Source: Diadema antillarum
Taxonomy: Eukaryota
Assembly (NCBI RefSeq): GCF_040938485.1
Contig: NW_027273089.1
Location: forward strand, 1 to 64,000
Direction of reading: 5' to 3'
Length of the DNA: 64,000 nt
Shown here one piece after another: positions 1-64,000 of this stretch (its first letter is position 1; the number at the start of each line of letters is the position of its first letter). The position numbers and the translations under genes were made by a program. Below the pieces are notes generated by a model that saw only the letters and a list, made by a program, of their open reading frames with translations, was not told where the DNA came from and searched no databases.

Positions 1-13080: not shown

Positions 13081-15275
13081 TTTTATGCCAAACTGCATTA
13101 ATAATTGTTGATTAATTTTTTCTTCATTTATTTTGGTATCTTTGGTACGAATTTGTGAAGGGGTCTTGGACATTCCATTTTATTTACAGGTGTGAGCCCT
13201 ATAGTGGAGGTCATATTTCTTATTTGACTTTTTAACATCATGAATGTGTTTTTGATGAGATTTGCCCCTATAAACCGTCATATGGGAAATTGCACAATCA
13301 AGGGTTATAAAGCTTCTCAAAGAGACACTTTTAAAAACTGATGCCCTTTGGAGTTTTTTCAAAAATAAACCTTTGCAGTTTTGATTAGTTTTTCATAAGA
13401 TAAATACATAGATGCAGGTAGTTATCCTTGATTAAGGGTGTGTCGTCATCACCTTATTGCCTACAAAGTGCTGTAAAACACTTTTATTTATCAAACAGAT
13501 TAACTTGATGTATTTTGAGCTGTTTCAGTAATAGCCCAAACAAAGAAATACATTAAAATGACACAATCATTCAAAGTTGTGTGATACTGACGACTAGTTT
13601 CTACCAAGATCTAGTACCACATCAAGAACATAATAAGAAAACAAATTGTAGTTCAGCAGAGTTGGGGGAGGGGGGGGGGGGGGGAGGGGGAGGGGTAAGG
13701 GGAGAGGAGGGGGGTAGGGGTAGGGGAGGGATGGATGGATTTGACAGAATAGATCAACATAAACCAGCCGACCTTGTATGGGATGAATACTTCCCATTGA
13801 CTTGTGTGCATTGCGTGCATTCTCTATAGTGCTCACACGGGTAAATAATTCCCCATAGAGACGTGTGTTAAAATTCAAATTTCACAAAATTCTGTAAAAT
13901 AGCTGGAAGAAATGAGATGTTTCATTTTCACTAACCTGAATAAGTGAGCTATACCCTGTCATCCATCAAATTTCCAAGGCAGGTTCTTCAGCTCAAACTC
14001 TAAGGGTCTGCAAAGCCAGACTACGAGTTCTTGCCACTCAAAAAACAAAACAAAAAAACACCTATTTTACGTACACGCACCCAATGAAATATAGTCCCTT
14101 CAAATTTCATGAGAAAAGCTTTCATCTTCAAACCAAAATGCAGCTTGTAGAGGAATTCATACTCAATATCTGCAGCTATTCAGTTTTATGCCAAACTGCA
14201 TTAATGATTGTTGATTAATTTTTTCTTCATTTATTTTGGTATCTTTGGTACGAATTTGTGAAGGGATCTTGGACATTCCATTTTATTTACAGGTGTGAGC
14301 CCTATAGAACCCACGTACTTCATTCATTCACCGCCAGAGAGCAGGGTGCATAATCCGGTCGGCAACACTTCAGGGCTGCCATCCTTACAGGTGCCAAGAG
14401 CGAAGACATCGGCAAGAGCAACAATCAACCCTTGGGAAAGAGAGACTCCTAACGACAGGTAGAAGGAGAAATCTGCAAGGAACAGCGCCAAAAAGAACAA
14501 CACAGAAAAAGAAGACCTTTCCCCCAAGACCTAATTAAGCGACACAGACACAAGTGCCATGCAGGATTCAACGTAACTAACAAGGCATGACGTATATCCA
14601 TGCAAACACTTCTAACAAGAAACAGGAATGGCAATGGACTCAATATAGGTACATGGAGTGTGAGAACCATGAGGGTCTACGGCCAGTGGGACATTCCCAA
14701 TTAACGCAGAAGCACTGACATCCTCGGCCTTTTAGTGAAACGCATCTGACAAACAGACACACCTTTATAACCAAGGACAACTTTACATTCATCTTGTCCA
14801 ATAGAGCACACAACATTGACAGAAAAGGGGTTGCCCTAATGACATCAAAGCATTTTCATCTCGACTTGTAACAGCTAAGTTCAAGATGAAGGTATTAAGG
14901 CATACTGAACATCATTCAAGTGTATACGTTCTCACTTCAACCCATAGTGACCAAGACAGTCGAGTGATCTGTTCTACGACGTTCTACTCCATCACATCCA
15001 AAAAGTTCCAAAGAAAGAGGAGCTCAATGTCATGGGTGACTTTACCGCAAAAGCAGGCCCTGATTTCAGCGCGTAGGCCTACAGACACCAACCCTATAGG
15101 CAAGTTTGGGCTGGTATGGGCAAGAGAAATGACAGCTAGGGAAGAAAAACTCCTGGGTCCCGTTCAGGTTGCATAAAACTTTTTAGCAACCTTAAAAAAT
15201 TCAGGTTGGGATTTGCCCAACCTGAATTTTTTAAGGTTGCTAACCTAAGAACGTAAAATCCGTTGCATAAAAACT
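13081..15275 (+). repeat. Copy 2 of the ~2.2-kb local duplication
   Basis: Collinear with 6619-8792, including the unit/RTE junction CCCTATAG|AACCCACG and the MITE start. Confidence 0.92.
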
Positions 15276-16510
15276 CTGATTGGGAGCTTCCAACCAGATT
15301 TTGTGATTTCAACCGGAAAAATATCTGGTTGGAGTTTTATGCAATGGGCCCCTGGAGTTTTGTACATTCCATAAACTTGCCCTGCGTAACACACACTTTC
15401 GATACAACGATTGTAGGAGGATAGCCTTGATTTCCTCATGTGGTACCTAAAAAAAAATCAGTTTGGTTTTAGTATTACAAAACAAGAAATAATGAAACTC
15501 TTCAACAACAGTAACTGTAAATCATTCTCTTCAGCAGAAATTGATTCAAATCATCTCTTAGTCCTGGCAAACATAAAGCTAAGTAGTACCAACAAAACTA
15601 AAACGAATGAAGAGTCTCCTAAAAACGTTTGATGCGAGAAGAATCGAAGATCCTGCCATGGCAGAAGAGTTTAAAGCAAGGATTGGAGGAGCCTTTGAAC
15701 CTATTCTTCAGCCTCCACTTTCCAGCCTTTTAAATCTTTTCCTTGAATTTGTGGCTGATGACATTAAAAAATCAGATGGTGGTCTCCATATATGAACAGG
15801 ATGCATATCAATATCATGCGTTATGACACCACACTGCTAGAGCTGGTATTTGATGACTTACGGATTTTTACAGACATTATATAGAAAAAGCATATAAATC
15901 ATGGTGAATGAAAATCATCAACTCAAAGTGTCGATTAATTTCAAGCGAACAAAGTGACATCAAAATAGTGACGCAATAGAAAAGACAAACAAGTTTGACT
16001 TTCTTGGCAGTACAGTCCCATCAGTAGCAGTGATGTTAAGTGCGGGGCTAATTAGTATCCTTGCAGCTCGGCCGTGTCAAAAGAACAATAATGGTCAAAC
16101 CAAAATATTACAAAAAGTCTAAAAGTGCAAATTTACATAGGACTCAACAGACCAATCGCGACTTATGGACCTGATGAAACATGGACTCTACGAAGAGCAA
16201 ACATAAGTAGACTTGAATCCTTGGAGATGAGATGCCTCAGAATCATTGCAATTAGTGTTCATCTCTTGGACATCAAGAAGTCCCTGAATATCATGAGAGC
16301 ATCCATCAGTCAAGAAATCATCTCACGCAAAATGAAGTGGTTTCGGCATGTCTTGCGTTTGTACGATAACTTCAATTCACAACATGACCACCTGAACATC
16401 CTCCTCTCCGGTGGAAGGACCAACTACGCAGTGATACAAGATCATCCCTGCCGACTCTTGAAAACCAGGCCAAGGAGAAGTATAGGGATACATCGTCCTA
16501 CCTTTAAGCC
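14308..16510 (+). mobile_element. Decayed RTE-clade LINE with internal deletions, interrupted by a MITE
   Basis: Same APE motifs as copy 1, continuing with an IDSNH-L-V-A-IKL (SDH-type) motif near 15540 and the RTE C-terminal motif RPIATYG..TWTL..RLESLEMRCLRII in ORF 16125-16535. The 3' boundary is approximate. Confidence 0.8.
15156..15351. mobile_element. Harbinger-type MITE with CTG TSD
   Basis: Ends GGTCCCGTT[CAGGTT]GCATAAAACT and AGTTTTATGCAATGGGCCC; CTG at 15153-15155 and 15352-15354; internal hairpin AAAAAATTCAGGTTGGG..CCCAACCTGAATTTTTT. A truncated duplicate lies at 8672-8792. Confidence 0.75.
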
Positions 16511-17911
16511 AGTTTTCATAATATTATTGTTGTAAAGTAAACTATATTAAACTAGTTAAACGTAACCAAACCAGTAATCATGAGGAAGCCCAGATTGAGA
16601 CCTCATGTCAATTTACTGCATGCTGTGCATTATCATGTTGGGCATTCTCAGGTCGTCGATTCGAGCGTTCGCAGCATCCGTTCGATGAACGCTACACATG
16701 CGTTTTCCTTCGATCTTTACTTGCACGCTCGTGATGCGGCAAGCATACAATCATCGTGCGTCAGGCGTGCGTCTTACGTGTCTTATACATTTTCCAGTTC
16801 GCTGAAAAACAGATTTTCATCAATACGAGCGTATTCGAGCATTTCTGGACTTTGCCGAATTAAAAAAAAAAGGAAAAAAGTTTCCAACCTTTTCAATTAC
16901 ATACACTCAGTTCAAACGAATTCTTTATGAAACCCAAATCAAGCCATGAGGACATAGTGTACATGTAAGTATAAAAATATTCAGAAAATAGTGATAAAAG
17001 ACCACTACGTTCTGAATCATAAAACTGAGACGGCATGTTTTATGCAAATAGTGCACTAAACTCACAATCACACAGGATTAATAACTCACACAATAATTAC
17101 ACGTACAGTACAAGTTATACATACAAGCACGTACTGCAATTCAAATGCCAATTACTCAAATGCTTTTATTCTAAAAGATGCTGGACTATAATTATGTTAA
17201 CATGCATCACCAACACAAAACAAAAACAAGAACAAACAAACAAACAAACAAACACACAATGATAAAAAAACGAGGAAGAAAGGTAGCGCATAAGATGATA
17301 TTCCAGTATCTTAGGCCTGAAGATACGTACTTGCGGGTAAGTCCTACATCCGGCTGGTTTGGGATCACAGTGTACTCGGTGCACCACTCTCACAATAATA
17401 TACTAATAGTAGTAAACGTTTGATCTCAATAAGACATCAGTAGCTTAGGAATATTGAATGTTGTATAGTAGGATTATATATGAATGTCGAGAGTTTTCAT
17501 GACTGTTTATAATACGACAGCGGGCATAACTATATGAAAATATTGCTAGGTTTTCATGTTTTTGAGGTGTAGAGTCACAATTAAACTTCTGAAAAATTAT
17601 TACTTTTTAAATCATTTTTTAAAACATGCCACTGCTTTGCGAAACTGTCTTAACGAGCATATACATCTATCAAAGTACACTACTGACTCACCAGTGAGAT
17701 CAAAAAACATGAGGGCTATTAAGACTCCGCCGTTCATGTCGTCACTTTTTAGGCCAGCTTCACTGCAAACAAGTACAAACCTTGCGCGTGACTTGTTGCA
17801 TACCCTGCCTTGCAGACTGCTGCAAGACTGCTGGCCAGCTTCTGAAGCGAGATCTACCTAGAGCTCGGGAGAAGTCGTTCTTTTGATACTGCCAATCTAG
17901 AGACCGATGTA

Positions 17912-17925
17912 GTTGCTATGGTAAC
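17912..17925. promoter_or_regulatory. RFX X-box-like motif
   Basis: GTTGCTATGGTAAC within a CpG-rich island (17760-18020). Confidence 0.4.
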
Positions 17926-18445
17926 CTGTCATACCCTTCAGTTTGGTTTCCCGCGAGCGCGAAAATTGTTCATCGATACGTCGTACGCTTTATATACGTA
18001 TGAGTTCGAAGTTCCGGTCAGCTCACATTTTAAAAAGGAATGACATAGTTTTGGTTGAAGTGGAGATTCAGATTTTAACTTATTGCGAGATAAGCAGAAA
18101 CCTCTCATAAAGTATCAAAGAGTTTAGTTACAATTCTAAGAGGAATTCAAGGTTTATTTGATGAAAACTGATTTAGAATAAGATGAATTGGCTTATCTAA
18201 TTTCCAAGAAAAGAAATGCACCGTCGAAATTCTGTAATTGTTGCGTGGTTTCTCAATTACTCATTGATATAATGTTCATTACTTAATTTTAGACTATAAT
18301 GAATCAGAGTTGCAACCAAGAGTTTAGAGGAGTGGAGTGGAAAGGGGTATCTCCGCCTCCCACGCGGGGTAGCTTCCCTAGGGGTACAGCTTCTGCATGC
18401 GTAGAATTGAAATTCAACGATCTGATGTCCACTTTTGATGCGTAT

Positions 18446-18650
18446 CAGGGTAATTACCCCAAGGTCAATACCCCCCCCCCCCCCCCCCCCCGGCTAGATA
18501 CTGGTTAGTGATAAGGTTACAGTAAAGATTAGGGTAAGGGTTAGGTTTAGGGTATAGAGTTTGGTTTAGGGTTAAGATTAGGTTCAGGATTAGGATTAGG
18601 GTTACGGTCAGGGGAAGGACCCGGGGTAATTGCCCTAGAGGTAATTGCCC
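18446..18650 (+). repeat. Interspersed element with degenerate (TTAGGG)-like hexamer core
   Basis: GGGTAATTRCCC boxes at both ends with a TTAGGG/TTAGGA/TAAGGG run between; an inverted copy lies at 54493-54680. Confidence 0.7.
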
Positions 18651-19300
18651 TAGATCTCTCCCGCCTCCCACGCGGGGTAGCTTCCCAACGGGTATAGCTT
18701 CTGCATGAGTAGAATTGAAATTCAAGGATCTGATGTATTATACACTTCTGATGGATTATTGAAAAATGATTGATCAAAGCGGTAAGAAAATGAACACTGG
18801 AATTCAAGAAAATGTCGAATGGTTCAAACGTGGTAGGCTTATATCTGTCAGGTCTTCTGCGTGTGCATCTTCCCTGCGCACCAAGTCTGTGGAGGCTGAA
18901 AGCGCTCGCCTTCAATACTTACTACCAGAAAACAACAAGGAGCAGTCAATAAAGGGGTGACGACAAAATACGATAATGCATTTGGATCTATGAGCAGAGT
19001 TATGATTTGGGAAGTTGGGGTTAATTTTGAAAAGTCATGATTCGGGAGGATGTTATAATTGATTTCTCATAGATCTCTTGATAAAACGGACTTATTACCG
19101 ATGGAGAAGTTATCGGTTCATGGAGTTATGATTGATTAGGGAGAGTCATAACTGATTTCCGGGATTATAATCAAACATTTGGAGCATTTTGTGCACTGTC
19201 CTCTGATGAGCTGCTAAGTGATTTACAGTGACATTTAACTCACACGATATACAATGTACAAATGTATATTACACACATACACCTAATATATCATATTATA

Positions 19301-19542
19301 CAGGGCTTGACACTATTTTGTTTCTCTGGTAGCCCGTTCGGGCCATCAAAATCTTGACTTTTAATCTGAAATTTTGGTGGCCTGAAAAAGAAATGTATTG
19401 GCCCAAAATATACGGAAACAAAATACATGCACAATTTGTATTCCCTTTTGAATCTTCAGTGCCCCAAGTGCACCAAAAGCGCACAAAAAAATCCCGACAT
19501 ACATTTTTAGTGACCCCACGCTACCGCTGAGGTCGAGCCCTG
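19301..19542. mobile_element. hAT-like MITE related to 30402-30815
   Basis: CAGGGCTTGACACTA ... GTCGAGCCCTG. Confidence 0.55.
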
Positions 19543-19581
19543 ATCCTGACATATTATGATATATGCATATATATATATAAC

Positions 19582-19801
19582 GAAGAATAAACCGGTAATG
19601 CAATATTTCGCCAATATAGAATTTATTGAGCAACTCAAATTTTCGGTGGCTTCCATCCACCTTCTTCAGGAGTCTCGACGCGGAGTCTCGACGCGGAATC
19701 CGCGTCGAGACTCCTGAAGAAGGTGGATGGAAGCCACCGAAAATTTGAGTTGCTCAATAAACTCTATATTGGCGAAATATTGCATTACCGGTTTATTCTT
19801 C
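19582..19801. mobile_element. 220-bp palindrome, probable inverted Penelope-like retroelement terminus with hammerhead-like motif
   Basis: Arms 19582-19684 and 19699-19801 (103 bp, 1 mismatch) are seen directly. Each arm carries CTGAAGA-A-GGTGG-ATGGAAG-CCACC-GAAA followed by AATAAA. The Penelope assignment is inferred. Confidence 0.6.
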
Positions 19802-22800
19802 TTTAAATTGGAGCCAATACGTGCATTCGCAACATATATATATATATAATACAAAAATACAAAATACAAACTGCAAAGAGGCTAAAATTCTATGAAATTT
19901 CTGATGATTTATTATGCAATGATTTGCAGTACTTAGTCAACTGCTTTTCACACACCATTATTTGACAAAAGAAAATGTTTCCATTCATGTAGCAGTCATT
20001 TGTAACTGTTGCACTCTGATCTATAGACCTTCTGCTTCGCTAGTTTGTGAGTGTAGTCAGTTGGCGATCGAGCCAGCTCTCATGTTACTACAAATATCCT
20101 TGAGATTAACAGCATGCCGGTCATGAGTACTCATTGTGCACCAGAGAGCTGGATTACCCTCCTTCTTTGTGACAAGCGGATTCTCCCTTCCAGGTTTTGA
20201 ATCATGTCAAAATTAAAGTATCTGGGCACCCTTTCATCAAAGCTGTCAGCCCTGACAAGTTGTCAGTCACTGACAATTACCATAGTAACAGTCAGCTACA
20301 AGAGCATCTCAACCAATCAAAACCAAGGATTTTGCTGAAATTGTCAGAGACTTACAACTTGTCAGCACTGACTAAATTGATGACCCCCCCCCCCCCCCCC
20401 ACTGTTCTCTTGGTCAATAAGCCAGTTCGTACTTGTAGTTCCACTTTGCGCATGAGCAGAAACAAGGTCATTCGGACCAACAGGCATAACGGTTTTTAAA
20501 TTCACTGGGATAAGCATCTGTAATGTAATGATTATTCATGAGATACTTATAAATGCTGCTTGCCAGCACATCCACCTGACAGCAAAAGTGGTATTTGGCA
20601 ATATCAATAGAAAGAGATTGTCAATACATTCAATGCAAAATAATGAAATGGATGCTTTCCCAAGTGTAAATTGACGGATCGTTCTGCTCATCTGGTCTAC
20701 GCAACTCTATTCTTTGTTTGAACAGGATTGTGAATTCCATAAATTGTTATGTAAAGCTTATGCATTATGTCGCTCTAAAACGAGTTAAGTGCCCCTAACC
20801 GACTGAGAAAAGAGAAAGGTCATTCGTACCAATGCGCCCATGAGCTAACTCCGAACTAGCTTATACAGTCTTGGTTGGAATTTCATATATCATGCACGTG
20901 TGAACGTCATGATGAAATGAACACTTTTTTCAAGGGTCTCTACAGAAAGAATTCCCTCAACTATGGCTGGTTCGTCTGCACGTAATCATTGAATAAACGG
21001 TTCATCCTAAAAGTGCAGTGACCTTGTCAAGAAGAATCTCTCCATATGTCACATAAGTTAACTTTCACACATCAAAATCATTTCCAAAGACTATAAAGGA
21101 GATACTCCTGTATTACATGTATCTCAGTAACACTCGAGAGATGCCGATTGCAAAACGACAACTCCACTCAATTTGAGATAATACATCCAAAATAACAATT
21201 AAGAATGCACTTTCCTTTAAATTGTAACTTTAAGAATACATTGTACTCCTTGTTATGCAACAAGTGAGATATCATTGGAAAGGTGTTGTTTTGCTCTATC
21301 TGATGACGGATTTTCTTTAGAATATTCAACAATGGTACCCAGCCCTTTTTGCGACCCAACTCATTGCTTACTCCCAGTCAAGATTTGACTGTCAAGATTT
21401 GAAAGAGCACATAATTTTTGATTGACTCTCCTGCAGAATCAGAGAGACTTGGTATCTCTGATACCATCTGTTTTGAACAATCTTTTTGCCACGTACACAA
21501 AACAGACCAGATGAGTTTCCATGACCTTGTGAGGTCATAAAATTTGGTCTCTATCTCTGTTAATATCACTACATTATCCTTGATCTGTTCTGAGCACAGT
21601 CACAAAGAAAGACATGTCTGATTAATAACACTCTGTGCGTTAAGTGCAGTGGGATTGACAAATGAAATCAGTGGTAACTGAGACGAGTTTTCGAGATGCC
21701 AACTAAAGTGCTCTTAGATTAACATTCCACTGGTCATGTTTCATTCATTTATGATATTTCATTATATTTATGATATTTGAACTTGACCTGTCACTGCTCT
21801 GTTGTCTCATTTTCTTTAACCTCATAAACAAAGTAAAATAAAACAAGAAATACATTTTGTACTGTAATGTAATGTAAATAAAACACATCTCCATGGGAAC
21901 ATTCTCTTCCATGAAAAACTGTGAAATATGCCTTCATTTGACTGCACATTTGTACCACACTGAAATTGCTTCTCACCTACCACGGTCATTTTCATTTAAA
22001 ACGCTTGTAATACTACAAAAGTTTGTGCATGTTCAGTGGAAGCAGACATAGTAAATGTATAAGTGTGTGTGTTGTCATTATACATACAAACCCACAAATA
22101 CACACAACCATTTGATATCATTGTAGAAAATTTAGCCAACAGCTGGATGTGTAATTCAACACTATGAAACTACAATACAATTTTGAAATTGGCCGAAATT
22201 TGGGAAAATTAGGGAATCTGTTTATCCATGAAAAGTACATAATACTGGATAGAGTCAAGTTTGTTTAAATTTCATACTTAACTGCATCTGAAAAAAAAAG
22301 AAGAAGAAAAGTTAACTGTATTTGTATTTACAAAATAAGAATATATTTACCAGGCATCTTCCAACTGCACAGAATGAAATTTATCTGACTTTGTTTCATG
22401 AATAAAGACAAGAATTTTTTTTTCTTTCCATAAGTAAACTTGAACGAATTCAAATGCTGTTTGACAGGTCATACTCAGAAGTCATAAAGAGCTGCTAAAT
22501 CATATAATGTACATGAAAGGTAATAATCACACAAAATATATGATCTACATGCATACATAATAAAACTCATGAAATATGCAAAGGGAGTGTACAAAACCAT
22601 TCTGCCAAAATAAAAAGTTAAGTATTGTGATTGTACAGTTAAGTTCATATAAGCATTGAGTACAGTACATTTGCTCTCATTTGCATAAATAAAAATGCTC
22701 TACATAAGAGCATCTTAAACATAGTAGTGACACACATCAAAACAACTTAATGACAGCAATACAAGTGAAAAGAAAAAATCACACTTTGATATCATTACAT

Positions 22801-22835
22801 CCACTCATAATTACTGTTATCAGTCAGTACTTTTA

Positions 22836-22997
22836 CAGTGGCGGATCCAGAGGGGGCACACCAGGCGCGCGCCCCCTCTTTATTTTTTTTTAAACAAAAG
22901 AAATAAAAAGAAAAAAAATGGGGGGGGGGGGGCACGTGCGCCCCCTGTAACTCTGTAAAGGCGCCTCCCCTTTACGGAATTCCTGGATCCGCCCCTG
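22836..22997. mobile_element. MITE, same family as 2419-2585
   Basis: CAGTGGCGGATCCAG ... CTGGATCCGCCCCTG. Confidence 0.7.
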
Positions 22998-23308
22998 GGG
23001 CTTTTATCTATACAAATACTCTGCACTTCCCTCTGCATTTTGTTCAGTATGTGAAGCTTTAGCCCATAACATAACCAATCCTCCGTCATTAATTAATGAG
23101 AATTCCCCTTTAAATGCCAGTAAAATACCAGCGAATACTAGCAAACAATTCTCCCTTAAATACCAGTAAAATACCAGTGAATACTAGCAAACTACAAATA
23201 AATGGATATCTATTACTCTTGAATTTCACATTCACTGAACATGGACTTTTTGCAATACACTGGAAAGTGAGAAAACTATTTGTATATAAGCATGTAATTT
23301 CACTTTAA

Positions 23309-24061
23309 CTGTAACCAGGCCGGTCTTTTTGGGGTGTTCTGTGGCCGAGGGGGGATTGATTCAACCCCCCCGAGATCTTGGCCGTCGATCGCGCAATCGC
23401 CATGAAAATTGGCACATGCATTACCTGTGGCGTAATCTACTACACTATACAAAAAGAAATGGAAATTTTCATTATATTAATTAATCATGCTAATATATAA
23501 ATACAATCGTACATTTTGCTCTAAATCAGAAAGTAAAGCTCCTAGATTCCTAATTTTTGGTGATAACATTCTTTGTAGCATTCCTAACAATGTACTAAAA
23601 AAAAATCTGCTATTAAACTTATTTTTTTTAATGTATTTTATTGTTTTATAAATTTCTTATGTATTTCTTTGTTTTTCGACCTTTTGTTTCATCATTTTTT
23701 TCCCCAAAATTTATGACAGAACCTTTTTCAAGCATAATTATGCTAAAATTAATTGATTTCAGCCTATGAAAGTGACAATAATCATATCTTTATGAATAAG
23801 GTGAGAAAACTCCATTTGCATAGACTTTATACACAAAATCACGTTTTTGAGCCATTTTCGGTCTGACAGGCATGTGTAAAAGGTCGTGCTGCGTCGTAAC
23901 GGTAGGCACGGTTTTCGCGAAAATGGTGTCAAAAGATGTGCGAGACTTGAAAGTATTAAGTCAGCGAACGGCGCTGTCAGAAAATTTCGTGCGACGGAGT
24001 AGTAGCGAAAAATGTCTGGGGGGGTTGATTCAACCTCCCCCCCCCCCCTGCCCTTTTAGGG
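23309..24061. mobile_element. piggyBac-like non-autonomous element
   Basis: TTAA on both sides, right end ...TAGGG|TTAA, subterminal GGGGGGATTGATTCAACCCCCC motif at both ends. The left terminus is degenerate. Confidence 0.5.
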
Positions 24062-25807
24062 TTAAAGGGTAAGAGGGGTTATACAGTAAATGATAGTAGG
24101 ACTAAAGAAAGATAATTTCTGCATGAGAATAAAAGAAGCCATCACCTATGAAACTCATAACTATTAATAATCAAAGCATGGATGGTTTTGGTTAGTTTCA
24201 GAGGAAAAACTCATCAGTGAAACTCTGCCTTGCAAACAGTAATTTCTTGAAAAGTTTGTAAGATGTACAGATGCAGAAATAGTAGTGTGTTATCTCTAAG
24301 AACACAGATAACCTCATCTTTCCTTTAAAAGGAATTTTCTCCTCTGTCTTGCTAAACCTCTCTGTGTATATCATTGACTACTCAAAACCCGACACAACAA
24401 AATTTCTATATGAAAGAGTACTTTACCTATGAAACAAACAAATAAACGCAGTCTTTGCAGAAATGTATGCAGAACAAGAGTGGATATCTAAAATGAATCA
24501 TGGCTCTTCTAAAGGATAAACCCAAGTCAAAATGACAGCAAAAGGACCACTAAACAAGCAAACACCTAATATAAACTGAGATCAACCAGACTCAGCAAGG
24601 AGTTTGACCGATTTACACACGATGTCTTGTTTGGCAGACTGAATGTCCGCAAACCAATTTCAGGTTAATGGTATATCAAAGAATAATGGAACAGTTATGA
24701 GACAACAGATGGGCCTTAACTCAGACGGAGAGAGAATTACCTTGCTCCACTTGAATTTTAGACATACACACATACTGACAAATTACACCATGAACTGCAC
24801 TAGAAGAAATAAAAGCTTTTTATGTATATGGGTTAACAAGAGAAAAATCCAATGCACAGCTGAGTTTTAGGACTAAAAATCTGTGTATGAAATGAAAAAG
24901 ATACATCTCTCATGAGGTGAGGTGGCAATATTCCACACCCCCACTTTACAAATCCATTCCCCTCCCCTGCCCTCCCCTCCCCTGCCCTCCCCCCCCCCTC
25001 CGACTCACACACACAAAAGAAAAACAAGAAATAAGAATATAATAGAGAATATGAAAAATTACATACATATATAAATTAATTACTGAATATACAAATACAT
25101 TAATGAATTAATAAAGAAACAAATGGATGGATAATGAGAAATGACTATTTCAATTTAATTGTTAATTAAACTACTTAACATGTAAATCACACATCACACA
25201 TGTCTTCAAAATGATTCCTGAATTGTAAAGATCTTTCTCGTCAACACACAATAGAAACTGTGTTGTTTTCTATCAACATTGCATCCTTCAATACCATCTT
25301 TGTATGGCACGCACATCGCATCACATCACATCAAGAAATCAAATTGAAGTAGTACCATTCATTGCTAGGTAATGCATATGGTATAAAATAAGTTTGGTCA
25401 TATATCATTTGTATGTACATATTGACATAATTTACATCCATTTCCTTTTACTTTCAATCAATTTGTAGAGCACAAATTGCGTGGCTTATATCGCTGGCCA
25501 ACTTTTAAGTTTGTAAGTGTCATGTTAACTAAAAAGGCTCTACTACGGAACAGTGATTTCCAAAATCCTCATGCAAATGTGTTCAGCCATTGGTAGCAAA
25601 ATAATTTTCAATGGGTTTTCTATCTTTCACTGATTATTTAAAAGCAAAGTTTTTAGTGTTTTTTTTTCCTCCGCCCCTTCACAACAATATGTATTGCACT
25701 CGTTAATCTGATCATTCCATGTTTGTGGTCATCTACACCACTTTTGCAATACTATTGTCATCGACTTGCCAGTTTTCATTTACACTTTCGAGATAATATA
25801 TAACCTG

Positions 25808-25976
25808 GGCCCTGTTTCATAAAGCTGTTCATAAAGTTACGAACAACTTACGAGCCACTGGTGATCAGTTCTGATGTGCTACACTTATCAAAATTTCCAT
25901 AATTCAGCACAAGAACTGATCACCAGTTGCTCGTAAGTCGTTCGTAACTTTACGAACAGCTTTATGAAACACTCCC
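25808..25976. mobile_element. Harbinger-type foldback MITE with CTG TSD
   Basis: About 60-bp imperfect TIRs (GGCCCTGTTTCATAAAGCTGTTC... / ...GAACAGCTTTATGAAACACTCCC); CTG at 25805-25807 and 25977-25979. Confidence 0.8.
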
Positions 25977-26759
25977 CTGTATGTATTTGTTCTTCTTCCC
26001 TGTTACATAGGGGCACCATTTTGATCTCTTGGTCTAATTCAGTCACTACATCAATTCTACTGTCAAAGTGGTATCCACATACTGTAACACACGACATATT
26101 CGCGGCTTGAAATTTTTGCGAATTGGAGCCGGTGGCCTTTTCTGCGGCATGAAATTTTCGCGAAATGCCACTGGCATTCAATGCATATAGTGTAGACAAG
26201 AACTTTTGTCTTTTTTTTTAATTTTGCAAATCTTGGCTCTCACAAAATTATAATGCAAGCGAATATTCCTCGTTTTACAGTAACGACTTAACAGAGGGTT
26301 GTTGGGCTGTATCATCACAGAGACACAATCCATCCCAACAGTCCTGCCAATTCTTTATTCCTCTCTCAATGTTTGACAACACTTTTACATGTCATTACTA
26401 CTTGCCTCCCAGAGTATACTGTAAAAATGCACATTTTTGCATGGGTAATTTTTGGTGCTCAGGTTAAATGAATTTTGCACGTTTCTAACTCTGCAGATTC
26501 AAAAGGATAACATATAATTATATATTGCAAGTGAAAACATTCGAGCACTTTTATTTCTCGCTAGTTTCATGCAGTGCGAAAAGACATCAAAATTTTCACA
26601 CACAAAAACTCCAACCTTTAAAAAATACCTCACCACAGCCTTAATACACAGCACATATTTGTTGTCACTGGCAAGGGGCCAAGGTAGTATGCCTCTGGCT
26701 TCCCAAGAGACTCCTCGGTTCAAATCAAAGTCGACGTTCATATAGCATTCTGTACAGGT

Positions 26760-27138
26760 GGAGGTGTCGTGGCCAAGTGGATAAGAGTGCACGTCTTTGC
26801 ATCACATATGCGTGGTTTGGGTTTGTGGGTTCGAGACTATGCGAAGCCCAAGACATGTTCGCCTTTCAGCAAGGCATTTTGCCCACATTGTTGCATGGGT
26901 GCCCGGTAGATTGAGAATGTTTGTGTTGGTTGATCAGCATGTGTGCGCGCCTGTAAGTTGGGCGACCGGCTGGAATGCTCCCCAGGGAGTGGAGAGTAAG
27001 CACTGTCAGTGTTGGTTGGGAATAATGTATCCAGTGACAGGGGTAATAATAGTCTGTAAAGCACACAGAAATTCTCACCAAGTCTGAAATGTGCTACATG
27101 AAGATGGCTATCATTATTATTATCATCATTATTATTAC
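26760..27138 (+). mobile_element. Full-length tRNA-derived SINE with L2-like tail
   Basis: A box GTGGCCAAGTGG, B box GGGTTCGAGAC, core ...CAGCAAGGCATTTTGCCC..., 3' CTGTAAAGCAC...GTGCTACAT then an (ATT/ATC)n tail. Confidence 0.75.
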
Positions 27139-27579
27139 AGGGACCATGCTGGTCACTCTCATGTTCAACCCTTAGCCCCTTGCATTGGGATACAAAAGGA
27201 TCTTGTTGTTTCCCTCTTATTCCTTGTAGTGCTCCAGGCATTGCACAGTTGCTCTATAAAAACTGATAAACTGATAAACACAAACACACATTTAAAAAAA
27301 AAACCACTACAATTTTGTAATCTGAAAAGTTCAGAGTGACATAATCACATCTGTCACACTAACCTTTGATTCAAAGGTGCATTTGGCCATTTCTCATACT
27401 CTTTGTGCCCCAGCCCCATGTTTTGCGATAAACAAACCACGATTTTTGCTGATCTATCACTGTATCATTATCTCTGTTACTGCGTGCTTCTACCTTCCTT
27501 TACCCCGAGATCTTCATCATCTTGATCACATGATTGATATTCCCCCAACTGTCTATGAGGTCATTACTTCCTTGTGGGG

Positions 27580-30500
27580 TCAGAGGTCATATATCCTGGC
27601 TATGATCATCTTGAGGCTCCTGTTCGGGGTCAGGTTGGTGTGACTGAGGGGAGCGTTGGTCATGGGGCTGGTGTTGCGGCTACCTCGCAGCCAGCTCTCG
27701 ATGGCCGAGCGTTCATATGTGTACCCATCTGTGTCAGTGGGACAGAGCAATGAAATAAAAACAAACAAGCCATTACATGTAAAGTGTGTGATATGAAAGC
27801 TTAAAGAGATCTAATGCGTTCAAAATACTGACAGTGTTCAAGAAGTTGCAGTTTAGACATGGCCCTTGATTACATTTAAAGGACAAGTTCACCTTCATAG
27901 ACATGTGGATTTCGTGAATGCAGCATTATTAGTTGAACACATCAGTGAAAGTTTGAGGAAAATCAGACAATCCATTCAAAAGTTATGAATTTTTGAAGTT
28001 TCTGCTCAGTCACGGCTGAATGAGTAGACTACTATAGCTTGTGATGTCACATGTGTACAACGACATAAAGAAAGAATAAAGAAAATTCAACATATTTTCA
28101 CTTTTCTCGCATAACAAAAGAACACTCGACTTCTCTCTTTCAGAAAGCAGGGGTAACAATCCCCGAAACATACATCAGTAACAAGTCGAAGAAATGTGCA
28201 CTTTATTCATTTTTTTTTTAAATTCTCTTTTTATTTTCGTTATATCGTTGTACGCATGTGACATCATACACTGTGATAGTCTTTTCATCCAGCAGTGACT
28301 GCACAGATACTTAAAAATTTCATAACTTTTGAACGGATTGTCCGATTTTCCCCCAACTTTTACTGATGTGTTTTACTATAAAATATTGTTGCCTTCGCTC
28401 AATCCACATGCATATCAAGGTGGACTTGTCCTTAAACTTGTTTCTTCAACAAACACACTAATAAAATAATCTTTTGACACTTAAGGACCTAATATTGTCA
28501 GTTGTCTTCACAATTCAAGCAATCAAGGTGGAGGCATTGTAATATAATACTATTTTTACACTTCAGGTCCTAATTTTGTCAGTTGTCATCACAAGTCAGG
28601 CTGCTCAAGGTGGAGGCATTCTGAGAGAAAAGACCTCACAGTGTATACAATATTTGAGTCCTGAAAACTTTTTAATGACATCAAGATTCAAACTGCTAAT
28701 ATGGAAGCACTTGAAGGATTTCATAGCAAAAGTCCATCATCAGATAGAGCTAAATGAAACTTTTCTAAACATATCTCATTTGTTACATTACAAGGAATAT
28801 TTTTGAAGTTATGATTAAAAATATCCCATATTTCCTCTTAATGTCATTTGTTTTTAGAAGCTTTAAAGGGATGGTACAGTATAGGTGAAGATGAGAATTG
28901 GGCTTTTAACTTTTTGCGAGATACCAAGAAAACACTTATGAAATAGTACAGAGCATACCATTCTAACAGAATTTCAAAGTTTATTTGATGAAAATCGGCT
29001 TTGGAATGATTGAAATATCCAAAAACAAAGTAAAACAAAGCGGTCGTTAAAAAAGTGTGGTTCCCACACTTTATTAGAATCATTCTGTTTTGGATATCTC
29101 AGCCATTTCAAAACCAATTTTCATCAAATAAACACTGAATTCCTCATGGAATTACATGCTCTTTCATATTTCATGAAAGGTTTCTCATTATCTCACCAAA
29201 AAATGTTAGAAGCCTGATATTAGGTCTCAACCAAAACTATACGATCTCAACTTTAGCAACAATGGAGTTAACTCGTTTTGCCATCAAACTCTCTATTTCA
29301 AGAAAGACGCAATGTGACTCACCAGCTGCTATGACCGGGTCTTTCATTATCTCTCGACTGATGGGACAAAGGTACTCATCAGGTACTTGATCATCTGTAT
29401 AATACAATGAATCAGAAAATGTGGCTCATAAAGTGCAGTCTTGACAGCTAGAAATAAAATCATTTCATGTCAAAAGAAACTGGAATCCTAGATCGTGCAG
29501 AGTACTGTTGATTTTGGATCTTGCTTTTTCAATCTCGTGTCTAGATACTATGCTGTCAACGATTCCATTGGGATAACCTTCAACAATATTTCTACATTCA
29601 AAATTTACTTGCATGAAAGAGAAATGAGTGATGTGGTGATGTTGAAAGAAAATAGGTTTTTGCAATATGCCTACACATTTCTTAAGATTCCCCCACATCA
29701 TACAGGGACTTTAAATGAGCATGTAAACCTATTTAGGAAGCAAATAATTCATATGCTTGAGCTAACTAATAATTCTGACACTGCAAGTTAATATGTTACA
29801 AACACTGGTATCACAAAACATAAGACTGACAACCTAACCACTTCCAGAAACTCTGATAAATTCTCTTCCTTCTTTTTAGTTGATGGCAAATCATATTAAA
29901 AACATACTGTTCTTCATTTCTGTGATTGTTTCACGGTAAAGTTCATTTGATTTGGGAATTTATTTCCTGTTTGTATTTGTTCATTTTCTTTTTTTGTTTT
30001 TTGGCAGTACTTTGAGTTTCATGAATAAGGATAGTAACTTTGGAGGATAAAGCGATAGTGTATTTCACCTGGTACAGGTCCTTGGGAACCAGAAAAGAAA
30101 CCCTTCTCTCTGACTGCTTGAACCCCTCGTAGGATCTTCTGACGATGACCAAGAGCCTCTGAGAGAGAGAATAGAGAGAAACCAATTGGTCGGTGTTTCA
30201 GTGCATTTTTTTCTTTTTGAATATCAACTGCTATGATGTCATGTGCCCATAATAACAACACGAATGCATATCTGAGGCGCGTAAAGTGTGCAGAAAAAAA
30301 TAACGTGAACGCATGGATACTTACACGCACCTGGCAGGCATTCGCGTTGTTCTTCTAGGCACATGAAGATTAGCTTGCCTGGAGCATGAAGTGCCTTTAT
30401 ACAGGGCTCCACACTAACTTTTTTTTTTTTGGTGGCCTGATGGGGCCACCAAAATCATCAATTTCAAATTTTGGGGGCCCGAGAGAAAAATTTGGTGGCC

Positions 30501-32905
30501 CGAAAAACCCCCAATAAAAACCAATAAAAATTATTAAAAGTCCTGTTTTTTTTTAAAAGAGTCAAATATTCAAGTTTTATCATAGTATGAATGAAGCTGG
30601 ACATATCTACTAATAAATAAACCTCAACAAACTCGCAACACTCACTCTCAGGCACTCATTCAGTCTTTTTCATCCATCCTTTAAACAAATTCAACTGCTA
30701 ATTTCTGGTGCAAAAAGTTACGAATTCATTGAAAAACTTTTCAAAAAATGTTGGTGGCCCGACTTTCCTTTTTTGTGGCCCTGGGCCACCGTGCCATCGT
30801 TAGTGTCGAGCCCTGCTTTATATAACAAATAGGTCTGATACAATTTGGAACACCAGAATAAAATTGCCTGATCTTCTCTTATTTCCTCGTCAGTTCTTTT
30901 TCTTTCTAAGACCAGAATTGACAAGTCCCAGCTCTCTCTCACTAGTGACCAACAGAAACCGCTGAAAAATTATAAAATTAGTTTGTCAATGTGATATCCT
31001 TGTTTCTGTCTCTTGTTCAATGAGGTACAGGGGTAATTCATCTTTTGTGTGCACCACTGACAGGCACTTACTCCATTGCCAGCTTGCAGACTGATTTCAT
31101 ATTATCCACACTTCTTATTAAAAGTGGAGGCCATTCCCACTAAATGACAAATAGCAGGAAGACTCTCAGGTACTGTTGTTAGTGGAATTTGAAATCGACA
31201 GGCAGTAGGAACATATGATTAGAACACACCCTAAATGATGTGTTCTGATCATATCATGATTGACATAATCTGAACAAAGGCAAAACAATACTATGAATGC
31301 TAGATACTATAGATCCTTTATGCTCTTCCAATTTAGAACATTATGATGAGAAATATCTGCTTGATTTCATTGTACTATTGTGTATTGAATGAAAAAGAAA
31401 TTAAAGAAAATGGCTTCATCATCTTCTTTCTTTGATTTGGCATGTGCATAAACTCGACCAAAAAAAAAAAAAAAAAATCAAAAATCTTTGCAGCCATTAT
31501 TTTCAGTAGAGAACACGAGGTTCACTTGTTGATCCTTCTAGCTCTAACTTCTCCTCATCTGTACGTACTGACGCCAAGGTCTCTCGACAGAGTATCGGAG
31601 GTCAGATTCTGGAGCTCCTCCCCATCTATCTGGTTGTCGCGGAAACCGCCACAGTACTCCTCCAGACCGATGCTGCTCAGCCACTCGCAGACTGCGTCCA
31701 CCGTCCACTCCGAGATGACATTGTGAGCCAGGGTTGGATTGGTCTCCTTCTCGGGGTTACTGGCGTCTCCGACAGCCGGACTCCCCTGTGGAGGCGCATC
31801 TGCATTGAGAACAATGAGCAAGGCAGGCATAATGCGATACATTCTTCTCTGAAATGACTGCATGGATGCTACTGTCTGACCTTGATTATCCAGCCACAGA
31901 CTAGCACACAATTGTTTTTGCTTTTTTCAATGCAAAGTAATGTTGCTAAAAGGAACAAAGACAGAGAGGAAAGCGCATATCCACTCATATTTCATTTCCA
32001 CATCATTTCAAATATAAGACATGTAAATATCATGTAAATCATTACAGTGAATGGTACACTAACAATGCCTTTCATATTATCCTCAACAAAATGTGCTTAC
32101 ATGTATCATGCATGAGCATATCTCATATCTCACTTATTTGGATGGGCACTGGTCCCCACATGGCCAAACGGTTGAGGTTTTGACTGTATTTCTCAATGGC
32201 ATTCACAGAAAAATCAAGATGACACTTCTCTTCATGCTGAGGACATGAAGGAAGAGGGTGGGAAGAGCAGTGGGCTCCATGTTGTTTCACTCAATCTTTT
32301 GTTTCGTAACAGTGTGATGGTTTGAAAGGCATAACATGTGCTACTTTGCTAGAAACTACTCTTTAGGCATTGGAAGGAATTTCAAAATGGTTTTGAAAAG
32401 ATGTATCATTGATACAGACATTCTTTTTATAAATGGTTCCCAAAGAGCAGCAAAGGCAAAGGACATACACACACATGAGTCTTCGTAAGCATCAACTTCA
32501 AGACAGCAAAATAGCTTCCATTTTATTCTTGTGTCTTAAACTTTATCACAACTTACTCATCAATTAGACTACAGATTGATTGACAATTAGTGTGATTGTG
32601 CTTCATAGGATGAAGTGTATCACATGCAATAACATAAAAAAAAAAGTAAAACCGATATATCGTCGCTGGGGCGATAAGACCTTGTATCTACAAAATGTCA
32701 AATGTTCAGGAGAGCCAAAAAACATGGTGGCCAAAGCACTGTGGCGAATGGGATAGCCTTTCCTTTGACATGCCGTGGTGGCTTCATTTTTGGAGTAAGA
32801 CGGTTGGGATTTGGACAGGACATCACTTAACCCATTATTTGACCATTAATCAAAAAAACTCATTTTCACCAACATTGCAGATACAAGGTCTTATCACCCC
32901 AGCGA

Positions 32906-32950
<45 letters not shown>

Positions 32951-35900
32951 CATATACATAATACTTATATGTATATTTTCCAACCACATAGAATCCTTTT
33001 TCAATATTCTTCCACTTTGCCACAAGAAAGATGGAAAAACAACCAATTTGGAGGTGAACCCTTTTTTTCCCCTCCAGAACTGTAGCTACTTAAAGCATGA
33101 AAATCAATAAAATGCAGATTTTTTTTCTCTCTTACCACAGGTATGTTCTCAAGAAAAAGTACATTTCGAATGTAAGTTTAATAAAAAGAAAACTACAGTA
33201 GAACTGGAAAGAGCCTGACTCACTCTCGCTACTGGGGAGTAAAGGTTGCTGAAAGCCCAACCTCCAAACATAGACCTTGTGATGTGAGCCAGATGCCAGG
33301 TATAGGTTGTCTGGTGAGAAAGACACTGAGGTCACATACCTAAGAGAAGATGAAATGTAAGAAAAAGTTACAAGAGAAGGTCCGCATAATATATGCCATA
33401 TACAACCGTGTATATCACATGGTTTTAATTTTTGTGAATATGCGAGTCAGGTCCTAGTGCCGAATTCAAGAACATGCATAAATATTCACTCTGATCCCAA
33501 CATGAATGCTACATGCATGCAATACATATACTTCAGGGATGATATTGAGGTTTGTTGAAAAAATCGGAAATCAAAATTTTCAGGTGATTTTCATACATGA
33601 AAAAAGCAAAATGTGTACAGACTTGAGGGGGGAAAAAATCTGAAATCAGACTTAAATCTACAGAATATAATGCCTGATACTTGTAAGCAGTACACAGTAA
33701 AAGAACAAGATGTATGATAATACTGTACTCCACAATCGCGAATTCAACCATTCACAATAGTGTTGCGAAATCCTGATTTGTGAAATATTCGACTAGCTAA
33801 ATATATTGCATATACATTATGTCATCACATCTCTTTAATCCTTACATCACTTTTGATTTCAACTATGGAGGGCCAGAAGGAATGAGTGTAGGCCTTTCAC
33901 ATTACATATTCTTGATCCTGGAGATAAATTTTGATTTCTGACACATCTGACAGGCCAGTAGGACTTTATTCTGCGTGAATTTGACAAAATTTTTGAGTGT
34001 TCGATTGTAGGTTCACAAAACTCCAATGTACCCCTTCTTGAATTAGCTGGCTAGTTCAACAACGATAAAATCACAGGAGTTTATTGACAATAATGCAACA
34101 GATATGGCTATTTAGGTGTGGTACATTAAAAAGATCATGCTTAAAAATTGATTAGAAAGCATCTATTTTAGGATTCTGGTGTGTTGATCATTTCCTAGTC
34201 CAGATCTAACATACCCACTTGTTGACTTACATCATTTTTTTTTTCAAGATTACACTAGTAACATCACTAGCATGTTCTGGGCCCCGTTGCTAGAAACTTT
34301 GCGTTTAAACGCAACTCCAAAAATCAAACGCAAGTCCTCCAAATCCCACGCAACTTTGCGTTTAAACGCAAGTCTGTTGCTGAAAGGACTTGCGTTTAAA
34401 CGCAAAGTTGCGTTTAAACGCAAGTCCCTTGCGATCAAACGCAACTTTGCGTTTGATGTAGATCAAATGCAAGCAATCAGTCACAACACAATCAAAATGG
34501 CTGCCTATGTGGTAGAACTTGAGGAGGAGGAGGAGGAGGCACTCCATCAAGCTCCTCGGCCTCATCGTACTTTCAAACAAAGGTTCTCTGCCTTGGACTC
34601 CCTCACTGACGAGGAACTCAGAAAGAAATATCGTTTCAGTAGGGATGGTATCATGCACATTGTCAACATGCTGGACAACCATCTACAGCGCGCTACAGCA
34701 AGGAGCCATGCCATCCCTACTGAACTTCAAGTTCTAATTGCCCTGAATTTCATGGCTACCGGCTCATTATTTGACTCTGTTGCGAGTATTCACGGTGTAC
34801 ACCGCAGCACAGTCTCCCGGTGCGTGCATGCTGTTGCCGAGGCCTTGTGCCAGCAGAAGAACAACGTTAGTACATTTATTTGCCTTTGTAAAATTTATTT
34901 TGTATTCTAGAACTAGATACCGACTTTCAATCAAGTCGCTATTGATATCACCACATTCATTTTAGCAATGTTCTGAAGTAAAAACTTTATTATGAAGGCC
35001 ACCGTGGCAGTCGCCACCATGAACAACTATGGCTGGGACTAAGAGTACCTGTACGAATGTTTACCGTAGTTACTATAATAGTCATTACGCTGCAGCTGAC
35101 ACTCAGCTTGCTTGCCTTGCCTTGCCTTGACTACATTTTTCCCACGTTGTTTGAAGCGAACATTCAATTGTAACTCAGCAGTCCTAGCCTTGTCTAATGT
35201 CCAGTAGTGAACTAGTACACTTGCAGAATTTCCAGACAGTCAGTTTAGCTCAGTTCAGGAAGATGTAGAACACTTTAACTCAGTTTGATTATGATAATTT
35301 GTCAGCCTTCAAATCGAGCCTTTCTGAACTTCTGCTACAGTTCAGTGGTGTACGCATCGAACAGTATCCGATCTCCTGTGATCATCGAATCGTCGTCTAC
35401 GTTTACGTGGCCTGAGAGGGCAGCAATTAATCCAGCAACTTTTTATTATTATCATTATTATTGTATTTAGAATTTTTAAAAAAAAGTTTTTTCCCTGCAA
35501 ACACTGTTTAGGGCAAAATGTTTGAATGTCATTATTAGCATCATATTCACACACTCATACACATCAGAATACAAGTGTAAACTTAAAGCACGCAGCTATA
35601 CTTTTTTTATGTACAGTTAAAGCACACTTTTTAAAGTGCAATATGACATCTTTTAAATGAAATATTTCAAAATCCTTAATAACTTTTTTAAATGAAAAAT
35701 CTGCCTCCAATAACTTGCTAGAGACATCAATGTCTCTTAATAACTTTCATAATATGACCACAATTATTTACCTTATTACCCATTCCACAATGTATGTGAA
35801 ATACCTCTAGACAATTGAAAACAATACCCTGTAATCTGTATTAATTATGAAGAGTTTGTTTGCAAAAACCGATAAGTCCATATTAGCCAAATTGAGATAT

Positions 35901-38900
35901 TTACGATTAAAGGTCAAGAAAAATAAAGAGAATAATAAGGAAATGTTTGCTTCTTTTGACCATAAGTTCAAAAATGTACCTGTATGTGTAGTGACCAATA
36001 TATCATTTAAAAAGGTATTATTTTGTACTTTATGACAGAGACAGTACTTCAAAATCTTCAAAAATGGACCTATTGGTTTTTGCGAACAAATTCGTCATAT
36101 GTTCTACATGTATATATGTATGTATGTATATACACACATATATACCTATAGAACACATAAGTCTACACACCAAACTGTAGCACCCGCCCCCATAAAGAAT
36201 AAATTAACAAAGCACCACACAAGTACTTAACAGCACAACAAAACAAAAAACATTTCCACTTTCATACATTGATGTACAAGTCAATAACATGTGTCAAATG
36301 TGTACGCACTCCATTGAAAGCGTTACTACTTATAAGATGTGCAAAGTTAAAGCAGTGAATCATGATACACACACATATACTGAATGCACCACATACATCC
36401 CACACAAAGAAATGAAAAAATTCATTGCATGTACATACATAGATAGAGATATAGATATAGATATAGATCTGTAAATATGTAACCACACAATTACACATAG
36501 TATACTGTACAAGAGAAAATGAAATAATATAAAGTTATTAGGTGTCAATGATGTGAAGAAATAATTTATTCAACATCATAATAACTTTTCATTTAACTTA
36601 TCATTGTAATGAAAAAGTACATGAATATACACGGTATAGAAAAAAACTGACAACAATAATACAAACGTCACGTACGTAGATGTAAGTACCACATACTGTG
36701 AGTATTGTATTCTAGACCTTTTGCGATGTTATTTGAAATGTTCAATTACATGTAGAACAATTTGTCTTGTCAACAAATTTCAGGTCATCAAATTTCCCCA
36801 TGCCCCAGAAGTTGTGGCCTCAACTGTGGAGCAGTTTCACAACATTGCGGGATTCCCAAGAGTCGTAAGCGTGATAGACTGCACGCATGTCAGTCTCCAC
36901 GGATGCCACCTCGGGGAAGACGAATATGTTTACATAAATCGTAAGGGAAGGTGTACAGTAAATGTTCAGCTGGCATGCGATGCCAAGTTCAGGATAACCA
37001 ACTGTGTTGCGCGATGGCCAGGCAGCACACATGATAGCCGCATATTTCAGGTAAGTTCTCTCGATAATGATAATACAATTTGAAAATGCACCATTTTTTC
37101 TGCTTTAAATCTCACAAACTTGACCATATGTATCGAAAGAGTTGATACAGTTTCATAACAAATTACGATTTAAATGAGTTTGACACTAGCTGTTATGAAA
37201 TAGCACCTTTCAGAATTTACATTGCTTTAAAAGTCTTGATGATGTTAAAACAAGAAATAGTACTGCAGCACAAGGCCATCAATGTATATTTCCTTAGGCA
37301 ATGAGTCAATGATACTATGAAACAAAATAAACTAAATGCAATAAAATTTGAAAAGTCAATGTGAGAAAATTGATATTACCTTCACTCAAAAAAAAAGAGA
37401 AAAACATGTCATAATTGCAGTCACACTTATATATAAAAATATAAATAATTGTTGGTTGACTGAATACAAAAAACCAAAAACATTACTTTATTTTCTTACA
37501 AGTTTGTATTGTATCACAAACTGTTATCACAGAACAGCAGACTCTTCCAGAAGTTTGAAAGTGGCCAACTTCAAGGCATACTGCTCGGAGATTCTGGGTA
37601 TCCCTTGCTTCCATACCTCATGACCCCAATACTGAATCCTCAAACAAGAGCAGAACATGCATACAACCAGTAAGTAACCAAGTATGTCAAATTCTACAGT
37701 AAATATTATGGTACATGTTTTCAAAACATAACATGACATAGTGTTCATTGAATAACATCTTCCTTCTTTTTAGAAAATGGTGAACACTGAAGTTATTTCA
37801 CAGATATCTTATCTTTGTGTATTGCATTGCTATCATTTACTTTGTATTTCTTTTACATCAACAAATGTATTCAATCTTTTCTTCTCTGAATGATTACACA
37901 CTGTGGTACTACACCCTCAGACCAAACTAAAAATGAAGAAAGCTTACCGGTATATACAACCTTCACTGTACTGTAACTCTATCTAGGAAAAAAAAAAAAG
38001 ATCTGTTCATTACAACACTAATATATATTGGTAGATATCTGTTTACAGTTGAATACAGTTACTCCAAAATTATTTATTTTGGCAAAATTCTGATAGACAG
38101 CTTCTTTCAAGCAATTCTGTGGCATTTGACACAATTACCTCTTATAACAGTGTTGTATAATACATCATTGTACAGGAGGTTATGCATATAAATGTAATGT
38201 ACCCTTTCACTGTGAAAATGCCTCACTTTATATTTTGATGTCTGGGCAAAAAATGTCTTCATTTTCAATTTGTAGGAGGGTAAGACAACATTAATGTTGA
38301 CATTTTTTCTTTGTTTTTTTCTAATTTCATCTACAAATCTACAGTGCACATGTTCACACCAGGTCCATCATTGAGCAACTCAACGGCCAGATCAAAAACA
38401 AATTTCGTTGTTTAATCGGCCATGGACTGCAAATTTCCCCCCAGCGAGCCTGCAATATCATCACAGCAGCGTGTGTCCTGTTTAACATCTCAAAGGATCT
38501 GGGTGGACACGACATGGATGACGACTTCGCACCTGCCAACGAAGATGCTGCAATGGAGTTCGTCAACAGAAATGTGGACCCAGCAGCCGCAGCTGTGCGA
38601 GCAGAGATAGTCCGTGCATTTGATGCCTAGGTTTCTTTGGACCATAAGTACAGCATACATGTGCTTTTATGCCTCAGCCATGAAGTGTTACTTTTGGGGT
38701 TCGGGGGTTATCCGTATGTCAAGTTGTTCCAAAATCTATCTTGTGAAGAGTGTCAATTAGAAAAAAAAATAGTGAACAGAGCTGTGCCTATCAACTCCTG
38801 GTTGCACATGCTCAATAAGATTAAAGGTTAAAGTCAAATTCTTAAAAACATCACAATTACTCCTATATACATGCATTGCCTGAAAGTACTTCATTGCAAC

Positions 38901-50900: not shown

Positions 50901-53900
50901 ATTTTCTTCTAATAACATCTACCACAAACACAAGTAGCGTCAGACGATTTAGACCTTATGTGGAACGGAAATACAGCATATTTCACAGCGTTCAGCGGAT
51001 ATTCACGCATTCGAAACTACAGCCACTGAGCTGAGCCAGTTCTAATACTACACATCAGCATCTTCACCCGCACGACCGTACGATCGTGAGCACGTAACTA
51101 CAGGAAACTATAGCCCGTGAAATGCTTATAGAACGAAAAGAACTTATCTATGCTTTCAATGTACGTTAATTAATTGAAGCTGTTAATAATTCACGCAAAA
51201 TACCATCATTTTAACGGCCAAAACGTATTAGTCGACTTCATTTTTACCAATACTCACCGGTGGAGCAGCAACAGGCAGGGAGCAGACGACTGAGAGCTAC
51301 GCTGACTAGACGCGCGTTCCGTTTTTTCGGGGAAATACCGGAAATTAGGCTCGTCCATGACAATTCGTTCCGATTGCGCGTTTATCAATCACACGCAAGT
51401 TGCAATCAAACGCAAGTCTTTTCTAGCAACGGCGCGCAAGTATCCTACGCAAGTTGCGTGAGATACTTGCGTAGGATGTGAGTTGCGTTTAAACGCAATT
51501 TGAGTTTCTTGCAACGGGGCCCTGATCATAAAGTTTCTGATGATTTTGTTTCATTTTGTTTTTTGTTTTTATTTTTACTTTTGCTTAGTTTTTTTTTTTT
51601 TTTTTTTTTTTTTGCTTGTACTTTTCTAAAGATTATACAGATGCCTTGTTTCTTGGGATCACTGTGGGTTTCATACACATAAAGCTGTCTTCACCGCAAT
51701 GTCTCTATTTCTCATATACCTTGAATGACCTTCCAAGGTGTACATCATTTCTGCAGAAATCTGTAAAGCAAACAAAAACATGATTGAAGGGGGAAGGGGT
51801 GAAATAAACATTATTCCTCTGAACTCACAGAACTCTTCAATGATTCTTGTGGAGGCATAAGTACAAGATGAGGATCTCAAGCAAACTACAGCAATCATTG
51901 ATCAAAACCCTGATACATCAAATTTGAAGGGTGAAGAAAATAAATACTGTAGTCGTTCTATGGTCACACACCCATACAATAAACACATACCAATGTATAA
52001 AGTAACATACAAACAACATTACAGGCACATAAACATACAAATGCATACACACATACATGTGCATTCAAACATATATGCATACATATATATTTACATATTT
52101 GTGGGTTTGTATAGGATATTCTCTTAATAAAAAAGGCAGCAAGAAATGCTCTCCTGGATTTCAAAGTTTCAGCTGAGTTTTAGGACATCACAAGTCTCCG
52201 TCATGAGCCTAAAATCGATGAACAACCAAGTCCAAAATAAGATCTTTAATTACTTTTGTTCTTCTTTTAAAAAAAATAAAACTAGTCTGAAGCTAGTCTA
52301 CTCTGACTTTGCTGAGATGCTTACTGGGTTCCAGAGTATGACTAATTTGTCCACAGCTCTGTAGAGAAAAAGGAGAAAAAAGATTTAGTGTGCAGATATT
52401 ATACAACTCCTGGGAAGTCTCTCATGCAACTCATTAGCAAACATCGAATCACATTAAAAAAATATCAATAAATTTCAGGTAAATATTGCCTGACAACTTG
52501 CCTGTTTTCAATTTTATCAAACAGATGTAGACTTATCCAGGCCCTGCTGTTTTAAATGGTCAAGGTATCTTGTGTGATTGCAAGGCATTATTATCTATGA
52601 GCAATCTCTTTCTTTCGTTGGTTTTATTATAAGACAGTCAATGACTTAACATGTATTCACTTGGCTTAAAACTGGGTAAGAAGGTATCAATTGCATCTTC
52701 TTGCTTAAAGTCTCTCTCTATCTTTCTATACATATGTAACTATATATCTATTTATCTATCCATCTATCAATCTATCTATCTCTTAGTTCCAACCTGCACT
52801 TTGTGTTTATCCCCGCATTCATATTAGGCCCCGTGTTGAGGGGACAGTCACCAACGATGTTATCTTTTTTATGACTGACCGTCCACATGGCTATCTGGAC
52901 TGTCCCCGAGCTGTGGGGGGCAGTTAGGGCTTGGAGCGAGCTCTGCCACTTGAAACCAGGCATTGGGCACATGCATATTTGATGAACACAGCTGGATGCT
53001 ATCAATATACTGTGCCCTAAGGTAACTCTACCTTCCAAATCTTGGCCCCAGACTCGACTTGCTTCGAGGGGACAAGGGGACAATTCCCAGTGAGCGTTCA
53101 CATTATGGTTTTGGAGGAGAAAGTCCCACAGTGTGGGACTTATCCCCGCATCACGGGGATTAATGTGAATGCAGGGTACGTGACTGTCGCTAGATATCAA
53201 TGGAAATGAGCTTCGTCTTCAATACTTTAACCACACCGATCTCATTTTTTCAACACGGCAGATCTTACCCCGATGCTAGCAAGTGCCCATCTGCAGAGAA
53301 GGCTACTGATTGGACGGTTGCCGAATGACCCGTCAGGTCACACCGCAGCTTGGTGGAACACACTGAAAAAAAAAATAATAATAATCACAGACATCATCAA
53401 AAATTGGGAGTGCAGATCCTGAATGAAAGGGAGACAGCACAATATCCCTAAATATATTGTTATTATCAGTACAGTATGTATCACTTTAATAATTCACACA
53501 TCAATCTCGTCAGAATTGGTACCTTGAATGATTACATAGCAATGACATAAACACTTTTGAAGGCACACTTGCATCCATAGAGGAATTTCACATATCTTAA
53601 TACTGCTAAGTTAGAATAGCACCTTGATCAAAAGAAATATCCTATGAATTCAATGAATGATTAGCACAAAATGTACAATTATCTGTATTGAAAGTCTTTA
53701 ATTTATTCATTTTATTGTGAATCGGAATGTATATTAATACATATATATATATATTTTTTTTTTAAAACAACAGTCCTAACTTTGTGAATTATTTTGTGGC
53801 ATCTTAAAATAAAATTCAACACATAATATACCAACTAATGCTGGGATATCAAAGCTGAAAACATCCCAGTGCATTTTCAAAGACCTTGCTGCTAATGTCT

Positions 53901-56900
53901 CTGGCTCTACCAAGTAGTCAATCACATCACCACGACTTATTGTTGCAATTAGTCAAGCACTTACCAGGCGCAGTGTCCAGGTCCCAGAGTCTGACCAAGT
54001 TGTCTCCGCATGTGGCCAACATGAAGTAGGTCCGGAGCCCAAGAGCCTCTCTCATTGCTGGGTCTATTCAGAGAAAAACATGACGACGACTTGAAGTGTA
54101 ATACAAAACTGCCAAAGCAATTCAGAACTTAGCAACTGTAACATTGAATCCTGAACACTTGGTACATAGGGATTAAAATTCACAGTGAGAGCAAAATCAA
54201 GGCATCGAAGTGAAAACATGGTGACATATCACAACATGAACAATTCTAAGGGATGAATAGTTAATGTGAGTCACACAAACACTCTTGGTTATTCCTTAGA
54301 TACATTCAAGTACATTTGTATAGAGAATATATGAAGTAGCATAGATACATATATTCAAAGAGGATGAACAATTAGACAATTAAATCTAACTAGATTTTTC
54401 ACAGAGCATGTTATTTCTACTTAACTGCTTTCATTAAAAAATGTTTTTCTCTTTGTGAAACATAAACTTAATAAGTGCTTGCACATGGGTCGGGGCAATT
54501 ACCTCCTGGATAATTACCCCAGACCCTTCCCCTGACCATAACCCTTATCCTGATCCTGAACCTACTCCTAACTCTAACCCTTAACCTAACCCTTACCTTT
54601 ACTCTAACCTTATCACTAACCAGTATTTAGCTGTGGGAGGGGGGGGGGGGGGTAATTATTCTCTGGGGGTAATTGCCCTGATATGTTGCACATGTGTGTG
54701 CTCATTTGTAATGACTTATGTAGGTTGGCATGAATTCAGATGAAGACTACTGATACTTAACAAATACATAAGATTCTCAATACTGGCATCTCATTCCCTC
54801 CTCATATTAATCATTATAACACTGTTCTACAGAACTGTAGTGATTTTCATGTTTAAGCACAAAAAACGTCAAGGGAATCTTCCATCAAAAATCAAAAGGA
54901 GAACAAGTAAATTATCTTCCTCAGAAAAAAAAGTGTCCTGTAGACATGTATATGTTCTTCACTGGTGACTTTATTTTTGGTGATTATTCTTGAACTACCT
55001 GGTGTCCATATAATTTACATTAGGAATATACCACTTTTTATGGTCAAGGCTTACTTGCTGAAGCAAAGGTGGGTGAAATCGCCAGACCAGAAATTGCCAG
55101 GTCATGGCAGTCTGGGTCATAGTAGAGACATTTGCCCTGGCCATGAAGGGCATCCCATATGCGCAGGTCACCACAGGTTGACCCCGAGATCACATGAGCA
55201 CCGTTGGGGGTGAACGCACAAGCCATGATCACGTTGTCGTGACCGGCCATTTTTCTACAGACGAACACAAGGTACAAACAGAAAGATCGCACTTACTGAG
55301 ATTCTGAATGACTGGTTCTGATACAGCTACCCTCCAACTCCTCTAGTGAGTGAGCAGTCTTTGTTCATGGTGAAAGCATGCATGCAGTACATTTTGTTTG
55401 CAAAGAAAACCAACATGGAACTAATTGATTATGAATGAATTATGGATATTGCCACAACTGAAGAAAAGACAGAGAACTCTCCTGGCATCGCAAAGTATCA
55501 GTTCATAAAAAGACTCGTTTGGTGTAAAAATACAATGCAATGCATCCAACAACCAGGGACAGTCTAATGACATTCATTTGAAGTAGGAAAATTAGTTGTT
55601 TTTGAGAAACTTTCTAATTTTCTCATGTCAGGATAGGGTCAGCAATTTTTTTTTTCTATAGATAAAATGTTCATTGATCACTGCAAATATTATTTGTGTG
55701 TGATAAGAAGAGCAAACTTAATAGTTTTGTTGACTTGGTCTTTGCAGTCACATTATTGCATAATCCACCACGAGTTATCACTGTAAGTGCATACAGGTAT
55801 GTGTACAATATGAGTATGGTAAACTTCCATGATGCATGTTTGTGCAGTGTATGTATTCTATGCAGAGTGTTGTTTTTCCTGGCAGTTCGATGCTCACTAT
55901 ATTTTAATGTCGCTGTTCTGGCAGTGCACTCACAAATTTTGAGCATGAGAGAGTATTATCTGATGACTATTACATAACTACAATGTATTCAGTGTCTGGG
56001 CCCTTTTGCACCTGGAACATTATAAATGACTATAATTGTTTAGGATACAAGTGCTGTGAGACACTTAAAAAAACAACAACAAAATATCCAAAACAAAGTA
56101 ACTATAACAACCAAAACAGACATAGCTGCAGGAATGTATCCAAACAATTCAGTTTCCCAGGGTCTGACATCAAGTCAGTCAATCATCCACTTCAGTTTGA
56201 TTACATGTGAGAGCAAGAGCATGCCTTCGACACACGGATGCGTAGAACCGTCCGAGTGAATGCCGTGATACATCTGATGAAGTCAGTGCACGCAAAACCT
56301 CACCTTATGCACGTCTTTTTACTGAGGTCCCAGAGACACAGCATGTTGTCCGCCCCACCGCTGACGAGGAACTGGGAGTCTGGGGAGAAGGCGCACACTC
56401 TGACGATGGGTTTGTTCTCATGCTCAAACACAGCCAGCGTCTCGCCACTGGTGGTGTCCCAGACGATCACTCTCCCGTCAGTTGAGCATGATGCAAGCTT
56501 GGTACCAAAGGAGCTGAAAGTGGTATATGGCATGACATCAATATTACTATACTGTACAAATACATGGGTCACTTTTTTGTGTGTGTGAGGTGACTGATAA
56601 TCACGGAAGTACATCTCAATATTTCGTTTTCCTTCACTGTGGTTCTCGATCACAAATTCCACCTCTCACAAAATAGCCTTATAAGCCCCAATTCACAAAA
56701 TACGGTATTACTGCCATGGAATATCAATGGTAAATATTCTTCAGAACAGATCCAGTTAGGCATGCCTTGAGATGTACAGCAGTCTACTCATCGATTGATC
56801 TACACAATTACCAGCCTTACTCCCTCCTTGCTCTTCTTGGGAAAACCTGACACAAAGAGTTAGATTTTTTAACACTTCAGTCTACAGACTTAGTAAAGTA

Positions 56901-57465
56901 TTGAAGCTAATTACTTTACATCATTAACAGTGTAAAGAATTGCATGCTACATATGTACAAGGAGATATTCACTCAGTGCTGCATAAATGGAATACCTTTG
57001 CCATAATGAACAGATTCATGAACTTGTCACGAGTCCGCTTTTAGTACATCAGCAATTAATTTTACATTGTTCTAAATGTCAGACAATAAATTAAAATTAG
57101 CCATAACAATGATGGCATAGAATTCACTGCAAGAGTGAAGTAAATGCCACAATGACAAAATACTCTGTGCTCTGATTACTGAATTATGCTTTGAATAGTT
57201 GAACGAAAAATTTTGCCTTCAAAACAAACCTCATCTTTAATCTGTAATGCCATTTTTCACGAGAAAACAGTGCTTACCTGAAGGTGCACCAGTGCACATA
57301 GTAAGAGTGGCCCAGGAGAGGTGAGAATGATAGTTCTTCAAAGGTCTGAGAATTCCACAGTCTCACTGACTTATCACCTGAGCAGGTGGAAAGGAGACTG
57401 GCAGAGAATGCACAGCAATTCACATCCTTGGAGTGTGAAGACAGCGTATGGATGAGGGTCGCCAT
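27580..57465 (-). CDS. WDSUB1: WD repeat, SAM and U-box domain-containing protein 1
   Basis: 12 exons on -: 57465-57278, 56513-56304, 55254-55055, 54063-53965, 53362-53269, 52358-52325, 51760-51720, 33339-33224, 31799-31569, 30158-30069, 29394-29323, 27728-27580. Phases are consistent; 1524 nt = 507 aa + stop. WD40 repeats (HSKDVNCCAFS...VRLWN, GHDNVIMACAFTP, GHSATVQSVAFS, GHSRYVTSVSFSP), SAM (EWTVDAVCEWLSSIGLEEY...IDGEEL...LGHRQKIL) and U-box ([33 protein letters not shown]...TSPMTN...PNRSLK). This domain order is diagnostic. Confidence 0.95.
27880..28432. mobile_element. Non-autonomous TTAA-type DNA transposon (Kolobok-like ends)
   Basis: TTAA|AGGACAAGTTCACCTT ... AAGGTGGACTTGTCCT|TAA; a second copy lies at 42080-42637. 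Confidence 0.65.
28867..29246. mobile_element. Inverted copy of the 3551-3943 family
   Basis: TTAA|AGGGATGGTACAG start; internal similarity to the reverse complement of 3551-3943. Confidence 0.6.
30402..30815. mobile_element. hAT-like MITE
   Basis: TIR CAGGGCTCCACACTAAC / GTTAGTGTCGAGCCCTG, flanking CTTTATA direct repeat, internal GGTGGCCC repeats. A related element lies at 19301-19542. Confidence 0.7.
32659..32909. mobile_element. TA-flanked MITE (Tc1/mariner-type)
   Basis: About 30-bp TIR ATCGTCGCTGGGGYGATAAGACCTTGTATCT, inserted at a (TA)n tract. Confidence 0.7.
34299..34453. repeat. Left subterminal array of the 16-bp palindrome TTGCGTTTAAACGCAA
   Basis: Perfect copies at 34299, 34356, 34390 and 34408, plus degenerate or half copies near 34326, 34429 and 34446. 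One perfect copy at the right end (51483-51498). Confidence 0.9.
34497..38630 (+). CDS. Harbinger/HARBI1-family DDE transposase, 4 exons, 352 aa, no stops or frameshifts
   Basis: Exons 34497-34865, 36784-37050, 37533-37669, 38345-38630 (1059 nt), all GT-AG with phases 0,0,2. Motifs: YRFSR, LQVLIALNFMATGS, HRSTVSR, GFPRVVSVIDCTH, YINRKG, NVQLACD, ARWPGSTHDSRIF, LLGDSGYP, LMTP, YNHAHVHTRSIIE, KFRCL, ACVLFN. Confidence 0.93.
39125..41050. repeat. Diverged direct duplication (39125-39690 ~ 40481-41050)
   Basis: Shared AAAATGGATTGAAAGTAA.CTTGTCAAATT, CTCTATGGGAGTG, CACCATCTTG.GTAGGTAAATT and GGTCAAATATACTTCATTC blocks, offset ~1355 bp. Confidence 0.7.
42080..42637. mobile_element. Diverged second copy of the 27880-28432 family, nested in the Harbinger spacer
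   Basis: Same 5' end TTAA|AGGACAAGTTCACCTTCATA, collinear body, degenerate 3' end AACTTGTCC. Confidence 0.65.
42905..48755 (-). CDS. Harbinger accessory Myb/SANT-like DNA-binding protein, 256 aa
   Basis: ATG is the last codon of micro-exon 48777-48753, followed by exons 47887-47768, 46853-46706, 43823-43708, 43288-42905 (771 coding nt, phases 0,0,1,0). Protein: MEDLSRRRRRNWTDREAMALCQFVGRHKSALFGK...KKRYWRKAT...REEEEVRRKWQDLKQR...ATGGGS, then a Pro/Thr-rich linker and a C-terminal heptad segment LVALERERLIILRQQNSHLERIANSL. Three spaced Trp residues and the TGGG motif fit the Harbinger Myb-like family. Confidence 0.88.
44385..45205. repeat. Diverged ~180-205-bp tandem repeat (4 copies) in a Myb-gene intron
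   Basis: TTGCTTCRATTCATYTGGGACTAAT recurs at ~44463, 44640, 44844 and 45047. Confidence 0.8.
46205..46442. repeat. Small element made of GGTTCGTTATTCCGAA repeats with inverted end
   Basis: Multiple ~16-bp copies; the 3' end reads TTCGGAATAACGAGC. Confidence 0.6.
49185..49550 (+). mobile_element. CR1-clade LINE 3' fragment inside the Harbinger (Myb gene 5' intron)
   Basis: ESIQRRTTEMIPGMRHLSY...KRGDRIDVYKYL...RTRGHSMKL...KYFFS matches the CR1 ORF2 C-terminal signature. Confidence 0.8.
51258..51330 (-). other. Candidate non-coding first exon of the Myb/SANT gene
   Basis: Strong donor CCG|GTGAGT on - at 51258/51257, in a CpG-rich stretch just inside the right subterminal region. The 5' boundary is approximate. 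Confidence 0.5.
54493..54680 (-). repeat. Inverted copy of the 18446-18650 element
   Basis: CCCTAA/CCTAAC-like run, ...CTTATCACTAACCAGTATTTAGC, GGGTAATTGCCC ends. Confidence 0.7.
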
Positions 57466-57471
57466 GACAAC
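57458..57471. promoter_or_regulatory. RFX X-box-like palindrome overlapping the WDSUB1 start codon
   Basis: GTCGCCATGACAAC versus consensus GTTNCCATGGNAAC. Confidence 0.35.
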
Positions 57472-58343
57472 GGAAACTCAAAGCAGATATGATATCTGGT
57501 TAGCTGCAAGGATCTTCGAGGCGGGGTATGAATTACCCAGTCAGGGGGCTTCTTCCTTTTTTGCTCTCTCCAGAGATTTCCGTCAAATCAGGAGGACTAT
57601 AAATAGCTGTGAGATGAAGAGAAACTCCAAGAATCAATAATACAATGCATGCTGAGGGATGTCACATTTGTAGTCTCGTAATCATAATTGTATTTTTGAT
57701 CCTTCATTCAGTTTTATTCTGGTGCTAGCAAGAATCAAACTGTCAAAATACTGGAGGAATTTTGCAGTAAAAATTTCTTCTTGTCATAACTAAATTGCCA
57801 TCTCTGAATTTCACTGCATACCTAATACAACCAAACCTACCAAGCACAACCAAAGACGAATTACAGTAAACAAGCCCTCACGTGCCGAGAAGCGAAACTA
57901 TGGAATGAACTCTGATTATCCAGAGTCCGCACCTGTATCAATCTCATCATTTAAATGCTATTTGAATAGTGATTCTGCTTGGGTGAATCAATTAGCATAT
58001 AAATCATATTCTCCACGAAATATACACCAAATGAAATCTTCTATAGTACCGGTATTATTGGTTATGACTCGCCTCTTTTTTCACCGTGTTTCTTTAGCTG
58101 TCCCTTCTTTTCCTGCTTGTTTTTCTTTGTTTAAGTGTATGTTTGAGGTTTTTTTCCGTATAGCCATTTCTAGTACTAGGCCCCCTACTCGCATGATACA
58201 GGTTATATCTTGATTTTAAATTTTTAGTATTCAAAATTAACGTTTTCATTGCATTTATTTCTTGTGTGTGTGTGTATAATTTAACCCATTGAGGACAGTT
58301 TGATTTTGCTACAACACACATTTCCCATAGGCATAGACACCCG

Positions 58344-58512
58344 GGGGGGTGTTTCACAAAGCCGTTCTTAAAGTTAAGAAGGACTGAAGTGCGACTGGTA
58401 ATCAGTTCTTGTGTGCTATACATATTAGAATCTCAATAATTCAGCACAAGAACTGATCACCAGTTGCACTTAAGTCCTTCTTAACTTAAGAACGGCTTTG
58501 TGAAACACCCCC
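58344..58512. mobile_element. MITE of the same family as 25808-25976
   Basis: TIRs GGGGGTGTTTCACAAAGCCGTTCTTAA / TTAAGAACGGCTTTGTGAAACACCCCC; shares the core AATTCAGCACAAGAACTGATCACCAGTTGC. TSD imperfect. Confidence 0.75.
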
Positions 58513-59231
58513 CTGCCTGACTATAGTATACTCGGACTCAAATCAGAGCTCGGGGGACTTGTCTCAGTGAAACAATGCTGAATGAACGTCTTAAATAATT
58601 TGGGTGGTTTTTTTGTTTGTTTGGTTGTTTTTTTTTGTACTGCAAGGACCCCTTTGAAATGAAAATCAGCCTTAACTATGGCTGAGTGAAAGAGCAATCC
58701 TTGTTCCAATGAAAAATTACTGGAGCGGAGGGGTGCATTTTAAAGGCGGAAGGGGAATTTGGAAAACTCATTTTAAATCTAACTTTTTTTTTGTTGGTTA
58801 GACACCGGAATTGGAAAGAAATTCATTGAGAAAGAAAGAGGAAGAGGTACTTTGGGCAGTAATTTCAATAATCACTCAAAAATTTAACATCGCGTCTTGT
58901 TTGTACCAATGCACATCACAGTCACGTCCAACACTCAGTACAGAACAAACGTCAAGTGATCAGCTGATCGTTCCATGGTCCCATGTACTCAATGCCATGC
59001 TGGTAAAGAAGGCAGCACTTAGGTTACATAACACTACACTGCTAGCTGTGCTCTGATCTAGGGTCCACTCCAGCATCCAGATCCAGTGCAGTTGTACACT
59101 AGCCACAGTCCCAGTTCTCGCTCAGGTTAGGGCAAGAGCTGAGGATAAGTTTGCTACAATCTACAGCATCATAACCTAGCTAGACCTACAACATAAAAAA
59201 ATAGAAGATTGTCATGTGTTTTTGTACTTAC

Positions 59232-59420
59232 GGAACAATAAATCGAAGAATCATTCACGAGCACGATCCTCCTTCCGGCCTGTATGATGCGCACGTACCG
59301 CGTACTCTACACATCATCACACATGCACAGCTAGCAGAACGCTTCTAGTCGAGTCGGTGATAATCCCATGACGTGACGTACGTGATCAATGCTACATGCT
59401 AGCTAGGAGGATCCTGTTCA
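59232..59420 (-). promoter_or_regulatory. Candidate WDSUB1 promoter and non-coding first exon
   Basis: Local CpG enrichment, TGACGTGACGT (CRE-like), CCGGAAG on - (ETS-like), donor TCC|GTAAGT at 59232/59231, and a possible acceptor ~40 nt upstream of the ATG near 57505. Confidence 0.45.
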
Positions 59421-59602
59421 AACTGTTCGCTGTCAATTTTCTGGGGATGAAAAAAAAAAAAAATCACAGCACGACAGGTGCATTTATACGTACCACGTAA
59501 GTACCTTTGATGATAAGGTTGATGCCCCTCGTTTGGAATTCTAAAGGTTCTCTGACATACAACATGTTGATTTGTATTGACTTATTGACATGATATACCC
59601 TC

Positions 59603-59892
59603 AACATCACTTTTGCAGTGAAACGAATATCCAGAATTAGAAACATTCCATATATTCTTAAATAATATTTCTTCTATTTTTCTTCAGATTACTTGCATAC
59701 GCCCCCAAAAAAACCCTTGCAAAACCGATATTCCTGTGGTGACTGACCTCATCTGTCAATCATAGCTAAAGTACTAAGGTACTGAAGTACTAAAGTACTA
59801 GTCTGAAGAAAAATAGAAGAAATTGAATTATTTAAGAATATAATAATGGAATGTTTAATTCTAGTTATTCGTTTCACTGCAACAGTGATGTT
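59603..59892. repeat. ~86-bp imperfect inverted repeat with ~113-bp spacer
   Basis: Arms 59603-59688 and 59802-59892; the spacer contains AAGTACT tandem copies. Confidence 0.75.
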
Positions 59893-61477
59893 GCGAGTCC
59901 ATCAAGGAGGTTTAACAATTGGAGTTCCAACTGGCTGTAATTATTCAAACAGTTGTCAGATTTCTATAGACGTACAAAAGAATTTCACAGGACTGGTGCA
60001 TTTGTTCCTTTGATGATCGATGTTCGAAGCCGCAGTCTTGCTGAGCAATCTGAAGATTCATTTTGAACGTTTACATAATATTGGCCATATTTTGCTTATT
60101 TATTTATTTATTAAATGAAACGAAATTTCAGTTAATGATAAAGCATGTAAAACAAAAATCAATCCCGTGCAGAAATTTGTGCAGAAGTGTAAATCGGAGC
60201 TGTATCAAGTGAAAATGTTTAAAACTGTACCATCCTGGAAAGCCGGTTTTATCACTTTTCCGCTTAATTCCAACAATTAAAACTGACCTGGAATAATCTT
60301 CAAATATAGTTCTTTATTGATAGATAAATCAGATTAATGCCCGGGTATGCCCAGTCGAGTAATTTTCATCTTTATTTCAGCATTTTTGCGCAATTTCTAT
60401 TCGCACATCCTCGTGTCTGCACCACCTACCTTGTATAAGAAGGGATAGCGAAAAGTAATTATCATCACAAAGACATATTTTCCTTAGAAAGTGGCCGGTG
60501 ATTGCAATGAGACACGAGTTGCTGTTGTCTTCCTATCTACGTGGCAGACCCTGTTTGGCACATGCTTCAAATATTTTTGAGCGGCGGCTTCGAACATCTA
60601 GCAAAGGAAATAAGACAGTTGTGACTCCATTCTCTTGAACCTCGATCCTTTGTATCATGAATCAACACAAATCAACATATGCATTTGTATGTCAGAGAAA
60701 CTCTAAAGTGGTCGGGTATATTCTGCATGTTTATTCTTTAAATGAAAATGAAATTTCATCTTATGATAAAACATAATTATGCAATAAAGCCATCCCAGTC
60801 CAGAAATATGCAAAATTGTAGAGAGCTGTCGTAGGGCCTATATGTTGTGATTTGTGTGTTTGTAATTAACTAAACTTTAGTTGTACCCTCCTGGAAAGCT
60901 GATTATATCGATCACTTTTCTGATAAATTCAAAAATAAAATATTGATTAGTTAGTGGTGATAAATAGGCCTGTATATTTTCTAGTAGGTCTATTCATTTA
61001 TGTTTTGGAAATAACCTTTAAAATATTGTGAATAGTTATTCTATTCTTGATGTATATCCTGATAGTGTCTAATGAGTACTTTCCCCAATACGCTGGTATT
61101 AATAGGGCCGACACCGGGGAACATAACATAATAAAAAAATTATGTCATTGTCATTGTCATTCTATACCGTATACGAAGGACACGCGGTCTCTCCTATAGA
61201 ATTGTGTGACTATCATTAGTTCTCACACAGTGCACTATTTTGAAAATGGCATAAACTGGTCGGATGCCATTTTCCGAATATTAGGCCTACCATGGCCATC
61301 CAGTATCAAACTGGTCACTGCATTTTGAAATAGCTGAAATACATTGGCAATAATCACGTAAAGCTCTTTCAACCATGCAATCACTATAGAGAATAAAATT
61401 TTTATCCCAAATATAAGTGTAGAGTGTAGTGTAGGTAGTAGGAGCAATAGGCCTTTTTATTATATACTTTTGTAAGC

Positions 61478-61575
61478 AGCTGCAGCAGCAGCAGTAGCAG
61501 CAGCAGAAGAAGAAGAAGATGATGATGATGATGAGGAGGAGGAGGAGGAGGGGCAAGAAAAAGAAGAACAACAAC
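61478..61575. repeat. Compound (GCA)(GAA)(GAT)(GAG) trinucleotide microsatellite
   Basis: Direct inspection. Confidence 0.9.
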
Positions 61576-63897
61576 ATTTTTTTAGAGCGATATGACAAGA
61601 TTGCGAGCCTAGAGTGTTGCCGCACTGATGGTGGTTTTATCATGGTAATGATGACGCGTGAGGAGATCAGAAGGAGGAAGAGGCTGAAGGAGGAAGAGGC
61701 TGGGTATAAAATCATGGCTATCCTATATTCCTATATTTTCGGGTACATAATGGTGGACAGTAGGGAGAGGGGGGGGGGGCGGTCATCGAGAAAAAGTTCG
61801 CTGGTCCCGAATCGATATCTAGATTGTCTCGGCCATTCCTACCAAGATCCTCCACTATCTTTAATCCATTGTGTCATCAGCGCGCACTTGCTTTCTCTCT
61901 TTGGTAACCAGCGACGCTTCGGTACCTTACCGAGTCTGCGTTACCGACTCCGACTTGACCTGCGTCTGTCTCTCGCCTCTTCCAATATGGACAGGTGCAT
62001 GTAAATTAGATCAGTGTCGCTCGTACCAGAGATACCATACCGCACAACCATAATGGTGTAAACATTGCGTGCGCTCGCAATGTTCGACGCGTCCCCTTCG
62101 ACCCGACCGTAGATCCCATGTACACCCTCCACCCGCGCCCGTCGTCTTCATGTTTATTTGGGAATCCAAGTGGGAACAACGGGGAGATTGATGCGCGTTT
62201 GTACACAGATTTACGTAGAATTTAGAGCTCCCCCAGCCCTTGAGAGTGGGTCAAAATGACCTTACTTTACGGTGTAAACTACGACCAAATTTCGCATTTT
62301 ACTAGCTGATGATTTCAAGCTTCACTGTATGCTATGTCTGTTTACTGGTTGGTAAGTATGAGCGCATCAATACAATACTACACTCTCTATCAATGCAGTA
62401 CCAGTAGTAGTGGCCAGTACACTGTCTGTAATTTACATGTAGATCTACATTTGTATAATATTATCCAGATCTATAGGGGTATGCCAGAGCAGAGAGGCCC
62501 TAACTTGTTAAATGTACACAATCACACAGGCTCCCCAGGCTTTATTGCCTTGGTCTCACACACACTGTCCAACTAGTAACACTATAAACGAACACTACTA
62601 CAGTCAAGACTGAACTAACTCATATTATTAGTATTTCAGTAGACAGACTCTAACTGATGCACCGTGTGAAGAAAATGATCAGTGGCATGTCACTCATATA
62701 ATCTTGTTCATATTATTAGTCACATCGTCATTAGTAGTTTGTCTCATGATTGATGAACGTGGGCGGTGCAATTATTTAAAATAGATAAATTTAAGTATTA
62801 TGAATATGCAGATCGAGGACCTAATCTTGAGACTCATTGAGACTTGATCTTGGGGACTGTTTTTATACTACAGTCAGTAAAAACTAATTTGGATACAGAC
62901 TTGTTGGCACAAATCTAGTAATACATCTATACCAGGTAAAATTGTGTATCCATGACCATCTACTGATCTAGGTATCTCAGATTCAGCTGAACCAAATTGC
63001 ACCGAAATCACAATAGCTTACACTGTATTTCCAAATATACCAATCGCTCATTTATATTTGAACCGTAGCCCGGCCCGACCAGACGCCATAATAAAATATG
63101 TGAAGCACGGCCTGTCATGACTTTCGTCATATCGTCATATCGTCGCAGCTGTGTATTTGATTTGAACCATAGCCTAGGATGTCGGCTTTCATGTCGTCAC
63201 TCAAAACAACTCACTTTTTTGCAAGGGATCACGGCAAACGCTGCCTGCAATATATCTATAACTGAAGTTAATCATCTAATATTATGAAATGAATTTTTCA
63301 GGCAACTGGGAGCAAAAAATCAAATGATTATAAATGGCAAATTGAATGAAGTCAGATGAGAAATTAGTTCCCAGATCGCACTAAACCACAGACTGACTGA
63401 CAGATGAAAGGCAGACATACAGACAGATAGACATACAGGTGTACACACACACACACACACACACAAAATGACGGACTTCTTTGAAATTGCCACAATCATT
63501 GCACCATTTAGCTCCTGTGTTGAGTTTTAATTTGCATAATATTAGATAGCTACTCACTTCAGTTCTAGCTTGTGCAGGCAGCATATGTGCCGCGATCTCT
63601 CACAAAGAGTGAGTTTTTTATTTAGCGATGACTTGAAAGTTGATGATGCTTTCTGACCACTGATTCCAATCAAATTCATGTGAGAGATTGCTTGGAAATG
63701 AGCTATTTAGTACATCCTGTGATTTTGGTGCCATTTGGTTCCGTAGAATTTGAGGTACATGTACACAGTTTGTATGATACGAAAGTGCAACATTGTACAT
63801 TTGTGCTAACATGTTTTTGTTGAACATGTGAATGCCAGTCTCACACTTTTACAAGTAAGTACAATTTCTGTACCAGAAACGTCTGTGTCTAGTTGTA

Positions 63898-64000
63898 CAG
63901 AGACTCCAACTCTCCCATTTTCGACGGGAGATCTCCCGCCGAAAACCCATTTTTGCAAAATCTCCCGTTCTCCCGCTTGAGAGGTAATTTCTCCCGCCCT
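63898..64000 (+). mobile_element. Start of a hAT-like MITE, cut by the window edge
   Basis: CAGAGACTCCAAC followed by repeated TCTCCCG motifs. Confidence 0.4.

Follow-up and report, generated by a model that had tools for sequence, protein, structure and literature searches.

PIF/Harbinger (PHIS) transposons that target CWG triplets form the NuwaI group, which includes Harbinger3_DR and whose terminal repeats of 12–61 bp usually start with GGG (Han et al., 2015, PMC4482050). The mean length of NuwaI elements is about 4,462 bp, the longest family in Table S5 measures 8,497 bp, averages among the 380 superfamily families surveyed lie near 4–5 kb, and the NuwaI survey lists no echinoderm (PMC4482050). 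At 8,497 bp, NuwaI-4_CGig / Harbinger-8_CGi of the Pacific oyster is about half as long as the sea-urchin element described here and encodes shorter proteins (292 and 171 aa), but resembles it as a CWG-target element of a marine invertebrate that carries both genes and is well above average in size (PMC4482050, Table S5). In the plant Medicago truncatula, the PIF/Harbinger element MtPH-A6-4 reaches up to 25,288 bp (Grzebelus et al., 2007, PMC2213677), so that size alone is not unprecedented. The Medicago elements are, like the Diadema element, complete, with terminal inverted repeats (TIRs) and target duplications, and they show that more than 20 kb is possible in the superfamily; their subfamily lengths range from 431 to 25,288 bp and they contain variable-number tandem repeats (PMC2213677), whereas the large body is common to all sampled Diadema copies.

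Here we describe a 17,242-bp element at positions 34280–51521 of a 64-kb stretch of the Diadema antillarum contig JBFRCO010002201.1 (the window). It is very probably an autonomous cut-and-paste PIF/Harbinger copy of the NuwaI, CWG-target kind that inserted recently into an intron of a WDSUB1-like gene. The PIF/Harbinger traits seen are a DDE_Tnp_4 transposase with its D/D/E residues, a second gene of the Myb/SANT type, a 3-bp duplication, short TIRs and a left terminus shared by several copies at unrelated sites, and in its CWG target the element agrees with the NuwaI group. Its 19-bp repeat starts with GGC (GGG if the preceding G of CTG is counted), and that of a relative in Lytechinus pictus starts with GGG. 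HARBINGER3_DR of zebrafish, compared by description and not by sequence, shares with the Diadema element an animal host, the 3-bp CWG duplication, short TIRs starting with GG, a DDE_Tnp_4 transposase (about 340–350 aa) and a protein with Myb_DNA-bind_5 (about 220–280 aa), but is 4,204 bp long against 17,242 bp. An earlier note on this DNA had recognized a PIF/Harbinger with the expected protein pair and a CWG duplication, several-fold larger than usual; the domains, TIRs and CTG support the assignment, and the comparison with the NuwaI mean bears out the size. The element is an unusually big, large-bodied and putatively new member of a known Harbinger kind.

Throughout the text, positions are those of the window; in part of the analysis, 55 bases within transposase intron 1 (36099–36153) were masked as N. 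The features of the locus are collected in Table 1, and the gene models of the element rest on NCBI predictions and on consistency across species.

Ends, genes and host intron

The 17.2-kb element is real and intact, and the original observation is upheld in all testable details. Its two 19-bp TIRs, described beforehand as differing by one mismatch, agree at 18 of 19 positions and are the sole matches in the window when up to three mismatches are allowed (two found, none expected by chance); the CTG duplication reported on both sides is likewise present, at 34277–34279 and 51522–51524. The variant base of the right repeat, an A, recurs in the left repeat of a copy in Diadema setosum (L006). 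Next to the TIRs lies a 16-bp palindrome, TTGCGTTTAAACGCAA, with five copies at 34299–34444, one at 51483–51498 and none elsewhere in the window (six against 0.04 expected). These subterminal palindromes are putative binding sites of the Myb-like protein.

Table 1. Features of the element and its host intron (window positions; a dot marks features given without strand)
Feature	Position	Strand	Basis
Host WDSUB1-like intron with element inside	33340-51719	-	Donor after 51720, acceptor before 33339
Left target-site duplication, CTG	34277-34279	.	Identical triplet after right end
Left terminal inverted repeat, 19 bp, GGCCCCGTTGCTAGAAACT	34280-34298	+	Start of homology in 8/8 sister and relative copies
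Left subterminal array, 5x TTGCGTTTAAACGCAA	34299-34454	.	Motif search; conserved between Diadema species
Transposase exon 1, start codon and helix-turn-helix region	34497-34865	+	HTH_Tnp_4 weak match
Transposase exon 2, first catalytic Asp (D155)	36784-37050	+	Conserved motif
Transposase exon 3, second catalytic Asp (D232)	37533-37669	+	Conserved motif
Transposase exon 4, catalytic Glu (E268) and stop codon	38345-38630	+	Conserved motif
Non-coding spacer between convergent genes, 4.3 kb	38631-42904	.	Present in all D. antillarum copies
Myb-like last coding exon, stop codon	43288-42905	-	Conserved in all copies
Myb-like coding exon 4	43823-43708	-	Boundaries fixed by NCBI product lengths
Myb-like coding exon 3, second half of Myb/SANT domain	46853-46706	-	Pfam match
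Myb-like coding exon 2, first half of Myb/SANT domain	47887-47768	-	Pfam match
Myb-like start codon ATG, last three bases of upstream exon, then GTAAGT donor	48755-48753	-	Conserved in sister copy L002
Region upstream of Myb start, 2.7 kb, including LINE-tail-like ORF	48756-51502	.	Collinear with L002 as far as 49069
Right terminal inverted repeat, 19 bp, GGCCCCGTTGCAAGAAACT on reverse strand	51503-51521	-	One mismatch to left repeat
Right target-site duplication, CTG	51522-51524	.	Read directly

Two convergent spliced genes had been read from the letters, a DDE transposase on the forward strand and a Myb/SANT gene on the reverse strand, and both are found, with four and five exons, respectively. 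The transposase exons join into a frame of 352 aa without internal stop that is 100% identical to the NCBI model XP_071482615.1, named “putative nuclease HARBI1”. This protein matches Pfam DDE_Tnp_4 over the whole profile (positions 1–158, E = 7e-35), and the catalytic residues D155, D232 and E268 are all present within conserved motifs.

The five Myb-like exons give an open frame of 256 aa in which the Pfam domain Myb_DNA-bind_5 is split, exon 2 covering profile positions 1–29 and exon 3 positions 34–72; exon 3 additionally matches Myb_DNA-bind_4, and the orthologous 257-aa model of D. setosum matches both domains. The gene model reproduces three independent product lengths predicted by NCBI (239, 156 and 257 aa), which is achieved with no other boundaries of coding exon 4. 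The split start agrees with the D. setosum model of 257 aa, in which the first exon is situated outside the locus examined. The longest stop-free Myb piece measures 127 aa, with none longer in any copy, and a homologous-protein search with this piece in a length window of 0.55–1.75x, which excludes the 239–257-aa products, gave no match.

The coding share of the element is about 11%, and introns reach 2.9 kb. The spacer contains a roughly 570-bp palindromic repeat (42071–42644) also found outside the element. Upstream of the Myb start, the forward-strand ORF at 49125–49550 had no match in a Pfam search and gave weak protein-atlas leads to reverse-transcriptase tails (score 0.83); from the motifs it resembles the tail of a LINE, and we take it to be a possible nested LINE fragment. 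The element is large because only about 11% of it is coding, long introns, the 4.3-kb spacer and small nested repeats having joined the copied unit.

The host intron measures 18,380 bp, and the splice sites confirm the earlier calculation that removing the element and one duplicated triplet (17,242 and 3 bp) shrinks it to 1,135 bp. An NCBI gene model for a 502-aa WD40 protein extends across the element, and the SAM and U-box exons of the host gene are seen in the ORF translations. When the ORF in the host exon adjoining the insertion served as query in a search for the empty site in another species, no match was obtained.

Sister copies and relatives

The earlier note had proposed a search for sister copies with different flanks and had suggested a large-bodied family. 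Four such copies (L002–L005) were found in the same assembly; each begins at a left terminus exactly like that of the window copy, and their flanks are unrelated. In GCA_040938485.1 the four lie on JBFRCO010000706.1 near 899639, JBFRCO010001175.1 near 744998, JBFRCO010000010.1 near 357184 and JBFRCO010000587.1 near 158361, with CTG, CTT, CAG and CTG, in this order, as left triplets. Measured from 34280, L004 is collinear with the window copy for 10.1 kb, to window position 44634, and L002, L003 and L005 for 13.9–14.8 kb, to 48227–49069, in each case up to the end of the DNA compared; the comparison covers 34280–49069, with the last 2.45 kb (49070–51521) outside it. The sisters share the introns, the spacer and the nested repeats of the window copy. 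With four sisters at unrelated loci collinear over introns and spacer alike, large size is a trait of the family rather than of a single copy. The suggestion of a large-bodied family is thereby borne out, and relatives in D. setosum and L. pictus share the architecture.

Over the left 4.4 kb, pairwise distances among the window copy and its four sisters are 0.2–0.9%, and three of the sisters differ mutually by only 0.22–0.29%, which indicates very recent movement. By its sequence, this is a young multi-copy family whose large body, introns included, appears to move as one unit over the compared 34280–49069. Not every copy is autonomous, since Myb exon 3 is interrupted by a stop codon in L002. 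The shared left terminus occurs at eight further loci, or seven independent sites, in the two Diadema species. D. antillarum has at least five copies; in D. setosum the independent sites number at least three, and no sampled site is orthologous between the species. The left junction triplet is CTG or CAG in 8 of 9 loci, the window and the copies of both species taken together. Outside the window, it is CTG at four loci (two of which represent one duplicated site), CAG at three and CTT at one: the other D. antillarum copies have CTG, CTG, CTT (L003) and CAG, and the three independent D. setosum sites have CAG, CTG and CAG.

The D. setosum copies have the same architecture at about 6% divergence. 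Between the two species, exons are 96% and introns 92–93% identical, the first 217 bp are 98–99% identical (L006–L008; 96.3% in the older copy L009), and dN/dS is 0.13 for the transposase and 0.17–0.19 for the Myb-like protein. This pattern, with exons and ends conserved above introns and a low dN/dS, is expected if only transposition-competent copies leave descendants. For a second D. setosum family (L011), a search for terminal repeats as inverted 13-mers gave no match.

The L. pictus relative spans 15,279 bp (locus L010, 9742–25020) around XP_054757505.1 and has perfect 17-bp TIRs with CTG on both sides. Like the Diadema element, it contains convergent, intron-rich transposase and Myb_DNA-bind_5 genes and palindromic subterminal repeats. 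The two transposases are 51% identical in protein sequence, whereas the terminal and subterminal sequences differ and DNA similarity is detected in exons only.

Alternative explanations and proposed mechanism

The low divergence that points to recent movement also bears on whether movement continues. The family might have amplified recently and now be dead, leaving a window copy that is complete but immobile, for instance through silencing or through a hidden defect of the right end or of the Myb-like gene. In keeping with this, 15 substitutions within 4.4 kb are private to the window copy, its transposase carries one extra Glu codon and its right repeat has one mismatch; against it, both frames are open, the catalytic residues are present and three of the sisters are only 0.22–0.29% apart. 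We consider this explanation unlikely, and judge from the low divergence that the family is probably still active today.

It is very improbable that the locus is a composite in which a few-kb Harbinger lies beside unrelated DNA and the two ends come from different small elements or MITEs. The small foreign repeats inside the element and the position of the right 2.45 kb beyond the sister-copy comparison would suit such an origin, but all sisters carry the same 10–14.8 kb in unchanged order, directly following a common left terminus. Moreover, the two 19-mers are the sole matches in 64 kb, the subterminal palindrome and the flanking CTG are common to both ends, and in the L. pictus relative the two ends enclose the same gene pair at a distance of 15.3 kb. 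We reject a composite of unrelated ends on this sister collinearity, the shared palindrome and CTG, and the L. pictus layout.

The vertebrate genes HARBI1 and NAIF1, which are domesticated, encode proteins homologous to the Diadema pair. They are single-copy orthologues without terminal repeats, whereas Diadema has many young copies with intact ends. The NCBI product name HARBI1, the intactness of both genes and the purifying selection between species would be compatible with a co-domesticated, HARBI1/NAIF1-like host gene pair that has retained old transposon ends, but the chance of this is slighter still. Against it stand the five or more D. antillarum copies and the three or more independent D. 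setosum sites, with no orthologous pair among those sampled; the copies are only 0.2–0.9% apart, introns included; the TIRs and target duplication are intact; and the terminal 217 bp are the best conserved part of the element, as would be reasonable under transposition but not if this were a host gene. The multi-site pattern and the intact ends lead us to reject domestication. An assembly artefact or segmental duplication without transposition is hardly credible: D. setosum L007 and L008 are indeed segmental duplicates, with 9.8-kb flanks that are 99.7% identical, but at the other loci homology begins exactly at the terminal repeat between unrelated flanks, and the same structure recurs in the independently made assemblies of both species as well as in sequencing runs of DNA from other samples, so that misassembly is rejected.

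For the autonomous, cut-and-paste Harbinger that we favor, steps of transposition can be proposed from the Harbinger3_DR mechanism, as far as it is summarised in PMC9179366. By analogy, the Myb-like protein would bind the repeated TTGCGTTTAAACGCAA palindromes beside the terminal repeats, bring the transposase into the nucleus and recruit it to the ends. The D155/D232/E268 site may then excise the whole 17.2 kb and reinsert it at a CWG triplet.

Significance for sea-urchin genomes and possible large-cargo transposition

The finding has a direct bearing on annotation: genes labelled “putative nuclease HARBI1” in the annotations of Diadema and Lytechinus belong to transposons and not to the host, and 94% of an 18-kb WDSUB1-like intron is transposon. 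The Diadema element leaves the concept of a Harbinger unchanged. It indicates that a Harbinger is able to amplify despite about 90% of non-coding ballast in the form of long introns, spacer and nested repeats. Harbinger3_DR is already functional in human cells, and if the proteins of the Diadema element are active, they would be a candidate for moving large inserts.

More tentatively, the sea-urchin CWG-type Harbingers may form a long-lived lineage in which a two-protein machinery routinely moves 15–17 kb, possibly more than 21 kb (L004), and which is still transposing in D. antillarum; we hold this to be a serious possibility rather than the expected outcome. If this reading is true, they would be, among the autonomous PIF/Harbinger families of animals, the largest whose mobility is demonstrable, and would represent a natural cut-and-paste system for large cargo.

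Element ends and host intron

At the left junction the window reads CATGTT CTG followed by GGCCCCGTTGCTAGAAACT, and at the right junction AGTTTCTTGCAACGGGGCC is followed by CTG ATCATA. As the earlier note had stated, the terminal 19-mers form an inverted pair that differs at one position, and the CTG of the target duplication is read on both sides; ends and duplication are thus directly present. These 19-mers are the sole two matches at ≤3 mismatches in the 64-kb window (0 in 100 shuffles). A 16-bp palindrome, TTGCGTTTAAACGCAA, adjoins the terminal repeats, with five copies on the left and one on the right, and a search of the 64-kb window found no copies of it beyond the two element ends; we infer that it is the obvious candidate binding site of the element's Myb-like protein. 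The exon boundaries of the WDSUB1-like host gene define an intron of 18,380 bp, and removal of the element and one CTG leaves 1,135 bp, exactly the numbers that had been claimed.

Two convergent genes and the element interior

Exon 2 of the transposase gene was searched against 1.84 billion protein representatives. This search found a 351-aa protein (90% identity). At the 90% level its cluster contains nine models named "putative nuclease HARBI1", of which Diadema setosum contributes four and D. antillarum five. The four-exon model on the window encodes 352 aa and is 100% identical to XP_071482615.1, whose coding region spans 34497-38630 of JBFRCO010002201.1 in GCA_040938485.1; window and contig coordinates therefore coincide. 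Pfam DDE_Tnp_4 matches residues 154-305 (E = 7e-35), and the catalytic residues D155, D232 and E268 are directly present within the conserved motifs IDCTH, LLGDSGYP and IIEQ.

The Myb_DNA-bind_5 domain of the convergent gene is divided between exons 2 and 3, which supports the splice join between them. Just two choices of the two inner boundaries yield the 257 aa annotated in D. setosum, and only one of these also yields both the 239-aa NCBI model of the window copy and the 156-aa truncated model of L004, another D. antillarum locus; this choice (46706 / 43823-43708 / 43288) encodes 256 aa. In the window copy, the NCBI model begins at an internal Met (47839) and is short of 17 N-terminal residues, the beginning of the Myb domain among them; the true start codon is likely that at 48753-48755, separated from exon 2 by an 865-bp intron. 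The two convergent spliced genes of the earlier note, a DDE transposase on the + strand and a Myb/SANT gene on the - strand, could thus both be modeled as open genes with matching Pfam domains.

Coding sequence totals 1,830 nt (10.6% of the element); the remainder comprises the introns of both genes, a 4,274-bp spacer and ~2.8 kb upstream of the Myb start codon. About 1.5 kb of the interior is repetitive sequence with counterparts in the ~125 kb of compared DNA from outside the element. A ~310-bp stretch of transposase intron 1 (35842-36153) is in all D. antillarum copies and missing from the D. setosum copies, and was therefore acquired by the master copy in D. antillarum, which has since passed it on; part of it recurs in the flank of the D. 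setosum locus L006. It is a nested repeat, now part of the family body. A ~570-bp repeat with self-matches on either strand (foldback or MITE-like) is present in the element spacer and at a second position of the WDSUB1-like gene, and has three copies in the flank of one D. setosum locus. A 141-aa open reading frame carries the motif TRGHSMKL; Pfam gave no match to it and the protein atlas returned weak leads only, and we take it to recall the C-terminal tail of invertebrate LINE reverse transcriptases.

Features of the element, its host intron and related loci (window coordinates unless a locus is named)
Feature	Coordinates	Strand	Remark
Terminal repeats	34280-34298, 51503-51521		left, right
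Host gene exon end	51720	-	then gtatat donor
Host gene next exon start	33339	-	preceded by ttag acceptor
Transposase exons	34497-34865, 36784-37050, 37533-37669, 38345-38630	+	GT-AG model
Transposase introns (three)		+	1,918, 482, 675 bp; gene model
Myb start ATG	48755-48753	-	last triplet of upstream exon, then GTAAGT
Myb exon 2	47887-47768	-	Myb_DNA-bind_5 profile positions 1-29
Myb exon 3	from 46853	-	Myb_DNA-bind_5 profile positions 34-72
Myb introns (four)		-	865, 914, 2,882, 419 bp; gene model
Repeat-matching interior stretches	35846-36098, 42071-42644, 42705-42835, 46217-46434, 47501-47649		versus ~125 kb non-element DNA
~570-bp repeat	42071-42644, 27873-28440
204-bp tandem array	44638-45139
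141-aa ORF	49125-49550	+
Reach of collinearity	49069 (L002), 48467 (L003), 48227 (L005), 44634 (L004)		ends of compared DNA
Premature stop, Myb exon 3	L002:22162-22284
Private 2.98-kb insertion	L004:20906-23885
1-kb rearrangement	L004:17188-18187		duplicates of 41669-41864
L. pictus element	L010:9742-25020		CM073226.1, about 1823931-1839209; 15,279 bp, complete Harbinger
L. pictus inverted repeat	L010:9742-9758, 25004-25020		17 bp

Copies in two Diadema species

The four remaining D. antillarum proteins define loci L002-L005, which were compared together with 10 kb on each side. The earlier note had proposed a check for sister copies with different flanks, and all four loci bear it out: similarity to the window begins at 34276-34279, right at the terminal repeat, and the 9.8-kb left flanks have no kinship with each other or the window, short dispersed repeats aside. 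From there the copies are collinear with the window through the introns, spacer and Myb gene up to the end of the compared DNA. Such near-identical copies at unrelated sites exclude the reading of the two ends as unrelated MITEs, and their collinearity over the compared DNA excludes insertions private to the window copy as the source of its size. Host contexts vary (introns of a dynein heavy-chain gene and of an ankyrin-DHHC gene are among them), and the triplets preceding the left terminus in the five copies are CTG, CTG, CTT, CAG and CTG. Several of the copies are young: over the left 4.4 kb, exons differ from the window by about 0.2-0.3% and introns by about 0.8-1.1% (substitutions). The five copies are separated by pairwise distances of 0.22-0.94%, and a subset of three stays within 0.3%. 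A multi-copy family diverged by only 0.2-0.9% contradicts the alternative of an old body that may have been domesticated.

Individual copies have their own histories. Two additions are private to L004: about 1 kb of rearranged sequence that includes two inverted duplicates (196 bp) of window sequence, and an insertion of about 3 kb with the inverted 12-mer TAGGTGATACGC at its ends, which suggests another small terminal-repeat element; this copy would be ~21 kb long. L002 has a premature stop in Myb exon 3 and an intact transposase, and neither L002 nor L003 has an annotated Myb gene.

Among the sampled D. setosum loci (L006-L009), the element is at three independent sites plus one segmental duplicate, with the left terminus of the window copy and CAG or CTG before it. 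L007 and L008 (OZ188200.1, about 132 kb apart) share a 9.8-kb left flank at 99.7% identity and are a segmental duplication carrying the transposon, not two insertions. Relative to the window, L006-L008 are 96.0% identical in exons, 92.4-93.1% in introns and 98-99% in the first 217 bp; the older copy L009 is 80.9%, 90.9% and 96.3% identical, respectively. Between the species, dN/dS is 0.13 for the transposase (dS 0.129) and 0.17-0.19 for the Myb gene over 176 codons (dS ~0.42, a rough value). These comparisons show selection on the ends; it is strongest on ends and coding sequence, the pattern of a lineage of transposing copies. The gap in dS between window and L007 (0.13 for the transposase versus ~0.42 for the Myb gene), with neighbouring non-coding DNA 8-11% diverged, may be noise (few sites, a proline-rich region) or may reflect separate histories of the two halves. 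No sampled site is common to both species, and copies are much closer within each species than across them; amplification therefore followed the species split. This pattern agrees with a DNA run index, in which the three largest source-organism runs hold 0.65-0.76 of sampled words, a second organism 0.39 and a third 0.10 (corresponding to about 7% divergence).

Relatives, size and probable activity

After Diadema, the next relatives of the transposase are Lytechinus models, among them L. pictus XP_054757505.1 (51% identical), whose gene spans 6 kb and is followed by a convergent Myb_DNA-bind_5 gene (L010). The 15,279-bp element there is bounded by a perfect inverted repeat, GGGCCTATTTCATAAAG, with CTG outside both ends. 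Its right end carries five TTGCTATSATAGCAA palindromes and its left end AGCGTCAA repeats, and the annotation treats its genes as belonging to the host. A large layout rich in introns is therefore common to distant sea urchins. At a D. setosum locus (L011, OZ188186.1), a second transposase gene of Harbinger type, whose 376-aa product aligns at 46% overall identity, spans 7.5 kb within an ankyrin-repeat gene; long, intron-rich Harbinger genes therefore occur in more than one family.

The survey of Han et al. 2015 covers 380 families of the superfamily; its autonomous consensus sequences average 4,124 bp in PIF/Harbinger proper and 4,462 bp in NuwaI, a group defined by CWG duplications and terminal repeats usually starting GGG and including HARBINGER3_DR (4,204 bp) (PMC4482050). 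The Diadema element fits NuwaI, with a CWG duplication, at ~4 times the group average and twice the maximum among 18 of the 23 families of Table S5 (8,497 bp). Echinoderms are not among the NuwaI hosts in that part of the table, and the two S. purpuratus families listed in the survey are 2-3 kb long and TWA-type (PMC4482050). Size alone has precedent in the superfamily, since Medicago has complete elements of 2,180 to 25,288 bp (PMC2213677). A literature search on repeats in Diadema gave a single paper, the genome note of D. setosum.

In Harbinger3_DR, the Myb-like protein interacts with the transposase and acts in nuclear import, end binding and excision (as summarized in PMC9179366). By analogy, the Myb-like protein of the Diadema element would bind the transposase, carry it into the nucleus and attach to the element ends, leading to excision. 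The observation of the earlier note is confirmed and its PIF/Harbinger interpretation supported: the element represents an apparently new, unusually large and probably active family of a known kind of transposon.
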